From: Candidatus Heimdallarchaeum aukensis
GTDB taxonomy: Archaea > Asgardarchaeota > Heimdallarchaeia > Heimdallarchaeales > Heimdallarchaeaceae
Assembly: GCA_021513695.1 (NCBI GenBank)
Contig: CP084166.1
Location: 768,001-832,000, forward strand
Reading direction: 5' to 3'
Length of the DNA: 64,000 nucleotides
Shown here: piece by piece, positions 1 to 64,000 of the stretch
How the letters are laid out: each line of letters opens with the position of its first letter
How positions within the stretch are numbered: position 1 is the stretch's first letter
The notes under the pieces: model-generated
The model's input: the letters and a program-made list of their open reading frames with translations, nothing else
The model's database searches: none
What the model was told of the DNA's origin: nothing
Position numbers and translations under genes: made by a program

Positions 1-1071
1 AGTCGTATTATTGTATTTAGGATAGTTCAAATCCTCTTTTCTTATAATTCCATTTTCTATTAATTTTTCAACATCTGGTTTTATTTTTTTCAATTCAGAG
101 ATAAGATGCTTTACTGTTCTACAGACTTTAGCAAAACCTTCTTCTCCCCATAACTTTGTTTTGTTTGCAAAAAGACACCTTCCTCCACACAAATCATATA
201 CTTCACAACTTAAACAAGGTTCTTCTATCAATACAGAGTTTAGAACATCAGAAGGCTTATTCTCTTTAATGTTTCCTACCACTGAAAATTCATATTCTGG
301 AGGAAGAGGACAAACTGTTATAACTCCATCAGTTCTTACAGCAAAACTTGTTAATCCTGCTTGACATGGAAGAGAAGTTTTCTTATCGTTTAAAATATTC
401 CAAAAAATACCCAAAAAAGGAACTATTCCGAGAATTTTTCCTTTTTTCATCTCTTTTAACCAATAATTAACTAATTTCGATATACCATTATTGTAATTTA
501 TGATCCAACTATCCAGATCTTTCCACCTGGTGTGTTCTATATCATCCCATAAAACATCAAGTTGCCAATGAACATGGTTAAATCCTAACTCTTCATCATT
601 CAGTAAGAAATATACATCCCGAAAAATGTCTGCTGTTTCAGAAACTGCCATTCTTGCTATTAAATCTCCTTTAAATCCTTTTTCCCTTATAATCCTGATA
701 TTATCCTTTATTTTATCAAAAACTCCTTCTCCTCTGTTAGCATCTGTAATTTCCTTATCACCATCAATAGATATTAGAATTGTTGAAAATCGCAGTAAAT
801 ACTCTTTAGATAACTTGTTTAAAAGCCATCCGTTAGTCTGAATTGTGTAATGTTCCGCATGGATCTCATCCATTACTTCTTTAATCAGTTTTAGATTAAG
901 TAGTGGTTCTCCGCCATAAAAAGCTATAGTAGGATTAGGATCTTGAGAAATAAAATTCTTCAATTGTTTGATATCCCAGCTTGCATTAACTGGTAAATCG
1001 GGATGGGGTTCATTTTGGCAATATTGACAGTAGAAATTGCACCTATTTGTCGTTACTAAAAACCAGTTCAT
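1..1071 (-). CDS. radical SAM enzyme with SPASM-type C-terminal Cys cluster (C-terminus cut by window edge)
   Basis: Absent from the ORF track because it has no stop in the window. The minus-strand ATG at 1071..1069 opens MNWFLVTTNRCNFYCQYCQNEP (CxxxCxxC). GGEPLL follows, and CQAG..VCP and CLSCEVYDLCGGRC lie near the edge. The frame stays open to base 1. Confidence 0.8.
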   Translation of the reverse strand, partial: MNWFLVTTNRCNFYCQYCQNEPHPDLPVNASWDIKQLKNFISQDPNPTIAFYGGEPLLNLKLIKEVMDEIHAEHYTIQTNGWLLNKLSKEYLLRFSTILISIDGDKEITDANRGEGVFDKIKDNIRIIREKGFKGDLIARMAVSETADIFRDVYFLLNDEELGFNHVHWQLDVLWDDIEHTRWKDLDSWIINYNNGISKLVNYWLKEMKKGKILGIVPFLGIFWNILNDKKTSLPCQAGLTSFAVRTDGVITVCPLPPEYEFSVVGNIKENKPSDVLNSVLIEEPCLSCEVYDLCGGRCLFANKTKLWGEEGFAKVCRTVKHLISELKKIKPDVEKLIENGIIRKEDLNYPKYNNTT

Positions 1072-1128
1072 TCTTACTTTCACTTGAAAAAATTTCTAGA
1101 TATTTAAAAGTGCTTTTAATTGGTCACT

Positions 1129-1150
1129 CCTACATATTACCTACATATTA
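1129..1150. repeat. perfect tandem 11-mer CCTACATATTA x2 in a divergent promoter region
   Basis: 1129-1139 and 1140-1150 are identical. The pair lies between the minus-strand start at 1071 and the plus-strand start at 1239. Confidence 0.6.
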
Positions 1151-1238
1151 TCACAGATTAAGTTATCAAATAAAATAAATTGAATTAGGATTTAAACCTT
1201 CAAAATTAGAGGTTAATCTAAACTTAAAAGAATAATAT

Positions 1239-2219
1239 GTGATGCGTTTGAAAATAATCATTACAACAGAAACTGGAGAATTGCTATTTTCATATGATTC
1301 CTTTACTGAAAATAGAAAATACGATAACGTACTGATTACTGGGTTGATTTCTGCAATTGTGGTTCTATCCAATGAAGTAGTTAGTTCTTTTCCAAGAGAA
1401 ATCGAATTTGAAGGAAAAATTCTTTATTTTTATAGAGAAAATGAATTTATAGCAGCTTTACTTGCAGATATAGAGTCACCTTTTAATGGTAGTATTCTTC
1501 CAGTTATTTTAGGAGAATTTAAGAAAGTACAAGAAAAACATGGCTTTCCTACACATAAAGCAATGAGATATGACAAAGAAATTGCTTATGCAGTAAAAGA
1601 TTGTTTAGCCATGTATTTAGCAAACATGCAGAAAAAGATGGTCAAATTATTAGATGACACAGATGTAGCGGATTACAATTCAATTATAAAAGTTAAAGCT
1701 GTAGCTAAAGATTTTTTGAAAGATGCAGCTCAATTTTTGCCTATTGATTTAATTTGCAGAATGATTCCTGATGGAATGGATAAAATTCTTTATAGTTTGA
1801 TTGTAGGTATTCCTATTGTAATTTCAGGAAACAAAGATATTGTTGAGCAGTTAATTAATAGTCTAAGAATGCTTTGTCCTACAAGAATTTTAAAAATAAA
1901 ATTTTGGTCAGACAAATATATTACAGGATATGACATTATAGGAACAAATGACATAAAAATAGTTAAACCTTCACTTTATCAATTGTACATTGATATTAAT
2001 AACGGAATAGTTTTAGGGGGTAAATCATCACAATATTTCAAAGATATTGAATGTCAAATATGTAATCTAAATACTGTAGAAGCTTTTAACTTCATAAGAA
2101 GCGAGTTGAATTGGATTTTCCAAGCATTCGAAGAATTAAAAATAGATGTTTTTTCTAAAAAATCACTACCACTTGAAAAACAGCTAATTTTGTTTGAACT
2201 TTTAAAAAGGTTACATTAA
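1239..2219 (+). CDS. longin/roadblock-like N-terminal domain plus DENN/folliculin-like C-terminal domain protein
   Basis: The N-terminal ~95 aa have a roadblock/longin-type strand/helix pattern (MRLKIIITTETGELLFSYD, EFEGKILYFYRENEFIAALLAD). The C-terminal half contains ILYSLIVGIPIVISGNKDIVEQLINSLRMLCPTRILKIKFWSDKYITGYDIIGTN, which resembles the core-DENN strand-helix-LxP segment. This is motif-level recall only. Confidence 0.45.
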   Translation: MMRLKIIITTETGELLFSYDSFTENRKYDNVLITGLISAIVVLSNEVVSSFPREIEFEGKILYFYRENEFIAALLADIESPFNGSILPVILGEFKKVQEKHGFPTHKAMRYDKEIAYAVKDCLAMYLANMQKKMVKLLDDTDVADYNSIIKVKAVAKDFLKDAAQFLPIDLICRMIPDGMDKILYSLIVGIPIVISGNKDIVEQLINSLRMLCPTRILKIKFWSDKYITGYDIIGTNDIKIVKPSLYQLYIDINNGIVLGGKSSQYFKDIECQICNLNTVEAFNFIRSELNWIFQAFEELKIDVFSKKSLPLEKQLILFELLKRLH

Positions 2220-2278
2220 AATTTCAATTACGAAAAAACTATTAATAACCATTTTTAATTTAGATTAAACTTTAAATA

Positions 2279-2599
2279 GTGATGATTGTGGAGAAAAAAT
2301 CTAAAACTACTATAAAAAAATGGATTTCAAATTTAGATATCAGAAAATTAAGTTTTAGAGGAAAACTCATAATAATTATTTCATTTCTCCTTATCAGTTC
2401 TGCAATCATAATTAATTACATCAATAACTTTCAAGGAAAGATAGTAAAATATTCTGTTTGGATTCTTTTCGGTTGGTTTTTTCTCATAATAATTTTCTAT
2501 ATATCAATTAAACTACTCTCATTCACAGTTCTACGAAATAAGCAACAAAAGTTAAAAGAAGAAATAGAAAGTGATAAATTTGATCAGAGTAAAGATTAA
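2279..2599 (+). CDS. small two-TM membrane protein
   Basis: 106 aa with two hydrophobic helices (LIIIISFLLISSAIIINYI, VWILFGWFFLIIIFYISI) and a charged tail. First of three overlapping small ORFs. Confidence 0.55.
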   Translation: MMIVEKKSKTTIKKWISNLDIRKLSFRGKLIIIISFLLISSAIIINYINNFQGKIVKYSVWILFGWFFLIIIFYISIKLLSFTVLRNKQQKLKEEIESDKFDQSKD

Positions 2600-2900
2600 A
2601 CCAAAAATTGCACACGTTGTTTTTGAAATTATAGCACTACTTGCAGCCATTGCAGGTTCTCTTTACATTGCTTCTATTGCTAATAAAATTGTATTATGGA
2701 TTTTTGAGACAATAATTGTCATTGTTCTGCTTTTCTTTGGTGGAAAGAGTATATACAATAAAATGAAACCATTTTATGTTTCAGCTCCCTTAAGAGAAGA
2801 CATGATAAAGGATCAAGAAGGTAGAAAGAGAATAATAACAGAACCTACAAAAAGAGGATTAACCAATGAAGACAAAGAAATTCAAAAAAATGACGAATAG
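2571..2900 (+). CDS. small two-TM membrane protein
   Basis: 109 aa with two helices (VVFEIIALLAAIAGSLYIASI, LWIFETIIVIVLLFFGG) and a charged tail. Overlaps the upstream ORF by 29 nt. Confidence 0.55.
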   Translation: MINLIRVKIKPKIAHVVFEIIALLAAIAGSLYIASIANKIVLWIFETIIVIVLLFFGGKSIYNKMKPFYVSAPLREDMIKDQEGRKRIITEPTKRGLTNEDKEIQKNDE

Positions 2901-3096
2901 AGAATATTCAAGAGTCTATGCTACTGTTTTTCTTTTAATAATTAGTTTTCCTGTTGTTTTTATATCACAAAAATATATAGTTCCTTTTTTAGGAAATTAT
3001 GAAACAATTTATTGGTTTAGCGTTTTTTTATTACTTTCTTTTACTTTTCCCTTATTTAATTCAATTTTTTCAAAGATCATAGATAAAGAAAAATGA
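2866..3096 (+). CDS. small two-TM membrane protein
   Basis: 76 aa with two helices (VYATVFLLIISFPVVFI, IYWFSVFLLLSFTFPLF). Overlaps the upstream ORF. An alternative start, MTNREY, lies at 2890. Confidence 0.5.
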   Translation: MKTKKFKKMTNREYSRVYATVFLLIISFPVVFISQKYIVPFLGNYETIYWFSVFLLLSFTFPLFNSIFSKIIDKEK

Positions 3097-3181
3097 ATTA
3101 AACAATTCCCGACATTAATCGCAAAATAATGATTGGTGTAAGACACACATTTATATACCCTAATAAGGATATATTCAAAAA

Positions 3182-3400
3182 ATGACTGAAAGAATTATCC
3201 CTTTAATCTCACATTGTAAACAAGAAAAGATATCTATTTCACTACTTCTTTCTTCTTTAAGACTAATAGAAAAAGGCTTGATAAGAAAACAGTCTGAACT
3301 TAATGAATATCTCAAAAGAAGAGCAAAATATGAACCTCGAATCTTGAAAGATATTGAAAAAGTAGAAAGGTTGATTGTTGAAAGTAATATCATCAAATAA
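3182..3400 (+). CDS. small hypothetical protein, possible helix-turn-helix fragment
   Basis: 72 aa, charged and protein-like, with LRLIEKGLIRK. TTTATATA lies ~25-30 nt upstream of the ATG, which is compatible with a leaderless transcript. The antisense ORF 3175..3396 is low-complexity and hydrophobic. Confidence 0.35.
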   Translation: MTERIIPLISHCKQEKISISLLLSSLRLIEKGLIRKQSELNEYLKRRAKYEPRILKDIEKVERLIVESNIIK

Positions 3401-3405
3401 TTAAA

Positions 3406-4782
3406 TCATTCTATAACTTTCTTTCTTTTAGCATATTGTATCAGCATTTTAATGGCATAAGCAGCTTCTCGTGGATTTAGAAATATGGGACTACTTTCTT
3501 TTTTGGCTATTCTCTTAGATTCATTTAACAAATTTCCACTCATGAATATGGGAATTATAGGTTTCTTTCTACCTGTTTCATTCCACGCTCTAATAACTCC
3601 TTCATAATGTTCTGATGTGGTCATTCCTAAAAATGTGGGTATTACTGCAATTGGAACAACAATATCAATGTTAGGATCTTCTAGCATTGCTTTAGTTACT
3701 TCATAGTACTCTTTTCCAGTTGCTCCTGCTATCATATCCAGAGGATTAACCTTTTTTACTAAAGGAATCAAAAAAGGATCAATTTTCTCTTTGAACTCTT
3801 CAGTAAATGTGGCTAGTTTTAGTCCGAAATCATCCGCAAAATCACTGAACATCACTGCACTTCCTCCACTATTTGTTAGTACTCCTATTTTTTCGCCTTT
3901 AGGAAGTGGAAGAAATGAAAAAGCTTTAATTGCAGCAATGTAATCTGTGATACTTTCACACATTATGGCTCCTGCTTGTTTAACTGCTGTTTTTAGAGAA
4001 CTATAGTCTGTAGCCATAGAACCTGTATGGCTTGAAGCTGCTCCCATTCCAGTAGCAGTTCTTCCTCCTTTAAGTACAACAACGGGTTTATCTTTTGCTA
4101 CTTCATGTAGTTCTTCATAAAATACTCTTCCATCAACAACATTTTCTAAATAAATAGTTACCACTTTTGTGTTTTCATCTTCCTTATAGAACCTTAAAAC
4201 ATCTGTTAAATTTATGTCTGCCATATTTCCTAAATTTGCAAATTTAGAGAATCCTAATCCTTGCCAAACCATTTCATACAAAACTATTGCCCCAACTGAA
4301 CCTGATTGTGTAATCATGCTTACATTTCCTTTAGGTGGGGTTTGAATGAATGATGCATTCATTCCTATATCTACATTTTGTATTCCTACACAGTTAGGTC
4401 CTATTAACCTTATTCCTGCATCTTTCAATTTTTGAGATAACTGTTCTTGCACTTTTCTTCCTTCTTCATTAATTTCTGCAAAACCAGCAGTTACGATAAT
4501 AATCCTCTTAACTTTTTTCTCTATACATTCATCGACAACATGAGGAACAATCTTTGCAGGAACAAGTAAAATCGCTAAATCGATCTCATCTGGTATTTCT
4601 AGTACAGACTTATATGCTTTTAATCCTCCAATAGTTTCAGCTTTAGGATGAACAGGACACAATTTTGCTTTCAGATCTTTATTCTCCATTAAGTTAGCTG
4701 TTACAGCATGTCCAAACTTTTTTTCATTATCTGTCGCACCAATAATTGCAATAGAATCTGGATAGAAAAACTTCCTAGTCAT
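3406..4782 (-). CDS. ADP-forming acetyl/acyl-CoA synthetase, alpha (CoA-binding/ligase-CoA) subunit
   Basis: FFYPDSIAIIGATDNEKKFGH, IIIVTAGFAEINEEGRK and RLIGPNCVGIQN are typical of the NDP-forming acyl-CoA synthetase alpha / succinyl-CoA synthetase-like fold. No ATP-grasp beta subunit is adjacent. Confidence 0.85.
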   Translation of the reverse strand: MTRKFFYPDSIAIIGATDNEKKFGHAVTANLMENKDLKAKLCPVHPKAETIGGLKAYKSVLEIPDEIDLAILLVPAKIVPHVVDECIEKKVKRIIIVTAGFAEINEEGRKVQEQLSQKLKDAGIRLIGPNCVGIQNVDIGMNASFIQTPPKGNVSMITQSGSVGAIVLYEMVWQGLGFSKFANLGNMADINLTDVLRFYKEDENTKVVTIYLENVVDGRVFYEELHEVAKDKPVVVLKGGRTATGMGAASSHTGSMATDYSSLKTAVKQAGAIMCESITDYIAAIKAFSFLPLPKGEKIGVLTNSGGSAVMFSDFADDFGLKLATFTEEFKEKIDPFLIPLVKKVNPLDMIAGATGKEYYEVTKAMLEDPNIDIVVPIAVIPTFLGMTTSEHYEGVIRAWNETGRKKPIIPIFMSGNLLNESKRIAKKESSPIFLNPREAAYAIKMLIQYAKRKKVIE

Positions 4783-4872
4783 TGTTCTTTTTAGAAATTG
4801 TGTCCTTTTAATTTTTTCTTATTGAACTAAAAAAAGAGTGAAAAAGAGTTTTCAAAATATTAAGACGATTTT

Positions 4873-5835
4873 TTATTGGTTTATATATCCGTGCTCAATT
4901 ACACACTTATCAGCGTCTAGATTTAAAACACTTATAGTATACTTTTTGATGTCATCATAACTTGTACTCGTCTTATCTATAAGATCAGCGAGAATATCAA
5001 GCAACCTCCTAGCTTCCTCGTGACTTTCATCAGTTTTTATTACCAATCCAAAGATATGAGATTGTGAAGAACGGAGAATGAATTTATAGTCTTTAGACAT
5101 GATAAACTGAATAATATTTTGTTCATTGAAAGTTTTTTTTGCAAAAGTTTGTATAGCTGAGAGAAAACCAGAATAGAGAGATATTTTATCTGAAAGTTTT
5201 TTCTTTGAGATACTTAAAATTGGCAATCCATCTCTATCTGCAAGTAAAAAAGACTCAGGAGTAACTTTTCTTTTTTGAATAAGTTTAGATAACTGATTTT
5301 GTAACCAATATAGGACAGAATCAAAATTTTCTCCAGTTTGCATGCTTATCTTAAAAAATTGAAAAGAGGCATTTGGAATCATAGCGAGATTATATATTTC
5401 CACGGTATTGATAATTTCTTCCAGGTTCATACTATTTTCTAAATCTGCTTTGTTACACAGAAATAGAATTAGAAACTCATCTCCGTTATCTTTTAACTTT
5501 ATTGACTTCCAAAATTCTTCTTTTGCTTCAAGTAATGATTCTCTATCTGAAGAATCAATGATAAAAATTATCCCATAAGCTAACTTAATGTAATTTTCCC
5601 AGATAGTCTTTCTAAAAACTTCTTGTCCCCCTAAATCAAAAATATTTACTTTTAGATCAAATAGTTCATATTGTTCTAACTGAACCCCCATAGTTGGTTT
5701 AGGACTAGTGAATTTTCCTGTGAGAATTCTGTTAACAAAAGTAGTTTTTCCAGCATTAGGTAAACCTAAAATTACTAAAGGAATTCCTTTTTTCTCAAAA
5801 GAAAGTAGTTTTTCAGATATTTTCTTCTTACTCAA
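4873..5835 (-). CDS. Arf/Arl-like small GTPase fused to a C-terminal roadblock/longin-like domain
   Basis: G1 is GLPNAGKTT, G3 is DLGGQ, the Arf-like interswitch is WENYIKLAYGIIFIIDSSDRESLLEAKEEF, and G4 is NKAD. The C-terminal ~130 aa (FLLADRDGLPILSIS..SGFLSAIQTF..HIFGLVIKTD) fit a roadblock pattern. TTG start. Confidence 0.8.
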   Translation of the reverse strand: MSKKKISEKLLSFEKKGIPLVILGLPNAGKTTFVNRILTGKFTSPKPTMGVQLEQYELFDLKVNIFDLGGQEVFRKTIWENYIKLAYGIIFIIDSSDRESLLEAKEEFWKSIKLKDNGDEFLILFLCNKADLENSMNLEEIINTVEIYNLAMIPNASFQFFKISMQTGENFDSVLYWLQNQLSKLIQKRKVTPESFLLADRDGLPILSISKKKLSDKISLYSGFLSAIQTFAKKTFNEQNIIQFIMSKDYKFILRSSQSHIFGLVIKTDESHEEARRLLDILADLIDKTSTSYDDIKKYTISVLNLDADKCVIEHGYINQ

Positions 5836-5840
5836 TTTCG

Positions 5841-5856
5841 TTTAAACATGTTTAAA
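5841..5856. promoter_or_regulatory. perfect 16-bp palindrome TTTAAACATGTTTAAA just upstream of the Arf-like gene start
   Basis: The sequence is self-complementary, as read directly. It contains two opposed TTTAAA TATA-like hexamers and lies 6-21 nt from the TTG start at 5835, in a divergent intergenic region. Confidence 0.5.
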
Positions 5857-6016
5857 ACAATTAATAAATATATTGATAATAATAAAGAAACAAGATAATT
5901 CTAATTAAAAGCGTACATTTATTCTATTAAATTTAGGAGTGCGCTCAAGGAACTTATGATTACAGCATATCTTTTTTATATTAAAAGAGTAATTTGAAGC
6001 TAGAAAGGTGAAATAA

Positions 6017-6961
6017 TTGACAAAAAGGATTTTAGTAACTGGTAGTTACGGACAAATTGGTCAAGTTCTTGTTCCTGCTCTAATGAATAGATATGGAAAA
6101 GAAAATATTATTGCAACAGGAAGAAAAAAGATTCCTTCAGTTTTTAAAGAAAAAGATGTTCATTATCATCGATTGGATGTTCGAGACTTAGCACAAATGC
6201 AGACTCTTCTCGTTGAACACGATATCGATATCTTAATTCATAATGCATCTGTTCTTTCTGCTACAGGAGAAAAAAATCCTCAACTTGCACATTCAATTAA
6301 TTTTGAAGGTTTTTATAATGCTTTAGAAGCCACAAGAATGCTAAATCTTGAACAACTTTTTGCTCCAAGTTCTATTGCAGCTTTTGGCCCATCTACTCCA
6401 AGAGAGAATACTCCTAATGATGTAATCACTCGACCTACTACAATATATGGAATAAGTAAAGTCTATATAGAGCTAATGGGAGAGTACTATCATCAGAAAT
6501 ATGGTTTGGACTTTAGATCTCTTCGTTATCCTGGAGTAATTTCTCCTGAAGAACCTGGCGGTGGAACAACAGATTGGGCAATATGGATTTTCTGGGAAGC
6601 TTTACGTAATAAAAAATACACTTGCTTCTTAAAAGAAGATACTTCTCTTCCAATGATGTATATGCCAGACTGTATTAAATCCACTATTGATTTAATTGAA
6701 GCAGATAATTCAAAGCTTGAACATCGTTCATTTAATGTAACCGCATTTAGTTTAGCTCCCAAAGATTTAGTAGAACCTATAAGAGAGGTTATTCCTGAAT
6801 TTAAAATAGCATATGAACCTGATTTTAGACAACAAATTGCTGAATCTTGGCCAGCTTCAATTGATGACAGTGTAGCTAGAAAAGAATGGGGTTGGAAACC
6901 TGATTACGATATTCCTGCTATGACAAAAGATATGCTAGAAAAAATATCCAAAATGATTTAA
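6017..6961 (+). CDS. tdh: L-threonine 3-dehydrogenase, UDP-glucose-4-epimerase-like (extended SDR) type
   Basis: VTGSYGQIGQ Rossmann motif, YGISKV (YxxxK) and PGGGTTDWAI are characteristic of SDR-type TDH. TTG start with GGTGA 8 nt upstream. Confidence 0.7.
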   Translation: MTKRILVTGSYGQIGQVLVPALMNRYGKENIIATGRKKIPSVFKEKDVHYHRLDVRDLAQMQTLLVEHDIDILIHNASVLSATGEKNPQLAHSINFEGFYNALEATRMLNLEQLFAPSSIAAFGPSTPRENTPNDVITRPTTIYGISKVYIELMGEYYHQKYGLDFRSLRYPGVISPEEPGGGTTDWAIWIFWEALRNKKYTCFLKEDTSLPMMYMPDCIKSTIDLIEADNSKLEHRSFNVTAFSLAPKDLVEPIREVIPEFKIAYEPDFRQQIAESWPASIDDSVARKEWGWKPDYDIPAMTKDMLEKISKMI

Positions 6962-7104
6962 TTTATTTTGCATTAGTATGTAAAATTCTTTAGCAAATTT
7001 TTTTTCCATTTTTTATAGTTTAGGACTTTTTAAGCACAATGATTATTTGAAAAATATCATCTTTAAGAAAAATTAAAAAGGAAAAAACAAATGAACGGAA
7101 TGGA

Positions 7105-8541
7105 ATGAAAATAATGAAAGAAGGATTAACTTTTGATGATGTTCTTCTTATTCCTAAACGTTCCTCTGTCCGCTCTAGACGAGAAATAGATACTTCTACA
7201 CAGTTATCTAAGAATATTAGATTGAACATCCCTATAGTAAGTGCAAATATGGACACAGTTACAGAAAGTGCGATGGCTATTGTTATGGCACAACAAGGAG
7301 GAATAGGAATCATACATCGATTTATGCCTATAGTTGAACAAGTAAACGAAGTTAACAAAGTTAAACGTGCTGAAATGATAAGAATTGACAATCCTTATTG
7401 CTTAAAGCCTGAAACCTCGTTACAAGAAGCTAAAGAGTTTATGAAAGAAAAAGGAATATCAGGATTGCTCATTACAGATAACAATAACATTTTACAAGGA
7501 ATTCTTACTTCACGAGACATTAAATTTACAGAAGATGAAAATGTTTTAGTAAAAGAACTAATGTCAACAGATCTTATTACAGCAAGACCAGATATTTCGA
7601 TTGAGGAAGCAAAAAATATTCTAAAGAAGAATAGAATTGAAAAACTTCCCCTTGTTGATGAAAAAGGAGTAGTAAGAGGACTAATAACAGCAACAGATAT
7701 TATCAAGGCTAAAATATTACCTAAAGCAAGTAAGGATTCTAAAGGAAGGTTAAGAGTAGGTGCAGCAATAGGAGTAGTAGGAGATTATTTAGAAAGAGCA
7801 GAAGCCCTTTATAATGCTGGAGCTGATGTTCTAGTTTTAGATATCGCACATGGTCATTCAGATTTGGCAATAAATGCAATAAAAGAAATTAGAAAGAATC
7901 TTGGAGATGTAGAATTAATTTCGGGAAATGTTGCTACAGCAGAAGGAGCAAAAGATCTAATTGAAGCGGGTAGTGATGGAATTAAAACTGGAGTGGGGCC
8001 AGGTTCAATATGTATAACAAGAGTAGTGGCAGGAGCTGGTGTTCCACAACTTACAGCTATAATTGAAACATCAAAAGTAGCTAAAGACTATGGGGTGCCT
8101 GTAATCGCAGACGGAGGCATTCGTACTTCAGGAGATATTACTAAGGCTATAGCTGCAGGAGCACAAACAGTTATGATTGGAAGCTTACTAGCAGGAACTG
8201 AAGAAAGTCCTGGAGCAGCTATTCTAAGACATGGGAGAAGATATAAAGTTGTCAGAGGAATGGCTTCTCTTGGAGCTACATTAGGTCGAGAAGCAAAAGA
8301 AAAGAAAGGAAGTTTTGACGAATTTGATTTAGGTTCTGTGGTTCCAGAAGGAGTAGAAGCAATGGTGCCATATCGTGGTTCAGCAGTAGACGTATTGAAT
8401 CAGCTAGTAGGTGGATTTAGAAGTGGTGTAAGTTACTGCGGAGCTTCTTCGATTCCAGAAATGCAAGAAAAAGCAGAATTTATAAAAATAACCTCTGCAG
8501 GAAGAAAAGAATCAACATCACATGATGTAGAATTAATTTAA
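7105..8541 (+). CDS. guaB: IMP dehydrogenase with CBS pair insert
   Basis: [24 protein letters not shown], a CBS region, and [24 protein letters not shown] with ADGGIR. Confidence 0.95.
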
Positions 8542-8568
8542 ATTGAAACTTTTTAAACACAATTTTAA

Positions 8569-8577
8569 TTTTTTTTT
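8569..8577 (+). terminator. oligo-T tract (T9) downstream of guaB
   Basis: T9 run 28 nt after the guaB stop. Archaeal terminators are typically oligo-T. Confidence 0.4.
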
Positions 8578-8620
8578 AAAAAAATATTTATAAACTTATA
8601 AACTTGGTTTATCCTAACAA

Positions 8621-10060
8621 ATGAATAGTGTTGATGGGGTTAGCCTGGTAATCGGGGACATATGTAAAAGAGACATTCGTTTTTTATTAGAAAAAAGAAA
8701 AAATTCTCTCCTACCTTATAGTCCATATTGCTTTTCAACAGTTTTTGGAGACATTACCGAAGAAGATAAACAATTATTTGAAAAAATAAAGAAAAAATAT
8801 GGGTTAATTACAACAGATATGTTTTATCGATTAGTGGGTTTAAGGATTTTAATTCAAAAGGAACTTATAATTATTCAACAAAGAAAGGAGGAAGAAACAA
8901 ATAATCCTCAAGAACAGATTCATAACATAGATCAATTTCAGTTGTGCCTATTCCTTCATTCAATGCATGAGTGCGGAGAATATTCTTTTTTTTCGGAAAA
9001 GATAAATAAACAGATAGTTATAAAGCAATATTTCTTTACTCCTCCCTATTCTGTAAAGATTAAAAAAAGAAATACAAAGTGGTTTAATTTTAATAAACTA
9101 TCCAAAAAAATAAACAACTTAAATATTCATTTAGACCCTCTTTCAAACCTTTTTTTTGAAATTTTTTATGATAGAAAATTTAATTTATTTGAAACAATTA
9201 AACGCTTAGAGTATAAAGAAGAAAAATCCAAAATCAATCCAAGTTTATGGCTTTTCAAACATAAATCACCTATTGTTCCTCCAGATAATTATATCAACAC
9301 ATTTGTTGTGGGAAATAAATACAAATATATTATTGATCCTGGAGCTGACAGTAAAAAAGAAATGATAAAATCAGGTTTTCTAGACTTTATAGAAAATCAT
9401 GTAACAGAAATTGATGGAATACTACTGTCACATGGTCATTTAGATCATTGTAATCAGATCGATTTCCTTAGGAAAAATTATGGTATCCCTGTTTTTAGTT
9501 CCAAAAATACAGCAAAAAAATTATTAGAAAAAACCAATTTTAAGATTAACGGTTTCTTAAATGATAACCAGCTCATAGACCTCGGGAACTCACCTTTTTC
9601 TAAAAAAAGATGGTATCTAAAAGTAATAAACCTTAATGGTCATACAAAGGGCTCTATTGGTTTCCTTGATATGAATCGTGGTTTCTTATTTAGCGGGGAT
9701 TTTATTTTGGAAGGAAGACAAACCATTGTAGATCCAAATTATGGTTCTTTGGTAGATTTAAGGAGAAATATTAAAAAATTGCTTAAACTAAATATCACTT
9801 TTATTCATCCAGGACATGGAGATATCTTTAAGTTTGACAGAAAATGGGTAAAAACAAATCTTACATTACTAGACAATCAAGAAGAAAAAATAAAAGAGAG
9901 TATAGAATCAGGATATTCTTCAATTGAAGAGATAACTAAACATGTTTTCTCTGATAGTACAGCCCACATAGGAAGATTTCTCACTTTAGCCCACATTCAA
10001 CATCTCGAAGAAAAAAATGTTGTTATAAAAAGAGGAGAGGACTATTTCTTGAATAAGTAA
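8621..10060 (+). CDS. metallo-beta-lactamase-fold hydrolase with an uncharacterised ~230-aa N-terminal region
   Basis: SHGHLDHC (HxHxDH) and later HPGHGD in the C-terminal half. I recognise no motifs in the N-terminal half. Confidence 0.7.
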   Translation: MNSVDGVSLVIGDICKRDIRFLLEKRKNSLLPYSPYCFSTVFGDITEEDKQLFEKIKKKYGLITTDMFYRLVGLRILIQKELIIIQQRKEEETNNPQEQIHNIDQFQLCLFLHSMHECGEYSFFSEKINKQIVIKQYFFTPPYSVKIKKRNTKWFNFNKLSKKINNLNIHLDPLSNLFFEIFYDRKFNLFETIKRLEYKEEKSKINPSLWLFKHKSPIVPPDNYINTFVVGNKYKYIIDPGADSKKEMIKSGFLDFIENHVTEIDGILLSHGHLDHCNQIDFLRKNYGIPVFSSKNTAKKLLEKTNFKINGFLNDNQLIDLGNSPFSKKRWYLKVINLNGHTKGSIGFLDMNRGFLFSGDFILEGRQTIVDPNYGSLVDLRRNIKKLLKLNITFIHPGHGDIFKFDRKWVKTNLTLLDNQEEKIKESIESGYSSIEEITKHVFSDSTAHIGRFLTLAHIQHLEEKNVVIKRGEDYFLNK

Positions 10061-10118
10061 AAGTCTTATTGTTCACATAAGGATTAAGTTTTTAAAATAT
10101 TTTTTTTAACGTAAAAAC

Positions 10119-11561
10119 ATGACAGTTAATGTTCTTGCAGATAAATGTGAAATATCTAAATGTAATAGTGAGTGTGTTGAAGTTTGCCCTCAAAATAAAA
10201 AAGGCATTTCAACCATTATAATAGAACAAAATAAAGCTCAGATATTTCACAAAAACTGTATTGAGTGTCTCTTATGTATCCAATATTGCCCTCTTAAAGC
10301 TATAGAAATTCAGCAATCTAAAGAAAAAAAAGCAAGAAGAAAAGATAAAAAAAAGAGAAAAGCAAAGTTAAATCAGTCTCCTTTTGAAATTGATGAAAAA
10401 ATATATCAGCCAATGAGTGAAAAAAAGACTATTTTTGCTAGAGTTATGTGGGATGAATCATTTAAAGGTTACCAGAGAGGAATTTTTGAAGGAGCAAAAA
10501 ACAAAATTCCTCTAAACTTGGATGGATATTCTGAAATTGAACATGCTGCTATTTCTGGTGCATGGTCTATTGATAGTGTTATTGGTATGTTCGAAAGAGA
10601 ACAGTTAACAAAAATGAACCAAGAATCAAGAGCAGCAGAGAACAGTAGAGAAAAAAAGGAAAAGAAAGATCTACTTAATCCTGAGCAAAGTGTAAAAAGC
10701 AAAAGATTAATGGAAAATAATCCTTCTGAACTAACTACATGGGTAAAAAAAATAGCTATGGTTTATGGAGCAGATCTTGTAGGAATTACACCTATAAACC
10801 TTAAGTGGATATACACTGAAGATAGAAAAGGTGACCCTCTGAACCTTCCTGAAGGATTAACACATGCAATAGTTTTTGCAGTAGAAATGGATATTGATGC
10901 AATTAATACTGCTCCAAAATATCCGAGTGGAATAGCAACAGGTTTAGGCTATTCTAAAATGGCTTTTATTCGTACTCTACTAACATTTTTTATCAGAAGG
11001 ATGGGATATAAAGCTATTCCAGCAGGAAATAATATCGCCCTTTCAGTTCCTCTAGCTGTAGAAGCTGGACTTGGTGGATATGGAAGACATGGATTACTTA
11101 TTACAAAAAAATATGGGCCTAGAGTGAGAATTGCAAAAGTTTTAACTGATATGCCCTTGGTTCCAGATAAACCTGATTATAAATTTATAAAAGCAGTCGA
11201 GCGTTTTTGTAAAACTTGTAAAACCTGTGCTAAAAAATGTCCAAGCAATTCTATTCCTTTTGATAAAGAACCTAGCTTCAAAATACAAAGTGAAGTGAGC
11301 AACAATCCAGGAATAAAGAAATGGTATGTAAATGTTGAAACTTGTTATATGTTTTGGACTGAAAACGGATGTGACTGTAGTAGATGCATTTCTGATTGTG
11401 AATATAATCATGTCTATACACTTCCTCACAAAATTGTTAATTGGATTGTTATGAATCTCCCCTTCCTTAACCCTATTTGGCCTTTTATTGGAAAAATCCT
11501 AGGATATGGAGGAAATAAATCAGCAAAAAAGTATTGGAAGAAAATAAAAGTTTATCCCTAG
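10119..11561 (+). CDS. ferredoxin-domain-fused reductive dehalogenase / epoxyqueuosine reductase (RdhA/QueG) superfamily Fe-S protein
   Basis: The N-terminus has CIECLLCIQYCP plus a second Cys cluster and a Lys-rich linker. The core VEAGLGGYGRHGLLITKKYGPRVRIAKVLTDMPLVPDKP is followed by FCKTCKTCAKKCP and GCDCSRCISDC. There is no Tat signal. Confidence 0.7.
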   Translation: MTVNVLADKCEISKCNSECVEVCPQNKKGISTIIIEQNKAQIFHKNCIECLLCIQYCPLKAIEIQQSKEKKARRKDKKKRKAKLNQSPFEIDEKIYQPMSEKKTIFARVMWDESFKGYQRGIFEGAKNKIPLNLDGYSEIEHAAISGAWSIDSVIGMFEREQLTKMNQESRAAENSREKKEKKDLLNPEQSVKSKRLMENNPSELTTWVKKIAMVYGADLVGITPINLKWIYTEDRKGDPLNLPEGLTHAIVFAVEMDIDAINTAPKYPSGIATGLGYSKMAFIRTLLTFFIRRMGYKAIPAGNNIALSVPLAVEAGLGGYGRHGLLITKKYGPRVRIAKVLTDMPLVPDKPDYKFIKAVERFCKTCKTCAKKCPSNSIPFDKEPSFKIQSEVSNNPGIKKWYVNVETCYMFWTENGCDCSRCISDCEYNHVYTLPHKIVNWIVMNLPFLNPIWPFIGKILGYGGNKSAKKYWKKIKVYP

Positions 11562-11584
11562 TTTCTTGTTTTTCTTTCTTATTT

Positions 11585-12472
11585 TTATTTTTCAAGGAAA
11601 GATTCAAGACTTACTTGTCCTTCATATTTATCGGTCAAAGGGTTAATAGGAGAAAAACCCTTTTTTTCAAACTCTTTAACTAATTGTTTAGCTGTTGGAG
11701 GAGCAAAACCTGTTAAATGATTGTTTACATAAATAAAACATGTATCTTTGGTTTTATTCTTTGAAAAATAATAAGATACAAGTTCAACAATATCTTTGAG
11801 TAAGTTAGTTCTATCAAGAACTATTTTTCCTTCTTCTATGTTAACATCCCAAGACCCTATTAATCTTAAGTAAAAGTAGTTAACTTCGACTTGATCTATT
11901 ATTTTAAATTTAATATACGGAAGAAACGAACTTACAAGCCCAACTTTAAAACTGTTTAAAATTTCAAAGATATCGTTTGAAAACCAATTTTCATCTCTAA
12001 ATTCAATTGCTAATTGAAAATTTTTTAATGGAAATTCTTCAAGAAAAGCTTCAAGTTCTTTTTCAGTTCTTTTCTCTTTCTTAAAACTAGGTGAGAATTG
12101 GAGAACCAAAGGCCCTAAATTTTTCTTTAAAGGTTCCATAGCATCTAGAAATTTATCCAGATAATCTTGTGTTTGAGAAACATTTTCAGCTTGAGAAATT
12201 ACCTTTGGTATTTTTGCTGTAATTATAAAACCTTCTGGCAAACTTTTAGCCCATTTTTGTGTAGTTTCTTTACTTGGAATCGTATAATAAGTTGAATTAA
12301 CCTCTACTGTAGGAAATTTAGTAACATAGTACGAAAGTAGTTTATCTTGAGATATTGAAGGTGGGTAAAATCCTCCTTTTTTAGCCATCCAACTATTATA
12401 GTTAAAACCAGTACATCCTACATAAATTTTCTTTGTTTCCATTATTTTCACTAATAATTTACACTTTTCCAT
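11585..12472 (-). CDS. DUF72 (UPF0759) family protein
   Basis: YVGCTGFNYNSWMAKKGGFYPP and FPTVEVNSTYY match the DUF72 N-terminal signature. Confidence 0.8.
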   Translation of the reverse strand: MEKCKLLVKIMETKKIYVGCTGFNYNSWMAKKGGFYPPSISQDKLLSYYVTKFPTVEVNSTYYTIPSKETTQKWAKSLPEGFIITAKIPKVISQAENVSQTQDYLDKFLDAMEPLKKNLGPLVLQFSPSFKKEKRTEKELEAFLEEFPLKNFQLAIEFRDENWFSNDIFEILNSFKVGLVSSFLPYIKFKIIDQVEVNYFYLRLIGSWDVNIEEGKIVLDRTNLLKDIVELVSYYFSKNKTKDTCFIYVNNHLTGFAPPTAKQLVKEFEKKGFSPINPLTDKYEGQVSLESFLEK

Positions 12473-12609
12473 TAAAATACCTTTGTGAAGAATTTCAAAA
12501 TAAAAGGTTTTTAAAAATAATGAAGAACTTTTACTAGAGTTTTTCTAATTAATTTTTGTAACATATTGCGGACAAAACTACCAATATTGATTTAAAAAGA
12601 GAAACATAT

Positions 12610-12666
12610 TATAAATTGCCCTAGTACCCCAAGTAAAAACTAGGAAATAGGGGGTTTATGGTTTTC
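12610..12666. other. two adjacent G/C-containing hairpins in an AT-rich divergent intergenic region
   Basis: H1 is CCTAGT (12610-12615) paired with ACTAGG (12629-12634). H2 is AATAGGGGG (12636-12644) paired with CCCCCTATT (12658-12666). Both loops are 13 nt. Confidence 0.5.
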
Positions 12667-12808
12667 TCCCCCTATTCATCTTCTTCTTTAGTGGATTAAA
12701 TATTAATGACAATTTGTTTTTCATTAAATATAAGAATTCTCAGAGTATATACAAAAAAATTGATATAGAAAAGACCTTATCTTTGGTAGAATATTAGGAG
12801 GAATTGTT

Positions 12809-14122
12809 TTGACAGCACTAGATATTTTAAAAAAGCACATGCTAGTAGATGGTTATCCAATTGTTTTAGATTTACAAAAGAGTGAAGGGTGTTATATTTA
12901 TGACAAAATTACAGGAAAGAGATATCTCGACTTCTTCTCCTTCTTTGCTTCTGCACCTTTAGGAATGAATCATCCTAAACTTACTACTAAAGAATTTAAA
13001 GATAAATTGGCTTATGTAGCAGTTAATAAACCAAGTAATAGTGATTTTTATACTGATGAGCTTGCAGAATTTGTAGATACTTTAGAAAAAATAGGTATGC
13101 CAAGCTTTTTACCTAATCTCTTTTTAATTAGTGGAGGAGCTCTTGCTGTTGAGAATGCACTTAAAACAGCTTTTGATTGGAAAGTAAGAAAGAACTTTTC
13201 TAAGGGAATCAAAGAAGAGAAAGGACATCAAATTGTTCATTTTAAAGAAGCATTTCATGGAAGATCAGGATATACTCTCTCTTTAACTAACACTTTTGAT
13301 CCAAGAAAATATATTTATTTCCCAAAATTCGATTGGCCAAGAGTTTCAAATCCCAAAATAAAATTTCCATTAGAAAAACACATTGATGAAGTCAAGAAAG
13401 CAGAAGAGCAAAGCCTTAATGAAATAAGAGAGGCCATAGCTTCAAACAAAGATGATATCGCAGGAATAATAATCGAACCAATTCAAGCTGAAGGTGGAGA
13501 CAATCATTTTAGACCAGAATTTTTCCATGAATTACGAAAAATAGCTGATGAAGAAGATATAATCTTGATTTATGATGAAGTACAAACAGGAGTAGGTTTA
13601 ACTGGAAAGTTCTGGGCTTTTGAGCATTTCGGAGAAAAAGGAAAACCAGATATCATTAGTTTTGGTAAGAAAATGCAAGTTTGTGGAATAATGGCTTCTG
13701 ACAGAATAAAAGAAGTAGAAAAGAACGTTTTTGAGGAATCAAGCAGAATTAACAGCACTTGGGGTGGAAACTTAGTTGATATCGTCAGAGCAACTAAATA
13801 CTTAGAGGTTATAAAAGAAGATAAACTTGTTGAAAATGCTTCTAAACAAGGAGAATACATATTGAAATTACTACACGAGATTCAAGACAAGTATCCTGAC
13901 AAAATAAACAATGTTAGAGGAAAAGGTCTAATGATAGCTTTTGACCTACCAAATAGCGAAATTAGAGACAAACTTAAGAACATAGCATTTGATAAAGATT
14001 TGATAATTCTTCCATGTGGAGCTAAATCTATTCGCTTCAGACCACCTTTAATCATTGAACAGGAAATTATTGATAAAGCATTTTCTATTCTAGAAGAATC
14101 AATAAAAGAAGTACAAATATAA
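12809..14122 (+). CDS. lat: L-lysine 6-transaminase (class III aminotransferase)
   Basis: HMLVDGYPIVLDLQKSEG, YLDFFSFFASAPLGMNHP and DIISFGKKMQVCGIMA (PLP lysine) fit lysine epsilon-aminotransferase. Confidence 0.75.
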   Translation: MTALDILKKHMLVDGYPIVLDLQKSEGCYIYDKITGKRYLDFFSFFASAPLGMNHPKLTTKEFKDKLAYVAVNKPSNSDFYTDELAEFVDTLEKIGMPSFLPNLFLISGGALAVENALKTAFDWKVRKNFSKGIKEEKGHQIVHFKEAFHGRSGYTLSLTNTFDPRKYIYFPKFDWPRVSNPKIKFPLEKHIDEVKKAEEQSLNEIREAIASNKDDIAGIIIEPIQAEGGDNHFRPEFFHELRKIADEEDIILIYDEVQTGVGLTGKFWAFEHFGEKGKPDIISFGKKMQVCGIMASDRIKEVEKNVFEESSRINSTWGGNLVDIVRATKYLEVIKEDKLVENASKQGEYILKLLHEIQDKYPDKINNVRGKGLMIAFDLPNSEIRDKLKNIAFDKDLIILPCGAKSIRFRPPLIIEQEIIDKAFSILEESIKEVQI

Positions 14123-14332
14123 TTAGTTCTTTAATTTCTTCCATTTTTTCTCTATTTTAGCTAAAAATAGCTCTAAATCCTTTTTAACCTATTTTTTTAG
14201 TAAGTTTTTATAATACATGTATTTGATTTTTCGTATATTTGTTAAATCAGTTAACTATGTAGCTAAGTATTTTGCGGTAGTGTTAAAAAGGGTGAGAGGA
14301 AAACAGCTTATCAAAAAAAAAGGTAGAAATAA

Positions 14333-15229
14333 ATGCCATTAGTAGAATGTGTTCCTAATTTTTCGGAAGGAAGAAGAAAGGAAGTTGTAGACAAAATTGT
14401 AGAAGAGATTCAAAAAGGTGGAAAAGTTACTTTGCTTGATTCAAGAATGGATCCTGACCATAATCGTGCAGTAGTAACTTTCATTGGAGAACCACAGGAA
14501 TGTTTTAAAGCAGCATTTGCAGGATGTAAAAAAGCTGCAGAGCTCATAGACATGGACCAACATACTGGAGAGCATAACCGATTTGGTGCCACAGACGTAA
14601 TTCCATTTATTCCTATAAGTGACATCACTATCGAGGAATGCGCAGAACTTGCAGATAAGCTTGCTAAGAAAATTGGTGAGGAATTAAATATTCCTACTTA
14701 TCTCTATGGTGCAGCAGCCAAAAGACCAGAGCGTGAAGTTCTTCAGAAGTATAGAACAAAATCATTCCAATATGAACAACTAAAAGAAGAGATAGCTACT
14801 AATCCTCTTTACGAACCAGATTATGGTCCTAAAGAAGTTCCAAAGGCAGGAGCTACAAATGTTGGTGCAAGAGAGTTTTTGATAGCTTACAACGTCTATC
14901 TTGATACTAATGACTACGAAATTGCAGCAAAGATTTCAAGAGCAATACGTTTCAGTGGAGGAGGATTAAGGTACATTCAAGCTGGTCCTATGGAAATAAA
15001 AGAGAGAAATTGTGTTCAGGTTAGTATGAATATTACAAACTACAAAGGAACGCCTATTCATAGAGTTTTAGAAATGATTAAGCGAGAAGCTGCACAATAT
15101 GGAGTAAATGTTACTGAGACTGAAGTTTATGGAATGATTCCATTAGATGCTTTGCTTGATGCAGCAATTCATTATCTTCAATTACACAACTTTGATAAGC
15201 AACAAATAATTGAAAAAAGAATAGAATAA
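14333..15229 (+). CDS. glutamate formimidoyltransferase
   Basis: The N-terminal LVECVPNFSEGRR is the hallmark of the formiminotransferase domain of FTCD. Confidence 0.9.
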   Translation: MPLVECVPNFSEGRRKEVVDKIVEEIQKGGKVTLLDSRMDPDHNRAVVTFIGEPQECFKAAFAGCKKAAELIDMDQHTGEHNRFGATDVIPFIPISDITIEECAELADKLAKKIGEELNIPTYLYGAAAKRPEREVLQKYRTKSFQYEQLKEEIATNPLYEPDYGPKEVPKAGATNVGAREFLIAYNVYLDTNDYEIAAKISRAIRFSGGGLRYIQAGPMEIKERNCVQVSMNITNYKGTPIHRVLEMIKREAAQYGVNVTETEVYGMIPLDALLDAAIHYLQLHNFDKQQIIEKRIE

Positions 15230-15230
15230 G

Positions 15231-15881
15231 GTGAAAAAAATGGGAGAAGAATTACTAATTAATAAAAAAATAGTAGATTTCTTAGATGAACTTGCTTCAG
15301 ATAGCCCTGCTCCTGGAGGAGGTTCTGCGGCTTGTATAGCTGGAGCAATGGGTGCGTCTCTTGGTTCAATGGTTGCCAGACTAACCATTGGTAAGAAGGG
15401 ATATGAAGAAGTAGAAGAGTTTTTCAAAGAGAAACTAGAAAAAACAGAAGAACTAAGAAAAGATTTAACCAATCTAGTTGATAAAGACGCCAACGCTTTT
15501 TCAGGAGTTATAGAAGCTTTTAAGATGCCTAAAGAAACTGAAGAACAAAAAGCTGCTCGTTCTGCAAAAATTCTAGAAGAGTATAAAAAAGCAGCTGAAG
15601 TTCCAATGCTAACTTGTAAAAAATGCCGAGAAGTCATAGATTTATTGGCGGAAATGGGTACTAAAGGAAATAAAAACGCTCTTTCTGACATTGCAGTAGG
15701 AGCTCTATGTGCATTAACTGGTCTACGTTCTGCAGCTCATAATGTAGAAATAAATCTCGGATACATAAAAACTAAAGATGCAGAATATGCAGACAAGATG
15801 TACAAAGAGCTAGAAGAACTTCTAGAAGGAATAGAAGAAAAAGTTAACAAACTTGATGAAGACGTAAGAGCAACATTCTAG
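15231..15881 (+). CDS. formimidoyltetrahydrofolate cyclodeaminase / methenyl-THF cyclohydrolase (FTCD C-domain family)
   Basis: LASDSPAPGGGSAACIAGAMGASLGSMVARLTIGKK. Starts 1 nt after the transferase stop. Confidence 0.85.
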   Translation: MKKMGEELLINKKIVDFLDELASDSPAPGGGSAACIAGAMGASLGSMVARLTIGKKGYEEVEEFFKEKLEKTEELRKDLTNLVDKDANAFSGVIEAFKMPKETEEQKAARSAKILEEYKKAAEVPMLTCKKCREVIDLLAEMGTKGNKNALSDIAVGALCALTGLRSAAHNVEINLGYIKTKDAEYADKMYKELEELLEGIEEKVNKLDEDVRATF

Positions 15882-15886
15882 TTTTC

Positions 15887-15895
15887 TTTTTTTTT
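15887..15895 (+). terminator. oligo-T tract (T9) after the cyclodeaminase gene
   Basis: T-run beginning 6 nt after the stop at 15881. Confidence 0.4.
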
Positions 15896-15923
15896 AAAAA
15901 TTTATTTTTAATTAAGAAAAAAT

Positions 15924-16514
15924 ATGTTTTTAAGTACATCTTTTTCTCTTTTTTTAATGAATAAATCTCTTAATTACGAGGCAATAAAATTAGAGCTGAT
16001 TCCTTTAGATGCACCTATCAAAAAAATTCCAGAACTTAAACTTGGTACTGTACTTATTCCTATCTTTCCCTCTAGCAACCAAATAATGTTTACAAAAAGA
16101 TCCAATAAAATGAAAAATCATCCAGGGCAGATATCTTTTCCTGGGGGAGCAGTAGAAGAAGGAGAGACAATCGTAGAAGCTTGTCTACGAGAAACAAATG
16201 AGGAAGTAGGAATTAATAATGAAAAGATCCAACTTTTAGGTCGTCTACCTCCTCTAGCAACAAGTAGTAATTTTTTTGTTTATCCAATTGTTGGTTTAGT
16301 TGAAAGCGATGTAAAGATTTCTGTTAATCCAGATGAAGTAGAAAAAGTTTTTTTTGTTCAAATTGAGGAACTACTAAACGATAATAACAAAGTAGTAGAA
16401 AAAGAATCGGATTCCTCTAAAACTTATTATTTAGCTGGAAACTACACTATTTGGGGAGTGACCGCTCAGATACTTGAGGAGTTATTCTCAACAATAAATA
16501 AAATAGAAAATTAG
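15924..16514 (+). CDS. Nudix hydrolase, CoA pyrophosphatase-like
   Basis: Nudix box GGAVEEGETIVEACLRETNEEVGI, preceded by KRSNKMKNHPGQISFPGG (CoAse-type motif). Confidence 0.8.
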   Translation: MFLSTSFSLFLMNKSLNYEAIKLELIPLDAPIKKIPELKLGTVLIPIFPSSNQIMFTKRSNKMKNHPGQISFPGGAVEEGETIVEACLRETNEEVGINNEKIQLLGRLPPLATSSNFFVYPIVGLVESDVKISVNPDEVEKVFFVQIEELLNDNNKVVEKESDSSKTYYLAGNYTIWGVTAQILEELFSTINKIEN

Positions 16515-17672
16515 TTAATTATTTCTAATTTTTAATTCTCTAACTGTTGTCTTAAAGCAAACATTTCTCTTTTCTAGTTCATTTATTAAAATCTCAAATA
16601 CTTCGTGATTCTCGCCTATTAGTTCTGGGGGTACAAGTGTTTTAGGAGCATACTTTCCTTTGACTACTAAGTTTGCAATAATAGAGCATGTAAAACCTGT
16701 AGTTCTGGCCATAGAAATCATTTGCTCTTGTTTGTCATATTTATCTAGTAAGTAGTACCTGTGTTGGACTATTTTATTTTCATGTTTACCTTCTACTTCA
16801 ATCTCCATAATAGTATAATCTTCTTCTCCAGGGCTTAGTTTCCATTCTTTAAAAAGCAGTTTAGTTGTTAGATCAATAGGTTTTATTTTTACCCCCTTGA
16901 TTTCAATATCTTCTTTTCCAAAAAAGCCAGTTTCTCGAAGTATCTTCATCTTTTCAATATGTCCTGGATATCTCAAAGTCTTTTCTTTTAGATTTGGAAT
17001 GTGAGGCATTGTCTTTAGGAGTGTTCTCAAGCCATCAGTATTGAAAGCTTCTAGTGTGCCTATTCCTTCAAATTCCAACAATTCTGGATCAGATAAGGCT
17101 GGTTTTACAACTACTTTTCCATTTTCTACAAAACGTGCGGGACGAGTATATTCTTCTATAACATCGATTGGCGAAAAAGGTGCTTTATATTCATATGGCC
17201 AAGTTCGTATAACGGGAAGACCACCTACATAACAAAGAAAAGATTCTACTTTCTCCATTATATTATTAACATACCCTAAAATTATATTACTTAATCCTGG
17301 AGCAACTCCGCAATCTATAACTGCTGTTACTCCTTTTTCTTTTGCTAATTCAGATAAAGAAAATGGGTCTTCATCAAAGAATGATATATCTACAATATCT
17401 TTTCCTTCTTCAATTACAGTTTTAAGTGTTTGATAACCCATGAAACCAGGAACTGCTCCAACCACCAAATCAAAATCAGCTATAATTTTCTTTAAATTTT
17501 CAGTGTTTGATAAATCAGCCTTAATACCTTGTATATTGAAATTGCTTTTTAGAAAATCCAAAGCTTTTTGATTAATATCTGCTACAGTAACTTCAATTTC
17601 AGGATCTTTTGCTAAATCTCTTGCAATTACGTTTCCTACTAAACCTGCGCCTAATACAACTATTTTTTTCAT
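16515..17672 (-). CDS. saccharopine dehydrogenase-family NAD(P) oxidoreductase
   Basis: MKKIVVLGAGLVGNVIARDL Rossmann N-terminus. Length and C-terminal region are consistent with the saccharopine DH / carboxynorspermidine DH family. Confidence 0.65.
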   Translation of the reverse strand: MKKIVVLGAGLVGNVIARDLAKDPEIEVTVADINQKALDFLKSNFNIQGIKADLSNTENLKKIIADFDLVVGAVPGFMGYQTLKTVIEEGKDIVDISFFDEDPFSLSELAKEKGVTAVIDCGVAPGLSNIILGYVNNIMEKVESFLCYVGGLPVIRTWPYEYKAPFSPIDVIEEYTRPARFVENGKVVVKPALSDPELLEFEGIGTLEAFNTDGLRTLLKTMPHIPNLKEKTLRYPGHIEKMKILRETGFFGKEDIEIKGVKIKPIDLTTKLLFKEWKLSPGEEDYTIMEIEVEGKHENKIVQHRYYLLDKYDKQEQMISMARTTGFTCSIIANLVVKGKYAPKTLVPPELIGENHEVFEILINELEKRNVCFKTTVRELKIRNN

Positions 17673-17829
17673 TTTAGCACCTATTTGCTATTATGCAATT
17701 ATCTTTTTAACTTTAACCTTAAAATTCGAAATAGTTCTAAAAAGTGTTCTAGAAGAAAAAAGAGAATAAAGAAGAACTTCATTACAAGAAGAATATTCAA
17801 TCTTTGGATTCTTCAGATTTTGCTTCTTC

Positions 17830-19140
17830 TTAATGGTTACTTGAAATTTTGTCTTCTTTTTTTACACTTTCACCTTTTGTTTCTTCACTACTTTGTTCTT
17901 CTTCCTTTTCTTCCTTATCTCCCTTTTCTTTAAATACTAGCTGTAACATCAGTGGCGTTAGGAGAACTGTTACAAATACAAGTAGAATAACTACTGTAAA
18001 TATATTTTCATCAAATATCCCATTTTCTAGGCCTATACCAGCAATAACTAGTAAAATTTCAGCTCTAGGAGTTATTCCAGTTGCTATACGTAGTGCTGAT
18101 TTTGAGGAAAAACCTGTCATTTTTGAACCTACAAAAGCTCCTATTCCTTTTGATAGAATAGCAAAGGGTATCACTAACCATATCCCCCATGGAAAAACGT
18201 AATTAGCGCTTCCTAGTTGAGTAAGATCAATCTGGAAATTAGACCCGACAGAGAAGAAGAATAATGGGATAAACACTCCTTCACCAAATTTTGTGATTGT
18301 TCCTTTTATTTCACCTACTATTATTCTATCTTGCTGAATTGATATTCCGAGTAGAAAAGCCATAACAGCACCAGAAAAATGTAGTTCTTCCGCAAAATAA
18401 GCTAACAAAGATATTAAACCAAAAACTATACCTAGCGTGAAGTTATTAGTGCGAGAACGAGTGAAAACATTAAAACGGTATTCTATCCAATTCAAGAATT
18501 TAGGTAAAAGAACAACTACTATCAGAATGAAAGCTGCTAAAAGACCTAAATCTTTCAGAATTATTGTAGCGATATTTCCTTCTTCAGTATTGAATAAAGC
18601 ACTAGCAAGTATTAAAACAAGAATTAGTGCGATAAAATCGTCCAAAACGGCTATAGAAAGTAAAGTTTGTCCTTCTTCAGAACCAAGTTTCTTTAAGTCA
18701 GAAAGAGATCTTACGGTAACACCTATAGAAGTAGCTGTAAACAAAGTTCCAAAAAAGATTGCAAATCTTACATCTCGTTCAAGAAAAATAAAGGCTGTTA
18801 GAAATCCTCCTAATAAAGCCAAGCTAACCTCAGTAATCGATATAGTCATACTTCTTTTTCCAGTTTTTAACAATGAGTTTACGTTTATCTCCATTCCAAC
18901 AATGAATAATAGCAAAATTATACCAATTTGACTAAAGGAACGCAATGAGTTTTTATCCATAAATAAATCATTAATTTCTGATAAACCTAAAATAGAAAAT
19001 AAAGGCCCACCTAACAGAATACCTGCGAATAATTCTCCTAATATAGCAGAAAGTTTCAATCGTTCAAATATTTCTCCGAAAATCCTCGCAGCAAGAATTG
19101 CTACACCAATATATAGAAGCAAGGAAGTGGCTTCGTTCAT
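17830..19140 (-). CDS. monovalent cation:proton antiporter (CPA2, Kef/NapA type)
   Basis: Polytopic protein with FGEIFERLKLSAILGELFAGILLGGP at the N-terminus and an acidic/Lys-rich C-tail. Confidence 0.8.
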   Translation of the reverse strand: MNEATSLLLYIGVAILAARIFGEIFERLKLSAILGELFAGILLGGPLFSILGLSEINDLFMDKNSLRSFSQIGIILLLFIVGMEINVNSLLKTGKRSMTISITEVSLALLGGFLTAFIFLERDVRFAIFFGTLFTATSIGVTVRSLSDLKKLGSEEGQTLLSIAVLDDFIALILVLILASALFNTEEGNIATIILKDLGLLAAFILIVVVLLPKFLNWIEYRFNVFTRSRTNNFTLGIVFGLISLLAYFAEELHFSGAVMAFLLGISIQQDRIIVGEIKGTITKFGEGVFIPLFFFSVGSNFQIDLTQLGSANYVFPWGIWLVIPFAILSKGIGAFVGSKMTGFSSKSALRIATGITPRAEILLVIAGIGLENGIFDENIFTVVILLVFVTVLLTPLMLQLVFKEKGDKEEKEEEQSSEETKGESVKKEDKISSNH

Positions 19141-19668
19141 TTAAATATCACCTTTACAAGAGAGATCGTTGTTAGATTTTTCTTTGTATTCTAACCATTT
19201 GTCTTTGACAAAATTTAGTATATCAATAAAGAGAATTACTCCTTTTACTTCGCTTTTTCTATCCTTAGCTCTTGGAAGGACATTCGTAGAGTATTTTAAC
19301 ATTAATTCTGCCACATCCTCTAGCTTTAGATCATCATAAACAACGGGTAACTTTTTGTCTACTATTTCATCAGCAGTAGCCTTCTCGAGATAAATCTTCT
19401 GAAGGAAAGGATCACGTAAGTCTGAATGAACAGGATTGAATAGTTTGAGAAAATTTTTTGGTGTTAATAGTCCAAGAAAGTTTTCTTTTTCGTCATTAAT
19501 AATCATAACAGGACTATCATAATCAAAGAAGCAACTAAATAGCTTGTCACAGGAAATAGTTGAGGGTAACTCAGGTACCTTTTTCATAGGTATCTCTAAA
19601 ACACTTACATTTCTCATATTTGTTAAAAAATCTTCTAATGAACCAGTCATGCAGTTTTGTGTTAACAA
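19141..19668 (-). CDS. CBS-pair domain protein, translationally abutted to the antiporter
   Basis: Two CBS-like repeats (VMIINDEKENFLGLLTPKNF, VLPRAKDRKSEVKGVILFIDIL). Its stop abuts the antiporter start at 19140. Confidence 0.6.
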   Translation of the reverse strand: MLTQNCMTGSLEDFLTNMRNVSVLEIPMKKVPELPSTISCDKLFSCFFDYDSPVMIINDEKENFLGLLTPKNFLKLFNPVHSDLRDPFLQKIYLEKATADEIVDKKLPVVYDDLKLEDVAELMLKYSTNVLPRAKDRKSEVKGVILFIDILNFVKDKWLEYKEKSNNDLSCKGDI

Positions 19669-19715
19669 ACTACTAATTAAACTTTATTCTTTGTAAAAAA
19701 AAAGAAAGAAGGCTA

Positions 19716-20537
19716 TTAAAATAGAAAAGGTATTAGTGCTTTCCTATTATTTGGGTAATCAGTGAATTTTTCTTGATACCAATTGTGATGAGCTCGGGCT
19801 CTGGGTGCTAAGTTGAAAAATGTCCATAAAGCAAAAACCAATCCAGGAACTGACCAAGTTAATATTGCCCAACCTATCCATTCCATTATCTCTCCAAGAT
19901 AATTAGGAGATGAGACAAACTTGAACATTCCACCATAAGGAATCTTATACCCATCTTTTGCTCCTTTTTCTCTGAGATTGCGGAGAATATGATCTGATTG
20001 CTTGTTAATAAAAAATCCAGTAATAAACATAATAATGCCAATGATAAATTGTGGAGAATAAAACCATGTATTGGTGTACATATTTTCTGGAACAAGGTAA
20101 AAAAGCCATATTCCCTGAATATAAGTATTGAAGAGATTAAAAGTTACTCCAAAGAGCATTATCAATATAGGCATTTTTTTCCTTCCTCTTAACATCCAAG
20201 GATAAATTAGGGCCCGATGAATATAGTGAATTTCAAATATTGCAATAAAGACAATGAAAACTGGATCCTTTATTCTTTCACTTCCAAAAAAGTAAATTGC
20301 CATTAACAATGCGGACGGAAATTCCATTATAAACCAAGCTACTCTATCATCTAAAGTTGGCCCCCATCCTTTTCTTCTATGACGTCCATAGGGTGCTGTT
20401 ATGAAAAACAGTAAGATGAATATTGAAACTCCTAACCCTAAAAAAACGTACATTACAGCTTTAAAATATAAAGGGTTACCAAATACAGAAAGAATAGATT
20501 CCATAAGTGAAGATAGTAAAGACATTATTCTTTTCAA
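19716..20537 (-). CDS. 3-oxo-5-alpha-steroid 4-dehydrogenase / polyprenol reductase family membrane protein (SRD5A-like), paralog 1
   Basis: APYGRH, HYIHRALIYPW, YKIPYGGMFKFVSSPNYLGEIMEWIGWAILTWSVPGLVF, HHNWYQEKFTDYPNNRKALIPFLF. The C-terminal signature resembles SRD5A1/2. Confidence 0.85.
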   Translation of the reverse strand: MKRIMSLLSSLMESILSVFGNPLYFKAVMYVFLGLGVSIFILLFFITAPYGRHRRKGWGPTLDDRVAWFIMEFPSALLMAIYFFGSERIKDPVFIVFIAIFEIHYIHRALIYPWMLRGRKKMPILIMLFGVTFNLFNTYIQGIWLFYLVPENMYTNTWFYSPQFIIGIIMFITGFFINKQSDHILRNLREKGAKDGYKIPYGGMFKFVSSPNYLGEIMEWIGWAILTWSVPGLVFALWTFFNLAPRARAHHNWYQEKFTDYPNNRKALIPFLF

Positions 20538-20586
20538 AAAGCAGCTTTTATTTAAATTTTATTTAAAACCTAAAAAAAAGAAGAAA

Positions 20587-22074
20587 TTAGGGGAGTTTAT
20601 TCATATTTTCAGCTATACTCCGTATAACCTCCCATATTACACCTACACTTTCTATCTCCACTTTTTCATCGGGAGAGTGGGGAGAGAGAATTGTTGGTCC
20701 AATCGAAGTCACTTGTAAATTAGGATCTAAAGCTAAAAACAGACTGCATTCCAATCCTGCATGAATGGCTTCTAGCTTTACTTCTTTTTTATACACTTGT
20801 TCATACTGTTCTTTAACAAGTTTCAAGAATGGTGAATTAAGATTTGGCTCCCAACCAGGATAAGCTTTTCCTTGAGAGACATTGGCACTCACTTTTTCTC
20901 CGATTTTCTTCAGTTTTAGTCTTACTTCTTCAAGCTCATTCATTACTGAACTTCTGGTTGAAACATGAATTTCAACTTGCTTCTCACTAGTTTTTACAAC
21001 TGCAAGGTTGTTAGAAGTTTGAACTAAATCACTTATTTCTTTGCTATATGAAATAACTCCATGTTGAATCTCATCTAAAACATAGATTACATTCTTTGTT
21101 GTTTCTTCAGTAAATATTTTTTCTACATTGTCCTTTTCAAACATTTCAAACTTGAAGTTAGGTTCATATTCTTTAATTTCATGTGAATTCTTTCTAAACC
21201 ACTCTTTCAAAGCTTTCTTTGCTTCTTTCTCATTTTCCTTAGGTAATGCTATTCGAACTGAACAATCTCGGGGTATTGCATTATGTGCCGTTCCTCCTTC
21301 GATACTTACAAGATGAAAAGGCTTTACTTCGAGTTCAGTCAATTTATCTCTTAAGAAGTTTAAGGCTGAAATAGCAACTTTTATTGCATTAGCTCTTGGT
21401 AAATTAATGTCTACTCCTGAATGTCCCCCTTGAAGTCCTGATAGAACAAAACGAATCTCTACCCAATTCTCAGGGTTATCTATGCTCTCAAACTCTATTG
21501 GAATATCTATCTGTGTTCCTCCTCCCCCTGCGCTACTTATTGTTATTTTACCTAAATCCTCAGAATCAACATTCAGCAAATATTTTCCTGTGAAAAAACC
21601 TTTCTTTACATTAAAAGCTCCAGTCAATCCCGTTTCCTCGTCAACAGTAATAAGCAACTCCAGTTTTCCATGCTTTACCTCATCATCTAGAAAAAGAGCT
21701 AAACCCATAGCCAATCCTAAACCATTGTCAGCTCCTAAAGAGGTTCCTTGTGAAAAAACATACTTATCGTTAAAAGTTACAGGAATAGGGTCTTCTTCAC
21801 AATTAAAATTTGGATCATCTGCTTGACAAACCATGTCCATATGAGCCTGAATTATAAGAGTTGGGTATTTTTCACATCCTTTACTTGCTTCTTTCGTTAA
21901 AAGAAGATTTCCTGTCTCATCCTCCTTAAACTTAATATTATTCTCTTTCGCCCAACTTTTTATCCATTCTCTAATTTTTTCTTCTTTTTTTGAAGGACGG
22001 GGGACTTGTGTTATTTCATAAAAAATTCTCCACACTTGTTCAGGTTGTAATTCAGATAATTTATTTGAAGTCAT
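20587..22074 (-). CDS. pepD: aminoacyl-histidine (Xaa-His) dipeptidase, M20 family
   Basis: VWRIFYEITQVPRPSKKE, IIQAHMDMV, GADNGLGLA, ITVDEETGLTGA. Confidence 0.9.
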   Translation of the reverse strand: MTSNKLSELQPEQVWRIFYEITQVPRPSKKEEKIREWIKSWAKENNIKFKEDETGNLLLTKEASKGCEKYPTLIIQAHMDMVCQADDPNFNCEEDPIPVTFNDKYVFSQGTSLGADNGLGLAMGLALFLDDEVKHGKLELLITVDEETGLTGAFNVKKGFFTGKYLLNVDSEDLGKITISSAGGGGTQIDIPIEFESIDNPENWVEIRFVLSGLQGGHSGVDINLPRANAIKVAISALNFLRDKLTELEVKPFHLVSIEGGTAHNAIPRDCSVRIALPKENEKEAKKALKEWFRKNSHEIKEYEPNFKFEMFEKDNVEKIFTEETTKNVIYVLDEIQHGVISYSKEISDLVQTSNNLAVVKTSEKQVEIHVSTRSSVMNELEEVRLKLKKIGEKVSANVSQGKAYPGWEPNLNSPFLKLVKEQYEQVYKKEVKLEAIHAGLECSLFLALDPNLQVTSIGPTILSPHSPDEKVEIESVGVIWEVIRSIAENMNKLP

Positions 22075-22166
22075 TTATGGTCTTTTAAACATTCTTTAGA
22101 TGATGATAAAAATGTTTTTGAAAAACGATATTTGTTTTTTTCAATTCTAAATAAACTAATGAATAG

Positions 22167-22841
22167 TCACTCATAGTTTTTTAGAAATTTATCAAGTACC
22201 AGCTTACTTACTATTCGATAAGAAGGATTATAGTTCGTTCTAAATATAGCTGAATGAGAAATAAGAGGAAGATCCAAACACGACTTATATCCTTTAAGCT
22301 GAATAGAAATGTCTGATAAAGTATTTTTCAGCAATCTTATTTGATTGTCTTCTGTTGTTAATATTCCCTCCTTAAAAAAGTAACAAATTTGATTCCAACT
22401 ATCAATAAATATCAATAATGTTTGAGGGGTAGCTCTTAAACTTTCTTCCATTAATTTCCATATATAAGAAGAGGATAAACCAAGTTCTTCTTTCCAAACC
22501 CTCAAATTCAGTCTTCCAAACATGGTTTTTTCATTTAATAACTCAAACAGTACTTCATCTTCTCTTTTCTTATTACAAGCATCCAGTTCTCGTTCTAAAT
22601 AGACTTTTACTCGTTCTAAATTTGAGATCTTCTTTAAGTGAATCCACCCACAACTTCCTTGGTAAATAAATTTATACAAATCTCCCCACGTTTGTTTTGG
22701 ATACTTCTTCAGATAAAATAAAAGGGAAGAAGGAATTTTTTCTTCTATTATCTCATTAAACTTAGTAATAAGATTAAACTCGTGTAATAGTTGAATATTG
22801 TTCTGTTCGTTCATTTTCCTTAGAAAGTTAATTGATGCCAA
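22167..22841 (-). CDS. hypothetical protein
   Basis: 224 aa in a non-repetitive ORF that overlaps the upstream gene by 22 nt (operon-like). I recognise no family. Confidence 0.5.
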   Translation of the reverse strand: MASINFLRKMNEQNNIQLLHEFNLITKFNEIIEEKIPSSLLFYLKKYPKQTWGDLYKFIYQGSCGWIHLKKISNLERVKVYLERELDACNKKREDEVLFELLNEKTMFGRLNLRVWKEELGLSSSYIWKLMEESLRATPQTLLIFIDSWNQICYFFKEGILTTEDNQIRLLKNTLSDISIQLKGYKSCLDLPLISHSAIFRTNYNPSYRIVSKLVLDKFLKNYE

Positions 22842-23155
22842 CCTTCTTTAAGCATTTCAGTGACTAATGTGCCCACGTACTTTACATCAATTCCTAATTC
22901 TTCTAGCTTATCGCTAACACCGAAGTTGTCACTACATGCTTTGCAAGCGATTACTTCTACTCCTGCATTAAGTAAGGCTAAAACATATTCTTGAAAATTT
23001 TTATCTTCTGCAGCTATTTTTTCTGTTGGCCCCCAGAGAATTACACGAACTTCATCCATCCATTTAAGCTTTTTTGCATTAATTGCATAAGGAAAACTAG
23101 CTTCTTGATGCACTACTACATCTCCACTTGTTAGAATCAAAAATACTTTGTTCAT
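22820..23155 (-). CDS. DsrE/DsrF-like family protein
   Basis: 111 aa. KVFLILTSGD and VIACKACSDNFGV fit the small DsrE-like fold pattern. Confidence 0.55.
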   Translation of the reverse strand: MNKVFLILTSGDVVVHQEASFPYAINAKKLKWMDEVRVILWGPTEKIAAEDKNFQEYVLALLNAGVEVIACKACSDNFGVSDKLEELGIDVKYVGTLVTEMLKEGWHQLTF

Positions 23156-23231
23156 ACAATTTTTTTTGAACCCAGTTTTTATGTTTTTTTAAAAGTAAAA
23201 AAGTAGTTAAAGCTTCTATTTTCATCTTCTC

Positions 23232-24314
23232 TTATTTATTAACAGTTTTTATTATAATCTCTGCTAGTTCTTCAGATTCTAGACCTTCAATTTTATTTTC
23301 GCTAAATTGGTAAAAACTATCTATTTTTTGTTTTAGTAATTCTTGAGAAAGTTCTGTTCCCATAAGGTTTTCTTCTAATTTCGAGAGATTAAAGGGGTTC
23401 TTGATGAAGAAATCTCCTGTTATTGCTATGTCTGCTATCGTATTTTCTTCTACTTGAATATAGAGTGATATAAGTCCTCCTTTAGTTTTTACTTCGTTAA
23501 AGAAGCATCTTACTCCAGATTTAATTTTTAGTGAGATTAAATCTTTGTGTCTTCTTTCAACATAATTTATCCATTCTTCTGTCTGGTAATATTGATTTAA
23601 CCTTTGAATCTCGTTTTTCTCTAGCTCTGTTAACGAACCAACTTCAAGAGATATTCCTAAAATGTCCTCGAATTCTTTCTTAAAATTGTAAATTAAATCT
23701 AGTTTATCTGGAGAATAACCCAAAAAGTACTTTATACTACCTATTCTTTCCTCAAGTGTTTTTGCTATCTTGTCTCTAAATTTCTCGTCTGGCACTTTAA
23801 GAATTCTAGACATCTCTTTGACAGGAAAATCTAGAATAAAGTTCCCCACTAAGATTGTTGATCTATCTATCGCACTTGCTCCATTCCCACTGATTTTTTT
23901 ATCTAAAGCTACTATATCATTTAACGGTTGGTATTTTGCGGGTATACCTAAATATCTATAAGTAGAAACAACTGGCTGCAAAAAATGTTCAAACAACTCT
24001 TTTACAGAGAAAGGGTAATCATTTTTGTTAAAAATCAATTGATAAAACAACTGGTTTTGATCTAAATAAACTGCCCCTCCTCCAGTTATTCTTCTTATCA
24101 AAGGAATATCCATTTCTGATATTGCGTTGGTATCTACAACTAAATCTATAACCTGATGTATTCCAATAGAAACATAAGGGGTATTTGGCCAAGTAAGAAT
24201 AAGAGTATTAGGAGAGTTATGTTTAGACTGGATATTAGCTAATGCGTGGTAAACTGTTTGTGTTTCAAGAGGGGGGAGATCAGGTAAAACAATTAATCTC
24301 CAATTATTTTTCAT
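23232..24314 (-). CDS. lplA: lipoate-protein ligase A family protein
   Basis: IRRITGGGAVYLDQNQ (RRxxGGGAV.D) and KKISGNGASAI (lysine motif). At 360 aa it has both catalytic and accessory domains. Confidence 0.75.
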   Translation of the reverse strand: MKNNWRLIVLPDLPPLETQTVYHALANIQSKHNSPNTLILTWPNTPYVSIGIHQVIDLVVDTNAISEMDIPLIRRITGGGAVYLDQNQLFYQLIFNKNDYPFSVKELFEHFLQPVVSTYRYLGIPAKYQPLNDIVALDKKISGNGASAIDRSTILVGNFILDFPVKEMSRILKVPDEKFRDKIAKTLEERIGSIKYFLGYSPDKLDLIYNFKKEFEDILGISLEVGSLTELEKNEIQRLNQYYQTEEWINYVERRHKDLISLKIKSGVRCFFNEVKTKGGLISLYIQVEENTIADIAITGDFFIKNPFNLSKLEENLMGTELSQELLKQKIDSFYQFSENKIEGLESEELAEIIIKTVNK

Positions 24315-24326
24315 TTTAATCAGCGT

Positions 24327-25022
24327 TTAGCTTCCCTTTACAGGAGACCATGCGTCTTCGTTGGATAAGAATAAGATAGGATACTCATTGTTATCAATTA
24401 AAATTACTCTTCCAAAACTGATTTTGTAATTTCCATCTTCTCTTTCTAGATTTGCATTAAAGGTCACTGTTATTATGTACTTTAGTTGTATTCCCCTACT
24501 ATCAATTTCATCAATAATATTTCCAATAGAAGGATATTGTCCAGTAGCAAATGTTGAATAGGCGTCTGTTTCTATATCCAATTTTACAAACATGAAGGTA
24601 CTTGAACCATTTAATGTTTCATTATATTCTGTGTAAAATGTATCAGTATTATTATCCCACAAACTTATTCTCATTGTTAAGTTGAAGATGTGGACATTAT
24701 CTTTAAAACCACCATAGTTTTGAGTATTTACAGTTGCGAGGAAGTCTTCTTCTCCTATAATAAGTTCTGTAATGTTATTAATATAGCTTAATTCAGGAAG
24801 AGCACCTAATGAATCCCAATAACTCGAACTTCCATTTATTTTTGCTGTTTCGTTTAATATCATTGCACTTCTTCCATCTTGCACAGTGTCTATAATGTTT
24901 ATTTCAGAATAGAATTGCTCGGGGGTTGGAGGAACAGTACTGTAATGTATAAGTATTATCGGTAAACCTAGTAAGAGAAATCCCAAAATAATTACAAAAA
25001 AGTTGAAACTTGAGTTACTCAT
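24327..25022 (-). CDS. secreted/anchored protein with many N-glycosylation sequons
   Basis: N-terminal hydrophobic segment FNFFVIILGFLLLGLPIILI. Multiple NxS/T sites (NGS, NIT, NLT, NNT, NET, NGS). Confidence 0.6.
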   Translation of the reverse strand: MSNSSFNFFVIILGFLLLGLPIILIHYSTVPPTPEQFYSEINIIDTVQDGRSAMILNETAKINGSSSYWDSLGALPELSYINNITELIIGEEDFLATVNTQNYGGFKDNVHIFNLTMRISLWDNNTDTFYTEYNETLNGSSTFMFVKLDIETDAYSTFATGQYPSIGNIIDEIDSRGIQLKYIITVTFNANLEREDGNYKISFGRVILIDNNEYPILFLSNEDAWSPVKGS

Positions 25023-25103
25023 AGATAGTATTAGAATCTTATAGTTAAAAAATCTTATCTTTTTAAAAAGTAATAAAAAATTAAGAAGAGATTTATACCT
25101 TCT

Positions 25104-26375
25104 CTATTTAGTGTTCTTCTTTACCTTTGAAAAAATAAAATTAACAGTAAAAACGACCACAAATAAAGCAAGCGTACCTATAAAGTAATAGATTGCGGGA
25201 TTGTTTAAGAATGTGTAAACACCAAAATAGGAAGTTGTCCATCTATATCCATCTTTAGAGAAGAAGAAAGCTATTTCAGGTGTTTGAAGACTTGATTTTA
25301 CACTTGGCCCTTGTTCTGTTGCTACAACGACATTGTCCTTAAATGTTGTTACTTCAGGAACACGTTCATAATAATCATCATGAAGTGGAGAAGAAATGTT
25401 ATGGAATTCTAGCGTTTCTTCTTTTGTAATGTCTTCTACCCAGAAGCCCCAGAGAAACATTTCATAACGATTGACTTTATGGATAGTTGTATTGCTGATA
25501 TCCTGGGCAACAACGTAAAATCCATCATTCCATCTTGTTAATGATGGATACAACAAACCTACATCTTGAGCAACAACTTCAGTTAAGTTTGCATCTGCTA
25601 AATCTAATTGGAAAGGTGCTCCTACAGATATTCCAGAACTAAATGAACTACCATCTACGGTGGATGTAAGTTTAACTAGATTGTCTTCTGTATAAGTAAT
25701 ATACAATAAATTATTATATGAATATAAGTTAAAATCTCTTCCCAAACTTATTGAAGCAGAAGTTACTTCTGTACTATTTTTAAATGTCTGTAAATCAAAA
25801 TGAACAATGCTTGTTAATACTCGTGTATGTACGATAACTTTGACTTCATAGCTGAAAAATATAACTAATTCATTATTGAGAATAGCAGAGTCAAACCACA
25901 CAAAATCCTTATTGAAGACAGTAGAATTACCCAGTTCTACATAGTCGCTCCATGTTTTTCCATCATCATCTGAATATTTCATAAAGAAATATGTGAAATC
26001 AGTGTCATTTCTTTGTATTGCAAAAAGTACCATAGTTCGTCCATTATAATATATAGCATCACTCTTCTGAACTTTAAAGGAAGTTTTATTGATCACAAAA
26101 GTTGTCGGAGTTATCTCTATTTCTTCAGTATCATGCGTTTTAAACTCTGTAACAGTTTCATAACATGGTCTAGCATAGATTTCCGAACTAACTACTCTAT
26201 CAGCGTCATAACCAATTTTAGTATAAATTAGCAAATACTGTTCAGGAGAAGTTTCTATGAAATATGGACTCTTTTCGTGATAAAGTATTTTTGCCTTTGC
26301 TACATAAGGATTAAATGCATTAAGAAGCAAAATGAATATTGATAACAAAACGATTTTTTTCACTGCTCTTCTCAT
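25104..26375 (-). CDS. BNR/Asp-box (sialidase-like beta-propeller) surface protein with C-terminal TM anchor
   Basis: Signal-like N-terminus, a perfect Asp-box SDDDGKTW plus a weaker SKDGYRW, and the C-terminal helix IYYFIGTLALFVVVFTVNFIF followed by a basic tail. Confidence 0.6.
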   Translation of the reverse strand: MRRAVKKIVLLSIFILLLNAFNPYVAKAKILYHEKSPYFIETSPEQYLLIYTKIGYDADRVVSSEIYARPCYETVTEFKTHDTEEIEITPTTFVINKTSFKVQKSDAIYYNGRTMVLFAIQRNDTDFTYFFMKYSDDDGKTWSDYVELGNSTVFNKDFVWFDSAILNNELVIFFSYEVKVIVHTRVLTSIVHFDLQTFKNSTEVTSASISLGRDFNLYSYNNLLYITYTEDNLVKLTSTVDGSSFSSGISVGAPFQLDLADANLTEVVAQDVGLLYPSLTRWNDGFYVVAQDISNTTIHKVNRYEMFLWGFWVEDITKEETLEFHNISSPLHDDYYERVPEVTTFKDNVVVATEQGPSVKSSLQTPEIAFFFSKDGYRWTTSYFGVYTFLNNPAIYYFIGTLALFVVVFTVNFIFSKVKKNTK

Positions 26376-26645
26376 TTACTAAACACCATTAAACTTACAA
26401 CCTAATTCAAATTGAAATATATATAAGTTTTGTCAAAGAATTTCATATGGTTTTATTCAAGATATAGTGTCGAGAAAGAAAAAATTCTCCATTTTTCTCA
26501 ATTATGCATTTCTTAGCTATTTTTTGTCCTTAGAATTCACTAATAGATAAACAAAATTCTTGTTTCTTCATCGAGAAAATTTAAAACGAAAATTGGGCTG
26601 ATGTGATAAGGTAAAAATTTACTCTTAACTACTATACTGAGAACT

Positions 26646-26879
26646 CTAGGATATTATGCTTATGTAAGCTTTAAACCCTAGATAGTTCAAAGAACGAACT
26701 ACTTTTTTTCTGTTAATTATTGAGGGGTTTAGTCTAACTTTCACATTTTTTGCCTGAAAATCTACGTTACTGTCCATGATTCCTTCTAAATACTTTAAAG
26801 TTATAGCAATTGTCTTCGCACAATTCTTACAGTGAATATCTGGAATGGCAATTGTCAATTCTTCTTCAAATTCTTTCAT
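26646..26879 (-). CDS. heavy-metal-associated (HMA)-like small protein
   Basis: 77 aa. IAIPDIHCKNCAKTI carries the CxxC in the position of the HMA metal loop, and the length suits a beta-alpha-beta-beta-alpha-beta fold. Confidence 0.5.
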   Translation of the reverse strand: MKEFEEELTIAIPDIHCKNCAKTIAITLKYLEGIMDSNVDFQAKNVKVRLNPSIINRKKVVRSLNYLGFKAYISIIS

Positions 26880-27074
26880 TTAATCATCTCAAGATAACGT
26901 ATTTTTAAACCCTTTTTAAAGTTGGGATAATACTAGATGTTGAATCAAGAATATGTAGAAAAAACTTATTTTTTGAAATATTAATAAGTTATTTGACTTA
27001 ACTCGAAAATGAAATGGACTAAATATTTAACAATTAAGAGTTATTTTTTATTTAGATAGTGGAGAGCTGTAAAA

Positions 27075-28376
27075 TTGCAATACTATATTCCAGAATGGGA
27101 CGATATGGTTAGTTCAAGGTATGACTATTGGAATGACACTGAACTACCTGATTCTAGAAAGGTTTATGCACATGAAATTTATCCCAAACCCAACTATGAT
27201 GGAATTTTAGTATCTAGAATGAAGATTGAAGAGAGTAAAACTAAGATTGAAAAAATAAAGAAAGTAGGAGTGCATAGATTTTTCAAGTTCAATGGACCCA
27301 TTTTTGGAGATTGTGGAGCTTGGGGATATATAAATGAAAAAGATCCTCCATTTGAAACAAAAGACATGTTAAATTACTATGAATCTTTTGGCTTTAATAT
27401 AGGTGTTTCCATTGACCACTTATGTATTCCCCAAGTTAAATCAGAATGGTATTATAGACAAGAATTGACACTAAAAAATGCAGAAAAATTTTTCAAATAT
27501 TATGAAAGTGGAGACTATTCTTTTGAAGCAGTAGGGGCAGCTCAAGGATGGGATTTAGAATCGTATAGATATGCAGTGCAAGAATTGCTAGATATAGGAT
27601 ATGATTTTATTGCCTTAGGAGGATTAGCACGAGCACAAACAGGAATAATTATTAAGATTCTTAAAAATATTCAAGATTTAATTAAAGAAAAGAAAATAAA
27701 GATCCATTTATTTGGTGCTGCAAGATTAGATGGCCTACGTGCATTCAATAATTTAGGAGTAACAAGTTTTGATTCAGCTTCTCCTCTTAGAAATGCGTGG
27801 TTAGGTTCTAAAAAGAATTATAGAGGTTTAGATTGGAAGGGTTATACTGCTATTCGTTTACCTTTCCTTTCAAGAACAAAGAAATATCAAAAGTTAGTAG
27901 AGGAAGGACTATTCACTATCAAAGAGCTAGAAGAATTCGAAAAGTCTATCTACGCTCTCCTAAGAAGATATGAAATAGAAAAATCTAGAAGTCCAGAAGA
28001 AATAATAGAAGCTTTTGAAATGCTCAACCAGACATTTACTTTAAGAGATGATCTTAAAGAAGACTACCTTGAAATCTTGAATGAACGACCATGGGAAAAA
28101 TGCTCTTGTCCTGTTTGCAAAGAAGCAGGAATGGATGTAGTTATTTTTAGGGGGAACAACAGGAACAGAAGAAGAGGTTTCCACAACACCTATGTTTTTT
28201 ATCAATTAATGCAGAAAATTCTTAATGAACCTAATTTCAAAGGAACTCCGCATTTAAATTTAATAAATGAAAAAGATTTTTCAATTCCAATTCAAGTTCA
28301 AGCGAAAAAATTAAAATCCAAATTTAACAAACAAACAAAAATTGATAATTTTATAGAACAAATAAGTGAGGAATAG
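27075..28376 (+). CDS. tRNA-guanine-transglycosylase-fold base-exchange enzyme, DpdA-like (no PUA domain)
   Basis: Ordered TGT motifs: FGDCGAWGY, IALGGLARA, HLFGAARLD, and SFDSASPLRNAWLG (catalytic Asp position). The Zn site is CSCPVC followed ~21 aa later by His. The N-terminus YIPEWDDMVSSRYDY..VYAHEIY..YDGILVS resembles DpdA rather than canonical TGT. TTG start with GGAGAG upstream. Confidence 0.65.
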   Translation: MQYYIPEWDDMVSSRYDYWNDTELPDSRKVYAHEIYPKPNYDGILVSRMKIEESKTKIEKIKKVGVHRFFKFNGPIFGDCGAWGYINEKDPPFETKDMLNYYESFGFNIGVSIDHLCIPQVKSEWYYRQELTLKNAEKFFKYYESGDYSFEAVGAAQGWDLESYRYAVQELLDIGYDFIALGGLARAQTGIIIKILKNIQDLIKEKKIKIHLFGAARLDGLRAFNNLGVTSFDSASPLRNAWLGSKKNYRGLDWKGYTAIRLPFLSRTKKYQKLVEEGLFTIKELEEFEKSIYALLRRYEIEKSRSPEEIIEAFEMLNQTFTLRDDLKEDYLEILNERPWEKCSCPVCKEAGMDVVIFRGNNRNRRRGFHNTYVFYQLMQKILNEPNFKGTPHLNLINEKDFSIPIQVQAKKLKSKFNKQTKIDNFIEQISEE

Positions 28377-28378
28377 CA

Positions 28379-29200
28379 ATGAATTCAGAGTTTGAGAATA
28401 TAGCCACCGAAATTATGATACAAGTGGGGACTGAAAAAGAAGAAGCATTAAGATGTCTTTATTACGAACCAAAAAATGAAATAAAACAAACTATTGTTCT
28501 TATTCCAGGTTTTTTTTCTCTGCCTAGTGCTTGGGACGAACTTTTAATAAATGCAAAAGAAGATTATAGAATATTCTTGATTGAAACCAGAGAGAAGCAT
28601 ACAGCAAAAATAAATAAAAAAAGTGACTTTTCTCTGGAACGTTTTGCTAATGACATCGCTGAAGTAATTGATTACTTAATGTTAAAAGATTATATTTTAG
28701 TTACAAGTAGTATGGGAGGAGCTTTCACATTAACTGCAATGAAAGAAAGCTTAATTCACCCTAAACATAGTTTTCTGGTAGGTCCTGTTTTAAGAGTTGA
28801 AATTCCTGATTGGTCATGGCCTTTAGTTAGAATAACTACTCCTTTCTTTTATCGTTTTATCTTAAAACCTTCAATAAAACTTTATGTCAGAAGAAAGTTC
28901 GAAAGAGATCAAGCTGAAAAATACTGTGTTTCATTAGATAACTTAGAAATTAGAAGAGTAAAGAAAACAATGCTAACGCTTAAAAAATTCCGCATTACTG
29001 CTGAAGACCTTAATGTCATAAATTCTCATTGTGTCCTCATAGGAGCTGAAAAGGATAAGCTCCATCAGTCTCAAATTACAAAATGGATTCATGAACAAAT
29101 ACCTAATTCAGACTATGTAGATTTAGGGTCAAATGTAGTTGCACATGGAATTCCACTCTTAGAATTAATAGAAAAAACAATAGAAAAAGATAATAATTGA
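28379..29200 (+). CDS. alpha/beta-fold hydrolase
   Basis: IVLIPGFFS, the nucleophile elbow VTSSMGGA, a late Asp (GAEKDKL) and His (VVAHGIP). Starts 2 nt after the TGT-like stop. Confidence 0.7.
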   Translation: MNSEFENIATEIMIQVGTEKEEALRCLYYEPKNEIKQTIVLIPGFFSLPSAWDELLINAKEDYRIFLIETREKHTAKINKKSDFSLERFANDIAEVIDYLMLKDYILVTSSMGGAFTLTAMKESLIHPKHSFLVGPVLRVEIPDWSWPLVRITTPFFYRFILKPSIKLYVRRKFERDQAEKYCVSLDNLEIRRVKKTMLTLKKFRITAEDLNVINSHCVLIGAEKDKLHQSQITKWIHEQIPNSDYVDLGSNVVAHGIPLLELIEKTIEKDNN

Positions 29201-29278
29201 TTCCTATTATAAAGCAAATTTCTTTTATAAATACCTAATATACCAAAATTTAAAAATTCTTATTTTTTTAATTTAAGT

Positions 29279-30871
29279 ATGCAATTTCTCGCACCTTTTT
29301 CTATAAGACATTCAAAGATATTGGATCAAGATACTTTAGAACAACTAAAAAACGCTCTAAGCAATATAAAAGGGAAAAATATTCTTGTGGAGTTTACCCG
29401 AAACTTTTCTACATTGCTAAAAAACAAAGAAAAAGATAAAGATTTCACAAACTTGGCTTTAGATATCTTTTTCTCAATTGAAGATTATGAAAAAATCCTA
29501 GAATACTCATCGCCCCTTTACGCCGCAGAGTATTATTTTTATCGGGCATTAGCTTTCTATAAACTTAATCAGTTCAATAAGATTGCAAGCCTTAAGCTAC
29601 AATTTGAGATGAAATTTGAGAGAGCATTAGATTTACCTCGTAATCGCTTAATACTTGCTTTTTTAGATCTTTTTATTACTCTTAAAGAAAATCCTGAAGA
29701 AGTCGATCTTAAACTAGAAGAAATAGGTGCGTTTTTAGATAGCCAAGATGAAGAATTCAAAAGTAAATTTTGGGTCATAATAGTATTTTCCTATTATTCT
29801 GAACTCTTATTTATAAGAGATCACTTGAATAAAACAGAAGAAATTGCTAGATTGATTCTTTCCTATTCTCTTCAAAATCAAGACCCATACTTACAAAGTA
29901 ATGCACTCATATTGCTTTCCTCAATTTATATAAGAAAAGGAGAATTTAGAAAAGCAAAACAAATGATTAAATCCTCTCTTGTTCCTGTTAATCAAACAGG
30001 AGAACTAACAAATAAAGCTAAAATACTAAACAATCTTCTGCTTTTAGATTTAGCAAAAATGGACTATCTAAAAGCAGTTGATAGAATTTCAAAGATGAAA
30101 GAACTAAAAATAAGTGATACAAAAAGAAAAGAGTTAGAGATACTTGAACTCAAGTTAAAAATTCATTTAAAACTTGAAAATAATATAGAAGAAAAAATTA
30201 ATGAAATAACTTCAGATTTAGAAAAAGAAGATGAATTCTATCAAGATATTCTCCTCCTACAGTGTTGGTATAGCTTAAAAAAGAAGAACTATGACGAAGC
30301 AAAGAAAACAATAGAAGAACACCTAAAACTCACAGAAAATAACCTAAGTTCATTGTTGAAAAATCGATATTATTATGGATTATATCATAAAGAAGTAGAA
30401 GACTATGAAAAAGCTTTTTCAGATTTTGAGGAAGTAATTGAACTAAGTAAAAAAGACTACAAAATAGAATTATTAGTAAAAAGTTTGATGCATTTCCTTG
30501 ATCTTGCTTTCTCTAATAATAACGAAAAGTATTCGCTTTCTGAAATTATTCAAAAGATAAACATTTTGGAAGAAACTTCAACAAAGCAATTTATTCCTAA
30601 ATTGCAAGTAGATGCTTTAATGATAAAAATGATTTTCACACTTCTAAATTCAACAGAAATAGACATTATGGAAGATTGGGAAAATGCAATGAAAAAAGTT
30701 CATAAATTTAGATACATTGATCGTGTTAAACAACTAAACATAATAAGAAGTTGCTCTGAAAACAATTCTGAAAATAACAATATATATCAACTTGAAGAAT
30801 TATTCAAAGAAATAATACAACCTTACGAATGCTTCTTTTTTATTAAGAAGCCAAAGAAAGAAGAGGGGTAG
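29279..30871 (+). CDS. TPR-like all-helical repeat protein
   Basis: 530 aa of repeated helix pairs with Y/A/L spacing (AEYYFYRALAFYKLNQFNKI, LLSSIYIRKGEFRKAKQMI, YYYGLYHKEVEDYEKAFSDFEEVI). No NTPase motif. Confidence 0.6.
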   Translation: MQFLAPFSIRHSKILDQDTLEQLKNALSNIKGKNILVEFTRNFSTLLKNKEKDKDFTNLALDIFFSIEDYEKILEYSSPLYAAEYYFYRALAFYKLNQFNKIASLKLQFEMKFERALDLPRNRLILAFLDLFITLKENPEEVDLKLEEIGAFLDSQDEEFKSKFWVIIVFSYYSELLFIRDHLNKTEEIARLILSYSLQNQDPYLQSNALILLSSIYIRKGEFRKAKQMIKSSLVPVNQTGELTNKAKILNNLLLLDLAKMDYLKAVDRISKMKELKISDTKRKELEILELKLKIHLKLENNIEEKINEITSDLEKEDEFYQDILLLQCWYSLKKKNYDEAKKTIEEHLKLTENNLSSLLKNRYYYGLYHKEVEDYEKAFSDFEEVIELSKKDYKIELLVKSLMHFLDLAFSNNNEKYSLSEIIQKINILEETSTKQFIPKLQVDALMIKMIFTLLNSTEIDIMEDWENAMKKVHKFRYIDRVKQLNIIRSCSENNSENNNIYQLEELFKEIIQPYECFFFIKKPKKEEG

Positions 30872-30952
30872 TTTTTCTTTAGAAATTTTGTAATTAAAAA
30901 AAAGTTAAATAGGAAAAAAAGGATATTTTTTTACCAAAAAAGAGGAATAAAA

Positions 30953-31120
30953 ATGACACAAAAATGGATTTGTACTTTATGTGGCTACATTTATGACCCT
31001 GCCGAAGGAGACCCTGACGGAGGAATCGCTCCAGGAACAGCTTTTGAAGATATCCCTGAAGATTGGGTTTGTCCTGAATGCGGAGCTGCAAAAGAAGATT
31101 TCGAACCCTATGAAGAATAA
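30953..31120 (+). CDS. rubredoxin
   Basis: A 55-aa ORF below the track cutoff: [55 protein letters not shown]. It has two CxxCG knuckles and the conserved YDP and PG..F..P..W.CP pattern. AGAGGA lies upstream. Confidence 0.92.
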
Positions 31121-31142
31121 TAACAAAGTTTTAAATTGTTTT

Positions 31143-32327
31143 TTACAACTTTCTATTTTTTCTTGATAATTGAACTATTTTTTTTATTACTACAAATTCT
31201 GTTTCATTTAGGACGTTTTTTGTGATTTTTATTTTTTCTTGCTGAATTCTTACTTGGTTTGCATATTCATTCTCAACTAATAGCTCCATCTCCTCTGTTA
31301 TCGCTCCATCTACATTTGTTTTAATAACTTCCATGAGGTTATTATATTTTTCTAGTATTTTTTCATAAACAGCTAATTTTGAAGAGAATTTTGATGTATA
31401 CTTATTTATTTCTTCAGCTCGTTTAATGTCTATAGAAGTTAAACTATCAGTAGCTTCAGATAAATCTCTTAATTCTTCTTCACTAAATTCTCTTTTAACA
31501 AAACTTGAAATTATAGAAATAAGTGATTTATCCAGCAAATAATCTGTTTTTCTCTCATAGCTTATACTAGGGATTGATTTTGATAGAGAAGATTTTTTAC
31601 TTTTGAAGGTAGTATCTTTTTTTTCTGTTGTTAAATACTTTTCAACAAGAACTAATTTTTCATTCCACCATTCCTTAAAAGAAAGACCAGGAGTATATTC
31701 AATAGCAAAATTTAGAAAAATTGTTCCTTTAGCTAAAACTGTTGCGCCTATAGGTTTTTTGAATATGGGTTTACTTGTTCTTTTACCTACAAAGTCATAT
31801 GTACTAAAAGAATGAAAGTTTGAGGGAAGATCTTTTGCTTTACCAAAAAAAATTATTTCTTTTCCAAGATTTGCTAAATCTTTGAGATCTCCTAAAGTTA
31901 CTAAATAATCTTCTCCTAACGAAAGATAAACAAGATCATAAGTTTTTTTGGATAATTTTCTAACAGATTCTGGAATAGCTAATTTTTCTGCTCTTTCTTT
32001 TATTGCTTTTTTTGATAAGCCTGAAAAAGTGCACTCATAAGGAGGAAGAAGTTCATTCTCATTAACTAATCCAAAACCTGCAGAAATAATGTAATAATCA
32101 ACTTCAGCTTTTGACGAAAGAATCTTAACAGCTTTTTTTATTGCAAGAGCTTGTCCACCTATGTATAATTCTCCTGCTTCTCTTAATAATGAAGAAAATT
32201 TTTCTTTTGCACTTTCTCTTTGATCTTTTGTTTCTAGGTCCTTACATGTTGGTTGATCATCATGTTGTACAGACTTTTTCTTTCCACAAGAGTTAATAAC
32301 AAGTATTGAAGGTTTCAGAGATCTCAC
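31143..32327 (-). CDS. DUF6884-like N-terminal domain fused to a long coiled-coil
   Basis: ILVINSCGKKKS, ELYIGGQA and YYIISAGFGLVNENELLPPYECTF match my recollection of the DUF6884 pattern (SC.k.K .. LY .. ilSA..GL..p...l.PYd). The C-terminal ~170 aa are heptad-rich. Confidence 0.45.
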   Translation of the reverse strand: MRSLKPSILVINSCGKKKSVQHDDQPTCKDLETKDQRESAKEKFSSLLREAGELYIGGQALAIKKAVKILSSKAEVDYYIISAGFGLVNENELLPPYECTFSGLSKKAIKERAEKLAIPESVRKLSKKTYDLVYLSLGEDYLVTLGDLKDLANLGKEIIFFGKAKDLPSNFHSFSTYDFVGKRTSKPIFKKPIGATVLAKGTIFLNFAIEYTPGLSFKEWWNEKLVLVEKYLTTEKKDTTFKSKKSSLSKSIPSISYERKTDYLLDKSLISIISSFVKREFSEEELRDLSEATDSLTSIDIKRAEEINKYTSKFSSKLAVYEKILEKYNNLMEVIKTNVDGAITEEMELLVENEYANQVRIQQEKIKITKNVLNETEFVVIKKIVQLSRKNRKL

Positions 32328-32333
32328 CTAAAG

Positions 32334-32753
32334 CTATTCAGTATCCTTTTTTGCCAAATATCGATTATAAAATCTTTTAATTTTCTTTTTTTCGAGATCA
32401 AAATCTAGATCTTTACTATTTTTGCCTTCTTGCCTTTCCATTTTATTGAGTTTACTTTGAATTTTGCTTAGTTTTAGAGCAAGCATTGAATTTCTTCTAA
32501 AAAGTTCACTGTTTTCAAAAAACAAAACCCCATATGCTTTTCTAAGTTTACTATACTTTATTGTTAATTCATTATATCGTTCTCTTAATTCTTCAAGATT
32601 CTTAAGTAGACTAACCTCATCAATTTGTAAATCCTCGCTGTTTAATGCCAGAAAATCATAATAATCAAGGAGTGTGTTAATTATATCATCAGTATATTCA
32701 GTAACATCTTCAAAAATAGCAGGAATCTTGACATTAGTGATCATTTTCTTCAT
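32334..32753 (-). CDS. coiled-coil protein
   Basis: 139 aa, helical and charged. Its start overlaps the upstream stop by 4 nt, and a 6-nt gap separates it from the downstream gene. Confidence 0.5.
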   Translation of the reverse strand: MKKMITNVKIPAIFEDVTEYTDDIINTLLDYYDFLALNSEDLQIDEVSLLKNLEELRERYNELTIKYSKLRKAYGVLFFENSELFRRNSMLALKLSKIQSKLNKMERQEGKNSKDLDFDLEKKKIKRFYNRYLAKKDTE

Positions 32754-33106
32754 TTTGCTACACCTTTTAGAATACCATCTAACTTCTCTTCAAGTTCAGT
32801 AATAACATTATAATCTTCATTATATTCTTTCTTCATTTGTTTTTCTTCTTCTATACTTTTTTTCAATTTTTCAATTTCTTTTTCTCTTTCTGGAATTTTC
32901 TCCAAAAGAGCCTTATATTCTAGTATATACTCCACAAATGCCCAAGAAAGCTTTTTTTCTTTGTTATATTCTGTAAGAAACTTAAAAAATTGGTTTACTT
33001 TTTCTATTATTGTTTCAGATTTTTCCTTTCTCTCTTCAGCGATTCTAGCAATTTTTCGCTGAATTCTTGAGGAAAAAGAAATCTTTACTTTCTCTTGTTT
33101 TTTCAT
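32750..33106 (-). CDS. possible ribbon-helix-helix DNA-binding domain plus coiled-coil
   Basis: The N-terminus KVKISFSSRIQRKIARIAEERKEKSETIIEKV fits the strand-helix-helix of CopG/Arc-type RHH. The remainder is coiled-coil. First gene of the minus-strand trio. Confidence 0.4.
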   Translation of the reverse strand: MKKQEKVKISFSSRIQRKIARIAEERKEKSETIIEKVNQFFKFLTEYNKEKKLSWAFVEYILEYKALLEKIPEREKEIEKLKKSIEEEKQMKKEYNEDYNVITELEEKLDGILKGVAK

Positions 33107-33246
33107 TTACAACTTTTTTTTCAGCTTGCTGTTTTAAAAGTTTATTAAGTTTAACTCAAAATCAGATTTTTCAAAACTTTTTTCTTTTACTTCCATCATT
33201 TTTTTTAAATCAAATAACTTTAATAGCTCTAATTCAAAGTTAAATT

Positions 33247-33576
33247 ATGGAAGAAATAAGTGTCAAGGAGTATTTAGAAAAATCAGGACAATTACTAGAA
33301 AAATATAGATTTAATATTGAAAATCTTCGACATCAGAGAAAACAAATAGAACAGAAATTTTTCCTCCCTCACGAGATGGTTGACTTTTTTCATACAAATA
33401 AAAGCGAATACAAAGTTTGGTTAAAAATTCAAGACATGATTCTCACACTTGAAGATGCTTATGCAGACCTAGTTGGGAGTATGATGGAAGCAAAAGCTAA
33501 CCCTGATAATTATAATTATTATTTAGAAGACAAACGTATTACAATTATGCAACTAAAAGAAACTGAAGAAGAATAA
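33247..33576 (+). CDS. small helical hypothetical protein
   Basis: 109 aa, charged and helical. Diverges from the trio and precedes the phosphoesterase gene. Confidence 0.45.
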   Translation: MEEISVKEYLEKSGQLLEKYRFNIENLRHQRKQIEQKFFLPHEMVDFFHTNKSEYKVWLKIQDMILTLEDAYADLVGSMMEAKANPDNYNYYLEDKRITIMQLKETEEE

Positions 33577-33678
33577 AGAAATAAGTGATAAAGAAAAGAA
33601 ATTAAATTAACAATTTTAAAAAGTAAATTCACTGTTTTTCTAATAAGATTTATTTAGGGTGTTTGAATAATATAATAT

Positions 33679-35265
33679 TTGATGAGATTTGTTTTATTTT
33701 CTGATACCCATATTGGTGGAAGATATGATGAAATGATATTGATGAAAGGTATAGATTTTATTAATAACATTGATGGAGATATTTTTATTCACTGTGGAGA
33801 TTTAACTGGTTCTGGCACTTTGGCTGAATATGAGATTGCTAGACTTTATTTAGAAAAAATCAAGAAAAGGCCTTTTTTCATTGTTCCTGGAAATCATGAC
33901 TGCAAAAATGTGGGTGATTTACTTTTTGAAGAAATAGTTGGTGAGCGTTTTTGGGTAAAGACATTCGAAAAAAAGAAAACTCGGATTCTTGGTCTTGACT
34001 CTACTGAACCCGATGCAAATACTGGAAGAATGGGTCCTAAATCAATAAAAAGAATTTATGAAGAATTTGAGGATTTACCAGAATATTGGTTAAAAGTTTT
34101 AGTTTTTCATCATCAGACTTTACCAATTCCCTATACTGGTAGAGAAAGAAGTGCAATCAAAGATGCAGGAGATGTAGTGAAAGCTATTCTTGATTGTAAC
34201 ATTCATCTTGTTTTCAATGGTCATAGGCACATTTCTAATGTCTATAAGATGTCTGATGGAGTAGTAAATGCTTGGATTATTAATGTTGGTACATTATCTT
34301 GTAAAAAAACTAGATATAGAGAAGAGTATAGCTTAACTGTCGTTGATGCTTCTTTAAAGAAAAACAACCTTGCTATTCGTAGTATACTACTTAAGAAAGA
34401 GCCTATCAGAGAAGTTGTAAAATATTCTGGTAAATTCCAACGTTTTATTGCCCCTATGAATAAGAAACACATAGCAACAATAATTCAAATAGGCAATACA
34501 GCTTTTTCTAATTCACGATTTAGGATGGGTAATTTCTACAAAGGTCTCGAAACAATTAATCTCATCCCTTGTGATGTAGTTGTCCATTGTGGAGAAGTTA
34601 CAGGTGCCTCCTATGTCAATGAGTTTCAAAGAGCAAAGGCTTTATTATCTCAAATAGAAAAACCTCTTATTGTTGTTCCAGGAGATAATGATGCTTTTCC
34701 ACTTGGTTGGGATTTGTTTCCTGAGTACATTGGTGATCCTAACCCCTATTTTGAGAATGAGCATTTGATTGTTAAAGGGTTCAATACTTGCTTAATTGAC
34801 GAACAAGAGGGAAGACTCGGAAGAGGAAATATGAAAGAGATGATAACAACATTTGAGAATAAATCAAAAATAGGAGTAGTAGCTTTTCATCATTCAATAA
34901 TGCCTTTACCTCACTCTAAACATGATGCAGAGCTAATAGATGCAGGAGATGTTCTTGCTGCCATAGTAAACCACAGAATCAATCTCGTTTTAACTGGAGC
35001 TAAAAATAGAAGCGGGTGTTGGCAAGTTAACGACACTGTATTTGTAAATGCTGGAACACTCAGCTCTGAAAATATTACTACAAGAGACGGAAATAGTTTC
35101 AACATAATAACCATTAGCCAAACAGATATAGGTAAACTTTACGAGGTCGATGAGTATTTTGTTGAAACAAACGAAAGAAAAACTATTGGAGTTTTCCATA
35201 TTTCTGATAGGGGGATACCTATTCTCATTCCTGATAGAAAGGTTCCCAACACCATTCATTTATGA
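33679..35265 (+). CDS. tandem calcineurin-like metallophosphoesterase: intact N-domain plus degenerate C-domain
   Basis: Domain 1 has FSDTHIG, CGDLTGSG, PGNHD, FHHQ and NGHRH. Domain 2 has IGNTAFS, CGEVTGAS, PGDNDAF, FHHS and TGAKNRS at the same positions, so most metal ligands are lost. Confidence 0.8.
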   Translation: MMRFVLFSDTHIGGRYDEMILMKGIDFINNIDGDIFIHCGDLTGSGTLAEYEIARLYLEKIKKRPFFIVPGNHDCKNVGDLLFEEIVGERFWVKTFEKKKTRILGLDSTEPDANTGRMGPKSIKRIYEEFEDLPEYWLKVLVFHHQTLPIPYTGRERSAIKDAGDVVKAILDCNIHLVFNGHRHISNVYKMSDGVVNAWIINVGTLSCKKTRYREEYSLTVVDASLKKNNLAIRSILLKKEPIREVVKYSGKFQRFIAPMNKKHIATIIQIGNTAFSNSRFRMGNFYKGLETINLIPCDVVVHCGEVTGASYVNEFQRAKALLSQIEKPLIVVPGDNDAFPLGWDLFPEYIGDPNPYFENEHLIVKGFNTCLIDEQEGRLGRGNMKEMITTFENKSKIGVVAFHHSIMPLPHSKHDAELIDAGDVLAAIVNHRINLVLTGAKNRSGCWQVNDTVFVNAGTLSSENITTRDGNSFNIITISQTDIGKLYEVDEYFVETNERKTIGVFHISDRGIPILIPDRKVPNTIHL

Positions 35266-35343
35266 TATAACTTAGATATTTAACTAGTTATATCGATAGA
35301 TATTGTAAAAAAATTTAAATCTAAATAATGAAGTGTACACCTT

Positions 35344-36627
35344 ATGCACAAAGAGGTAAAAAATTCAAAAAACGTTTCTTTTCCAGTTGTAATAAAAAAT
35401 TTAGATGAGAGAATGAATAAATGGTTGAAAGAAGCACAGAAACGTATATTTAGTATTGCTGCAGGAGATAGGATTTCATTCATAGCTTCTGCCATAGCAC
35501 AAGTTGGTTTTGGCAAAATCCTCTATGCTGCAAATGAACTTGGGGTTGATATTGAAAAAACCAAACCATACATTTTTTTTGCTCCTGACGGAACTTGCTC
35601 ATACAACGAAATTAGAATAAAAAGAGGTTTTACATATGGTTGTATATTCAAAGCAGATTTCGAGGGACTGATTGGTACTAATAACTCAATGCCAAACGGT
35701 TGTGGATATAGCTTATATGAACTTAAAGATTGGAACGATGATGAAACTCTAATCAGAACTTTAAACCAAATAAAGCAAAATATAACAGAAGAACAAGCAA
35801 AAGAACTAGGAAAAGGCAATCATTTTATTGCTGTTTACAAGGTTTTAGACGCTATATCAGGAGAAGATACAGAAAGGAGAATGGTATTACTTCATTGTAG
35901 TGGGCATGATTTAAGCAAAAAACCACTTTATTTCTTCAACTGGTTAGAAGAAACAGATGGATGTCATAAAGTACAAACACCACATGGAGAAATTTACCTT
36001 TTAGAAAGTGAGGCAAAAAAGAGATATATCAAAGAATTTGAGAAACTTGACAAACACAATAAAGAAGCTCGTGTCACTGTCATGAAAGAGTTGTTTAGAG
36101 ACTCTTCCTATGAATTAATTTCAAGTATCACTCACCAAGGGTTATATAATAACGGTTCATATCATTTTTTGGGAATACAAAAAAGCGAAAAACTTATTCC
36201 TATAGCTTTCAATGCAGATGAAGGAGGAATTGCTGTCAAGACAAAGAAGAATCTGTCAGGACAATTTATAGATCAATGGAAACAAGGAACAAGAGTGAAA
36301 GATTTAGGATATGAAAGAGAATTTAAAGAGCTCAACTTTACTCCACACGGAGGAGGATACGAATTCAAATACCCAATCAAACGTTTTGTTATATTCTTAA
36401 ATGATCAAGGACTGGATCACTTCTCGGTTGAATTAAAAAAGCCGAAAGAGCCAAGTATTAAACTTATTGCTTCCTATTTCAAACCTATTAGAGAATACAT
36501 GACATATAGGAGAAAGTTACCAGTAATGAAAGAAGTCTTTAAAGCGGAGCTAGCAAACCACATTTATGATCTTGTTCCATTTATGCAATTACATCCTAAA
36601 GTTAGTATTCCTGGAGGACATTACTAA
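35344..36627 (+). CDS. hypothetical protein with RtcB-like motif series (possible divergent RNA ligase)
   Basis: Ordered motifs MPNGCGYS, LGKGNHFIAVYKV, VLLHCSGHD and FTPHGGGYE resemble RtcB PD.H.G.G, G.GNHF.E, HSGSRG and HGAGR. The spacing differs from canonical RtcB. Confidence 0.3.
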   Translation: MHKEVKNSKNVSFPVVIKNLDERMNKWLKEAQKRIFSIAAGDRISFIASAIAQVGFGKILYAANELGVDIEKTKPYIFFAPDGTCSYNEIRIKRGFTYGCIFKADFEGLIGTNNSMPNGCGYSLYELKDWNDDETLIRTLNQIKQNITEEQAKELGKGNHFIAVYKVLDAISGEDTERRMVLLHCSGHDLSKKPLYFFNWLEETDGCHKVQTPHGEIYLLESEAKKRYIKEFEKLDKHNKEARVTVMKELFRDSSYELISSITHQGLYNNGSYHFLGIQKSEKLIPIAFNADEGGIAVKTKKNLSGQFIDQWKQGTRVKDLGYEREFKELNFTPHGGGYEFKYPIKRFVIFLNDQGLDHFSVELKKPKEPSIKLIASYFKPIREYMTYRRKLPVMKEVFKAELANHIYDLVPFMQLHPKVSIPGGHY

Positions 36628-36651
36628 TCAAGATTTAACCAAAGTGATAAT

Positions 36652-37395
36652 ATGCATTCTAACCCTTACATTATAGCTCATCGGGGTTTTTCTTCTAAAT
36701 ACCCCGAAAATACTATTCTAGCGATTAACAGGTCAGTAGGAATAGCAGATATTGTTGAATTTGATGTTCAACTTACAAAAGATAGGTATGTAGTTTTATT
36801 TCATGATGAAACAACAAAAAGGATTTTCCCAGAAATCGAGGAGAAGAGAATCCAAGACTTATATTATCATGAACTAAAAGAATTAAATGCTGGTAAATGG
36901 TTTTCATCAAAAATAGAAAAACAAACTATTCCCAAACTCGAGGAAGTAGTAGAAAAGATAAACAACAAAATCTCAATGATTATTGAATTAAAGAACAAGG
37001 GAAATAAAGAAAAAAAAGAAGAACTAGCTACTATAGTATTGAATATCCTAGATGACAACAATGTCTCTTTAAACAAAGGGTATCTTTCAGTTCGAGACTT
37101 AGAAATGCTTGAAATTATTAACTCTCTTTCTTCAAAATACAGAATTGGATTAATGCAGAAAACGAGAACACCGGAAGAATTTATAGAACTAGTTAAAAGT
37201 AACAATCTTGAATTTGCTCAAATAAGATGGAAGAATTGGACTGAGAGTAATTGGCAAGAACTTTTGTCTTTAGAAACTAAAATTACTGCTTTTTATGCTG
37301 ATGAAGAAAAAGAATACAATTTTTTAATTGAAAAACAAGTTTATGGAATTTTCACTAATTTTCCAGATAGATTAAGAAAACTGCTGAACATGTAG
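36652..37395 (+). CDS. glycerophosphodiester phosphodiesterase
   Basis: IIAHRGFSSKYPENT, EFDVQLTKDRYVVLFHDET. Confidence 0.85.
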   Translation: MHSNPYIIAHRGFSSKYPENTILAINRSVGIADIVEFDVQLTKDRYVVLFHDETTKRIFPEIEEKRIQDLYYHELKELNAGKWFSSKIEKQTIPKLEEVVEKINNKISMIIELKNKGNKEKKEELATIVLNILDDNNVSLNKGYLSVRDLEMLEIINSLSSKYRIGLMQKTRTPEEFIELVKSNNLEFAQIRWKNWTESNWQELLSLETKITAFYADEEKEYNFLIEKQVYGIFTNFPDRLRKLLNM

Positions 37396-37403
37396 AATTT
37401 AAT

Positions 37404-38147
37404 TTATTGAGGTTTCTTTCCTACAGTCGCTGCATAAATTACAAATTGATCTTTTCCATTAATGTTTAACAATTTATTTAGTTCATCATCATGAAAAGCT
37501 CCTATAGCACATGTTCCACAATCTATATTTTCAGAAGCAAGATAGAGATTCTGACAAACATGTCCCGCATCTAAGAATAGATATCTATACCCTCTTTCTC
37601 CATATCTCCAGGCCATACGGTAAGGAACAGCAACCCAAAAGAATGTTACAGCACTTCTTTTTACAGTACTTTGGTTATAAGATGCTTTTGTAAACTTTTC
37701 TGCTAGATTTTTTGAATTATCAATAGGCATCAGACTATGTTTAGAAGCAATATATCTATAGAGACCTGGTTCTATGTTGTCTACATTATTAATTAACAAG
37801 AAAGTTTCAAAAGCATGCCTAGCTCCTGCTGAAGGAACAGTTCTGAGAGTATAAGCTTGTCTCATAAATTCTTTTATTCCTTGAGAAGACCAGAGTAGCC
37901 AGCTTAACTCTAGTAAGCTTATTGGATCAGGAGCATATTTTCTTAAAGATCTTCTGTTTGTGATGCACTCTTTTAAAGAAACTTGAGGAATATTACTAAA
38001 ATCTCTACTCAATTCAATTAATTCTGCATTTTCGTCCCATGGGAGCTCTAAAGGGGGAGAGGGAGCTCCTTTACCTTGATCACTTCGAGAAAGATACTTA
38101 TACTTAGTTTTTTCAATAAACTCTTTTCCAATATTTTTGTATGTCAT
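37404..38147 (-). CDS. SagB/ThcOx-type nitroreductase-family dehydrogenase
   Basis: RRSLRKYAPDPISLLELSWLLWSSQGI, RTVPSAGARHAFE, PGLYRY, FLDAGHVCQNLYL. Confidence 0.8.
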   Translation of the reverse strand: MTYKNIGKEFIEKTKYKYLSRSDQGKGAPSPPLELPWDENAELIELSRDFSNIPQVSLKECITNRRSLRKYAPDPISLLELSWLLWSSQGIKEFMRQAYTLRTVPSAGARHAFETFLLINNVDNIEPGLYRYIASKHSLMPIDNSKNLAEKFTKASYNQSTVKRSAVTFFWVAVPYRMAWRYGERGYRYLFLDAGHVCQNLYLASENIDCGTCAIGAFHDDELNKLLNINGKDQFVIYAATVGKKPQ

Positions 38148-38242
38148 TGCTATAGTATAGAAATAAGATTTTTTAAATTGTTCCTTTTAATAATGCATTA
38201 ATACTTTAAAAAACTTAAAAAAGCATAAAAACAATTTGTCGT

Positions 38243-38788
38243 GTGATACAGAGGAACTACAAAATAATACTTATTGGAAATGCTCTTGTTGGAAAAACTG
38301 CTATTGTAACACGTTTTGCTAAAGATTACTTTGAACAGAACTATTTGAGAACGCTAGGAATCAATTACTACATAAAGACACAAGTAATTACTAATGTAGA
38401 AGTAAAGATGATTATTACAGACACCGCAGGACAAGAAGCGTTTCAACGCCTAAGAAGTTCGTATTACAAGGGGGCAAGAGGAGCAATAATTGTTTATGCA
38501 ATAAATGACAGACATAGCTTTGGACAAGTTGATTATTGGAAGAATGAAATGTTCAAGACTTTAAAAGAAATCCCAATAATAATTGTCGGAAATAAAATTG
38601 ACTTAATCGATCAAAGAAGAATATCAACAAGTGAAGGACGCTTGTTAGCGAAAAAATTGGGTTGTTTATTTATTGAATCATCTGCTAAAACAGGAGAAAA
38701 TATTGATAAAATCTTTGAAATGATAGTTAAAGATATACTAAGAAAAGATAATTTAATAACAGAAGAAAAAGAAGAAAGTTCTACTTAA
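38243..38788 (+). CDS. Rab-like small GTPase
   Basis: G1 is GNALVGKT, G3 is DTAGQE, then YYKGARGAIIVY, G4 is GNKIDL and G5 is SAKTGEN. There is no C-terminal Cys, so no prenylation motif. Confidence 0.85.
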   Translation: MIQRNYKIILIGNALVGKTAIVTRFAKDYFEQNYLRTLGINYYIKTQVITNVEVKMIITDTAGQEAFQRLRSSYYKGARGAIIVYAINDRHSFGQVDYWKNEMFKTLKEIPIIIVGNKIDLIDQRRISTSEGRLLAKKLGCLFIESSAKTGENIDKIFEMIVKDILRKDNLITEEKEESST

Positions 38789-38918
38789 GTAATTAAAGTA
38801 GATGAAGGACAAAATCCATTAAATGAAGATCAAGAAGTAGAAAAAAATTAGAAACTACAAAGAATATCTCAAAAAGAAAGATTAATTATAGAAATTATGC
38901 ACAAAGAAGGTTCTAAGA

Positions 38919-39683
38919 ATGCTAGAAAGAGTTTTTTTTATTTATTACCAGTATATCTTTTTATCTTTAGGTATAGTAACTTTTTTTCTATTACTTAGAA
39001 TTACAGCTCCTTATGGGAAACATTTTTCAGAAAAATTTGGTCCTTCAATTAAAGGTTCTTGGGCTTGGTTGATTATGGAATCACCAGCAGCAATTACGAC
39101 TACGATTCTATTCTTACTTTCGCTAAAAGAACTATCACTAGTTCCTGTGCTTTTGGTTTGCATTTTTTGTATTCACTACTACCCTAGAGATTTTATTTAC
39201 CCTTTTTGGGCTAGAAGAGAAGCAAAAACACCTTTGATTATTATGTTCTCTGCTATATTCTTTAATATTAGCAATGCTTATCTTCAGACTAGATGGTTAC
39301 TCAAATTCGCTCCTGAAGATAAGTATACTATTAGTTGGCTTTATAGTCCCCAATTTATTGTTGGAAGTTTACTATTTATTTTAGGATTTATATTTAATCG
39401 AAAAGCTGAATTCTCATTAAGAAAACTAAGAAAGAAAGGAGAAAGTAGTTACAAAATACCCTATGGGGGAATGTTTGAGCTTATATCTTGTCCTAACTAC
39501 TTCTTTGAAATTATTGAATGGATAGGTTGGGCAATAATAACTTGGTCAATTCCAGGGCTTGTATTTATGATTTGGACTATAGCTAATCTTGGCCCAAGAG
39601 CAGTTAGCACGCATAACTGGTATAAAAATAACTTTCCAAATTATCCAAAATCAAGAAAAGCTCTTATTCCATTTGTTTTTTGA
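38919..39683 (+). CDS. SRD5A-like steroid-5-alpha-reductase / polyprenol reductase family protein, paralog 2
   Basis: APYGKH, HYYPRDFIYPF, YKIPYGGMFELISCPNYFFEIIEWIGWAIITWSIPGLVF, THNWYKNNFPNYPKSRKALIPFVF. Collinear with the 19716..20537 product. Confidence 0.85.
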   Translation: MLERVFFIYYQYIFLSLGIVTFFLLLRITAPYGKHFSEKFGPSIKGSWAWLIMESPAAITTTILFLLSLKELSLVPVLLVCIFCIHYYPRDFIYPFWARREAKTPLIIMFSAIFFNISNAYLQTRWLLKFAPEDKYTISWLYSPQFIVGSLLFILGFIFNRKAEFSLRKLRKKGESSYKIPYGGMFELISCPNYFFEIIEWIGWAIITWSIPGLVFMIWTIANLGPRAVSTHNWYKNNFPNYPKSRKALIPFVF

Positions 39684-39754
39684 ATATTCTCTTTTTAATG
39701 AAAAATGAAGAGTTTAGGGAAAGTTTTTTTATTCAGTCGATTTAATTTTATTCT

Positions 39755-40669
39755 ATGAAAAAAATAACAAAAATCTTTTTTTCTGTTTGCTTTCTTCTTT
39801 TAATCTCTATCCTAACCTTTAGTCAATTTTCTAAAGGGCTATATTCTCCAGATTTGAAGGATAATACAGTATATACCTGGAATGTTCAAACTCTCGCAAA
39901 AGTAGGTACTTTTGATACACCTTACTTATCTATTGATGATAGTACAATAAAACAAGGTGATGTCATTAAGTTACGGCTATTAAATAACACAGATGAAGTA
40001 GCAAATGGATCCGTAAGTAATCTATGGGGAAGAAGTAACGTTTGGTTCGACCTCTTTATAAACAACGAATTTGTTACAAATGATTCTGATGTACCATTAT
40101 TTGCCTTAGATTGGATGGGAATTCCCAGAATATATTTTGATTGGGCTAACCAGTATGACTTTTATTGGGTACTTCCAGTAGAATTTACTAACGAAACAGG
40201 GACATATGAATTCTTTGAAGTAACACATAGTCTTTTTAATAATTTAAAACTAAGTCAAAGTTCTGTTCAAGATTACCACGGATATTATAGTTCGGTCAGT
40301 TGGAACTTAAAACAGATATCAAAATTATCTAACTTAACTTGGTCATTAGTTGTTAAATGGTCATATAAAGAAAAAACAGAAGATAGAACCTCACCAGATT
40401 GGAGTATCATAAATCTAGAAGAAACAATAAGCACAGAATTTAGATTTAATAGAAAAACAGGACTACTAGTATATTTGTCTTATAAATATACTCTAAAGCA
40501 AAATGAAAAATCTGAAGGTGTTGAAACTAACGAAAACGAAAGTTTAGATTTGCTAATAACAAGTAATGAATTACCTACAAAAGCTTCTACAAACTTTATA
40601 TTATATATGATAACCATCCTTACAGTTACAAGTATTAAAATAGTCTATAGTAAACGCAAGAAGAAATAG
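39755..40669 (+). CDS. secreted protein with C-terminal TM anchor
   Basis: Signal-like FFSVCFLLLISILTF, several NxS/T sequons, and the C-terminal FILYMITILTVTSIKIV followed by KRKKK. Confidence 0.6.
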   Translation: MKKITKIFFSVCFLLLISILTFSQFSKGLYSPDLKDNTVYTWNVQTLAKVGTFDTPYLSIDDSTIKQGDVIKLRLLNNTDEVANGSVSNLWGRSNVWFDLFINNEFVTNDSDVPLFALDWMGIPRIYFDWANQYDFYWVLPVEFTNETGTYEFFEVTHSLFNNLKLSQSSVQDYHGYYSSVSWNLKQISKLSNLTWSLVVKWSYKEKTEDRTSPDWSIINLEETISTEFRFNRKTGLLVYLSYKYTLKQNEKSEGVETNENESLDLLITSNELPTKASTNFILYMITILTVTSIKIVYSKRKKK

Positions 40670-40723
40670 TAGCTTTCTTCTTCTCTTTTTAATTTTTCAA
40701 AAAAGTTTATTAGTCCAAAAAAA

Positions 40724-41101
40724 ATGAGTTATTTAATGAGTTCCAGCAATTTAAGTGAAAGATATATTGACCTAGAGCAGATTTGCAACGAATATGATAT
40801 CAGACTTTTTAAACCTTTAAGTTGGATATTAATTTTAAACCTCGAACTAATTCCAGAAGAAGATATTCAAGCTGATCCAAAACTAAAATTTTCCCACGCT
40901 TTACTTGAGGGTAATAAAGAAGAAGCTTTGAAAATAGCAAATGAGTTAAAAGGAAAAGATACTACCATCTCGAAATACTTTAAGCAACTACTAGAAATCG
41001 ATCCTGAATTAAAAAATACTCTAGAAATAAGTAAAAAGTTCTTTGACTTTTCAAAAAGAAGAATAGAATTTATCAAAGAACATGGTATTAAAGCATATTA
41101 G
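40724..41101 (+). CDS. hypothetical helical protein
   Basis: 125-aa ORF with no recognised motifs. The antisense ORF 40867..41076 looks less protein-like. Confidence 0.4.
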   Translation: MSYLMSSSNLSERYIDLEQICNEYDIRLFKPLSWILILNLELIPEEDIQADPKLKFSHALLEGNKEEALKIANELKGKDTTISKYFKQLLEIDPELKNTLEISKKFFDFSKRRIEFIKEHGIKAY

Positions 41102-41126
41102 TCTTATTATTTTTACTTTTTCTATT

Positions 41127-41441
41127 TTAGTAGATACTTTCTCTCATCCATTCAATATATTCATCGGAGGCATACTTTATAGGTAAAGCTATAATCTCTG
41201 GGATTTCATATGTATGATGTTTCTTTAATTCTTCAACAATATCATGGAATTTATCAGAAAAAGTTTTAGCAATAACTAAATACTCTTCTGCCTTCTCAAT
41301 CTTCCCTTTCCACCAATATTTTGAGTGTATTTTCGAAATTTGAACACAGACTACAAGCTTTTCTTCTAGAAGAAAATTACTTATCCTTTCTGCTTCTTCT
41401 TTGCTATCAATACTTACATGCAAATGTATTGGTTCATTCAT
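41127..41441 (-). CDS. cutA: divalent-cation tolerance protein CutA
   Basis: KLVVCVQISKIHSKYWWKGKIEKAEEYLVIAKT and HHTYEIPEIIALP match the CutA1 pattern. Confidence 0.85.
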   Translation of the reverse strand: MNEPIHLHVSIDSKEEAERISNFLLEEKLVVCVQISKIHSKYWWKGKIEKAEEYLVIAKTFSDKFHDIVEELKKHHTYEIPEIIALPIKYASDEYIEWMRESIY

Positions 41442-41506
41442 TGTTTTTTTTTCCTCTTTTCTCTTTTTAAGTATATAGGAGAAGATATATATCGAAATAT
41501 TTAGAT

Positions 41507-41692
41507 GTGGCTATATGTTTAGCATATAAGGAATGTAAAAAACAGTTAGAGTATGTTCAAAGCACTCTAAGGAAAATAAACAAAGAAAATGAATACGAGA
41601 TAGAATATGTTACAGAACTGAATAAAATCGCTGAAGAAGGAATATTTCTAACACCTGCACTAATAATTGAAGACAAAGTAATAAGTGAATGA
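41507..41692 (+). pseudogene. decayed copy of the small thioredoxin-fold (redox-active disulfide protein 2-like) gene
   Basis: Collinear at nt and aa level with 45599..45844. However, GCKKC has become AYKEC (TGT to TAT), the N-terminal strand is shortened, and the C-terminus is truncated by ~16 aa. Confidence 0.5.
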
Positions 41693-41794
41693 AAAAAATA
41701 AGTAAAAACAAACTTGAAAAAATGCTTTAAAAGATTCTTTTTTTCTTTTTTTTTTATTCTTTTCAAACTGTTCTTTATTTAGAAGTTTAACCCC

Positions 41795-42595
41795 TTATTC
41801 AATAGTTGCCAAGAGTTTGTCTTTATCTTCAGATGCAATAAATATCATTGAGTTTATATAATCTGTCAAAATTTCTTTTTCTGTCTCTGTTGGTTTAAAA
41901 TTTAGCGCATGAGTTAAAATAAATATCAACTCTGTTGCTTGCTCTGGATAGTGATCAAATAAATAGATAATACTGTTGAACGGGATAAAATTTAATAATG
42001 CTGAACTAAGTCTACGTACTTCACTTTCGCTTTTTTCAGATATAGGCTTCAAAATTGAATAAAATTCTCTAAGCTGCAAAGTGATAAATTCATAATATGT
42101 CGAACCAAATGGAAACCTTTGTTCATGTAAGCTTAAAGCAATATACAAATAGACGTTAATGTAAAACTGAATCTTCAGAATAATGGTTAAATTAGTATCA
42201 GACCTTGGAGTAAAATACAATTGATATCTTTTAAATTTGTCAGAGAATTCAATAATTTCTGAAATAATTTCTTGAGAAAATAATCCGCTTTCGTTTTCGA
42301 CTATTTCATTAAAAATAGAAGGATATAATTTGGATAGCATGAATAGGATTGTCTGTTTATCCATCTTGTTTTCTTCTATTATTTTTTTCGCAGTTAAAGC
42401 AAATACTACTAGAAGTTCAATTGGATCTTGTATTTCTTTTAGTTCTTGGCTTGATTGGGCATTAGGCATTGAAAACAAAATTTTCTCATATTCTCCATTC
42501 TCTATTCTTTCCTCACATTCTTTTGATATTAATTGAAAAAAGGAATGAGTTGGAAGATAAATTCTAATTTTCTCACGCAAGGAATACGAATACAT
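41795..42595 (-). CDS. hypothetical all-helical protein
   Basis: 266 aa. Starts 8 nt after the upstream TPR gene's stop, which looks like an operon. Confidence 0.5.
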   Translation of the reverse strand: MYSYSLREKIRIYLPTHSFFQLISKECEERIENGEYEKILFSMPNAQSSQELKEIQDPIELLVVFALTAKKIIEENKMDKQTILFMLSKLYPSIFNEIVENESGLFSQEIISEIIEFSDKFKRYQLYFTPRSDTNLTIILKIQFYINVYLYIALSLHEQRFPFGSTYYEFITLQLREFYSILKPISEKSESEVRRLSSALLNFIPFNSIIYLFDHYPEQATELIFILTHALNFKPTETEKEILTDYINSMIFIASEDKDKLLATIE

Positions 42596-42603
42596 TCTAA
42601 CAC

Positions 42604-43920
42604 CTACAAATTAAAATGATGAAATAGGTCTAGAAAATTACCTATCATTTCAGAATATGCAAGCTCTCCGTGATCAATCATCCATTGATAAATTTCTTCA
42701 ATTCCTTGCAAGAGAGATCTTACATTTGTATTTAAATTCAATTGAGTAATCTGGTAGGATAGATAAAAGAATTTTGTCATTTTTGCTTTAACAATATCAC
42801 CATAATTCTCAAAAATCGCCATTATTCTCTTCATTTCTTCTTCGATATCTAAATTCTCCAACTCTTTATCTACTTCATAGTTCATTAAGAAGCCTGAAAA
42901 ATCTCTTAACATCGACCTAGACTTATTTTGGATTAGAGCTGGTAGAAAAACAAAAGAAGTTAAAGCTTCTTCGTATTCTATATTTTCAGAAAGAAAATAA
43001 TTCTTTGCTTTCATAAAATATTGTGTAGCTTCTTTAAATTGTCCTATTGTCTGGTTTAATCCTGCAAGCAATCTATAAATTTTGGAAGCCAAATCATAAT
43101 TTTCTATACTTTCAACTGTAGACAATAACCTTTCTCCTTTTTCTATGGCTTCTTCAGGGCTTATTTGTTCTGCACGCAATTCCAATTCTATCCTATAAGC
43201 ATTTAAAGCTAAAGGTTGAATGTCTTCAGGACCATATTTTTGAATATATGAATCAATATATTCGACAGTTGTTGAGGGCTCTTCCGTAAATTGAGATAAA
43301 ATTATTTTTTTCTCGAATGCCGACCTTTCAAAAGGCGTTTCTTCAAAGTACTTGAGAGCTTTATCTAATTTAGAAAAAGCAGTCATTACATCTCCTTTTT
43401 CAGCATCGATTTGAGCTTCTAAAACATTTAATTCGTGGTAGTAAACTTCATTACCAAATTCTTTTGCTTTATCTTTAAGAGTAGAGATAAGTTCCTTAGC
43501 TTCATCAAGATTATGATAAATAATCATTATTTGAGCCCTTAATTGCCAGTATCTAAAATAGATCTGAACATTTGCGCTTATGTTGATATCTTCCTGTTCT
43601 ATAGAGTCTAACCATTCTAAACCTAAAGTGTACTCCCCATATAAAATGTAAGTCGCTGCTAACTCAATTACAGCTTCTATATTTTCTTGTAGAAGTAATT
43701 GATCTCGTGTTTGAAAATAAAGTTCTTCCAGAATTTCGATAGCTTCTTTCTTTCTTCCAACAAGAGAAAGACATCTAGCGATTTTTATTTTGATTCTTCT
43801 CTCTTCTTCTTCCATCCCTTTTGTAAAAAAAATTGTATGAGCTTTTAAATAATAGTGTAAAGCTTGTTTAAATTTATATTTAGTAAAAAGTTCGTCGCCT
43901 TTATCTCTTTCAAAGCTCAT
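42604..43920 (-). CDS. TPR repeat protein
   Basis: GDELFTKYKFKQALHYYLKA, RCLSLVGRKKEAIEILEELY and further 34-aa-type helix pairs. Confidence 0.65.
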   Translation of the reverse strand: MSFERDKGDELFTKYKFKQALHYYLKAHTIFFTKGMEEEERRIKIKIARCLSLVGRKKEAIEILEELYFQTRDQLLLQENIEAVIELAATYILYGEYTLGLEWLDSIEQEDINISANVQIYFRYWQLRAQIMIIYHNLDEAKELISTLKDKAKEFGNEVYYHELNVLEAQIDAEKGDVMTAFSKLDKALKYFEETPFERSAFEKKIILSQFTEEPSTTVEYIDSYIQKYGPEDIQPLALNAYRIELELRAEQISPEEAIEKGERLLSTVESIENYDLASKIYRLLAGLNQTIGQFKEATQYFMKAKNYFLSENIEYEEALTSFVFLPALIQNKSRSMLRDFSGFLMNYEVDKELENLDIEEEMKRIMAIFENYGDIVKAKMTKFFYLSYQITQLNLNTNVRSLLQGIEEIYQWMIDHGELAYSEMIGNFLDLFHHFNL

Positions 43921-44000
43921 TTAATGCCCTCTATTACTTCAATAAAAAATGAAGATAGAAATATATAAACTTGAAGATAATGCAAAAAAAATAAAAAAAG

Positions 44001-44152
44001 AAAAGGAAAACCTAGAAAATATTCTTATATTCTATTTTTTCTGAATATTTCTGCATCTCTTTACCTTTACTTCTTGATCAATGTGCAAAGAGCTTATTTC
44101 TAGCTCTAAGGATAAAAGTAGTTTTGTGGATTTGTTAAACACAATGCTGATG
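44001..44152. repeat. left copy of a ~152-bp direct repeat (copy of intergenic + 3' end of the 581-aa gene)
   Basis: Aligns by eye with 45914..46066, with the last 55 nt about 87% identical. The minus-strand reading gives ISIVFNKSTKLLLSLELEISSLHIDQE, against ISIVCNKSTGLLLSLELETSDMNIDQE in the real gene. Confidence 0.85.
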
Positions 44153-44173
44153 TAGATGTATTGGTTCATTCAT
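44153..44173 (-). pseudogene. orphan cutA 5' fragment (8 codons) at the duplication junction
   Basis: The minus strand reads ATG AAT GAA CCA ATA CAT CTA CAT (MNEPIHLH), identical in protein to the cutA start at 41441. It joins out of frame to the repeat at a shared CAT. Confidence 0.8.
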
Positions 44174-44243
44174 TTTTTTATCATATAGATTAAAGTGTAG
44201 AACATATCGAAATTTTTAAATATGTCGTGTTGAGTTTTGGCTT

Positions 44244-45587
44244 ATGTTTTGGCAAACAATTCTAGATATGATCTATAATGGATGGTTAAGTTTACTCGAT
44301 TACCTTTCATTTCATGTGCTCCTTTGTTTAATACCCGCTTTCTTTATTGCAGGAGCTATGATGGTGTTTGTGCCTAAAAATGCAATCTTAAAATATTTAG
44401 GGAAAGACTCGAAGAAAATTGTCTCGTATCCAGTAGCTGCAATTGCAGGTTTACTCATTGCAGTATGCTCTTGTACTGTTCTCCCCCTATTTGCAAGCAT
44501 AAAGAAAAAGGGAGCAGGATTAGGTCCAGCTATAACTTTTCTTTTTTCAGCTCCAGCTGTTAATATTCTAGCTCTGGTTTATACAGGAAGTATAATTGGA
44601 GCAGATATTGCCATAGCAAGGGCAATTTTGTCTTTATTATTTGCTATAATAATTGGATATATAATGGAGTTAATATTTGATAGGAAAAAACCAGAGAAAA
44701 AGAAAGGAAAAGAAGAAAAAAATCAAGAAATTGATCAACAAAAAGAAAGGAAAGAAGAAAAGAAAAAGCTCACAGTCAACTGGAGCAAACTAGGAACAAT
44801 TAGTCTGGGCGTTTTCGGATTATTATTAGGTATTCTTCTTTTAACTCTTGATAAGAAATTATTAGATTCAATGGGAATAGCTTCTCCGCTTATTTTTCAA
44901 ACAATAATGTGGATTATAGGGTTGGCTAGTTTAATTATTTTTTCTTTAATATACAATCAAAAAGAACTCTCTCTATTCTTTCTATTAATATACGTATTAT
45001 TTACTGGTACATCTCAAATAGCCTACTTTTCAGCCTATTGGGGAATTGGAAATTTGACTGTTAATCCATCTTTTCTTAACATGTTAACGAAAGCTCTTTT
45101 AACACTTATTGCAACCATTTATGTAGTTATTTTCACAATTTCAAGATTCGATAAAGAAGAAAGAAGAGAATGGATGAAGGAAACTTGGTCATTCTTTAAA
45201 TCGATCTTTCCTCTGATTGTTATTGGAGTTTTCGTTGCAGGAATGTTAGAGGTAATTATCCCTGAAAAATGGGTTCAATCAGTTGTTGGGAGGAATAGTG
45301 TCGTTGGAAACCTAACGGGTGTTCTTTTTGGAGTATTCATGTATTTTCCAACATTAATGGAGGTACCTATTGCTAGAATGTTTCTCAATTTAGGGATGTC
45401 AAGAGGTGTGCTTCTTGCTTATCTACTTGCAGACCCTGAATTGAGTATTCAATCTATTTTGGTTACTCGAAAATATTTAGGCAACAAGAAAAATTTTATA
45501 TTTGTGCTTTTAGTTACGATCTTCTGTACCATTGCTGGACTGATTTTCGGTCTTGTAGTTAGTAAAGAAAGTATAAAATGGTATTAA
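44244..45587 (+). CDS. predicted permease (ArsP/YraQ-type, PF03773-like) with a Lys/Glu-rich loop
   Basis: Polytopic protein. LIAVCSCTVLPLFASIKKKGAGLGPAITFLFSAPAVNILAL is typical of this permease family. The central loop is KKPEKKKGKEEKNQEIDQQKERKEEKKK. Confidence 0.7.
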   Translation: MFWQTILDMIYNGWLSLLDYLSFHVLLCLIPAFFIAGAMMVFVPKNAILKYLGKDSKKIVSYPVAAIAGLLIAVCSCTVLPLFASIKKKGAGLGPAITFLFSAPAVNILALVYTGSIIGADIAIARAILSLLFAIIIGYIMELIFDRKKPEKKKGKEEKNQEIDQQKERKEEKKKLTVNWSKLGTISLGVFGLLLGILLLTLDKKLLDSMGIASPLIFQTIMWIIGLASLIIFSLIYNQKELSLFFLLIYVLFTGTSQIAYFSAYWGIGNLTVNPSFLNMLTKALLTLIATIYVVIFTISRFDKEERREWMKETWSFFKSIFPLIVIGVFVAGMLEVIIPEKWVQSVVGRNSVVGNLTGVLFGVFMYFPTLMEVPIARMFLNLGMSRGVLLAYLLADPELSIQSILVTRKYLGNKKNFIFVLLVTIFCTIAGLIFGLVVSKESIKWY

Positions 45588-45598
45588 GAGGTGAAAAA

Positions 45599-45844
45599 AT
45601 GTCGGATAAAAAAACAATTAAAGTTATAGGTGCAGGATGTAAGAAATGTAAACTGCAATTAGACTATGTAAAAGAAGCTTTAGCAAAGCTAAACAAAGAA
45701 GATGAATATGAAATCAAATATATTACAAATGTAGATGAAATAGTGGAAGAAGATGTATTTCTTACACCAGCTGTAAAGATAGACAATGAAACAATAAATG
45801 AAGGTAAGGTAATAGGAATCAATAAGCTTGTAAAAATTCTTTAA
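45599..45844 (+). CDS. small thioredoxin-fold protein (redox-active disulfide protein 2-like)
   Basis: MSDKKTIKVIGAGCKKCKLQ with an intact CxxC. AGGTGA lies upstream of this ATG, so the track start at 45578 is probably too early. This is the usual partner of the upstream permease family. Confidence 0.75.
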   Translation: MSDKKTIKVIGAGCKKCKLQLDYVKEALAKLNKEDEYEIKYITNVDEIVEEDVFLTPAVKIDNETINEGKVIGINKLVKIL

Positions 45845-45913
45845 TATTTCTCTTTTTTTAATAGTATATATACTCGAAAATAATACAAAAAAGACTAAAG
45901 AAAAAGAAGAAAA

Positions 45914-46066
45914 AAAGGAAAATCTAAAGACTATTCTAATATCCCATTTCTTTTGAATATTTCCATAATCTCATTAACTTTTTCTTCTTGATCTATGTTC
46001 ATATCACTTGTTTCTAGTTCTAAGGACAAAAGTAGTCCTGTGGATTTATTACATACAATGCTGATG
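45914..46066. repeat. right copy of the ~152-bp direct repeat
   Basis: Covers the intergenic sequence plus the last ~45 codons of gene 45931..47676. It matches 44001..44152. Confidence 0.85.
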
Positions 46067-47676
46067 GTTTCAAGATTAAGTTCTTTTATATCGCTTGTGT
46101 CCCAGATATAGGTATGCAAAACGTTTCCAGATTCATATTCTACTTGTTTCATCACAATTTCTTTTCCTTCTAAAAATGCTTCTAAATTATTCATGTCAAT
46201 CTTTCTATTAATGTTTAAGGTTATAATGAAATCTCTTAATGCTTTTTTCTCCATTCTTGATTTACTTATCCGTAAATACACTACTAAAGCTACCCACGCA
46301 AAAATGCTGAAAATAAATAGTATAAGATTTGCTATCTGATCTCTAGCTAACGGTATTTTATTTACAATTGAATTATAAATTGTTTGGTCAGAAGAGATTT
46401 CTCCAATGGCAAAAGCTACAATCTCAAGAATTATTGAACCAGCAAGAATCAATTCGATCATATCAATAGCTTCGCTAGTTCTTGTATTAGCTTGAAGAAC
46501 TTGATTCATCGATTTTGTATTTTGTGTCATTGCTTTATTCATTTTTCTTATTTGCATTTCAGAAAGTGTATTTATGTGATCTCTCTTCCCTTCGAGCTCA
46601 GTAAGTAAACCCTTAATTACTTTAGTGCTTTCTTTTACTCTATTTCGTATGGTTTCTAATCCTTTTTCGATTTCAAAGAAAGAAAAAGTGGATAAACTAT
46701 CAAAATTATTTGTTAGCTGCTCACATGAATCATGCAAAAACTCTTTTACTTGTCCTAAAACGCTAATTGTACTTGTTAGAATAGTTATCTCTTCTTGTAC
46801 TTTGTTTAGAGCATCAGTATTTCCTTTTACAGCCATATTAACTAATTCTTGAATTTCATTGGTTTGATCATAAAGTTCCCATACTCGAGACATGAAACTG
46901 TCAATGAATATAGTTATTCCTTCTTTTATACCGTTATAAATTGAGTAATATTCCATTTCTTCAGTAAACTCTTTGGGTACAAGAATAGCCCCTCTATTAC
47001 CTATAAAATAGATGGAACCATCTATAGAATGTGCTCTAAACCCTTCTCCAATTATTTGACTTATCTCAATCTCACAATCTTCACCATCTAAGTAATCTTT
47101 TACGTCTTCAAACTTCTTGTTTATATCTTCCCCAACAATGAGAATAGTTTTAGGTCTATACATTGGGTTACCAAAAATAATTTTGATAAAGTTCCTCTGA
47201 AATTCTGTAAGAAGAGAGTCTATAACTTGTGATGAATCTTGTGAAAGATCAGCAATAACGCGAGAGAGTTTATCTAAAGACATAAAGCTATTCTTTCCAT
47301 TAATTTCACGAAGATCTAAAGAATAAATAATAAAACCTAACTTTGAAATAAATACAGCCATTTCCTCAATCTGTACTATTCCTTCTTCTTCAGGTAGATC
47401 AATTATTGCTTCAAGATTAACATAATTATTAATATCGTAATCCTTTACTGTTACTTTTGTATATTTGCCTTCTGTTAGAAAAGAGGGAGAATCAGGGTCA
47501 GAGTCAATCAATCCTGTAAGTAAAGTTTTAGAAGAACTCTTTTCTATATCTAGTTTCTTATTAAGTTCTCTCAGCTGATTACTATCAAAAGGAAGCCATT
47601 CAATTACGAAAATTTTAGGGTTTTTTAGAAAAAGTATTTCACTTAATTCATCCTTTATGTTATCTGATTTTTGCAT
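45931..47676 (-). CDS. large membrane protein: soluble N-region, long Q/N/T-rich helix, two TM helices, C-terminal domain
   Basis: MNKAMTQNTKSMNQVLQANTRTSEAIDMIE runs straight into TM1 (LILAGSIILEIVAFAIG). TM2 is ANLILFIFSIFAWVALVVYL. About 110 aa follow TM2. I recognise no family. Confidence 0.5.
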   Translation of the reverse strand: MQKSDNIKDELSEILFLKNPKIFVIEWLPFDSNQLRELNKKLDIEKSSSKTLLTGLIDSDPDSPSFLTEGKYTKVTVKDYDINNYVNLEAIIDLPEEEGIVQIEEMAVFISKLGFIIYSLDLREINGKNSFMSLDKLSRVIADLSQDSSQVIDSLLTEFQRNFIKIIFGNPMYRPKTILIVGEDINKKFEDVKDYLDGEDCEIEISQIIGEGFRAHSIDGSIYFIGNRGAILVPKEFTEEMEYYSIYNGIKEGITIFIDSFMSRVWELYDQTNEIQELVNMAVKGNTDALNKVQEEITILTSTISVLGQVKEFLHDSCEQLTNNFDSLSTFSFFEIEKGLETIRNRVKESTKVIKGLLTELEGKRDHINTLSEMQIRKMNKAMTQNTKSMNQVLQANTRTSEAIDMIELILAGSIILEIVAFAIGEISSDQTIYNSIVNKIPLARDQIANLILFIFSIFAWVALVVYLRISKSRMEKKALRDFIITLNINRKIDMNNLEAFLEGKEIVMKQVEYESGNVLHTYIWDTSDIKELNLETISIVCNKSTGLLLSLELETSDMNIDQEEKVNEIMEIFKRNGILE

Positions 47677-47680
47677 TTTG

Positions 47681-48286
47681 TCACCTCACTAACCTATCTG
47701 AAACTCTAATGAAATAGGGCTCAGAAACATAACTCACATCTTCGCTTTCTAGAAAATCAAGATCAGTATCTGATTCATCACAAATAGGGCAATCCATTTT
47801 GATAATAGGTTTTTCACCTAGTTCCATATAAAACTTCAAATGAGTGTTACATTTTTTGCAATAAAATAAATTCTTAACTTCTTCTTTTACATCTGCAGGA
47901 ATTTGTTTTAGTAACTCATATCCTTGAGGAGTAATTCTGTAAGCTGTCACAAATCCATGTTTTGCAGTGCTTAATCTTATTTTTTCTAGAATGTCCAACT
48001 CTCTTAAATCTTCGATATCATCTACTCCTTCATAACTAATGTTACAGCTATAACAGCTTCTACCAAAAAATTGAACTGAAGTAGGAGCATAGTCATAAGT
48101 CTCATACGAGCCTTTAATAATCTGATAGTAAATAACTGCAAGCAAAGGTAACTCTTTTATCCAGATTCTCTTTCCATTTTGAATAAAAGAATTATCGTCT
48201 GTTCCAGACACCCACTTTAGTAGATAGTCTATAGTATATAATAATAGTTGTTGATCTCTAGTTAAGTCCTTAATTTCAACATCCAT
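47681..48286 (-). CDS. winged-helix plus zinc-ribbon protein
   Basis: LRELDILEKIRLSTAKHGFVTAYRITPQGYELL is wHTH-like. CxxC pairs are CYSC, CKKC and CPIC. Its stop lies 4 nt before the downstream membrane-protein gene. Confidence 0.5.
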   Translation of the reverse strand: MDVEIKDLTRDQQLLLYTIDYLLKWVSGTDDNSFIQNGKRIWIKELPLLAVIYYQIIKGSYETYDYAPTSVQFFGRSCYSCNISYEGVDDIEDLRELDILEKIRLSTAKHGFVTAYRITPQGYELLKQIPADVKEEVKNLFYCKKCNTHLKFYMELGEKPIIKMDCPICDESDTDLDFLESEDVSYVSEPYFIRVSDRLVR

Positions 48287-48466
48287 ATTTAACCAGTCTA
48301 ATAAATCCTAAGTTCTATAAAATGTTTTTGTGAGTTTTGGAAATATATCTCCACAAACTTGTTAATTAAAAATTTCACAAATCTTACTATTCATACTCTT
48401 TATTTTTTCAGTTAATTTTATATTACAGTATTTTTCTATCTTTTAAACGCCTTTTGAGATGATAAA

Positions 48467-50002
48467 ATGAAAATAAACCTCAACAAATTACAAAGAAAAG
48501 AAAATGGACAAGTAAGGATAGGAGTATTAATCAGTGGAACAGGCATCGGAGTTTTTATGGCCTCTCTTGATGCCACAGTAGCAGTAATCCTCCTTGAGCT
48601 CATACGAGCAGATTTCAATGTTAGTCCTAATAGAATTCAGTGGGTAGTTCTAAGTTATTTATTAGTAATGATGGCGTTTACTATTATTGCAGGAGATCTA
48701 GGAGATAAAATAAGTAATAAACATATTTTTCAATTAGGAATGCTTATTTTTGCTTTAGGTTCTTTTCTTTGTTTTCTTTCACATAGCCTAATGTTTCTGA
48801 TTTTTGCCAGGGCAATCCAGTCATTAGGAGCTACTGGAATGATAGCTAATGGTATTGCCCTTGTTACTCGCTTTACAACTAGAAATAATAGAGGAAAAGC
48901 AATGGGTTTAAGCAACCTAATAATTTCTGTTTCTGTCATTTCTGGCCCTTTACTTGGTGCTTTAATAACCCATTATTATAGTTGGAGAGTAGTCTTTCTA
49001 GTTAATGTTCCCATAGGTTTAGTCGGATTGATTTGGGGACAATTTGCAATTCCTGAAACACCTTCATTAAAGAAAGAAAAAAAGGCTGATTATATAGGTT
49101 CGTTATCTTTTGCTTCATTTTTGACATTATTTATGTTAAGTTTAAGTCTATTTGTAGAGGAGATCGTACCCAACTCACAAACCTATGCAATAATAAGTTT
49201 AGTTGGAAGTGTTATCTTCTTTCCTATTTTTATCTGGTGGGAAGGGAGACATGATAATCCCTTAATTGATCTCAAGTTGTTAAAAGACAAAAAAATAAGC
49301 TTTGGGCTAATCACCGCAGTGATGAAACACCAAGGCTATATAATTATTCTTTATCATCTTAACATTTATCTTCAAGCAATACATATAGCAGCAAGAATAG
49401 ATAATATTGAACTTCCTTCAATAATAATTGTAGGATTAATTATTTCTGGTTTGCCTGTCGGAATGGCTATAATGGCTGTAATTTCAGGGTATCTCTCTGA
49501 TAAAATAGATGCACGTTATTTATGTACAGCTGCAATTTTGGGAGTTGTGTTAATGCTAATTCTGTTGTTTATTTTCTTATCAGTCGATGCTCCTATTTGG
49601 TTCTATGTAATTGTTACTACAATAATAGGAGTTTGTATAGGACTATTTCAATCACCAAACATTAATTCAGTCATGTCTGCAGCTCCAAAAGATAAAGTAG
49701 GCGTAATAAGTGGTCTTCACGGGTTAACAACAAGTATTGGTATAAGTTTAGGAACAGCTATTTCTACAGCAGTATTGACTCTAGGAGGAACAATAATAGC
49801 AAATAGTAAAGGGATTCAAGTAGGAAATCTTGTTGATACACCAGAAGTCTATGTTCCAGCTCTTCGTTGGATGTTCCTATTCTTTGCTATCATAACTTCC
49901 TTTGGTGCAATAATATCTTATCTCAGAGGACCAGAAAACAGAGAGAAAATAGAAGAAGAAAAAGTTAATTTGAAAAACTTTAAATCATTAATAAAAAATT
50001 AA
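48467..50002 (+). CDS. MFS transporter, 14-TM drug:H+ antiporter (DHA2/EmrB-like)
   Basis: FMASLDATVAVILLELI, WVVLSYLLVMMAFTIIAGDLGDK and many TM segments. Confidence 0.8.
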   Translation: MKINLNKLQRKENGQVRIGVLISGTGIGVFMASLDATVAVILLELIRADFNVSPNRIQWVVLSYLLVMMAFTIIAGDLGDKISNKHIFQLGMLIFALGSFLCFLSHSLMFLIFARAIQSLGATGMIANGIALVTRFTTRNNRGKAMGLSNLIISVSVISGPLLGALITHYYSWRVVFLVNVPIGLVGLIWGQFAIPETPSLKKEKKADYIGSLSFASFLTLFMLSLSLFVEEIVPNSQTYAIISLVGSVIFFPIFIWWEGRHDNPLIDLKLLKDKKISFGLITAVMKHQGYIIILYHLNIYLQAIHIAARIDNIELPSIIIVGLIISGLPVGMAIMAVISGYLSDKIDARYLCTAAILGVVLMLILLFIFLSVDAPIWFYVIVTTIIGVCIGLFQSPNINSVMSAAPKDKVGVISGLHGLTTSIGISLGTAISTAVLTLGGTIIANSKGIQVGNLVDTPEVYVPALRWMFLFFAIITSFGAIISYLRGPENREKIEEEKVNLKNFKSLIKN

Positions 50003-50049
50003 CAAACATAATAAAATCAATAAAAAATAAATAGAAAAGTGTAAACTTA

Positions 50050-50517
50050 ATGAGAGGAGTGTTTATAGCTTTAGAAAAAGAGAATAAGTTTGAATACTAT
50101 TTCAAACCAGAAAAAATCATTGATGAAATAGAGTGGACAGAATTAAAAATTCAGCAATTACATGAACAAGGAATGATTAATGAATTCTTTTCTATAAGTT
50201 TACATGAATATCAAATTGCAGGACAGTTTTTTACACTGAAAAACAATAAGAACAAGAAACACATAATAGGCTTTTTATTAAACGAAAATACGAATCCAAT
50301 CCCCTATAGAAGCCTAATAAACTCTCTTCTCTCATTTGTAAATTCATTAATAATAACGGACGAAGATAAAATTTTTGAGGAAATATTAGAAGACTTGATT
50401 AAATTGGCGAACAAACAATGTACTACAATTTCTGTAAATAACCACAAGAAGAAATTATGTGTTGAAAATAAAAAAACACTCTATGAAACACTAAAAGAAA
50501 ACTTGTGGGCTTTCTAA
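50050..50517 (+). CDS. hypothetical protein (possibly roadblock/longin-like)
   Basis: 155 aa. A weak strand/helix alternation (GVFIALEKEN.., HIIGFLLNEN..) is the only support. Confidence 0.3.
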   Translation: MRGVFIALEKENKFEYYFKPEKIIDEIEWTELKIQQLHEQGMINEFFSISLHEYQIAGQFFTLKNNKNKKHIIGFLLNENTNPIPYRSLINSLLSFVNSLIITDEDKIFEEILEDLIKLANKQCTTISVNNHKKKLCVENKKTLYETLKENLWAF

Positions 50518-50594
50518 ATATTAAATTTAATCAAATCTGTTATAATAATGGATATAGGAAAAAGCTTACTAATGTGTTTAAAAAAATATTTTAC

Positions 50595-52379
50595 ATGAGT
50601 GAAAACATTGTTCAATGGAATCTAAGCGATTTTTTTGATTCGATAAATGACCCGCGGATAGATAAGACAATATCAGAAATAGAAGAGAAAGTTGAAGATT
50701 TTGTCAAGAAAGCTAAAGGAAATTTACAAAAAATCGAACCAGCAAAGCTAAAAGAATTGTTTAAAGAATATGAAGAAATAAACGAAAAAAGTTTCTATCT
50801 GTCAGTTTATTCATACCTTGTATATTCTACTAATTCAATTGATGAAGAAGTAAAATCATTCTATGCAAAAATAGACGAGTTTTCAAGCAAAGTTTCTGAA
50901 AAAATGCTTTTCTTTGAAATTGAACTAAACACTATTTCAGATGAAGATTTTAAGAAACTTGTAGAAGCTCCTGAACTTAAAGAATATAAACACTTTTTAG
51001 AGTTTAATAGATTACAAAAACCTCATCAACTATCTGAAAAGGAAGAGCAGATAATCATAATGAAAGATCTAGTAGGCTCTAAAGCTTTTAATAAACTATA
51101 CACTGAAATCGTTTCTAGGTTTAGTTTTCAATTTGAATTGGATGGAGAAATAAAAACTTTAACTGGCCCTCAACTTATATCCTTACTTCAACATAAAGAC
51201 AGAGAAGTAAGAAAAAGAGCTTTACTTACCTATGTTGAAGCTTATAAGAACAACGAACTTGTTCTGACTCACATATATAATAACGTAATCAAGGATTTTG
51301 ATCTAGAAACAAAAAAACGTAACTATGAAAAACCAGTTCAACTTCGAAATCTAGAAAATGAGGTAGAAGATGAGATAGTAGAAGCACTAGAGAAAGCTAC
51401 AACAGAGAGCTACAAACCTTTAGTAGAACGTTATTACAATCTAAAAAAGAATATTCTAGGTTACGATGATTTGCATATGTATGATATTTATGCTCCTGTA
51501 GGCAATATAAATAAAGAATATGAATACGAAGAAGCAGTAGAAATAATAAAACAAGCAACAGAAAATTTTGATCCAGAGTTTAAAGAAATTGTTGAAAATA
51601 TGGTCAAAAAAGGACACATAGACCTTACTCCAAGGAGAGGAAAGGAAGGAGGAGCTTACTGCCACTATGGAAAGTTAAAGAATTATCCTTTTGTCTTTGT
51701 GAATTACACTAAGACCATTGATTCAGTCTTAACACTGGCACATGAGCTTGGACATGCGATACACTTTTACTACACACTAAAGAACCAAAATTATGTAAAT
51801 ATATTCCCAACAATACCTATGGCAGAAATAGCTTCAGTTTTCTGCGAGATAATGACTTTTGATTATCTAGTTAACCAGGATCTAAAAAAAGAAGAAAAAA
51901 TAGCTTTACTATGTACTCATCTAGAAGGAAATTTTGCCACTTCTCACAGACAAAACGCGTTTTATAGATTTGAAAAACAAATACATGAACTAATGAGCAA
52001 GAAACTCCCAAGCACAAAAGACTATGTAGATATTTTTACAAATGAAATGCAACTAATGTTTGGAAATGCAGTAGAAAAAATAAAAGAAGAATATTCACAT
52101 TATGCTTTCGTAGTAAATCATTTCTTACACACACCTTTCTACGTCTATGCATACAACATGTCTAATCTAATGGTAATAGCTTTATATCAACTATATCTAG
52201 AAAAAGGAAAAGAATACTTTATACCAAGATACAAAAAATTACTATCATCGGGAGGATCAGCAACACCACAAGAAATGCTAAAAGAATTCGAGATTGACTT
52301 GAAAGATGCTGAATTCTGGAAAAAAGGACTAAAGTACTTAGAAAGCAAAATAGATGAATTAGAAGAATTAATTAACTAA
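50595..52379 (+). CDS. pepF: oligoendopeptidase F (M3B)
   Basis: Contains the HELGHAIH zinc motif, and length and flanks are typical of PepF. I chose the internal ATG (MSENIVQWNLSDFF) because the track's GTG start at 50505 overlaps the previous gene. Confidence 0.85.
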   Translation: MSENIVQWNLSDFFDSINDPRIDKTISEIEEKVEDFVKKAKGNLQKIEPAKLKELFKEYEEINEKSFYLSVYSYLVYSTNSIDEEVKSFYAKIDEFSSKVSEKMLFFEIELNTISDEDFKKLVEAPELKEYKHFLEFNRLQKPHQLSEKEEQIIIMKDLVGSKAFNKLYTEIVSRFSFQFELDGEIKTLTGPQLISLLQHKDREVRKRALLTYVEAYKNNELVLTHIYNNVIKDFDLETKKRNYEKPVQLRNLENEVEDEIVEALEKATTESYKPLVERYYNLKKNILGYDDLHMYDIYAPVGNINKEYEYEEAVEIIKQATENFDPEFKEIVENMVKKGHIDLTPRRGKEGGAYCHYGKLKNYPFVFVNYTKTIDSVLTLAHELGHAIHFYYTLKNQNYVNIFPTIPMAEIASVFCEIMTFDYLVNQDLKKEEKIALLCTHLEGNFATSHRQNAFYRFEKQIHELMSKKLPSTKDYVDIFTNEMQLMFGNAVEKIKEEYSHYAFVVNHFLHTPFYVYAYNMSNLMVIALYQLYLEKGKEYFIPRYKKLLSSGGSATPQEMLKEFEIDLKDAEFWKKGLKYLESKIDELEELIN

Positions 52380-52546
52380 TTTTTTCTTTTTGTGAATTTC
52401 TTTAAAAAAGTATTTTGCATTCTAAAAAGCCAATTAGACCTATTAATTATAATTTGTGAAATTCTCCAAGGAAAAGAATACACATAATAACACCATAAAT
52501 AGAAAAATAATTAAATATAAAAATAAAGTATTTAATTAGAGTATTA

Positions 52547-53002
52547 ATGTCAGATATATCACTGTCCCTTACTGAAAAAGATAGTAGGAAACAAATGGAA
52601 GAGGAGTATAAAAGCCAACAGTTTGAAAGATTGCAAATTGCATCTGAAGAAGAAAATTCTATTAATACCATTTTAAAGAATGAAAACGTTTCAACTAAAA
52701 TTAGAGAAATAACTACAGCTATACCTATAATCAAATATAAAATAAACTTCTTAACAGATAATATTAAAGTTGTACACCTAAAAGACAAAAAAATCGAATC
52801 AGAAAAAATAAGCAATGAAATAAAAAAGTATGAAGAAACGGATGAAGATATTAGTGTAGAAAAAATAAAACCATTAATTCTTGAATATATAAAAAATAAA
52901 GAAGGTGTAAAAACTACAGAAATTATTGAACATTTCGATTTTGATACATGGTTAATATTAGAATCTCTAGATGAATTAAAAGAGGAAGGTATGATAGAAT
53001 AA
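52547..53002 (+). CDS. acidic protein with C-terminal winged-helix-like segment
   Basis: KPLILEYIKNKEGVKTTEIIEHFDFDTWLILESLDELKEEGMIE. Its stop abuts the next start at 53003. The antisense ORF 52447..53016 is low-complexity. Confidence 0.5.
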   Translation: MSDISLSLTEKDSRKQMEEEYKSQQFERLQIASEEENSINTILKNENVSTKIREITTAIPIIKYKINFLTDNIKVVHLKDKKIESEKISNEIKKYEETDEDISVEKIKPLILEYIKNKEGVKTTEIIEHFDFDTWLILESLDELKEEGMIE

Positions 53003-53212
53003 ATGACAGATATCACAAAAGAACTTAAACCAGGAGACAGATTTAGATTTGAACAGATAACTGTTCAAGCAAGAAAAATGTCTAAAGAAAAACTTGTGAG
53101 AGGAACTCAATCACATAAAGCTGTACTAGTTACTTTTAGCAAATCAGGAATAGTTTTTATAGACAAAACATGGAGGATTGCTAACAAAAGAGAAAGTGAT
53201 TATAGAAGGTGA
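53003..53212 (+). CDS. small hypothetical protein
   Basis: 69 aa, abutting the previous stop and overlapping the next ORF (coupled trio). Confidence 0.45.
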   Translation: MTDITKELKPGDRFRFEQITVQARKMSKEKLVRGTQSHKAVLVTFSKSGIVFIDKTWRIANKRESDYRR

Positions 53213-53690
53213 TAATATAACAAGAGAGGAAATAATAAATATAAGAATTGAAGAAGACTTAGACTTTGAAATTCAGCAATTAAATTTTAGCAGATACGAA
53301 GTAGAAGACGGAACTATATTAAGAATTTTAAATATACCAACAAAAATCTTTCGTTTAGCAGACTATGATAAACAAGGTTTTCCTGAGTATCTAGTTCAGC
53401 ACAAGAACATTGTTTCTGCTCTTGTTCCACAGGAGTTAAGAGGAGAAGCTTCTCATGAAATTTTTAACTTAAAAAAAGATAGAGTAGATATTATTGAATT
53501 TATTCCTCTAGAAGAGCCATTCAATGAGTTTAAATTGGGCGATGGAACTTTATTACGTATCAGACTTATAGTAAATCAAGTTTTTAAATCAGAAAAAAGA
53601 AACTACCTAGGAGAACCAATTTATGTAATAGACAGTTTAATTAGTATAACAAGGAAAATTCCAGATCATTTAAGAAAAAATAATTCATAA
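53178..53690 (+). CDS. hypothetical protein with an internal ~48-aa duplication
   Basis: FSRYEVEDGTILRILNIPTKIFRLADYDKQGFPEYLV aligns with FNEFKLGDGTLLRIRLIVNQVFKSEKRNYLGEPIYVI. The start may be GTG at 53193. Confidence 0.5.
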   Translation: MLTKEKVIIEGDNITREEIINIRIEEDLDFEIQQLNFSRYEVEDGTILRILNIPTKIFRLADYDKQGFPEYLVQHKNIVSALVPQELRGEASHEIFNLKKDRVDIIEFIPLEEPFNEFKLGDGTLLRIRLIVNQVFKSEKRNYLGEPIYVIDSLISITRKIPDHLRKNNS

Positions 53691-54261
53691 ACCACCGCTA
53701 TGTTTATCTAGTGCGCAAAAGTGTAACCCATGTCTATTGAGTGAACAACTCTTTAGAAAAAGAAAAAGAGAAAACACAAGTCACTAGCTTCAACAGTGAA
53801 GAGCTATCTATTGCTCTTAAGGAAAGGTGGGAAATTAGATAATAAACACAATATCAAAAACTCAATTCATAAATTCTTTTTTAAATTTTTATTAGAGGGC
53901 AGTAAACATTGGAAAATCTAACTTTTGTACAATTTTTTCTTTTTGCTGCAATGGTTTTTTTTCACCTCATTCTTCTAATAAGGGGTTCTATACAAAAAGC
54001 CACCACCTTTACGGCAGTGGAAAAAAGGTAAGCTTCCAGTGGAATAGCACTAAAAATAATACGCTTTTTAAATGCTTTTTCCAGCAAAGAACAATAATAT
54101 CTAAAAGTAAATTAAAAATCATAAATGCTGTTTATTCAATTATTTTGCTTTTATCCATTTTTGACCATTTATAATAAAAAATCAAGATATATCTAAAGGG
54201 TCTAATTCTAACAAAGAAGACCTCTTTCAATAAATAATTTTGGATTTTTTCAATTTTTAAC

Positions 54262-55224
54262 TTATTCATATTTTTCCTTTTTGCTTTTCTTAATTTGCCA
54301 AAATATTCTATTATTATATTCAACACGTTTTATTTTCTCTTTTTTCTCCATTTGCAAAAGTAAATCCATAATCTCATTCTTTGATACATTAGGGAATAGT
54401 GTAAATATTTGATCCTCTCTTAATGGATGCCTTTGTGTAATTTCTAAGATTATTTTTTCTGGTGAAGAATTTTTATCTATGTTTTCTACTAATAATTGAT
54501 CATAGTGAGCAATACTTTCAGCATTTAGTATTCTTAATGCTTCTTGTAGTCTTTCCGTTAGTGGAATTTTCACCCATTTCTCTGCAGGTGGTCTTATAGG
54601 GACATTAATGAATATTTTATCTGGTTGAATTTTATCAAAAATTCTTTTTAGAACTTTTAATGTATTATCATCATCATTAAGATCTTTGACAAGCATTAGT
54701 TCCAACCATAGTTGACCTGAAAAAATTTTTCTAAACTTAATCATACCTTCTGTTATTTTATCTAAGTCAAGTTCTTTTCTAGGTCGATTAATTCTTTTAA
54801 ATAGCTCTTTGTTTGGAGCATCTAAAGTAGGTAAAACAAAATCTGCTTTACTAATTTCTTTTCTCACTTCTGCTTCACATAATAAAGCTCCATTAGTAAT
54901 AACTGCAATAGGTATTTGACTAATCTTCTTAAGTTCACTTATTAGTTCTCCTAATCCCTTGTATAGAGTGGGTTCACCGTCTCCCACTATTGTTATAACA
55001 TCAATGTCTAATTTTTCTAGAAGAGCTCTTCTTACTTCATCAACTATATCTAATACAGGATAGAACATCTTTCTTGTATTGGTATAATTTGTTGTTCTCC
55101 CTAATTGACAGTAAACACAGCTAAAGTTACAAGTTTTTGATGGAATAGGGCTGATTCCCAATGAACGCCCTAATCTTCTAGAAGGAACAGGTCCGAAAAC
55201 ATATTTATATTCTTGCTTACTCAT
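54262..55224 (-). CDS. radical SAM protein with C-terminal winged-helix-like tail
   Basis: FGPVPSRRLGRSLGISPIPSKTCNFSCVYCQLGRT (CxxxCxxC), GDGEPTLY. Confidence 0.8.
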   Translation of the reverse strand: MSKQEYKYVFGPVPSRRLGRSLGISPIPSKTCNFSCVYCQLGRTTNYTNTRKMFYPVLDIVDEVRRALLEKLDIDVITIVGDGEPTLYKGLGELISELKKISQIPIAVITNGALLCEAEVRKEISKADFVLPTLDAPNKELFKRINRPRKELDLDKITEGMIKFRKIFSGQLWLELMLVKDLNDDDNTLKVLKRIFDKIQPDKIFINVPIRPPAEKWVKIPLTERLQEALRILNAESIAHYDQLLVENIDKNSSPEKIILEITQRHPLREDQIFTLFPNVSKNEIMDLLLQMEKKEKIKRVEYNNRIFWQIKKSKKEKYE

Positions 55225-55556
55225 TAATTATTAAATCTTAAATTTATTAATATCTCTTTATGTATAACAAAAAACATCTTTCGCATTTTTGATTATCGAA
55301 GGTCCTTTCAATTCCCTCTGTATTACAAATATTTACACTAGCAATACTTTTGAGATTTTTCTCACTTGTTTTGAATATTATTTCTCTTTTCTAAATCTTT
55401 TTTTTTTATTTTTTTAATATCTGAATAAATATCAGATTATTTACAGAAAAAAAATTTTTTAATGGTCTTATTTTATTAGGAATTGGCGTTCTTTTTTGTA
55501 GTAAAAAAACAAATAAAACACTAATATTTAAAGTATCATGGAAAAAGGTTAGTTAA

Positions 55557-56090
55557 ATGACAAAAACAATTAATACTTGCAAGATTGTTATTGTTGGCGA
55601 TAAAGGAGTGGGAAAAACATCACTAGTCCATAGCCTAGTCGGGAAAGAAAAAATAATTAAAATTACTCCTGGGGTGAAAATAGAAAATATGCTAGTAGAT
55701 TTAGGTGAAAATATTACTGCAGACGTTGTTTTCTGGAATTTAGAAGAAGATCCTCATTTTAGATTTTTTCAACAAGATGTTCTAGAATGTCCAAATATTG
55801 TCTTATTAGTATATGATCTAAACAACTTTAGTTCTTTATTACACTTAGAAAATGAATGTCTTCCAATGTTTGAGAAAAATGACACATTAAAAAAATCTAC
55901 ACCGATTCTGATTGGTAATAAAATTGATCTAGGACAATCAATAAATGATAAGGTAATAGAAGATTTTATACAAAAATATGGAATTCCATCTTTCAAAATT
56001 TCTGTTAAAGAAAAAATCAACATTGAAGAAGTAGCTAACGCAACAATTGAGATAGTAAAGTCTTATTATAAGAAGAAAAAACAAAGTTAA
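55557..56090 (+). CDS. Ras-superfamily small GTPase-like protein with degenerate G3 (switch II)
   Basis: G1 GDKGVGKTS and G4 GNKIDL are intact. Where DxxGQ is expected the sequence reads VVFWNLEEDP. Confidence 0.7.
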   Translation: MTKTINTCKIVIVGDKGVGKTSLVHSLVGKEKIIKITPGVKIENMLVDLGENITADVVFWNLEEDPHFRFFQQDVLECPNIVLLVYDLNNFSSLLHLENECLPMFEKNDTLKKSTPILIGNKIDLGQSINDKVIEDFIQKYGIPSFKISVKEKINIEEVANATIEIVKSYYKKKKQS

Positions 56091-56340
56091 CTAATTGATT
56101 TATTGTCAAACATTGTTTAGTCATTCATTTCATATTTTATAGCAATATTGATTTTTATTTGCGTATTTTTCTGTATAGGATCGATTCATTGAGCCATTGC
56201 TATAATGAATTGTAGAGAAATAGTTTATTCAATAATAATAGTTTGTTCATCAGCACCTTTCTTTTCAATTTCACCAATTTTTTTAACTATAATAAAGATG
56301 AATTTCTAAAAAAGTTTGAGGTCAAATTAAAAGAAAGTAA

Positions 56341-56703
56341 CTATTTTGGATATTTTTTCTTGTTTTTTTGTAATTTATTTATTATAGCTTCTTCTAAATT
56401 TATTCCTAGGATTTCAGAAAGAGCTAATAAATATATTGCCACATCTGCAAGCTCGTCAGATAAATTATTCTTATATTGTTCACTAGCTAATTCGTTAAAT
56501 ATTTCTTCATCTGTTTTCCATTGAAAAAGCTCAAAAAGTTCTGCTAACTCTATTGCAATAGATAAAGACAGATTCTTTGGGGTATGATATTTTTTCCAAT
56601 CTCTCTCGTCTCTAAATTCTACTATTTTTTTAGTCAATTCTTCAATAGTTGTCAATTTAATCAAAATAAAAAAGAGAAGGGTTAGATAATTTTTTCTATC
56701 CAA
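56341..56703 (-). CDS. MazG-type nucleotide pyrophosphohydrolase (dCTP pyrophosphatase-like)
   Basis: FRDERDWKKYHTPKNLSLSIAIELAELFELFQW and ELADVAIYLLALS. The start is uncertain: the ATG at 56703 overlaps ilvE by 22 nt, and a TTG at 56655 is an alternative. Confidence 0.8.
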   Translation of the reverse strand: MDRKNYLTLLFFILIKLTTIEELTKKIVEFRDERDWKKYHTPKNLSLSIAIELAELFELFQWKTDEEIFNELASEQYKNNLSDELADVAIYLLALSEILGINLEEAIINKLQKNKKKYPK

Positions 56704-57752
56704 CCATATTTGTCTGGTTTTTCTCCAGTTTGTATTCCTATTAACTCTTCATAAAGGTGTTGAGTTATTTTACCTATCTCAAAGTTGTTTATTTGGTAAG
56801 TTTTACTCTTATAGAATAATTCACCTACAGGAGAGATCGAAGCTGCTGTTCCCATTCCAAATGCTTCAGTACATTCTCCAGTTTCTATTTGTTCTAAAAG
56901 TTTTTCTAGTTCTATCCTCGTTTCCTTGATTTTGTAACCAAGATCTTTGGCTAGTTGTATTACTGATTTTCTTGTTATTCCATGCAAAATTGTTCCATCA
57001 AGTTCAGGAGTAAGAATTTCTTCATTTACAACAAAGGCAATATTATTTGTCCCTACTTCTTCTACATACTTTCTTTCAATAGAGTCGAGCCATAATACTT
57101 GACTATATCCTTGTTTCTTAGCTATTTCTGTTTCGAATAGTGTTCCAGCATAGTTTCCTCCTGTTTTTGCTTCTCCTGTTCCACCTGGAGCTGCACGAAT
57201 GTGTTCGCTAGCAACATAAATTTTCGTTGGATTAAATCCTGCTTTAAAGTATGGACCAACGGGAGAAAGAATAATGTAGAAATAAAATTCTGCACTACTA
57301 TGCAAACCTATTGCTGGCTCTGTTGCGATCATAGTAGGACGGATGTAAAGCGAAGTTCCTTTTTCTTTTGGAACCCACTCTTTATCTAATATTATCAATT
57401 CCTTAATTGCTTTAACGAATAATTCTTCATCAACAGTGGGCATACACATTCTTTCAGCAGAACGATTGAACCTTTTAGCGTTCTCATATGGACGGAAAAG
57501 GTTGATACTTCCGTTCTGAGAATAAAACGCTTTCATTCCTTCAAAAATTTCCTGACCATAATGAAATACTGCACATGCAGGATCAAGAGTAAATGGTTGA
57601 TAAGGTACAATCTGAGGTTGACCCCATTCACCATCTTGATATTTCATTAAAAACATGTGGTCAGTGAAAAATCTACCAAAAGGTAAATGATGCATATCTT
57701 TTGGCTTTTCTTTTAATTGTTCTGGGGTGCATTTATTGATGATTATATCCAT
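56682..57752 (-). CDS. ilvE: branched-chain amino acid aminotransferase (class IV, long form)
   Basis: FGRFFTDHMF, AVFHYGQEIFEGMKAF, GTGEAKTGGNYA, GTAASISPV. Confidence 0.9.
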   Translation of the reverse strand: MDIIINKCTPEQLKEKPKDMHHLPFGRFFTDHMFLMKYQDGEWGQPQIVPYQPFTLDPACAVFHYGQEIFEGMKAFYSQNGSINLFRPYENAKRFNRSAERMCMPTVDEELFVKAIKELIILDKEWVPKEKGTSLYIRPTMIATEPAIGLHSSAEFYFYIILSPVGPYFKAGFNPTKIYVASEHIRAAPGGTGEAKTGGNYAGTLFETEIAKKQGYSQVLWLDSIERKYVEEVGTNNIAFVVNEEILTPELDGTILHGITRKSVIQLAKDLGYKIKETRIELEKLLEQIETGECTEAFGMGTAASISPVGELFYKSKTYQINNFEIGKITQHLYEELIGIQTGEKPDKYGWIEKII

Positions 57753-57975
57753 TGTAAAAAAGAGTTAAATTATTCGTTTAAAAGCTTTTATATCCGAAAT
57801 GGAGAAAATAATAACTATTTAGTTGTCAGACTGCAAGTAGAAGAAAAAATAAATGAAACAAATGTGAAGAGTAAATAGCTCAATGTAATTTTAGTAATTT
57901 TTTCTAGAAACAAATCTTGCTCTAGGAATAAATAAGAGATAAAGATATAGTCATTACAAAAAAGAGAACAGAGAA

Positions 57976-58097
57976 CCTTTCAACCACAGAAACTAAAGAA
58001 ATAGTTTTTCAACCAAACAAAAAAGATAATTGGAGAATAAGAACAAAACGAGAAAAAGAAATCTTTCAACCTTAAAAATCTTTGAAATATCTTTGAA
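57976..58097. promoter_or_regulatory. cluster of repeated motifs (TTTCAACC x3; ATCTTTSAA x3) in a 508-bp ORF-free spacer
   Basis: The decamers ending in TTTCAACC start at 57976, 58005 and 58062, giving spacings of 29 and 57 nt. ATCTTTCAA is at 58061. ATCTTTGAA is at 58078 and 58089, an 11-nt period. Confidence 0.45.
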
Positions 58098-58260
58098 TTA
58101 AGAGCAATTCTTCTAGTATTAGGATTATAAATTTGTTAACAGTTATAAAATATTTTTGAAATCGTCAGACATAATATTTAAGGATAAAAATTAGATACGT
58201 TTAAAAATATATTTAATAAATATATTATTCAGAAATAACAAAAGCAGATACATTAATCAT

Positions 58261-59427
58261 ATGCTGCATAGTAGCTTTGTACTAAAAAATCAAAAAAGTG
58301 AAAATATGAAAGGCAAAAGAATAGTTAACTTTTCTAGTTGTTTTCTATTATGTTTAGTGATTTTCTCAATTTCAACAATTGGATCTTCTGACGAAATTGT
58401 GGAAAGAGAGGAAAGACTTTCAAGTTCAGATATTTATCTAGCAGAGGAAACAAATACATTGTACATTACATCATCAGATGAAAATATTTTATATGTTTTC
58501 AGTACTCAATCACTAGAGATACAACAAACTATTGAATATGATTCGCCAATAACACATCATATTTCAAGGATTTTTTCTTTTGGTGACGAGCTCTTTCTCT
58601 TTAATTACAACTCTAGCAATTTAGCTGTTTTAAAAATAGATCCTGATTATTCAGTAAATTTACTTTCATTCACTCAAGATTATATTCCTATTAACTATGA
58701 CTGCATTTTTAGTTATCTTGAATATATTGGTTTTATTTCTAATGAAAACAAATTAATTTTATTTTCACCTACAAATCAAAGTCTCATAGATACAGGAATT
58801 ATCATTCCTAACATAAATTTTGTTACTTCTTGTAATGAAACAATTATTGTATACAATACTTTTCAATCTTCTAGTTACAAACAATTCGTCTTTTATGATA
58901 TATTAAAGAAAAAAATCTTAGCTAATTACACTTACAATAACACAAATGTTAAACTTTCGTATCTTCCTGAAGAACATGCTTTTGCAGCGCTCTACACCTC
59001 AGCTAATAATGTCTCTATTTTCTCTACTAAAGGAGATTTCCAAAGAAATATTACAATAAATTTAGAAGAAGAAATACTTACACCAATATTTGAAAGTTCT
59101 GGAAATTGGTTCTTTGCCTCGTATGAACATTTCTATCATTATTCTAATAACAAATCAACAGAGTTACTGACTTATAATAGTAAATTATTGTCCTTTGTTA
59201 CTATAAAAAAAGTTCTAACACAAGATTCTGTTCATATTTTTATATCCACACCTTATTATACATATTTGTATGATATAAATGAAGATTCTTTTTATGCATT
59301 ATACAAAATAACAACTGAATTAATTATAAATAATAATAGTAAAAGAATCTACTTCATTGATTTTGGATTGATAGCAGCAACAATAATGTTTGGAGCAGGA
59401 GTCATTTATTACTTGGTGAAGAAATGA
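58261..59427 (+). CDS. secreted/surface protein with C-terminal TM anchor
   Basis: Signal-like FSSCFLLCLVIFSISTIG, with the likely true start MKGKRIV at 58306. It has many NxS/T sequons and a C-terminal FGLIAATIMFGAGVIYYLVKK. Confidence 0.6.
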   Translation: MLHSSFVLKNQKSENMKGKRIVNFSSCFLLCLVIFSISTIGSSDEIVEREERLSSSDIYLAEETNTLYITSSDENILYVFSTQSLEIQQTIEYDSPITHHISRIFSFGDELFLFNYNSSNLAVLKIDPDYSVNLLSFTQDYIPINYDCIFSYLEYIGFISNENKLILFSPTNQSLIDTGIIIPNINFVTSCNETIIVYNTFQSSSYKQFVFYDILKKKILANYTYNNTNVKLSYLPEEHAFAALYTSANNVSIFSTKGDFQRNITINLEEEILTPIFESSGNWFFASYEHFYHYSNNKSTELLTYNSKLLSFVTIKKVLTQDSVHIFISTPYYTYLYDINEDSFYALYKITTELIINNNSKRIYFIDFGLIAATIMFGAGVIYYLVKK

Positions 59428-59476
59428 GTAACTTAATTTACAGCTAGTGAAAAGAAAGTGTTAAAAAAAGTATAAA

Positions 59477-61156
59477 TTAGGAAATTGAAGATTCCTTAAC
59501 TATACATATAATGGGAGAATTGATTACATAATATTCTTCTAGTGAAGAATTTTGGACGTTTGCAAAAGCAAAAGTTAAACTTGTTCCAGCAGAGAACGAG
59601 GAATTAACTTTTCCAACTATTGAAAAGATACCTGTAGAATTTATTAGTACTTTTGAATAGTTTTCTTCTGTCTGGGTAATCGAAATCTGTGAATTTAGTT
59701 CAGTAGAATTTACAGAATAAATGTAACTGAATGAATCGAAATAGTCATTATTGTTTGAGTCATATATCAGACTATTAAAGATGATAATGTTAATATCGAA
59801 TCCTTTAGGAATATTTGAATAAAAGGAACTTATGTTCATTACACAAGAGAAAGTACCGTTAGTGAAAACATCCATTTGTTCAATAATAATGGTCGAATTA
59901 GCTTCCCAATGGGGATAGAATATTTTTCCCCCATCAAATAAATTGTTGTTACTGATTGATGAAAGAAAAGAAATAAGTGGAAAAGGAATACAAATTAGTA
60001 AAATAAGTAAAGATGTAAAAATAACTCTTTTGGCAGTTGAAGAGAGTTTAAAACTTTTTTTGGTTATTTGTTCAGTAATTTTTTTGATCAGTAGAAAGCT
60101 TTTTGCCTTTTTACTTTTCCAATATTTAAGTATTTCAAATAGAATAAGAGGAAGATAGAATAAAAGAAATACTACAAAAAGAGCTTTTTCAAGAGTGAAA
60201 GGAATATAATCGGTTGAAGGTATTGAAATACCAAAAAGGACGATTGTAGTTTTAACTGCTACCTGAGAAACGTGATGATTCCAAAAAGATACAGAATACA
60301 GGAATAAAACAATAAAAACAACTGATGAAAGAACTATTTTTACCAATGATAATTTAGTCGAAATAGTTTTTTCCAAATCGTTTTTTGTTTTATTCTCTAT
60401 CGCAGGTTTTTTTGAGATCTTTTCTAGAAGGAAGTTTAGAAAACTATAGATTACAATATTAACAAGAATAAAAAGAATATACCATAAGATAGCAAATCTG
60501 GAGAAAAATAGACTAAAGGTTCCACTTAAAGCTATAACAAACACACCTACAAAACTAATAGCAACAGAAGATAAAACTGGAAGATTTGATATTCTATCAA
60601 TTACATAATTGATGTTTTGATTTTCACTAGTTCTATTTGGTTTTTCTTCATGAGAAACTAGAAGAATTAACCCTTCTAAAAGTAGAACTAAAGGAAGCAA
60701 AAAAGAACTGAGAATAAATAAAGGATTAAAAGATAAACTCAAATAAAAGGAAGAGTTTTCGATCATCTTGACAACCCAAAAGGCAGTTATCGCTACTTTG
60801 TAGTTATATATTAGAAACAAATAATCAGTCAATTTAGAAAAAGCAAACATGATCAAGAAAATACCTGTTTTTCTATTATTTACAAAAACAAGATAATTTA
60901 TTGACAACACAACAAATATAGTAAACAAAGCTAAAAAGATGAAAGAAAGCATAGATTCATTTGTATTCTTAATAGTAGAGAGAGAATTTTGAATCGTAGC
61001 TGTATCCTCTTTTAATTGAGTTGAAGAAACATAAGCTCTACCAAAAACAAAGGAAGTTAGGTGTGCTGTTAAAAGGTTTAAGAAAGACAAAATTAAGGCT
61101 ATTGAATTTAGAATTAAAACTGTTATTAATACAATTTTTTTTCTCATTTTCTTCAC
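59477..61156 (-). CDS. polytopic membrane protein with sequon-rich C-terminal extracytoplasmic domain
   Basis: More than 10 hydrophobic helices over ~400 aa, followed by a ~150-aa Ser/Asn-rich domain with NxS/T sites. Confidence 0.55.
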   Translation of the reverse strand: MKKMRKKIVLITVLILNSIALILSFLNLLTAHLTSFVFGRAYVSSTQLKEDTATIQNSLSTIKNTNESMLSFIFLALFTIFVVLSINYLVFVNNRKTGIFLIMFAFSKLTDYLFLIYNYKVAITAFWVVKMIENSSFYLSLSFNPLFILSSFLLPLVLLLEGLILLVSHEEKPNRTSENQNINYVIDRISNLPVLSSVAISFVGVFVIALSGTFSLFFSRFAILWYILFILVNIVIYSFLNFLLEKISKKPAIENKTKNDLEKTISTKLSLVKIVLSSVVFIVLFLYSVSFWNHHVSQVAVKTTIVLFGISIPSTDYIPFTLEKALFVVFLLFYLPLILFEILKYWKSKKAKSFLLIKKITEQITKKSFKLSSTAKRVIFTSLLILLICIPFPLISFLSSISNNNLFDGGKIFYPHWEANSTIIIEQMDVFTNGTFSCVMNISSFYSNIPKGFDINIIIFNSLIYDSNNNDYFDSFSYIYSVNSTELNSQISITQTEENYSKVLINSTGIFSIVGKVNSSFSAGTSLTFAFANVQNSSLEEYYVINSPIICIVKESSIS

Positions 61157-61499
61157 TTAGTCAACATCTATCCCTAAAATAGCAACCTTTATTAACATTT
61201 CCAATTATTTTTCCATACAATGTTTATTCATATCTATCTGCGAGAGCATACTCATTGACTATAGTATCCCTGGTCAAGAAAGAATATAGTATCTAAATTA
61301 TAGATTACTAGCTCTGGAAAGACTACATACAATACGCAGAAGATATGAAATCTGTTTTTATTAAGTTTGTTTATTATTAAACAAGAATATTAACACAACT
61401 GAACAGATCATTTATTTTCTGCGGAAGTTATGTTTGTCTTTTCTTTGAACAATTTCCCCACAATACCATCTTTGCTTTAGGGACTGATATTCACCCTCG

Positions 61500-62606
61500 G
61501 TGAAAAAAATGATAAAAATAGAAAATATAGAAAAAACCTACTTTAGTAAAAAAATAGAATTCACTCTATTCGTAAGAAATGTAAAGAAAAAAGGAAAAGA
61601 AATCAAAAAGTCTAAACCTACTGCTTCCAGTATTAGTGAAACAAAAGTCCACTACAACCCTCTATTTAAGACTGAAAAAAAGAAAACCTATGCTCTTCGA
61701 GGAATTAGTCTGAATATTAGAGAAGGAGAAATATTTGGTTTACTTGGTCCTAATGGCGCTGGAAAGACTACACTAACAAAAATAATATCTACACTTATTA
61801 TCCCCGATAAAGGTAATATCTTAGTCAATGGATATAATGTAGTTAGTAAAGTCAAACAAGCACGTGCTTCAATAGGTTTAGTAACAGGTGGAGAACGTTC
61901 ACTCTATTGGAAACTTACTCCTCTTGAAAATTTATCTTTCTTTGGTAGAATGTATTACCTATCAAAAAAAGAAAGTTTAGAAAGAGCTAAAGAATTGATT
62001 GAAATCTTTGGGTTAGAGGAAAAGAAAAATGATCTTGTTCAAAACTTAAGTACTGGACAGAAGATGAAAGTAGCTTTTGCCCGTGCTTTGATGCACGACC
62101 CCCCAGTTTTACTACTGGATGAATACAATAGAGGACTAGACCCCCAAGCTTCAAAAGACCTTAGAGATTTCATAAAAAAAGTTCTACAGAAAGAGCAAAA
62201 CAAGACAATATTACTTTGTACTCACGATATGGTAGTTGCAGATAATTTGTCTGATAGAGTTGGACTAATTTTTCAAGGAAAAATTGTAGCTTTGGATACT
62301 CCTGAAAAATTGAAAAGTTCTCTAAAATTCAGAACAAAATTAACCTTTGTTACAGATAAACCAATTGCCCCTCTAGTTGAAAAATATGAAGGAGTTAGTA
62401 TTCTTACAACAAAAAACGTTGAAGGAGAAAACACAACAATTCTCACTCTAAAAAACGGTTTATCTAGTATTGAAATAATGGACTATATAAGAGGAAAAGA
62501 CTGTTTCATTAAAAACTTTGAAGTAAACCATGCTAGTCTAGAAGATGTATTCCTTTCTTTTACAGGAAGGAAACTAGAAGAGATAGAAAACGGAGAGGAG
62601 GACTGA
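61500..62606 (+). CDS. ABC transporter ATP-binding protein
   Basis: Walker A is GPNGAGKTT, the signature is LSTGQKMKVAFARAL, and Walker B is LLLDEYNRGLD. A Lys-rich ~45-aa insertion precedes the P-loop strand. Confidence 0.85.
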   Translation: MKKMIKIENIEKTYFSKKIEFTLFVRNVKKKGKEIKKSKPTASSISETKVHYNPLFKTEKKKTYALRGISLNIREGEIFGLLGPNGAGKTTLTKIISTLIIPDKGNILVNGYNVVSKVKQARASIGLVTGGERSLYWKLTPLENLSFFGRMYYLSKKESLERAKELIEIFGLEEKKNDLVQNLSTGQKMKVAFARALMHDPPVLLLDEYNRGLDPQASKDLRDFIKKVLQKEQNKTILLCTHDMVVADNLSDRVGLIFQGKIVALDTPEKLKSSLKFRTKLTFVTDKPIAPLVEKYEGVSILTTKNVEGENTTILTLKNGLSSIEIMDYIRGKDCFIKNFEVNHASLEDVFLSFTGRKLEEIENGEED

Positions 62607-62610
62607 TAAG

Positions 62611-63516
62611 TTGGTTAGCCAAACAATAGAACTGAGAAGAACAAAAGCTGCGATGTTAAACGAAAAATTACTGTATAGAGCTAATAAAAGATCCTTCAAA
62701 AACTCATTACGTGTAATTCTAGCTTATGCTTGGAAGAATCTACAAAATGATCTTCGCTATTTAGGAAGTTGGATTTACTGGATGGTTGTTCCATTATTAT
62801 GGCTTATTCCATACGCATTTCAAGGAAAAGCTCTTCTTGGAGATTCAGACTCAAGTTTCTTCCTTAAATATGGAGGAACTGGAGACTATTTCTCCTATGT
62901 AGCTTTAGGATTTATTCTCTTCAACATCGTCGACTCTGCTATTTGGGGCGCAGGAAATAGGTTGAGATGGGAACAAAAAAGTGGAACTTTCGAATATATA
63001 TGGATTACACCAATTTCAAGGGTAGAATTGCTTCTAGGTTCAAGTTTTTCAGAACTTGTTTGGATAGCATTTGTATGTACAACCCAGTTCCTTATTCTTA
63101 ACTTTGCTCTATCTTGGACATTCACAATAATACAAATATTACTAGCGCTAGTCGTAATAATAGTAACAATAGCTGGTTTATTCAGTTTTAGTTTCATATT
63201 TGCAAGCATAATATTAATTTTCAAAGAACCAGGAACTTTAAGTGAATTAACAGATATATCGCTGAATATATTTCTACCTGTGAGATACCCTTTACGTATT
63301 CTTCCACCTTTCTTACGATGGATAGGATATACAATACCTTTTGCTTACGGATTCTTCTCAATTAGAGCTTTCACTTTAGCACGAGAATATAATCTAGGTT
63401 TCGTATGGTTAGCTATACAGCTTGTTCTATCAACGATCATGTGGATAGTAGGTTTGAAAATATTCAAACGTATAGAACATCGAACTAGAAAAATAGGACA
63501 GATAGGAGCGTATTAA
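62611..63516 (+). CDS. ABC-2 type transporter permease
   Basis: Six-TM pattern. TTG start 4 nt after the ATPase stop. Confidence 0.7.
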   Translation: MVSQTIELRRTKAAMLNEKLLYRANKRSFKNSLRVILAYAWKNLQNDLRYLGSWIYWMVVPLLWLIPYAFQGKALLGDSDSSFFLKYGGTGDYFSYVALGFILFNIVDSAIWGAGNRLRWEQKSGTFEYIWITPISRVELLLGSSFSELVWIAFVCTTQFLILNFALSWTFTIIQILLALVVIIVTIAGLFSFSFIFASIILIFKEPGTLSELTDISLNIFLPVRYPLRILPPFLRWIGYTIPFAYGFFSIRAFTLAREYNLGFVWLAIQLVLSTIMWIVGLKIFKRIEHRTRKIGQIGAY

Positions 63517-63517
63517 G

Positions 63518-64000
63518 ATGAATGAAGAAAAATATAAAACTAAAGTAAATCAATTAAAATGTGAGCTATTTGGCTCTTTAGCAGTCTATAAGAAATCTTG
63601 GCAGGTTCAAAAACGTTACCCTTTAGCTATGTTCTTCTATGCTCTTTCTCCACTCCTTTGGTTGTTACCTCATCTAATATTTAGTTCTGCACTAGTAGGA
63701 GGAAGATACTCTGAAAATCTTTATTCTTTAATTGGATACGGTGACGTGCTAATATATACTTCTCTTGGATTAGTCTTTATGGCCATATTCTCTTCATCAA
63801 TGTGGGGAACAGCTTACAGTTTTAGAGACGAAGAATTCGCAGGTACTCTTGAAAACCTATACATTACGCCCATTTCTAGATACAGCATTATTTTAGGAAA
63901 GACACTATTTTACTTATCACAGGCGCTGATAGGTTGTATAATACAACTTATAGTAATAGGAATATGGTATAGAGAGGATTTTTCTTGGACAAATTTCTTG
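63518..64000 (+). CDS. second ABC-2 type permease (3' end beyond window)
   Basis: Not in the track because it has no stop. The ATG at 63518 opens MNEEKYKTKVNQLKCELFGSLAVYKKSWQVQKRYPLAMFFYALSPLLWLLPHLIF. The frame stays open to base 64000. Confidence 0.7.
   Translation, partial: MNEEKYKTKVNQLKCELFGSLAVYKKSWQVQKRYPLAMFFYALSPLLWLLPHLIFSSALVGGRYSENLYSLIGYGDVLIYTSLGLVFMAIFSSSMWGTAYSFRDEEFAGTLENLYITPISRYSIILGKTLFYLSQALIGCIIQLIVIGIWYREDFSWTNFL

Follow-up and report, generated by a model that had tools for sequence, protein, structure and literature searches.

Eukaryotic membrane traffic has Arf GTPases and longin domains among its core components, and each of the two has its roots in the Asgard archaea, among which the Heimdallarchaeaceae are one lineage placed near eukaryotes. 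Covalent fusions of a GTPase to a longin domain have been documented in Asgard genomes (Liu et al., 10.1101/2020.10.19.343400; Tran et al., PMC10933270; Zhu et al., PMC11914678), and in MK-D1, 26 of the 74 GTPases are fusions with a domain of the roadblock/longin superfamily (PMC10933270). The published fusions are either Rag-like proteins with a C-terminal roadblock (RB) or longin domain or ArfL/AArf proteins with an N-terminal longin domain, whereas the family described here is of ArfR type and carries its longin domain at the C-terminus. A specific description of a family with this combination was not found in the searchable literature.

The protein is encoded in a window of 64,000 nucleotides from Candidatus Heimdallarchaeum aukensis (contig CP084166.1, positions 768,001 to 832,000), to which all coordinates below refer. 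The ORF list and translation place an ORF of 320 amino acids at 4873..5835 on the minus strand, the strand on which all parts of the gene given below are located. A preliminary description made from the sequence had these coordinates exactly and omitted the strand. The complete CDS, an Arf-type GTPase fused to a longin domain, consists of 320 codons with a TTG start and a TAA stop codon (4873-4875), and its product is 100% identical to UJG41462.1 / MHA1415477.1, deposited as 'GTP-binding protein [Candidatus Heimdallarchaeum aukensis]'. Since the N-termini of homologues match in length and the stop-to-stop frame (4876-5841) adds just two codons upstream of the TTG, the start is well bounded. 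Both halves of the protein hold residues that are invariant among 51 aligned homologues, so the ORF is a real conserved gene under selection and not a chance reading frame. It encodes a two-domain protein composed of an ArfR-type G domain of the Arf family, a six-residue linker, and a true longin domain. That such a fusion is a known Asgard feature and fits the taxonomic call had already been proposed, and this agrees both with the literature cited above and with the origin of the window in an Asgard archaeon of the Heimdallarchaeaceae.

Sixty database homologues of about 315 amino acids share the whole architecture at 46-56% identity, and all of the named ones belong to Heimdallarchaeota/Heimdallarchaeaceae. 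Among GTDB species representatives, about 30 Heimdallarchaeota genomes proved to hold full-length copies, and fusions at 30-36% identity were detected in Promethearchaeota, Hermodarchaeota, and another Heimdallarchaeote. Relative to the window protein, identity is higher in the G domain (60%) than in the longin domain (37%). A copy with 88% identity occurs in H. endolithica, whose complete genome gave a single copy; H. endolithica PR6, a carrier of this orthologue, is among the genomes analysed by Vargová et al. (10.1101/2024.02.28.582541). Five MAGs have two copies.

The longin domain has a wider distribution than the family itself. A longin profile searched against 1.84 billion representative proteins recovered 133 relatives, which include other families of Arf with a C-terminal longin, 600-760-aa TPR proteins with the longin at their C-terminal end, and stand-alone longins of about 140 aa from Jord-, Frey- and Odinarchaeia. 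The sister fusion families come from Helarchaeota and Heimdallarchaeota; one example is P0083 (Helarchaeota), which scores 180 bits against the Pfam Arf profile and has a properly amphipathic N-terminus. Because relatives occur on other Arfs, on TPR proteins, and as free-standing domains, the longin module is, to judge from these homologies, a unit that has been reused in Asgard proteins, and fusion of Arf to longin predates the window protein's family.

The gene neighbourhood is also conserved. The order epimerase / GTPase followed by a CoA_binding/Succ_CoA_lig gene (3406-4782 in the window) recurs at 28 of the 33 family loci that could be assessed, with the neighbouring genes 65-73% identical and the GTPase about 50%. 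In at least three of the two-copy MAGs (bin51, CSMAG_2326, CAZJUB), one copy is located at the epimerase/CoA-ligase locus and the other elsewhere. Despite this strong synteny, co-transcription with the downstream CoA-ligase-like gene seems unlikely in the window. Runs of T5 and T7, read from the sequence 28-46 nt past the GTPase stop codon (4829..4845, minus strand), form a putative archaeal oligo-T terminator, and because they follow the stop directly, the two genes in the window are probably transcribed separately. Neither a second longin module nor a roadblock, longin or GAP/GEF-like partner gene was found within the 64-kb window.

The Arf-family G domain spans residues 17-188 (5272..5787) and ends in a long C-terminal helix (171-188). 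Its Arf-type motif set is complete: the G1/P-loop GLPNAGKT at residues 24-31 (5743..5766), in which G24 and K30 are invariant in 51/51 sequences; T48 in switch I; DLGGQ of G3 at the start of switch II, residues 67-71 (5623..5637), placed by alignment and column counts; NKAD of G4 at residues 128-131 (5443..5454), directly preceded by an invariant C127; and SMQ at G5. The motifs listed in the preliminary description are all present, GLPNAGKTT at 24-32, DLGGQ and NKAD at the positions just given, and DSSDRE within IIDSSDRES at 92-100. Given that the key G1-G5 residues are invariant in all 51 family members, the G domain is expected to be an intact, working nucleotide switch. The catalytic position 71 is Gln in the window protein and His in 48 of the 51 members. 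Gln71 occurs in the three Heimdallarchaeum proteins and is coupled to a change in G5, so that the combinations are Q71 with Q166 versus H71 with K166. In Arf proteins, the interswitch toggle is a two-residue register shift between the GDP and GTP forms, and sequence correlates of the toggle are present here, with T48, G50, and E54 in the Arf1 register and with an invariant F66 (W66 in Arf1), W79, and Y82.

The N-terminal segment ahead of the G domain, residues 1-16 (MSKKKISEKLLSFEKK; 5788..5835), was delimited by AF2 secondary structure, hydrophobicity, and column counts. Its F13-x-K15-K16 preserves the Arf register seen in ARF1, and F13 is present in 47/51 members. AF2 predicts a short polar/basic helix at residues 3-10, which has no hydrophobic face, and residues 2-13 have a mean hydrophobicity of -0.22 and a hydrophobic moment of 0.34, compared with 0.47 and 0.52 in ARF1. 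Residue 2 is Ser, in agreement with the earlier statement that the protein lacks Gly2 and hence N-myristoylation; a true second-residue Gly is found in 3/51 family members and in none within the window's genus. A membrane-binding amphipathic N-terminal helix with Gly2 was looked for in the window protein, and the polar helix and Ser2 were found in its place. With these features, the window protein is unlikely to use the classical Arf output, in which a hydrophobic or myristoylated helix inserts into the membrane.

Asgard Rag-like GTPases are frequently annotated as Arf (PMC10933270), and members of the 'ArfL' group are not genuine relatives of Arf (10.1101/2024.02.28.582541). For these reasons, we calibrated the Arf assignment on labelled references, namely the ArfR, ArfL, and RagGtr sequences in Table S3 of 10.1101/2024.02.28.582541. 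The motifs had been taken in the preliminary description as marks of the Arf family, and this holds only in part. GLDNAGKTT and WDLGGQ are found in labelled Asgard RagGtr proteins too, so that GLxNAGKTT and DLGGQ do not discriminate Arf from Rag, while NKxD at G4 does bear on the question, the family having an invariant CNKxD where the RagGtr references mostly have HKxD. The profile tests point the same way. With Pfam, the window protein scores 123-125 bits against Arf (cut-off 22.3), covering positions 6-173 of the 174 in the profile, versus 54 against Ras, 41 against SRPRB, and 20.2 against Gtr1_RagA (cut-off 22). Among the references, GerdArfR1 scores 168 against Arf and 23 against Gtr1_RagA, ArfL proteins score 65-82 against Arf with incomplete coverage, and RagGtr proteins score 68-100 against Gtr1_RagA, so that 123/20 with full coverage is the ArfR pattern. 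NCBIfam returned the generic small_GTP model alone and left the C-terminal domain without a match. The nearest solved relatives by sequence are GerdArfR1 (8OUN/8OUM) and HodArfR1 (8OUL/8OUK), followed by eukaryotic Arf1, and the best 50 Foldseek matches all belong to the Arf family.

Group HMMs were built on identical trimmed columns, and leave-one-out classified every reference correctly. Family members score 108-128 bits against the group of ArfR and eukaryotic Arf (in which all eukaryotic reference sequences except ARF1 were entered by hand), as opposed to 54-66 against ArfL and 42-60 against RagGtr. In neighbour-joining (NJ) trees, the family is monophyletic in 200/200 and 488/500 bootstraps and groups with other Arf-longin fusion proteins in 417/500, while the deep split of the Arf clade is weakly supported (84/200 and 81/500). 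Removal of P0088, a rogue taxon in these trees, did not raise the support for the deep Arf clade. Since simple NJ trees do not resolve this clade, the assignment rests on the group HMMs. Grouping with ArfL was seen in 0/200 and 0/500 bootstraps and grouping with Rag never. An ArfL identity was rejected on the group HMM scores, the NJ result, and the position of the longin, which is C-terminal rather than N-terminal. A specific affinity to Sar1, suggested by the DLGGH of most family members, was likewise rejected, as the family joined SAR1 in just 19/500 bootstraps. The comparison of the G domain with Arf, Sar, and ArfR groups that had been suggested as a check thus places it with Arf/ArfR, although the deep split in the trees is weak. 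Sequence comparison in this form confirms that the G domain belongs to the Arf family and is of the ArfR type.

The C-terminal module of about 130 aa that had been noticed in the sequence is real and covers residues 189-320. It begins with a six-residue inter-domain linker, RKVTPE (residues 189-194; 5254..5271), delimited by AF2 secondary structure and containing P193, which is present in 51/51 sequences. The longin domain follows at residues 195-320 (4876..5253). In the AF2 model, it consists of strands at 195-200 and 205-211, a helix at 218-234, strands at 242-246, 250-256, and 260-267, helices at 272-288 and 293-303, and a terminal strand at 311-315. The resulting topology, β-β-α-β-β-β-α-α, is that of a longin domain; a model of the isolated domain has the same order, and the nearest solved folds in a fold comparison are longin domains. 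The helix ahead of β1 belongs to the G domain, as its C-terminal helix. The full-length model has a pTM of 0.86, and this value, together with the short linker and its invariant proline, suggests that the G domain and the longin form a fixed two-domain unit.

In profile searches, Fuz_longin_1 scores 27.2 bits with the isolated domain and 25.3 with the whole protein (cut-off 26.1), and 12 of 23 family C-terminal domains match it at E up to 0.1. With 17.4 bits, Robl_LC7 stays below its cut-off of 23, and its match is confined to the β1-β2-α1 part. This partial match is explained by a G-[LF]-P motif in the hairpin entering β2, GLP at residues 203-205 (5221..5229; G203 in 51/51, P205 in 49/51), since G-[LF]-P is a generic signature of roadblock/longin hairpins (DG[LF]PI). 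No PDB sequence matched a profile of the domain significantly; of the relevant ones, a Thorarchaeota roadblock came closest, at E 0.97. A roadblock/LC7 fold, with its α-β-β-α-β-β-β topology, was rejected because of the low Robl_LC7 score and because the domain has two C-terminal helices as longins do. The earlier call of a roadblock/longin-type module therefore stands as far as the longin fold goes, while the 'roadblock-like pattern' behind it is the generic hairpin. According to the models, the C-terminal module is a longin domain within the roadblock/longin superfamily. A second conserved element, EEARR (residues 273-277; 5005..5019), lies where helix α2 begins and is near-invariant, with E274, R276, and R277 in 51/51 sequences. 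It is specific to the family and absent in the sister Arf-longin fusion families; it could be catalytic.

An important question is what a switch of this kind does with a longin domain attached to it. Longin and roadblock domains serve as docking or dimerisation platforms in Rag GTPases, TRAPP, Ragulator, and the SRβ-SRX pair, and overwhelmingly they do so as dimers. To our knowledge, Rag GTPases are the only well-studied case in which such a domain is covalently attached, and there the appended domain dimerises and the regulators act in trans. For the Asgard fusions of GTPases with longin or RB domains, dimers formed through these domains have been predicted (Tran et al., PMC10933270). We favour, with about even confidence, a cytosolic Arf-type switch whose output runs through the built-in longin platform for docking and/or dimerisation, with GAP and GEF activities supplied in trans. 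The protein would act as a GTP/GDP molecular switch without the classical Arf membrane output, coupled to a platform that may bind partners, dimerise, or both. As the longin begins right after the C-terminal helix, it would sit on the back face of the G domain, by the pocket of the N-terminal helix and interswitch and away from the nucleotide site, a position expected from the linker geometry and the usual layout of Arf structures. The most economical mechanism would be that nucleotide-driven movement of the interswitch alters the G-longin interface and thereby what the longin platform binds.

Several considerations lead us to this platform role. Longin and roadblock domains are usually platforms, the Rag GTPases offer a precedent, and dimers are predicted for the Asgard fusions; in addition, the short linker puts the longin where the interswitch toggle could be read. 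A generic docking or dimerisation module also fits better than a dedicated catalytic partner because the same longin is carried by TPR proteins and also exists free-standing. No solved two-domain chain, the Rag chains and LokiRagO included, matches both domains of the full model in superposition (159/293 residues align), so the analogy with Rag covers the logic of the arrangement and not its geometry.

A rival explanation is that the fused longin regulates the G domain to which it is attached, as its GAP or GEF, either in cis or, between the subunits of a homodimer, in trans. Precedents for such regulators are MglB for MglA, the Mon1-Ccz1 longins for Rab7, and the longins of FLCN, SMCR8, and NPRL2 for Rag and Arf. 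The C-terminal domain's best Pfam match, through Fuz_longin_1, is to the first longin domain of MON1/FUZ/HPS1 RabGEFs; the G-[LF]-P motif is located where longin GAPs have their GP motif, and the invariant R276 and R277 of EEARR could provide an arginine finger. The His that replaces the catalytic Gln in most members is shared with Sar1 and SRβ, which are partner-dependent for hydrolysis, and the high pTM implies a fixed contact between G domain and longin. On the other side, G[LF]P is the generic hairpin and not a contiguous GP motif; published longin-GAP arginine fingers, of the FLCN, SMCR8, NPRL2 type, adjoin the GP motif, while EEARR, by topology, would be distant from the β1-β2 loop, at the other end of the sheet; and the six-residue linker, on the Arf structures, would place the longin on the face away from the nucleotide. 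The lack of EEARR in the sister families and the Rag precedent, with its appended dimerisation platform and regulators in trans, speak against it as well. By these analogies, an intramolecular or homodimeric regulator pair is unlikely, and less likely than the platform or dimerisation role.

More broadly, and in our view quite improbably, the longin may be a nucleotide-state-dependent partner in cis, either as part of a self-contained Arf plus longin-GAP unit operating through the EEARR arginines or as a covalent counterpart of SRβ-SRX. If true, the protein would be a prokaryotic single-chain prototype of Arf/longin pairs (CSW-Arf, SRα-SRβ) that were later split in eukaryotes, and its adjacency to a gene resembling NDP-forming acyl-CoA synthetases could hint at coupling to nucleotide or energy status. 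The second of these forms holds that the longin, as an effector in cis, binds the switch region in the GTP state only, making a self-latching switch, and that the protein is possibly an evolutionary relative of the eukaryotic pair. Neither Pfam nor fold comparison tied the protein specifically to SRX or SRβ, be it in sequence or in structure, and we consider this form very improbable. Almost no credence is left for a Rag/Gtr-type GTPase with a C-terminal dimerisation domain that is mis-scored as Arf like many 'Arf-annotated' MK-D1 proteins: the layout, in which about 130 aa of a C-terminal domain from the roadblock/longin superfamily follow the G domain, the P-loop and DLGGQ motifs common to Asgard RagGtr, the habitual annotation of Rag-like proteins as Arf, and the two paralogues of some genomes, which recall RagA/RagC, are outweighed by the Pfam and group HMM scores, the NKxD at G4, the longin rather than roadblock fold, NJ trees that never joined the family to Rag, alignment of LokiRagO over the G domain alone, and the single copy in the complete H. 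endolithica genome, which together largely refute it.

The family combines a bona fide ArfR-type switch that has dropped the membrane-inserting N-terminus with a permanently attached longin, and it has been kept across the Heimdallarchaeaceae. It would offer a convenient single-polypeptide system in which to study communication between an Arf switch and a longin, whether as platform, effector, GAP, or GEF, a question that in eukaryotes must be approached through multi-subunit complexes. Current views are unchanged by it, since GTPase-longin fusions are already catalogued in Asgard archaea; we see in it a real but fairly ordinary addition to these fusions, with a proposed mode of action.

Among known systems, the ArfR proteins HodArfR1 and GerdArfR1 (8OUK/8OUL/8OUM/8OUN; Vargová et al.) are the closest solved ones both by sequence, at 28-34% identity with E values of 1e-25 to 1e-27, and by fold. 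They share the pattern of Arf, ArfL, and Rag profile scores, and the switch II segment of the window protein is one residue longer, as in HodArfR1. The two ArfR1 proteins consist of one domain of about 185 aa and attach to membranes by a hydrophobic N-terminal amphipathic helix, in contrast to the polar N-terminus and extra C-terminal longin of the window protein and the His at the catalytic Gln position in most of its family. The Asgard fusions of GTPases with longin or roadblock domains, the 'Rag-like' proteins of MK-D1 (PMC10933270) and the 'Rag family GTPases with fused longin' of Liu et al., have the same covalent design but are classed as Rag-like, whereas the window protein has an ArfR-type G domain and a longin in place of a Rag-CRD roadblock. 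ArfL (Klinger 2016) and the AArfs with longin (Zhu et al., PMC11914678) also join an Arf-annotated G domain to a longin-like module; theirs is N-terminal, and ArfL G domains have DxAGQ and match the Arf profile incompletely. Eukaryotic Rag/Gtr proteins, in which a G domain is followed by a C-terminal α/β platform, provide the best functional analogy for a platform role, although their G domain is of another family with HKxD at G4, their C-terminal domain is a roadblock CRD, and they are obligate heterodimers. SRβ-SRα(SRX) and Sar1 resemble the window protein's family in being Arf-family GTPases with His at the catalytic position, and SRβ·GTP binds the longin-fold SRX, but SRβ and SRX are two polypeptides and SRβ has a transmembrane anchor.

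In the window, a 458-aa CoA_binding/Succ_CoA_lig protein resembling the α part of NDP-forming acyl-CoA synthetases is encoded at 3406-4782 (minus strand). In 28 of the 33 assessable family loci (among L001-L034, on contigs of GTDB species representatives), the GTPase gene is followed directly by a homolog of this gene in the same orientation, and an epimerase gene is usually found upstream. Across these loci, the neighboring genes share 65-73% identity, while the GTPase itself shares only about 50%. Since runs of T5 and T7 are present past the GTPase stop codon (4829-4845), the GTPase and the CoA-ligase-like gene appear to be on separate transcripts in the window.

Five Heimdallarchaeota MAGs each contain two copies of the family (locus pairs L007/L011, L008/L015, L009/L010, L022/L024, and L032/L034). 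In at least 3 of these MAGs, synteny with the CoA-ligase-like gene is seen for only one of the two copies, a pattern that points to two paralogous subfamilies. It is possible that these are heterodimer partners.

The EEARR motif where longin helix α2 begins (residues 273-277; window 5005-5019, minus strand) contains three residues, E274, R276, and R277, that are invariant in all 51 family members, and the sister Arf-longin families lack the motif. Within the alignment of these members (A1), substitutions at the catalytic position 71 (codon at 5623-5625) and at position 166 in G5 (SMQ; codon at 5338-5340) are coupled. Q71 and Q166 occur together in the three Heimdallarchaeum proteins, and the remaining members carry H71 (48/51) and K166 (46/51).

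Only one other small GTPase was detected within the 64-kb window, a 189-aa Ras/Rab-like protein at 38219-38785 on the plus strand (Pfam Ras, 178.8 bits). At locus L004 of the Asgard MAG GCA_013166775.1, the second gene upstream from the GTPase orthologue (364 aa; 2980-4074, minus strand) matches the Pfam N-myristoyltransferase family (NMT, PF01233), a curious neighbor since the GTPase family lacks Gly2.

Longin domains of the same type also occur in other architectures. Proteins combining TPR repeats with a terminal longin make up a large set among the 133 C-domain relatives, including P0084, P0095, and P0099, which are 600-760 aa long with the longin at the C-terminus. Among the Helarchaeales rows of Table S3 of Vargová et al. 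(10.1101/2024.02.28.582541), several labelled ArfL GTPases, such as NVM28342.1, are extended at the N-terminus by a longin-like stretch of about 120 aa; in these proteins, the arrangement is the mirror image of the C-terminal longin of the GTPase studied here.

Follow-up and report, generated by a model that had tools for sequence, protein, structure and literature searches.

What a pair of steroid 5-alpha-reductase (SRD5A)-like genes might do in an archaeon is the question raised by a 64,000-nucleotide stretch of DNA from Candidatus Heimdallarchaeum aukensis, which is referred to here as the window. An initial description made from the sequence alone (the sequence-only reading) had called the genes eukaryote-type and had proposed that they could represent the archaeal counterpart of the step that saturates the alpha-isoprene unit of dolichol or, more loosely, a lipid or steroid-like reductase pair. 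That Asgard archaea have this family, in more than one copy, was on record from a 2021 survey, and it has been reported, with paralogues, in all five Asgard proteomes surveyed (PMC7997004). A literature search combining this enzyme name with Asgard archaea found no paper beyond one transporter survey.

Family membership and predicted fold

The first gene (copy 1; positions 19716..20537, minus strand) has a TTG start and is predicted to encode an SRD5A-family 7-TM NADPH-dependent reductase of 273 aa, and the second (copy 2; 38919..39683, plus strand) encodes a diverged paralogue of 254 aa. Both ORFs are intact and their products share 50% identity across 251 residues (E 4e-91), in agreement with the two paralogues reported by the sequence-only reading. 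Each protein matches the Pfam family PF02544 (Steroid_dh) from end to end, copy 1 with 183.9 bits (E 2e-54, model positions 1-150 of 150) and copy 2 with 186.9 bits (E 3e-55, model positions 2-150 of 150). Given the curated cut-off of 22.6 bits for this family, a chance match is excluded. The motifs quoted earlier, viz., YKIPYGGMF, SxPNYxxEIxEWIGWA and the C-terminal HxWY..F.DYP..RKALIPFxF, could be located, and the family assignment is borne out by the PF02544 matches, the 7-TM models and the catalytic Glu/Tyr pair discussed below. Both proteins are 100% identical to public proteins of Ca. Heimdallarchaeum aukensis (P0001 for copy 1). The pair are ordinary new members of a known family, and the genes are already public and annotated. 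Neither protein matched any model in an NCBIfam search, and scanning the window against Rfam and for tRNAs detected nothing.

Confident 7-TM models were predicted for both copies and could be superimposed on the solved SRD5A structures. The AlphaFold model of copy 1 (pLDDT 92.9) matches the bacterial steroid 5-alpha-reductase PbSRD5A (PDB identifier 7C83) in Foldseek with a TM score of 0.93 and an RMSD of 1.7 Å, and human SRD5A2 (PDB identifier 7BW1) with a TM score of 0.86; for the model of copy 2 (pLDDT 91.3) the corresponding TM scores are 0.92 and 0.89. No other fold of the PDB was found at E<=1e-3 in the structure search with both models. Sequence searches of the PDB using phmmer agree, with matches of copy 1 to 7C83 (E 4.6e-67, residues 32-272) and 7BW1 (E 1.8e-49, residues 41-273), and of copy 2 to 7C83 (E 2.9e-59, residues 15-253) and 7BW1 (residues 20-254), such that both proteins align with SRD5A2 and PbSRD5A over both halves, the N-terminal one that binds the substrate (TM1-4) and the one that binds the cofactor. 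PbSRD5A, the top solved-structure match of both copies (37-42% identity), has the 7-TM fold and the catalytic Glu/Tyr pair in common with both and all eight NADPH-binding residues in common with copy 1. It differs in the first residue of its 'QEY' motif, which is Gln in PbSRD5A and Met in both archaeal proteins, and copy 2 further departs from it at D164 and H231.

Catalytic and cofactor-binding residues

Residue positions below follow human SRD5A2, numbered on what we take to be the human reference sequence, in agreement with the 7BW1 alignment. The catalytic pair of the human enzyme, Glu57 and Tyr91, corresponds to E72 and Y105 in copy 1 and to E54 and Y87 in copy 2, and both positions are invariant in our alignments A1 and A2. 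So is F118, which contacts the steroid (PMC7591894). The NADPH-binding residues N160, D164, R171, N193, E197, R227, H231 and Y235 were, like the catalytic ones, defined in human SRD5A2 (PMC7815742); they are all present in copy 1 (8/8: N178, D182, R189, N212, E216, R246, H250 and Y254) and 6/8 are present in copy 2, where the changes are D164E, which is conservative, and H231T. The positions retained in both copies are E57, Y91, R94, N160, R171, N193, E197, R227 and Y235. The catalytic residues that the sequence-only reading had left to an alignment are hence in place, i.e., the Glu/Tyr pair along with most of the NADPH-binding residues.

Position 56 is occupied by Met in both copies, and by Gln in the eukaryotic SRD5A1/2 proteins; the Q56A/L mutants of human SRD5A2 lose activity (PMC7815742). 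Among 270 homologues, Met is found at this position in 216 and Gln in 32, and a DET2-like protein of Mesotaenium has Met at position 56 and the same M-E-Y triad as the two copies. Because of these occurrences, Gln56 typifies the animal and PbSRD5A-like members rather than the whole SRD5A1/2/DET2-type branch.

The comparison of residues points to copy 1 as the conservative copy and to copy 2 as one with a remodelled cofactor-site periphery. Two orthologues of copy 2 could be compared with it, one of 93% identity (P0392) and one of 63% (P0393). H93P and D164E are common to copy 2 and both orthologues, at position G196 both copy 2 and its 93% orthologue have F and the 63% orthologue has A, and position H231 is T in the former two and Y in the latter. 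These periphery changes suggest that copy 2 differs in its substrate, in its affinity for the cofactor or in how it is regulated. They could also be taken to mean that copy 2 is non-catalytic or uses another cofactor, serving as a regulatory or binding paralogue, since along with H93P the changed NADPH contacts are rare among the 270 homologues (D164E in 2, G196F in 1 and H231T in 11). However, copy 2 retains the catalytic Glu and Tyr with six of the eight NADPH-binding residues and is confidently modelled in the SRD5A fold. Moreover, dN/dS against orthologues is 0.07-0.10 for copy 1 and 0.10-0.17 for copy 2, in the latter case over a long divergence, and both copies are under purifying selection. 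A loss of catalysis or a switch of cofactor in copy 2 is therefore unlikely.

Relatives and age of the pair

The best 120 matches listed for the pair are metagenomic or prokaryotic proteins of 50-57% identity, as compared to 35-42% for the eukaryotic SRD5A1/2-type proteins. In terms of scores, prokaryotic homologues reach 230-300 bits, eukaryotic SRD5A1/2-type proteins 148-196 bits and SRD5A3 60-76 bits, the last over the C-terminal half only. From these sequence comparisons, both copies appear to belong to the SRD5A1/2/DET2-type branch, apart from SRD5A3/DFG10. The same subfamily is frequent in sediment archaea as well as in Spirochaetota and other bacteria. Trees were built by neighbour-joining on Kimura distances, and their deep nodes are without support. 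In the first, with 261 sequences, distances to the SRD5A3 outgroup were NaN and the backbone lacked support, and the second, of 45 named sequences, resolves shallow clades only; the phylogeny that the sequence-only reading had called for thus settles the shallow groupings and leaves the deep placement without support. In the 45-sequence tree, the eukaryotic SRD5A1/2 sequences form a clade of their own (95% bootstrap) to which neither archaeal copy belongs, and the closest relatives of both copies are archaeal and bacterial. The label 'eukaryote-type' is therefore not borne out. The archaeal proteins are nevertheless homologous over their full length to the eukaryotic clade with human SRD5A1 and SRD5A2, and have the fold (TM 0.86-0.89), the catalytic pair, the cofactor site and the conserved F118 in common with it, differing, apart from position 56, in being encoded by an archaeal host without a known steroid pathway. 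The motif 'YSPQF' was considered as a lineage marker uniting both copies with the Heimdall/Bathyarchaeia clade, and was set aside as weak evidence on finding that 'SPQF' occurs in Diplonema and certain bacteria too.

Orthologues specific to each copy occur across the Heimdallarchaeaceae, with dS of about 1.8 (saturated), and a single contig of a distant relative (JBMXSF010000146.1) carries orthologues of both copies 13 kb apart. Because both orthologues share this contig, and because the signature substitutions of copy 2 are present in its 63% orthologue, the pair is old: the two genes are native, loosely linked paralogues that have been retained in the Heimdallarchaeaceae. It may be asked, as the sequence-only reading did in naming recent bacterial transfer as the outcome that would count against it, whether one or both copies were recently acquired from bacteria of the sediment, for instance Spirochaetota, and lack an archaea-specific role. 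Spirochaetota proteins are among the nearest matches (50-54% identity), the 45-sequence tree places neither copy inside the large Loki/Thor/Hod Asgard clade, and the codon-usage distances of the two genes rank 45th and 48th of 51 genes. Yet this measure is confounded by the amino-acid composition of short membrane proteins, GC and GC3 of both copies lie within 2 SD of the window's genes, and no supported bacterial clade of the tree holds either copy. Together with the age of the pair in the Heimdallarchaeaceae, these observations make recent acquisition quite unlikely, and any transfer would be ancient.

Synteny around copy 1 is confined to the genus and that around copy 2 to the family, and in a comparison of 17 related loci no neighbour was found in common with other Asgard, Bathyarchaeia or bacterial loci. 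A functional coupling of copy 2 with an adjacent Ras-family GTPase was considered and rejected, as the GTPase adjoins the copy 2 orthologue in locus L016 and not in L014. A generic epimerase/3-beta-HSD-like SDR is located 13 kb from copy 1.

Proposed function and candidate substrates

We consider that the products of both genes are probably functional reductases of double bonds that use NADPH, are embedded in the membrane and belong to the SRD5A1/2/DET2-type branch; their chemistry and substrate class we infer from characterised relatives. By analogy, they most likely act on a membrane lipid, using NADPH to reduce a C=C bond that is in conjugation with a carbonyl. In the mechanism proposed here, which is taken from solved homologues, the lipid substrate would enter sideways out of the bilayer into the TM1-4 pocket, where the Glu/Tyr pair would hydrogen-bond to the substrate carbonyl and polarise it. 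NADPH, bound by TM5-7 and the cytosolic loops, would then reduce the conjugated double bond by hydride transfer to its beta carbon, with the proton supplied by the catalytic Glu. From such polarisation and hydride transfer it follows that the substrate should be a lipid carrying an alpha,beta-unsaturated carbonyl group. Observations that count against a working reductase pair include the Met at position 56 of both copies, the two changed NADPH-binding residues of copy 2 and a gene neighbourhood that offers no pathway clue.

As the prokaryotic members characterised so far all act on 3-oxo-delta4 steroid-like enones, our best guess for an in-vitro substrate is a compound of this kind. For example, PbSRD5A reduces progesterone, and same-branch prokaryotes with demonstrated 3-oxo-delta4 reductase function include Leifsonia (DET2), Bacteroidota (5AR) and Treponema denticola (activity). 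To our knowledge, no archaeon makes sterols. This, along with the deep-sea hydrothermal sediment enrichment from which Heimdallarchaeum was obtained (PMC8813620), implies that any steroid substrate would be exogenous or merely steroid-like. The DET2 of Leifsonia rescues Arabidopsis det2 (PMC11131428), and the Bacteroidota 5AR reduces 3-oxo-delta4-LCA, as supported also by gene disruption (PMC10382948). The gene for the latter is clustered with 3-beta-HSDH and a 5-beta-reductase-like gene (PMC10382948), unlike the pair studied here, for which the window holds no such cluster. Since residues of the substrate pocket show poor conservation within the family and vary with the substrate (PMC7591894), the substrate class is not readable from sequence. 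Candidate substrates are environmental steroid-like enones, for example sedimentary sterol ketones, or an endogenous isoprenoid aldehyde. Purifying selection maintains the family in organisms for which no sterol synthesis is known, and within Asgard lineages it has been duplicated more than once; were the substrate an endogenous isoprenoid aldehyde, this would bear on the saturation of the alpha unit of archaeal dolichol and on the origin of the eukaryotic dolichol pathway.

The latter possibility, in which the two proteins stand for SRD5A3/DFG10 in Asgard archaea and reduce the alpha-isoprene unit for the dolichol of N-glycosylation, gains no support from our comparisons. BLASTP aligns SRD5A3 with residues 147-273 of copy 1 (76 bits) and 147-254 of copy 2 (60 bits) alone, and hhalign of alignment A1 against an SRD5A3 profile aligns 104 C-terminal columns alone (probability 99.2%). 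The SRD5A3 query, presumably the human sequence (98% identical to P0121), served only to retrieve named database sequences. Among the 120 SRD5A3 matches listed none is prokaryotic, and many bacteria, whose carrier lipids are not known to be alpha-saturated, are among the closest relatives of the pair. The similarity to SRD5A3/Dfg10 thus comprises the superfamily and the C-terminal NADPH-binding half (34-36% identity over ~120 residues); the N-terminal substrate-binding halves fail to align even between profiles, SRD5A3 is longer (318 aa), and in a joint alignment, which is unreliable in this region, it has no Glu/Tyr opposite the Glu/Tyr of the family. No isoprenoid, dolichol, glycosylation or oligosaccharyltransferase genes and no adjacent dehydrogenase partner were found among the ~50 annotated ORFs of the window, nor were dolichol/N-glycosylation genes or a polyprenol dehydrogenase partner found beside the homologues in the 17 related loci. 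The archaeal genomes available at the time of Lombard's survey include species with chemically proven alpha-saturated dolichol. In that survey, polyprenol-reductase homologues were not found in these archaeal genomes, and it was concluded that the archaeal alpha unit is saturated by another route (Lombard 2016; PMC5088576).

In favour of this counterpart, no enzyme is known in archaea for the saturation of dolichol at its alpha unit (PMC5088576), and the chemistry is compatible, as SRD5A3 likewise reduces a C=C bond conjugated to a carbonyl, that of an enal (PMC11250103). The family is present with paralogues in each of the five surveyed Asgard proteomes, Heimdallarchaeum carries eukaryote-like OST3/STT3/ribophorin genes (PMC8813620), and a linear lipid, monoolein, occupies the substrate pocket of the PbSRD5A crystal (PMC7815742). 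The premise of a 'polyprenol reductase' is itself out of date, since the substrate of SRD5A3 and Dfg10 is polyprenal rather than polyprenol and both depend on a partner dehydrogenase (PMC11250103), and on balance we regard an SRD5A3/DFG10 counterpart acting on polyprenal as improbable. A broader conjecture, that the SRD5A-type reductases of Asgard archaea, which are broadly conserved and have undergone repeated duplication and include this pair, are the missing alpha-isoprene saturases of the Asgard glycan carrier lipid and act via a polyprenal-like intermediate, is very unlikely to hold. If true, the polyprenal-to-dolichal step of eukaryotes would have had its precursor in the archaeal host, and each paralogue could be dedicated to its own chain length or carrier. 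Of the two possibilities raised at the outset, the lipid or steroid-like reductase pair is the one that the evidence supports.

Within such a reductase pair, the natural substrate could be an enone or enoyl lipid that is neither steroid nor dolichol, such as a trans-2-enoyl thioester of the kind used by TECR, or else an intermediate from archaeal membranes, namely an oxidised isoprenoid or quinone. The family includes enoyl-CoA reductases, and TECR/TSC13 belongs to the same Pfam family; the TECR of C. elegans, art-1 (matched chain of 309 aa), is matched through the C-terminal half by copy 1 (E 2.8e-16) and copy 2 (E 4.9e-14). Archaea are not known to synthesise sterols, and pocket residues vary with the substrate (PMC7591894). 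However, these matches are far weaker than those to PbSRD5A (~1e-59 to 1e-67) and SRD5A2, and are mostly C-terminal, residues 144-253 alone aligning in copy 2. No fatty-acid or quinone genes adjoin the pair in the window, and such substrates are known for no member of this subfamily. A lipid of this kind thus seems an unlikely substrate.

Public annotations of the pair vary: the UniRef name of copy 1 begins '3-oxo-5-al...', and the NCBI name of both is 'DUF1295 domain-containing protein'. That the proteins are membrane methyltransferases or DUF1295 proteins, in line with database names such as 'methyltransferase', 'Ste14' or the NCBI name and with weak matches of both copies to PF04191 PEMT (27-30 bits) and PF06966 DUF1295 (29-32 bits), is extremely unlikely, as these matches span only part of the shared cofactor-binding half, PF02544 is matched with 184-187 bits across the full model, and ICMT structures superimpose poorly on the models (TM 0.2-0.35). 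The public NCBI model of copy 1 has 269 aa, four residues fewer than the TTG-start ORF, and from this difference in length its start is presumably Met5 (base 20525).

Subfamily and distribution of the two reductases

The ORFs at 19716..20537 (- strand; copy 1, 273 aa, with TTG as the start codon) and 38919..39683 (+ strand; copy 2, 254 aa) match exactly the coordinates proposed in the sequence-only reading, and their SRD5A-family products share 50% identity across 251 residues. Both genes are already public and annotated. Their products match P0001 (copy 1) and P0391 (copy 2) of Candidatus Heimdallarchaeum aukensis with 100% identity, on the 3.08-Mb contig of the circularised Asgard genome that Wu et al. 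2022 obtained by enrichment from sediment of the Auka hydrothermal vents (PMC8813620). In NCBI, both proteins carry the name 'DUF1295 domain-containing protein', the UniRef name of copy 1 begins '3-oxo-5-al...', and NCBIfam has no model for either copy. The vaguer public names are explained by weaker matches of both copies to DUF1295 and PEMT (27-32 bits), which are restricted to part of the cofactor-binding half. Small opposite-strand ORFs within copy 1 (64-105 aa) are without support and are a chance product of AT-rich sequence. The GC content of the window is ~30% throughout, and its tRNA and Rfam scans gave zero matches.

The pair are ordinary members of a known family that is structurally well understood and that earlier publications already record in Asgard archaea, paralogues included. 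We add the assignment of the pair to a subfamily, evidence for its age and for selection on both copies, a lineage-specific signature of copy 2 and the recognition of Met56 as the common prokaryotic state. In BLASTP searches, prokaryotic homologues score 230-300 bits, eukaryotic SRD5A1/2-type proteins 150-196 bits and SRD5A3 proteins 60-76 bits; with the last, the C-terminal cofactor half alone aligns, at 34-36% identity. The SRD5A3 set consisted of real database sequences, fetched with a query sharing 98% identity with a database cluster. When the copy 1 alignment was compared, profile against profile, with 20 SRD5A3 sequences, 104 columns aligned, again only in the C-terminal part. These similarities place both proteins in the SRD5A1/2/DET2-type branch.

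The family is large in prokaryotes, with 4454 representatives of 50% identity clusters at E<=1e-3 and 405 at E<=1e-30. Named matches at 45-57% identity include Heimdall-, Loki-, Thor-, Hod- and Promethearchaeota and Bathyarchaeia among archaea, and Spirochaetota, Polyangiaceae, Chitinophagales, Actinomycetota and Bacteroidales among bacteria. A bootstrapped neighbour-joining tree of 45 named sequences, a limited method, recovers a eukaryotic SRD5A1/2 clade (95%), a large Asgard clade (100%) and a second archaeal clade of Heimdallarchaeota, Bathyarchaeia and other Asgard members (100%). The large Asgard clade splits into two subclades (98% each), one with P0036, P0081, P0106, P0110 and P0489 and the other with P0061, P0096, P0400, P0403, P0405, P0422, P0423 and the locus L007; since Thor- and Hodarchaeota occur in both, a separate old duplication in other Asgard lineages is indicated. 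Copies 1 and 2 of Heimdallarchaeaceae form separate clades (100% each), attached through deeper nodes that lack support. An ancient exchange of the gene with sediment bacteria is possible. The recent bacterial transfer considered in the sequence-only reading is not supported, as neither copy lies within a supported bacterial clade of the 45-sequence tree and the GC and GC3 of both are native.

The DET2-like protein P0254 of Mesotaenium, a streptophyte alga, groups in this tree, with weak support, with the bacterial sequences of PbSRD5A and Polyangiaceae, apart from other eukaryotes, and has a long low-complexity stretch inserted into the loop that follows TM5. In P0243 (455 aa), P0251 (528 aa) and P0302 (573 aa), the SRD5A domain is fused to 200-300 extra residues; P0243, from an Oligoflexales bacterium, has it at residues 220-454.

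Fold, active site and divergence of copy 2

The best solved relative of both copies is the bacterial steroid reductase PbSRD5A (PDB identifier 7C83; E 4.6e-67 for copy 1 and 2.9e-59 for copy 2), followed by human SRD5A2 (7BW1; E 1.8e-49 and 1.3e-43, respectively), with alignments spanning almost the full length; TECR art-1, an enoyl-CoA reductase, matches far more weakly. The confident AlphaFold models (pLDDT 92.9 for copy 1 and 91.3 for copy 2) superimpose on 7C83 with TM scores of 0.93 (rmsd 1.7 Å) and 0.92 (rmsd 2.1 Å) and on 7BW1 with TM scores of 0.86 and 0.89, and searching the PDB with both models found no other fold at E<=1e-3.

SRD5A structures have the catalytic triad Q56-E57-Y91 (human SRD5A2 numbering) and bind NADPH through N160, D164, R171, N193, E197, R227, H231 and Y235 (PMC7815742). 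Residues were mapped in two alignments, one containing 270 homologues and the other a curated set. Glu57 and Tyr91 are kept in both proteins (E72/Y105 in copy 1, E54/Y87 in copy 2), all eight NADPH binders are retained in copy 1, and F118, a steroid-contacting residue (PMC7591894), is invariant in the alignments A1 and A2. Position 56 is Met, not Gln, in both copies. As most homologues have Met here (216 of 270; 32 have Gln) and so does P0254, the 'QEY' triad is a feature of the animal and PbSRD5A-like proteins rather than of the branch as a whole.

Copy 2 carries the rare substitutions H93P, D164E (2/270), G196F (1/270) and H231T (11/270). H93P and D164E are common to copy 2 and its 93% and 63% identical orthologues (P0392 and P0393); positions 196 and 231 are F/T in copy 2 and P0392 and A/Y in P0393, so that G196 and H231 have been lost across the copy 2 lineage. 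Estimates of dN/dS are 0.10-0.17 (copy 2) and 0.07-0.10 (copy 1); copy 2 is a diverged but stable paralogue whose lineage is under selection, not decaying. Outside Heimdallarchaeaceae, copy 2 has no relative above ~50% identity. P0392 (10001-10726 of its locus, L016) lacks 13 residues (NISNAYLQTRWLL) of the fourth transmembrane helix, either by a real deletion or through an assembly or gene-calling artefact.

One contig of a more distant genome of the Heimdallarchaeaceae, GCA_054001415.1, has orthologues of both copies, ~13 kb apart, on either side of the Metallophos/~427-aa ORF/GDPD block found ahead of copy 2 in the window; the two genes and their loose linkage are thus older than the split of these genomes. 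This block of a Metallophos phosphoesterase, a ~427-aa unknown and a GDPD phosphodiesterase (33679-37395, +) is conserved in Heimdallarchaeaceae (L014, L017), and its position between the copy 1 and copy 2 orthologues on JBMXSF010000146.1 suggests that the paralogues were once closer together.

Substrate and genomic neighbourhood

Each characterised branch of the family performs NADPH-driven reduction of a C=C conjugated to a carbonyl, the known substrates being 3-oxo-delta4 steroids, trans-2-enoyl-CoA and polyprenal. From this shared chemistry we infer that both copies are NADPH-dependent enone or enal reductases, which would act inside the membrane. In the SRD5A1/2/DET2 branch, steroid skeletons are the substrates of all characterised prokaryotic members: PbSRD5A reduces progesterone, Bacteroidota 5AR reduces 3-oxo-delta4-LCA, as gene disruption confirms (PMC10382948), Leifsonia DET2 complements the Arabidopsis det2 mutant (PMC11131428), and Treponema denticola has steroid 5-alpha-reductase activity (PMC11301207). 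By analogy, our best guess for an in-vitro substrate of both copies is a steroid-like enone; sequence cannot settle the substrate because pocket residues vary with it.

That the copies saturate the alpha unit of archaeal dolichol, as proposed earlier, appears improbable, even though it would fill a real gap at this step of the archaeal pathway. All five Asgard proteomes covered by one survey contain the SRD5A family, with 'numerous paralogs' (PMC7997004), and oligosaccharyltransferase subunits of eukaryote-like type occur in Asgard archaea; against this, the N-terminal half of both copies is SRD5A1/2-type, that subfamily is abundant in bacteria, and Lombard (2016) described homologues of polyprenol reductase as 'absent in archaea', concluding that the archaeal route is a different one (PMC5088576). 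Pathway context is also missing, the 64-kb window having no isoprenoid, dolichol or glycosylation genes. The proposal's view of the eukaryotic step has been superseded: SRD5A3 and Dfg10 have been known since 2024 to reduce polyprenal rather than polyprenol (PMC11250103).

Copy 1 is flanked by an M20 dipeptidase on one side and a CBS protein and Na+/H+ exchanger on the other; copy 2 has a Ras-family GTPase, a nitroreductase and GDPD upstream and a 304-aa protein without assignment downstream. The remaining window genes serve amino-acid and nucleotide metabolism or encode transporters, peptidases and small GTPases. Synteny is kept only at the genus level for copy 1 and the family level for copy 2, and in other taxa the homologues have neighbours that bear no relation to one another. 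The sole neighbourhood hint is a 3-beta-HSD/epimerase-type extended SDR (Epimerase 86.7 bits, 3Beta_HSD 46.8 bits) in the Spirochaetales locus L002, where it (1252-2607, -) divergently adjoins the homologue (2679-3437, +), an arrangement recalling the 5AR/3-beta-HSDH clusters of gut Bacteroidota. A similar SDR occurs in the window at 6017-6961, but 13 kb from copy 1.

Small GTPases and other genes of the window

The Ras-family small GTPase beside copy 2 (PF00071, 179 bits; 38243-38788, +) lies 130 bp upstream on the same strand; this adjacency, present in the 93% relative (L016) and absent in the 63% relative (L014), is probably coincidental. A 320-aa protein (4873-5835, -) combines an N-terminal Arf-family GTPase domain (123 bits) with a C-terminal weak match to the first longin domain of FUZ/MON1/HPS1 (25.3 bits, cut-off 26.1), and may be a GTPase-longin fusion of eukaryotic-signature type. 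The third small GTPase in the 64 kb (55557-56090, +; Ras family, 56.6 bits) is in keeping with reports that Heimdallarchaeum has a large GTPase repertoire. A formiminotransferase (FTCD_N + FTCD; 14333-15229, +) and a cyclodeaminase (FTCD_C; 15231-15881, +) are encoded by adjacent genes with one base between them; animal FTCD is a single fused protein.

Follow-up and report, generated by a model that had tools for sequence, protein, structure and literature searches.

Seven genes lie between positions 27075 and 33106 of the window, by which is meant the whole 64,000-nucleotide stretch of the Candidatus Heimdallarchaeum aukensis sequence that was analysed. Four are read on the plus strand and three on the minus strand:

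27075..28376, plus strand: dpdA, a DpdA-family guanine transglycosylase of 433 aa with a TTG start (NF041059, PADLOC DpdA, PDB 7UI4)
28379..29200, plus strand: alpha/beta-fold serine hydrolase, 273 aa (Pfam Abhydrolase_6, 29.6 bits)
29279..30871, plus strand: helical repeat (weak TPR) protein, 530 aa (Pfam TPR_2, 30.8 bits)
30953..31120, plus strand: rubredoxin, 55 aa, with the TPR gene on one side and the convergent DUF6884 gene on the other (Pfam Rubredoxin)
31143..32327, minus strand: DpdC-like DUF6884 protein, 394 aa (Pfam DUF6884, PADLOC DpdC)
32334..32753, minus strand: coiled-coil protein, 139 aa, directly preceding the DUF6884 gene in the same direction (no family match)
32750..33106, minus strand: coiled-coil protein, 118 aa, first gene of the minus-strand block (orthologues in comparison loci L003 and L013)

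The first three genes are co-directional, with 2 nt between dpdA and the hydrolase gene and 78 nt between the hydrolase and TPR genes; their positions and the 2-nt gap are those of the original prediction, in which these three genes formed the unit of interest. Its reading of the second and third products also agrees with the family matches, which are of the alpha/beta-hydrolase type for one (Ser111, Asp226 and His256 are invariant in three orthologues) and weakly of the TPR type for the other. The DUF6884 gene begins 272 bp past the TPR stop codon, in convergent orientation, and closes a minus-strand block that runs in the order 118-aa protein, 139-aa protein, DUF6884. The Asgard origin given in the original prediction is also correct. 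The nearest genome is that of Ca. Heimdallarchaeum endolithica PR6; in comparison with it, dN/dS is 0.06 for DpdA, 0.19 for the DUF6884 gene, 0.05 for the hydrolase, 0.09 for the TPR protein, 0.09 for the 139-aa protein and 0.06 for the 118-aa protein, and all six genes (0.05 to 0.19) are under purifying selection.

The transglycosylase and its active site

The 433-aa protein scores 388.3 bits against the NCBIfam DpdA equivalog NF041059 (its residues 1-381 spanning positions 1-405 of the 406 in the profile), for which the cutoff is 200 bits, and it matches PADLOC DpdA at 1.2e-105. Its best solved relative is the Salmonella DNA-guanine transglycosylase (PDB 7UI4; 3.6e-67 over residues 2-383). 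In this alignment, D79, D114 and D233 of the window protein fall on Salmonella D95, D130 and D256, and the zinc site C343, C345, C348 and H370 falls on C368, C370, C373 and H395. In the Salmonella enzyme D256 is the nucleophile, D95 the general acid/base and D130 a base-binding residue, and the enzyme is inactive when Ala replaces either D95 or D256 (PMC10164549). The catalytic Asp and zinc-site residues of the window protein are invariant across 14 aligned relatives. The motifs to which attention had originally been drawn are all in place (GDCGAW at residue 78, GGL at 182, HLFGA at 211, FDSASP at 232, CSCPVC at 343 and GFHN at 368), as are the three catalytic Asp residues and the CxCxxC...H zinc site.

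The original prediction had also described the protein as DpdA-like and lacking a PUA domain, and both descriptions hold: Pfam gives a TGT domain alone, with no C2 or PUA domain, and the C-terminal tail of 50 aa has no family match. Nor is it the catalytic subunit of a split archaeosine enzyme, as it reaches 45.8 bits against arcTGT (TIGR00432, cutoff 350); against bacterial TGT it reaches 31 bits (cutoff 307). Judging from its sequence, the window protein is a genuine, full-length member of the DpdA family. By analogy with the Salmonella enzyme, it probably exchanges guanine for a 7-deazaguanine in DNA. Close homologues already carry the name DpdA at NCBI, and no paper on an Asgard DpdA was found.

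A DpdC-like partner and its linkage to DpdA

The product of the gene at 31143-32327 scores 32.3 bits against Pfam DUF6884 (PF21818, gathering cutoff 30). Its best match among the PADLOC DpdC profiles is PDLC02815 (1.3e-10), with residues 7-114 on positions 6-114 of 312; a true DpdC matches over its full length with 470 bits. Because the match is limited to the opening stretch of the DpdC profiles (about 110 of about 310 positions), the chemistry of the window protein may differ from that of DpdC. In a pairwise comparison, Enterobacter DpdC matches the window DUF6884 domain with an E-value of 2e-6; as a tblastn query it matches DUF6884 genes in five Asgard loci and nothing in the window at E 1e-3. 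The N-terminal domain (about residues 1-232) has a YaaA-type fold, and C14, K18 and S82-A83-G84-x-G86 do not vary among 31 sequences, these being the CxxxK and LSAxxG motifs of DUF6884 (PMC11701544). DpdC-like DUF6884 domains and the ArcS C1 domain possibly have a common fold and Cys-x3-Lys motif, and both would belong to enzymes working on the preQ0 nitrile within a polynucleotide.

In Asgard lineages, the DUF6884 protein carries or neighbours a further region, here called X, of about 290 aa with a helical and a beta-rich part, which matches no family and does not occur in the bacterial loci. The window protein has the helical part of this Asgard-specific C-terminal region directly after the YaaA-fold domain; the beta-rich final ~150 aa of its relatives are missing, and no remnant of them was found. 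In addition, the DUF6884 block is inverted and downstream of dpdA in Heimdallarchaeum, while in L003 it lies directly upstream. The shortened product and the displaced 118-aa/139-aa/DUF6884 block, along with the absence of DpdB and restriction genes, are what might be expected of a decaying remnant, split by inversion and left with a truncated partner and no modification. This reading is nevertheless highly improbable, as H. endolithica keeps both the arrangement and the 394-aa length, dN/dS is low in six genes, and the catalytic and motif residues are all intact.

Linkage to DpdA was followed through comparison loci from other Asgard lineages and from bacteria. In L003, L004, L006 and L008, which represent four other Asgard lineages, the DUF6884 gene immediately precedes DpdA, and in the Thor/Loki loci L009 and L010 it is divergently adjacent; the two adjoin in every other Asgard locus with readable neighbouring sequence. 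In bacterial relatives of about 680 aa (L011, L012, L014-L018 and L022), DUF6884 is fused N-terminally to DpdA, and among the 70 metagenome loci that extend far enough upstream, 64 have it. Profile match, fold and linkage together identify the window DUF6884 protein as DpdC-like and as a conserved partner of DpdA. The original prediction had stated that no known partner such as DpdB or DpdC was adjacent, which does not hold, given the DpdC-like gene, and it had taken the unusual partner set as an argument for novelty; that argument falls away with a DpdC-like gene in the locus that is linked or fused to DpdA in relatives. By treating the locus as a three-gene operon, the original prediction thus misses the partner that is truly conserved.

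The hydrolase and TPR genes are distributed much more narrowly. The hydrolase adjoins DpdA only in the two nearest genomes, L003 (61% identity) and L013 (90%), both Heimdallarchaeaceae, and TPR orthologues are likewise confined to L003 (about 37-39%) and L013 (84%). In both loci DpdA is followed, as in the window, by the hydrolase, TPR and rubredoxin genes in that order, and the coiled-coil genes also accompany DUF6884, with the 139-aa protein at 55% identity in L003 (136 aa) and 79% in L013, and the 118-aa protein, its order kept, at 42% (115 aa) and 87%. Neither the hydrolase nor the TPR gene is found in the other 15 distinct comparison loci, among them the Asgard loci L004, L006, L008, L009, L010 and L019 (45-63% DpdA identity) and the bacterial loci L011-L012 and L014-L018; in L019, at 63% DpdA identity, they are already missing. 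They are also absent from all 80 metagenome loci. The proposal that DpdA, hydrolase and TPR protein make up a new three-component base-exchange system, the latter two replacing DpdB and DpdC, can draw on the tight, co-directional spacing, on low dN/dS (0.05 and 0.09), and on a gene order that is retained in L003 even though the DUF6884 block there lies on the other side of DpdA. Synteny within one family is expected from shared ancestry alone, however, and this distribution, together with the presence of a DpdC-like partner in the locus, makes the proposal improbable. Alpha/beta hydrolases are not known to take part in 7-deazaguanine chemistry. The hydrolase, TPR and rubredoxin genes are most likely, from their distribution, neighbours inherited within Heimdallarchaeaceae rather than conserved components. 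As the neighbourhood is not conserved, a circumstance that the original prediction had itself named as refuting, the hydrolase/TPR part of that hypothesis fails; what stands is a DpdA with intact catalytic residues in an Asgard archaeon.

A probable reduced Dpd-type module

Other parts of Dpd systems are absent here. With Enterobacter DpdB and PCC 7113 DndB as tblastn queries, neither the window nor nine Asgard loci gave a DpdB/DndB match; the window holds no DpdJ or helicase homologue, and no helicase or nuclease near the locus appears among the Pfam matches for roughly the first 60 kb of the window. None of the DpdD-K restriction genes occurs within 64 kb. The ParB_N gene immediately outside the left end of the window is of the chromosomal ParB/Noc type and gives no DpdB match. 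The preQ0 synthesis genes folE, queD, queE and queC were not found in the window, and a radical SAM gene at its left edge is not QueE but a member of the SPASM family TIGR04084. Salmonella DpdA requires DpdB and ATP (PMC10164549).

Taken together, the locus is best read as a reduced, restriction-less Dpd-type module for 7-deazaguanine modification that belongs to one clade of Asgard DpdA proteins, a reading to which we assign a probability of about 0.62. Directly observed are the family membership, the intactness of the catalytic residues, the fold of the DUF6884 protein, its linkage and fusion to DpdA, and purifying selection. DpdA, a TIM-barrel transglycosylase, would excise guanine from double-stranded DNA, forming a covalent intermediate between Asp233 and the deoxyribose while Asp79 serves as general acid/base, and would insert preQ0 drawn from the cellular pool of archaeosine precursor. 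The DUF6884 protein may then act on the inserted base through an active site formed by the invariant Cys14-x3-Lys18 and SAGxG, hydrating the nitrile to a carboxamide (dADG) or yielding a related derivative. This course of events is the most likely one, both in its use of DNA and preQ0 and in the chemistry of the DUF6884 step; DNA itself is extrapolated from an enzyme of 35% identity and is, on that footing, the most likely substrate. Since no DpdB-type ATPase, helicase or nuclease (DpdD-K) lies in the 64 kb, a DNA mark made here would be without a linked restriction arm. Several features weigh against this reading: the lack of DpdB, the inverted DUF6884 block and its shortened product, the absence of preQ0 genes from the window, and the base-contact changes H181 to Q157, L236 to F213 and F265 to W242.

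The substrate could instead be tRNA or another RNA, the enzyme belonging to an Asgard-specific archaeosine-type branch that is DpdA-like in sequence only. The Asgard loci are without restriction genes, and those of Thor/Loki sit amid housekeeping genes (ATP synthase, Hef, SRP54), where the gene after DpdA encodes a standalone ArcS C1-type domain (Pfam DUF5591, motif PCSKKKPIQQSHSH; 2e-12 against NCBIfam ArcS alpha); this setting leaves room for an RNA role. Moreover, the 46 unfused DpdA proteins form one clade that takes in every homologue named Asgard by a source, which looks more like inheritance than island hopping. Residue 157 is Gln in the window protein and His in Salmonella DpdA, and the position is presumably Gln in tRNA TGTs as well. 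Against these points stand the scores far below the tRNA TGT cutoffs, the missing PUA and C2 domains, and the nearest bacterial relatives, whose dpd restriction-modification islands also hold genes of the DpdJ, PLD and DndB types. In DNA-modifying viruses, too, DpdA comes with standalone ArcS C1 genes (PMC10516641), and YaaA, a fold relative of the DUF6884 partner, is described as a DNA-binding protein (PMC11701544). An RNA substrate is considered unlikely.

So far, the documented cases of 7-deazaguanine in DNA come from phages, archaeal viruses and bacteria that have dpd islands. If the module reading is correct, a DpdA and DpdC-like pair without a restriction arm extends this DNA chemistry to archaeal cells, and the role of an orphan deazaguanine mark in Asgard chromosomes becomes a question. 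More tentatively, Heimdall, Loki and Thor Asgard archaea may share a single, chromosomally embedded DpdA clade with a DpdC-like partner and the Asgard-only X region, without DpdB or restriction genes, which, if it acts on DNA, might provide a stand-alone 7-deazaguanine mark, possibly of a housekeeping or epigenetic type. Such a mark would be the first in a cellular archaeal chromosome, and it would lie in the closest archaeal relatives of eukaryotes. A weaker variant of this reading would have the hydrolase and TPR proteins recruited as extra components in Heimdallarchaeaceae. For experiments, the focus shifts to 27075-28376 and 31143-32327, away from the hydrolase and TPR genes.

Comparison with known systems

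The archaeosine enzyme arcTGT/TgtA (PDB 1IQ8, including split forms) shares with the window DpdA the TIM-barrel core, the Asp residues, the zinc site and the expected use of preQ0. The alignment is confined to the core (E 2.5e-7), the TIGR00432 score is low, and the window protein differs in having no C1, C2 or PUA domain; no PUA partner turns up among the Pfam matches over about 60 kb of the window. The DpdA of the Salmonella Montevideo dpd island (7UI4) is closer, being itself without PUA and aligning over residues 2-383 at 35% identity with the same three Asp residues and zinc site. Among base-contact residues, the window protein has Q157, F213, W242 and W83 where Salmonella has H181, L236, F265 and F99, and it has its own 50-aa tail, no adjacent dpdB, and no dpdD-K in 64 kb.

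DpdC, a DUF328/YaaA-like protein that converts preQ0-DNA to ADG-DNA, resembles the window DUF6884 protein in its YaaA fold, in the core region LY.GG...[IL]SAG.GL...PY..TF, and in an obligate genomic linkage to DpdA. The window protein differs in that its match ends after the N-terminal third of the DpdC profiles and in belonging to Pfam DUF6884 and not DUF328, and Asgard DUF6884 proteins carry or neighbour the ~290-aa X region.

The closest non-Asgard relatives of the window DpdA are the DUF6884-DpdA fusions of cyanobacterial and Paenibacillus dpd islands (44-48% identity). One of these, WP_015211588 of Allocoleopsis/Microcoleus PCC 7113, has QueD, DndB, a DpdJ-like helicase and a PLD nuclease as neighbours, and its locus has been drawn as a dpd cluster (PMC5699537). 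The companions of the fusions (DndB, DpdJ-like helicases, PLD or PD-(D/E)XK nucleases) are not present at the window, nor is the second TGT paralogue of about 300 aa that often accompanies them, and what is one polypeptide in bacteria is encoded by two separate, convergent genes in the window. At the fourth position that differs from Salmonella, Asgard DpdA has Trp or Tyr and the bacterial fusions have Phe. The fusions share with the window both the DUF6884 domain and the clade-specific residues Q157, F213 and W242.

The transglycosylase gene and its closest relatives

The three open reading frames of the original prediction are present where it placed them, all on the plus strand and with 2 nt between the first two:

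27075-28376, plus strand: DpdA gene, 433 aa, TTG start
28379-29200, plus strand: alpha/beta hydrolase gene, 273 aa, with Pfam alpha/beta-hydrolase matches
29279-30871, plus strand: TPR protein gene, 530 aa, with weak Pfam TPR matches

The first of these encodes a member of the DpdA family, as had been proposed from the sequence alone. The protein scores 388 bits against the NCBIfam DpdA equivalog NF041059 (cutoff 200; residues 1-381) and 1e-105 against the PADLOC DpdA model, while the archaeosine (arcTGT) and bacterial TGT models both fall under their cutoffs (45.8 bits against 350 and 31 bits against 307, respectively). Among solved structures its best relative is 7UI4, the DNA-guanine transglycosylase of Salmonella Montevideo (E 3.6e-67, residues 2-383), and the P. 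horikoshii arcTGT aligns over the core region only (E 2.5e-7). The profile scores and the alignment to solved structures rule out a split arcTGT, and on these grounds the protein is assigned to DpdA rather than to the archaeosine enzymes. The absence of a PUA domain was read correctly, since the Pfam search returns the TGT domain alone. The same identification has already been made by automated annotation, the nearest homologues bearing the NCBI name "tRNA-guanine transglycosylase DpdA"; in the literature searched, a link between DpdA and Asgard archaea receives a passing mention at most, and the Heimdallarchaeum genome paper mentions neither transglycosylases nor deazaguanine (PMC8813620).

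All of the TGT motifs listed earlier are found in the protein: GDCGAW at residue 78, GGL at 182, HLFGA at 211, FDSASP at 232, CSCPVC at 343 and GFHN at 368. In a MAFFT alignment, D79, D114 and D233 correspond to D95, D130 and D256 of Salmonella DpdA, in which mutation of D95 or D256 leads to loss of activity (PMC10164549). These aspartates and the zinc ligands (C343, C345, C348 and H370), which likewise align with the Salmonella enzyme, are invariant in 14/14 relatives aligned. Four near-base positions differ from Salmonella DpdA. Three of them, H181 to Q157, L236 to F213 and F265 to W242 (window numbering second), are changed in all 14 relatives, whereas the position of Salmonella F99 (W83 here) is variable, being Trp or Tyr in Asgard proteins and Phe in bacterial fusions. 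Upstream, a GGAG precedes the TTG start, and the sole ORF in the 700 nt 5' of dpdA (26376-27074) encodes a 77-aa HMA (heavy-metal-associated) protein on the minus strand, at ~26646-26879.

The exact DpdA protein also occurs on a Logan contig from run SRR15988954, and the closest species-representative genome is that of Ca. Heimdallarchaeum endolithica PR6 (CP084167.1), with a DpdA 89% identical and an identical gene order. It is because two species conserve the locus that we regard a decayed remnant as very unlikely. Neighbour joining on the 120 best hits, with Salmonella DpdA as the root, gave a rough tree from a limited sample in which this protein groups with 45 others that are likewise unfused; no fused protein falls within this clade, and every homologue that a source calls Heimdall, Loki or Thor does. 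Base composition does not mark the locus as a foreign island, GC being even at ~0.30 throughout the window. Scans of the window yielded zero tRNA genes and zero Rfam families, and so point to neither an integration site nor an RNA element, and the viral contigs scanned with DpdA contained no relatives.

A DpdC-like gene linked to DpdA

The original prediction held that neither DpdB nor DpdC was adjacent, and in doing so overlooked a convergent gene that begins 272 bp beyond the TPR stop codon, followed by two small genes that travel with it in the two nearest comparison loci (L003 and L013, both Heimdallarchaeaceae):

31143-32327, minus strand: DUF6884 protein gene, 394 aa
32334-32753, minus strand: coiled-coil protein gene
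32750-33106, minus strand: coiled-coil protein gene

The first product scores 32.3 bits for Pfam DUF6884, where the cutoff is 30, and reaches 1.3e-10 with the PADLOC DpdC model. It carries both of the motifs that define DUF6884, CxxxK and LSAxxG (PMC11701544), and S13, C14, K18, S82, A83, G84 and G86 are invariant across a 31-sequence alignment. The DpdC of an Enterobacter dpd island is alignable only around LY.GG...SAG.GL..PY..TF (E 2e-6), and the protein covers only the first ~110 positions of DpdC profiles. Given this limited alignment and coverage, it is classed as a DpdC-like protein and not as DpdC. The coiled-coil proteins gave no significant Pfam match and no usable PADLOC match.

Linkage of the DUF6884 gene to DpdA extends to every comparison locus with readable neighbouring sequence. 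In four loci from Heimdall-group or related lineages (L003, L004, L006 and L008, with DpdA identities to the window protein of 69%, 57%, 57% and 45%), the gene immediately precedes DpdA in the same orientation; in L009 and L010, from Loki and Thor, the two genes are adjacent and divergent. In the closest bacterial relatives (44-48% identity), a homologous domain stands N-terminal to DpdA in one protein of ~680 aa, and this gene fusion is strong evidence that the two share a common function. Scanning metagenomes with the Asgard DpdA alignment as seed gave 80 loci, mostly of the bacterial fused type, and the domain is present in 64 of the 70 with at least 900 nt upstream.

The two coiled-coil genes (139 and 118 aa in the window) and the DUF6884 gene form a block, whose counterpart in L003 (5401-7884) directly precedes dpdA and has its orientation. 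In both Heimdallarchaeum genomes this block (window 31143-33106) is inverted and placed after a rubredoxin gene, and the 3' end of the DUF6884 gene seen in L003 has been lost. Asgard DUF6884 proteins of the long type (527-536 aa) end in a region of ~290 aa, here called X, that passes from helical to beta-rich and forms its own ORF in L006, L009 and L010:

L003 7054-7884, strand not given: X module
L006 7173-7964, strand not given: X module
L009 6333-7196, strand not given: X module
L010 6334-7194, strand not given: X module

Of this region, the window and H. endolithica proteins retain the helical part alone, and tblastn across the window found no remnant of the missing C-terminal beta domain. 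X has no significant Pfam match, its beta-rich part giving sub-threshold hints only, and no PADLOC match; it is specific to Asgard, being absent from the bacterial loci and found in 0/80 metagenome loci.

The hydrolase and TPR genes

Compared with H. endolithica, dN/dS is 0.05 for the hydrolase and 0.09 for the TPR gene; both genes are real and under purifying selection. The idea of an unusual partner set is not supported. Orthologues stand 3' of DpdA in L003 (61% identity for the hydrolase, ~37-39% for the TPR protein) and L013 (90% and 84%) only, and the three-gene unit is not conserved beyond these: both are missing from L004, L006, L008-L012 and L014-L018 and from all 80 metagenome loci. 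A Heimdallarchaeaceae MAG (L019; 63% DpdA identity) has a convergent metallo-beta-lactamase gene at this place instead, and in a reverse metagenome scan the patterns from the hydrolase alignment matched nothing related. The adjacency is limited to the closest relatives, where shared ancestry accounts for it as well as shared function does, and a base-exchange system built on the hydrolase and TPR proteins appears improbable.

Just past the minus-strand block, the 528-aa product of 33679-35265 (plus strand) carries a calcineurin-like metallophosphoesterase domain twice, and no evidence tying it to the module was found. Small GTPases of the Arf/Ras/Roc family, typical Asgard eukaryotic-signature proteins, are encoded at 4873-5835 (minus) and 38243-38788 (plus) and bear no relation to the Dpd locus.

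Proposed reaction and comparison with known Dpd systems

Most likely, DpdA would exchange guanine in DNA for preQ0 by double displacement, the mechanism established for TGTs and Salmonella DpdA, and the DUF6884 protein would next convert the polymer-bound nitrile, with the amide (dADG) as the simplest product. The analysis itself establishes the family of DpdA, its conserved residues, the YaaA-type fold of the partner, their linkage and purifying selection, whereas DNA as substrate, preQ0 as the inserted base and the chemistry of the DUF6884 step are inferred. The published assemblies were made with a PCR barcoding kit or MDA (PMC8813620), which erases base modifications. An RNA substrate is unlikely by comparison, and what speaks for it is the housekeeping context and an ArcS-C1-like neighbour in the Thor and Loki loci. 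The gene directly 3' of DpdA in L009 (9259-9783) and L010 (9256-9774) encodes a standalone ArcS C1-type domain (Pfam DUF5591; NCBIfam ArcS alpha, 2e-12), whose motif PCSKKKPIQQSHSH is a near match to the ArcS signature PC-X3-KPY-X2-S-X2-H. Counting this one, two different proteins predicted to modify preQ0 stand with DpdA in these loci.

No tblastn match to DpdB, DndB, DpdJ or the island helicases was obtained in the 64-kb window or the Asgard loci, and Pfam lists covering ~60 kb of the window hold ordinary metabolic and Asgard-signature genes but no preQ0 pathway genes. Two left-edge genes were considered and set aside: the ParB_N gene is of the chromosomal ParB/Noc type rather than DpdB, and the radical SAM gene encodes a SPASM-family TIGR04084 enzyme rather than QueE. 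For phage DpdAs, on our reading, a need for DpdB is not reported (PMC6884629; PMC10516641), and one might speculate that X could stand in for it in Asgard archaea. The interest that remains lies in a reduced, restriction-less variant (DpdA, the DpdC-like protein and X) common to Asgard lineages, of which no discussion was found in the literature searched.

Fuller systems surround its relatives. In Allocoleopsis (Microcoleus) PCC 7113, the genes beside the fusion encode QueD, DndB, a DpdJ-like helicase of 1672 aa and a PLD nuclease, and PMC5699537 shows this locus among its dpd clusters. In other fusion loci the companions are 2-3 DEAD/ResIII helicases, an additional ~300-aa TGT paralogue and a gene of HerA-like or PD-(D/E)XK type. 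The clade of the window DpdA therefore has bacterial members in restriction-modification islands. Beside the DUF6884-DpdA gene, a further, short paralogue with a TGT domain (~300-345 aa) is encoded repeatedly, in bacterial islands, one Heimdall-related locus and one Haloarcula plasmid; the copy in L004, the one scored, is far under the DpdA cutoff:

L011 6159-7082, strand not given: short TGT paralogue
L012 16994-17950, strand not given: short TGT paralogue
L004 9270-10166, strand not given: short TGT paralogue
L024 12580-13614, strand not given: short TGT paralogue

The haloarchaeal plasmid form of DpdA is accompanied by QueD, QueE, an EVE-domain gene and a nuclease. In L024, plasmid pHsi139 of Haloarcula sinaiiensis (NZ_CP073372.1), DpdA is contained in a protein of 969 aa that carries the annotation hypothetical, and next to it are encoded QueE, QueD, an EVE-domain protein, the small TGT, a nuclease of the PD-(D/E)XK type and a BREX-type ATPase. 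This arrangement has the look of a defence island of Dpd-like type in cellular archaea. Of the bacterial island, the Asgard DpdA loci keep only the modification half.

Follow-up and report, generated by a model that had tools for sequence, protein, structure and literature searches.

A putative reduced Dpd-type gene pair and a separate RtcB-like trio lie side by side in a Heimdall-group Asgard archaeon

We analyzed a 64,000-nt stretch of the genome of Candidatus Heimdallarchaeum aukensis (GCA_021513695.1 CP084166.1:768001-832000; hereafter the window), centering on a block at window positions 27075-36627 (Table 1). A plus-strand gene run at 27075-31120 is followed by three minus-strand genes at 31143-33106, and these diverge from 33107-33246 away from a second plus-strand set that begins at 33247. 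All open reading frames are present in the positions and orientations given in an earlier note on this DNA, and the divergent layout and separate upstream run that it described are both confirmed. Profile scores above cutoffs likewise bear out its DpdA, alpha/beta hydrolase, TPR, rubredoxin and DUF6884 calls. The window lacks tRNA genes, repeats at the flanks and any pronounced break in composition, features that would point to an island.

Table 1. Features of the analyzed locus (window coordinates).
Feature	Position	Strand	Basis or remark
DpdA, DNA-guanine transglycosylase, TGT superfamily, 433 aa	27075..28376	+	NCBIfam, PADLOC and PDB matches
Alpha/beta-fold hydrolase, 273 aa	28379..29200	+	Pfam Abhydrolase_6, 29.6 bits (cutoff 26.3)
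TPR-repeat protein, 530 aa	29279..30871	+	Pfam TPR_2, 30.8 bits (cutoff 27); TPR_12 weak
Rubredoxin, 55 aa	30953..31120	+	Pfam PF00301, 87.8 bits (cutoff 23)
DpdC-family (DUF6884) protein, 394 aa	31143..32327	-	Catalytic-type domain, residues 1-245; helical C-terminal extension, 267-389
Coiled-coil-like protein, 139 aa, no family	32334..32753	-	Sub-threshold coiled-coil matches only
118-aa protein	32750..33106	-	No profile support; homologs only in L003 and L009
AT-rich divergent intergenic spacer, 140 bp	33107..33246	.	Read directly from sequence
109-aa protein, no family, Heimdallarchaeaceae only	33247..33576	+	No significant family match
Tandem metallophosphoesterase, 528 aa	33679..35265	+	Pfam Metallophos, 69.6 bits (cutoff 21.5), two stretches
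Divergent RtcB-fold protein, 427 aa, uncharacterized family	35344..36627	+	Foldseek fold match
GDPD, glycerophosphodiester phosphodiesterase	36652..37395	+	Pfam GDPD, 108.6 bits; outside the 27075-36627 block

The first gene of the block encodes a DpdA that matches the NCBIfam equivalog NF041059 at 388 bits (cutoff 200), in an alignment that runs over positions 1-405 of the 406-position profile, and the PADLOC DpdA model at 1.2e-105. The same protein scores 46 bits against the archaeal TgtA model (cutoff 350) and 31 bits against bacterial Tgt. Residues 2-383 align along the full length of the crystallized S. Montevideo DpdA (PDB 7UI4; 3.6e-67). Across 26 Asgard DpdA homologs, D79, D114 and D233, equivalent to Asp95, Asp130 and Asp256, are invariant, as are C343, C345, C348 and H370 of the Zn site, which has the pattern CxCxxC...H; the roles of these aspartates and Zn-site residues have been described (PMC10164549).

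The DUF6884 protein matches Pfam DUF6884 at 32.3 bits (cutoff 30) and the PADLOC DpdC model at 1.3e-10, and a verified DpdC gives a reciprocal phmmer match (3.2e-8); no NCBIfam model matches at E ≤ 0.1. DpdC models align to its N-terminal ~110-180 residues only, and the protein shares motifs with canonical DpdC and has a YaaA-type fold. The C-terminal extension is conserved in Asgard archaea; elsewhere in this group it is also beta-rich, and is sometimes encoded as a separate ORF. In Pfam, DUF6884 is the family to which DpdC, the canonical partner of DpdA, belongs (PMC12235509). By sequence, the protein most likely belongs to the DpdC family at the domain level, with a predicted nitrile-hydrating activity. 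Since DUF6884 is the DpdC family, the core of the locus is a recognizable reduced Dpd modification module rather than part of one unrecognized combination. Elsewhere the block splits into sub-blocks. The earlier statement that no canonical partners are present holds for the missing DpdB and fails for DpdA and DUF6884, which are each other's partners.

We compared nine non-redundant Asgard loci, and read gene neighborhoods across 97 DpdA loci. DpdA and DUF6884 with its extension are the only families common to all nine, and every other gene family is present in at most three. The DUF6884 gene adjoins DpdA in eight of the nine and lies 2.8 kb from it in the window; in protein searches, eight DpdA/DUF6884 pairs came from contigs of matching length. 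Among the matches listed, bacterial DpdA homologs at 44-49% identity are mostly DUF6884-DpdA fusions. An HMM built from Asgard DUF6884 sequences only recovers the domain fused to DpdA in ~25 bacterial loci, and as a ~310-aa ORF ~1 kb upstream of DpdA in ~15 canonical loci. A neighbor-joining tree places the bacterial fusion DpdAs, a sister clade, with Asgard clades, separate from DpdB-linked DpdA.

Other Dpd components are missing from these neighborhoods. DpdB, DndB, QueC and QueD occur neither in the Asgard loci nor in the window, and are found in 28, 11, 27 and 31 bacterial loci, respectively. In phmmer, neither of two verified DpdBs nor a DndB-like query matched anything in the 64-kb window or in 12 Asgard loci; the same queries match the 28 and 11 bacterial loci. 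PADLOC models for DpdB matched none of the locus proteins scanned, those for DpdD-K matched none of the nine main locus ORFs or the 423-aa left-flank gene, and those for restriction components matched none of the Asgard-locus genes scanned.

The observed family memberships, conserved catalytic residues and pattern of neighbor conservation and fusion are consistent with a DpdA/DpdC-family pair that is probably the known Dpd machinery in pared-down form. Its likeliest function, judging from sequence, would be to replace guanine in DNA by preQ0 and then turn this base into the 7-amido form, all without DpdB. DpdA would swap guanine in double-stranded DNA for preQ0, with D233 as nucleophile and D79 as acid/base; preQ0 is assumed to come from the cell's archaeosine pathway. 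The DUF6884 protein would then hydrate the nitrile of the inserted base to a carboxamide, giving dADG, the 7-amido form. Either DpdB would be dispensable, as it is for phage DpdAs, or the conserved extension at the C-terminus of the DUF6884 protein would stand in for its function. Because DpdB, clustered preQ0 genes and detected restriction genes are all missing, the pair may be a stand-alone "orphan" marker of the chromosome. The choice of DNA over RNA as substrate is inferred from family membership.

In bacteria, DpdB is a ParB/DndB-like ATPase needed for preQ0 insertion and DpdC, a DUF6884/DUF328-like protein, converts dPreQ0 to dADG. S. Montevideo DpdA requires DpdB and ATP in vitro (PMC10164549), which counts against a DpdB-independent reading. 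A broader proposal is tentative, and we regard it as possible though doubtful: Heimdall, Thor and Loki Asgard archaea would share a two-protein system, lacking DpdB and a restriction partner, that constitutively writes dPreQ0 or dADG into their own chromosomes, with the extension taking over DpdB's DNA-loading role.

Beside the pair, the hydrolase, TPR, rubredoxin and coiled-coil genes neighbor DpdA in the window, L003 and L009 only, three close Heimdallarchaeaceae genomes. Homologs of the 139-aa gene occur in L003 and L009 alone, in each case between the 118-aa gene and DUF6884. The earlier assignment of the 118-aa protein as an RHH-type regulator finds no support: no RHH match was found in Pfam or NCBIfam (E ≤ 0.1) or in the PDB (E ≤ 10), profile searches returned coiled-coil noise, and the N-terminal strand-helix-helix pattern is RHH-compatible by eye only.

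The seven genes at 27075-33106 could form a Heimdallarchaeaceae-specific unit in which the extra genes regulate, target or supply an effector for the Dpd pair. In L009, where DpdA is 69% identical to that of the window, the seven homologs form one unbroken run that points in a single direction, and in the window the hydrolase start codon lies 2 nt past the DpdA stop codon. One sub-block is inverted between L009 and the window, and contiguity is retained despite this inversion; the extra genes may therefore have a functional role. However, L009 and the window also share a wider neighborhood with Na/H exchanger, CBS and 109-aa genes, so shared ancestry can explain the contiguity. The L009 homolog of the 109-aa gene sits 3.5 kb from the Dpd genes without an adjoining metallophosphoesterase, and in L015 and L101 no copy of this gene precedes the metallophosphoesterase. 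The L009 TPR homolog is only 39% identical. Moreover, the extras, hydrolase included, are missing beside the 63%-identical DpdA of L016, as they are in every remaining Asgard locus and in the bacterial ones, and in another sample with an identical DpdA (L002) the hydrolase is frameshifted by a 1-nt deletion. No PADLOC defense model matched the hydrolase, the TPR protein or the two coiled-coil proteins. We consider such a unit unlikely, and view the hydrolase, TPR, rubredoxin and two small coiled-coil genes as lineage-specific neighbors that are accessory at most.

The TGT superfamily is ancestrally tRNA-directed, and the Asgard pair might instead modify tRNA or rRNA in a housekeeping archaeal 7-deazaguanine pathway. 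Housekeeping-like DpdA neighborhoods without DpdB or detected restriction genes would fit such a role, as would two kinds of neighbor: a pseudouridine synthase gene close by in L012 and L017 and, in L018, a DUF5591 (ArcTGT C1-type) gene that directly follows DpdA. Against it stand the scores given above, far higher on the DpdA equivalog than on TgtA or Tgt, and the nearest non-Asgard DpdA relatives, which lie in bacterial loci that also encode QueC/QueD, helicases, a Uma2 nuclease-like protein and DndB-like proteins. DpdC, too, acts on DNA (PMC10164549), and we judge RNA modification to be rather improbable.

We hold lesion processing or repair to be very improbable; here DUF6884 would detect damaged or abasic sites and flip them out, leaving DpdA to exchange the base. 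The Pfam authors report that YfjM, a DUF6884 member, was identified through its interaction with abasic and RNA-base lesions, and they present a model in which it flips a nucleotide; the related YaaA is a DNA-binding oxidative-stress protein (PMC11701544). The rubredoxin nearby would also suit such a role. However, this branch of DUF6884 is tied specifically to DpdA, its motifs are shared with canonical DpdC, and no other repair genes are conserved nearby in the nine Asgard loci.

The right-hand part of the block has a different character. The phosphoesterase pair described earlier does comprise two Metallophos domains, but these lie in a single ORF and the second is degenerate: domain 1 retains intact DxH/GD/GNHD/H/GHxH motifs, and domain 2 reads GNT/GE/GDND/HH/GAKN in the sequence, with most metal-binding motifs lost. 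A weak match links the protein to the glycerophosphodiesterase GpdQ (2DXL; 4e-4). As a candidate for a known anti-phage phosphoesterase it was rejected, scoring 52.8 bits against NCBIfam DS9_1, far under the cutoff of 420, and matching PADLOC PDC-S10 (1e-16) through the generic Metallophos domain only.

The neighboring 427-aa protein has no Pfam, NCBIfam, PADLOC or PHROG match; the earlier RtcB-like call finds little in Pfam RtcB (PF01139; E 0.27, 10.9 bits, cutoff 27) and is upheld by fold. Foldseek searches of the PDB with an AF2 model (pLDDT 89, pTM 0.89) gave nine significant matches, all to RtcB chains (8ODP, 4DWQ, 1UC2), with E-values of 7.5e-9 to ~4e-6, TM scores of about 0.45-0.49 and ~10% identity. 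The model identifies a very divergent RtcB fold. An hhalign alignment to E. coli RtcB matches H160 to H168 (GNHF) and H184 to H185 (HCSGH) with a probability of 61% and E 8e-5. C120, H264 and H335 are invariant in the family and resemble the C78, H281 and H337 motifs by eye only, including PHGGGY (H335), which looks like the SHGAGR nucleophile motif; the equivalent of RtcB Asp75 is not kept. Because a family profile retrieved only 244 representatives at E ≤ 1e-3 from 1.84 billion proteins, it misses the bulk of canonical RtcBs, and it found no PDB chain. Clustering at 90% leaves 88 proteins, mostly from Heimdallarchaeia.

GDPD lies directly downstream of the RtcB-like gene in L003, L015, L101 and L102, and the metallophosphoesterase adjoins the RtcB-like gene in L015 and L101. 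In L015, L101 and L102, from other Heimdallarchaeia, this trio occurs without DpdA, and in one genome the RtcB-like gene lies on another contig than DpdA. Among the 97 DpdA loci, none of the three genes accompanies DpdA outside this genus. The trio at 33679-37395 probably acts on phosphodiester or phosphate ends.

The earlier note had taken everything at 27075-36627 as one accessory nucleic-acid modification/repair or defense system, and the locus does hold nucleic-acid modification genes. That every part plausibly concerns nucleic-acid or phosphoester chemistry and that the whole block is kept in the sister species Ca. Heimdallarchaeum endolithica, the only place where it travels entire, would speak for a single system, which is nonetheless largely refuted by the note's own criterion and very improbable, given the trio's independence of DpdA, the lack of island signatures and, in Ca. 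H. endolithica, flanks that are equally syntenic, so that conservation there is uninformative on selection. Sub-blocks do travel together in part: DpdA with DUF6884 in all Asgard loci, the trio without DpdA, and the hydrolase, TPR, rubredoxin and coiled-coil genes in one further Heimdallarchaeaceae contig. Overall, we favor, with some reserve, two independent gene sets side by side in and just beyond the 9.5-kb block, a reduced Dpd-type pair, putatively DNA-directed, and a separate RtcB-like trio.

Should the pair act on DNA, cellular archaea would join bacteria and viruses as carriers of 7-deazaguanine DNA modification, an extension for which we found no report in the literature searched. It would offer a natural minimal system for DpdA function without the DpdB ATPase and for marks without a cognate restriction enzyme. 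Under the broader proposal, the prokaryotes most closely related to eukaryotes would carry a chromosomal hypermodification of their DNA, possibly an epigenetic one. Annotation of the phosphoesterase and RtcB-like genes as part of a Dpd-like system is likely a mis-grouping, corrected here. The 427-aa protein defines an uncharacterized, highly conserved RtcB-fold family with fixed phosphodiesterase neighbors in Heimdallarchaeia. It is a candidate, and a tractable one, for some new activity in end joining or phosphotransfer.

The window pair shares with the bacterial Dpd restriction-modification system (dpdA-K; Thiaville 2016, Yuan 2019; PMC10164549, PMC5699537) the DpdA equivalog, catalytic aspartates and Zn site, the CxxxK and SAGxG motifs of the DpdC family, and the neighboring of the two genes. 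It differs in lacking a DpdB/DndB-like ATPase, detected dpdD-K and clustered preQ0 genes, and in lying among housekeeping genes of an archaeal chromosome rather than in an island; bacterial DpdC and the Asgard homolog have only the N-terminal core in common, with the extension on the Asgard side. The nearest non-Asgard DpdAs, at 44-49% identity, are the ~680-aa bacterial DUF6884-DpdA fusions (for example in cyanobacteria and Calidithermus; L004-L008), which carry the same two catalytic modules. They differ in having both modules in one polypeptide and in lacking the Asgard extension; their loci usually hold QueC/QueD, and frequently a truncated second TGT paralog, a DndB-like gene (11 loci), helicases or a Uma2-type nuclease.

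DpdAs of phages and archaeal viruses (Hutinet 2019, PMC6884629) likewise lack DpdB and rely on host or their own preQ0. However, they belong to other subfamilies (the closest viral-contig match is 38% identical), Gat-QueC, QueF-L or ArcS takes the place of DpdC as partner, and DNA is modified in bulk so as to evade restriction (PMC6884629). The 427-aa protein, in turn, shares with RtcB RNA ligase the fold and apparently also the GNHF and H-x-S-G metal motifs and a Cys in xGCG, and has an HGxG that, by eye, falls at the position of the guanylylated His. It differs in its low identity, in the loss of the DxGCG Asp, in its length, which is ~50-80 residues below that of the archaeal and human RtcB proteins, and in its neighbors, which are a tandem metallophosphoesterase and GDPD in place of archease or RtcA.

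The interval 27075-36627 comprises a reduced Dpd variant and an uncharacterised RtcB-fold family. Its open reading frames (ORFs) have the positions and orientations that the earlier note had described, and profile searches confirmed most of the assignments: DpdA (NCBIfam equivalog, 388 bits where the cutoff is 200; PADLOC, 1e-105), a DUF6884 protein (32.3 bits, cutoff 30), a rubredoxin (87.8 bits), a metallophosphoesterase, a TPR protein, and a hydrolase of the alpha/beta fold. The 118-aa protein, read in the note as an RHH regulator, found no support in Pfam, NCBIfam or PDB, and we rejected that identity. PHROG scans of the locus proteins returned only generic matches. The proposal of one novel 9.5-kb system was not supported: DpdA/DUF6884 and a right-hand gene trio are separate modules, and the trio spans 33679-37395, past the right boundary of 36627 that had been proposed.

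Positions of features in the window and in comparison loci
Feature	Location	Position	Strand
Left-flank genes (231 aa, 423 aa)	window	24327-26375	-
DpdA	window	27075-28376	+
DUF6884 protein (394 aa)	window	31143-32327	-
Tandem metallophosphoesterase	window	33679-35265	+
RtcB-like protein	window	35344-36627	+
GDPD	window	36652-37395	+
Arf/Ras-type GTPase	window	from 38243	
Truncated TGT paralog	L010	11270-12166	-
Truncated TGT paralog	L006	18059-19015	
Truncated TGT paralog	L004	15250-16200	
Truncated TGT paralog	L008	11250-12203	
Extension	L012	9173-9964	
Extension	L013	3215-4060	
Extension	L017	9285-9770	
Extension, long forms	P0212, P0213, P0217, P0218		
DUF6687	L012	7212-8174	
DUF6687	L013	1308-2270	
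DUF5591	L018	9256-9774	

The alignment of the window DpdA with S. Montevideo DpdA, for which a crystal structure exists, runs end to end. The window protein retains the equivalents of Asp95, Asp130, and Asp256 (D79, D114, and D233) as well as the Zn site (C343/C345/C348/H370), whose roles are known from the S. Montevideo enzyme (PMC10164549). We considered whether Gln in place of His181 sets the Asgard clade apart and rejected this, since Gln also occurs in the canonical metagenomic DpdAs examined. A scan of viral contigs revealed no close DpdA relatives, with the best at ≤38% identity. The key correction to the earlier note concerns DUF6884 which, judged by sequence comparison, is the family of DpdC. 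PADLOC DpdC models match the window protein (1.3e-10). Moreover, in a canonical bacterial DpdC-DpdB-DpdA-DpdB cluster verified with PADLOC (L078; 3e-65, 3e-124, 5e-161), DpdC scores 40.6 bits against Pfam DUF6884 and, used as a query, gives a direct match to the window ORF (3.2e-8). Pfam curators named the motifs CxxxK and SAGxG for DUF6884 (PMC11701544), and both are invariant across the Asgard proteins, bacterial fusions, and canonical DpdC. Existing NCBI names for these Asgard proteins are DpdA and "DUF6884 domain-containing".

We compared the neighborhoods of 97 DpdA loci, detecting DUF6884 by one pass of an HMM whose training set was limited to stand-alone domains from Asgard loci; C-terminal "fused" matches in L040-L077 were rejected as spurious, jackhmmer having drifted into DpdA sequence via fusion proteins. 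By this HMM, DUF6884 adjoins DpdA in each of the other Asgard loci whose sequence covers the side concerned, is fused to DpdA in ~25 bacterial loci, and forms a ~310-aa ORF ~1 kb upstream of DpdA in ~15 canonical DpdB-containing loci. Among the matches listed, most bacterial DpdA homologs at 44-49% identity are ~680-aa DUF6884-DpdA fusions. All-against-all clustering placed only DpdA and DUF6884 with its C-terminal extension in all nine non-redundant Asgard loci (9/9), with the next most widespread family reaching 3/9. In a rough neighbor-joining tree, which lacks support values and serves as an indication only, the Asgard clades group with the bacterial fusion clade, apart from DpdB-linked DpdAs. 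One Heimdall lineage (L012, L013) carries a DUF6687 gene directly upstream of DUF6884, with GNAT and pseudouridine synthase genes just beyond it. On a Thorarchaeota contig (L018), a stand-alone gene for DUF5591, a Pfam family that corresponds to the archaeosine tRNA-guanine transglycosylase C1 domain, directly follows DpdA, and the DUF6884 gene is divergently oriented.

Asgard loci of the short form carry, between DUF6884 and DpdA, a small ORF with homology (1e-33) to the C-terminal extension seen in the long forms. The Asgard module is thus tripartite, made up of a DpdC-like core, the extension, and DpdA. Depending on the lineage, the extension is either fused or an ORF of its own. It has a helical part, the only part present in the window protein, to which forms of 520-548 aa add a beta-rich domain of ~130 aa; it matched no known domain.

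These assignments suggest a route in which DpdA would swap guanine in DNA for preQ0, presumably supplied by the archaeosine pathway, and the DpdC-like protein would then turn the nitrile into an amide, two steps shown for the Salmonella proteins (PMC10164549). DpdB may be unneeded, as in phage DpdAs (PMC6884629), or replaced by the conserved extension. We assign a lower probability than to this DNA route to a pair that acts on an RNA substrate, and likewise to one with a lesion-processing role. The DpdA/DUF6884 pair appears to be an orphan modification module, because no restriction genes were detected nearby and the Asgard neighborhoods are of a housekeeping type and vary from locus to locus. 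The published Nanopore libraries were prepared with a PCR barcoding kit, and DNA of Ca. H. aukensis had in addition undergone MDA amplification (PMC8813620), steps that erase any marks of this kind.

Across the 97 loci, homologs of the hydrolase, TPR, rubredoxin, both coiled-coil, and 109-aa proteins occur only in Ca. H. endolithica (L003) and in L009. The latter, whose DpdA is 69% identical, has seven co-directional genes (118aa-139aa-DUF6884-DpdA-hydrolase-TPR-rubredoxin), an order separated from that of the window by one inversion; in L016, at 63% DpdA identity, the extra genes are missing beside DpdA. We consider a seven-gene Heimdallarchaeaceae unit less probable than the orphan pair. A contig from another sample (L002; SRR15988959) shares 2.65 kb with the window, the sole difference being that 1 nt is deleted at L002 position 1763 (window 28510). 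This deletion splits the hydrolase into ORFs of 55 and 207 aa; it may be a genuine frameshift or an error of assembly.

The window has a G+C content of ~30%, and we found no tRNA gene, flanking repeat or marked GC break that would make the block an island. An identical DpdA is encoded on a 70-kb Logan contig. The complete Candidatus Heimdallarchaeum endolithica PR6 genome (CP084167.1) encodes one of 89% identity and carries collinear orthologs (76-96% identity) of all window genes between 23232 and 38788, which places the window on the chromosome of a Heimdallarchaeum species. A contig search with the single DpdA protein gave six loci, one of them archaeal and fully syntenic, and is therefore uninformative on island status. 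The two left-flank genes matched no family in the libraries run on them, and among the loci fetched have homologs only in close Heimdallarchaeum relatives.

The metallophosphoesterase, RtcB-like, and GDPD genes are a conserved trio in Heimdallarchaeia, separate from the Dpd pair. The trio's gene order recurs in L015 and L101, where the tandem metallophosphoesterase and GDPD lie on either side of the RtcB-like gene; in L102, GDPD adjoins it and the metallophosphoesterase lies 5 kb off. Neither DpdA nor DUF6884 is present in these three loci, and genome GCA_026702845.1 has the DpdA pair on one contig and the RtcB-like gene on another. The supposed phosphoesterase pair has its two Metallophos domains, though within a single 528-aa ORF, the second having lost most metal-ligand motifs as read from sequence. 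The first weakly resembles GpdQ glycerophosphodiesterase (2DXL, E 4e-4); together with GDPD, two of the three trio genes therefore point to glycerophosphodiester chemistry.

For the 427-aa protein, the "RtcB-like" call was borne out by fold, not by profile, with no match in Pfam, NCBIfam, PADLOC or PHROG and none for its family profile against PDB sequences. The significant Foldseek matches of its confident AF2 model (pLDDT 89) are RtcB structures only (E 7.5e-9 to 4e-6). An hhalign alignment to E. coli RtcB puts its GNHF and HCSGH motifs opposite His168 and His185; by eye only, the surroundings of the invariant C120, H264, and H335 (PHGGGY) look like the RtcB motifs at C78, H281, and H337 (SHGAGR). 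The invariance of C120, H160, H184, H264, and H335 suggests that the active site is live. Profile searching of 1.84 billion representatives gave only 244 relatives, and those looked up, which come from one MAG each of Altiarchaeales and Myxococcota and from other Asgard groups, are all "hypothetical", which argues that the family is distinct from canonical RtcB. It forms 88 clusters, mostly from Heimdallarchaeia, with ~45-57% identity across most members there among the matches listed. We conclude that this is an uncharacterised RtcB-fold family without a Pfam model (further loci, L014, L015, L101, L102).

Turning to known Dpd systems, phmmer found no DpdB, QueC, second TGT paralog, DUF5591 or canonical RtcB in the window; none of the Asgard loci contains DpdB/DndB, QueC or QueD, all frequent in the bacterial loci, and the locus genes scanned with PADLOC gave no match to DpdD-K. 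One Asgard locus and many bacterial fusion loci carry a second, truncated TGT/DpdA-like paralog (~300-320 aa) beside DpdA or not far from it. In the fusion loci (L004-L008 and ~20 more), QueC and QueD recur, a DndB-family gene is present in 11 and an unannotated ~300-aa family in 12-16; L006 also carries HerA, a DEAD-box helicase, and a Uma2-type nuclease-like gene (PADLOC PDC-S17). These fusion loci look like an undescribed Dpd-related defence arrangement. The literature searched held no description of an archaeal cellular DpdA/DpdC pair, and recent surveys, which required dpdAB, found bacteria only (PMC12235509). Compared with the Dpd system, the Asgard core, in which DpdB is missing, is a reduced modification module.
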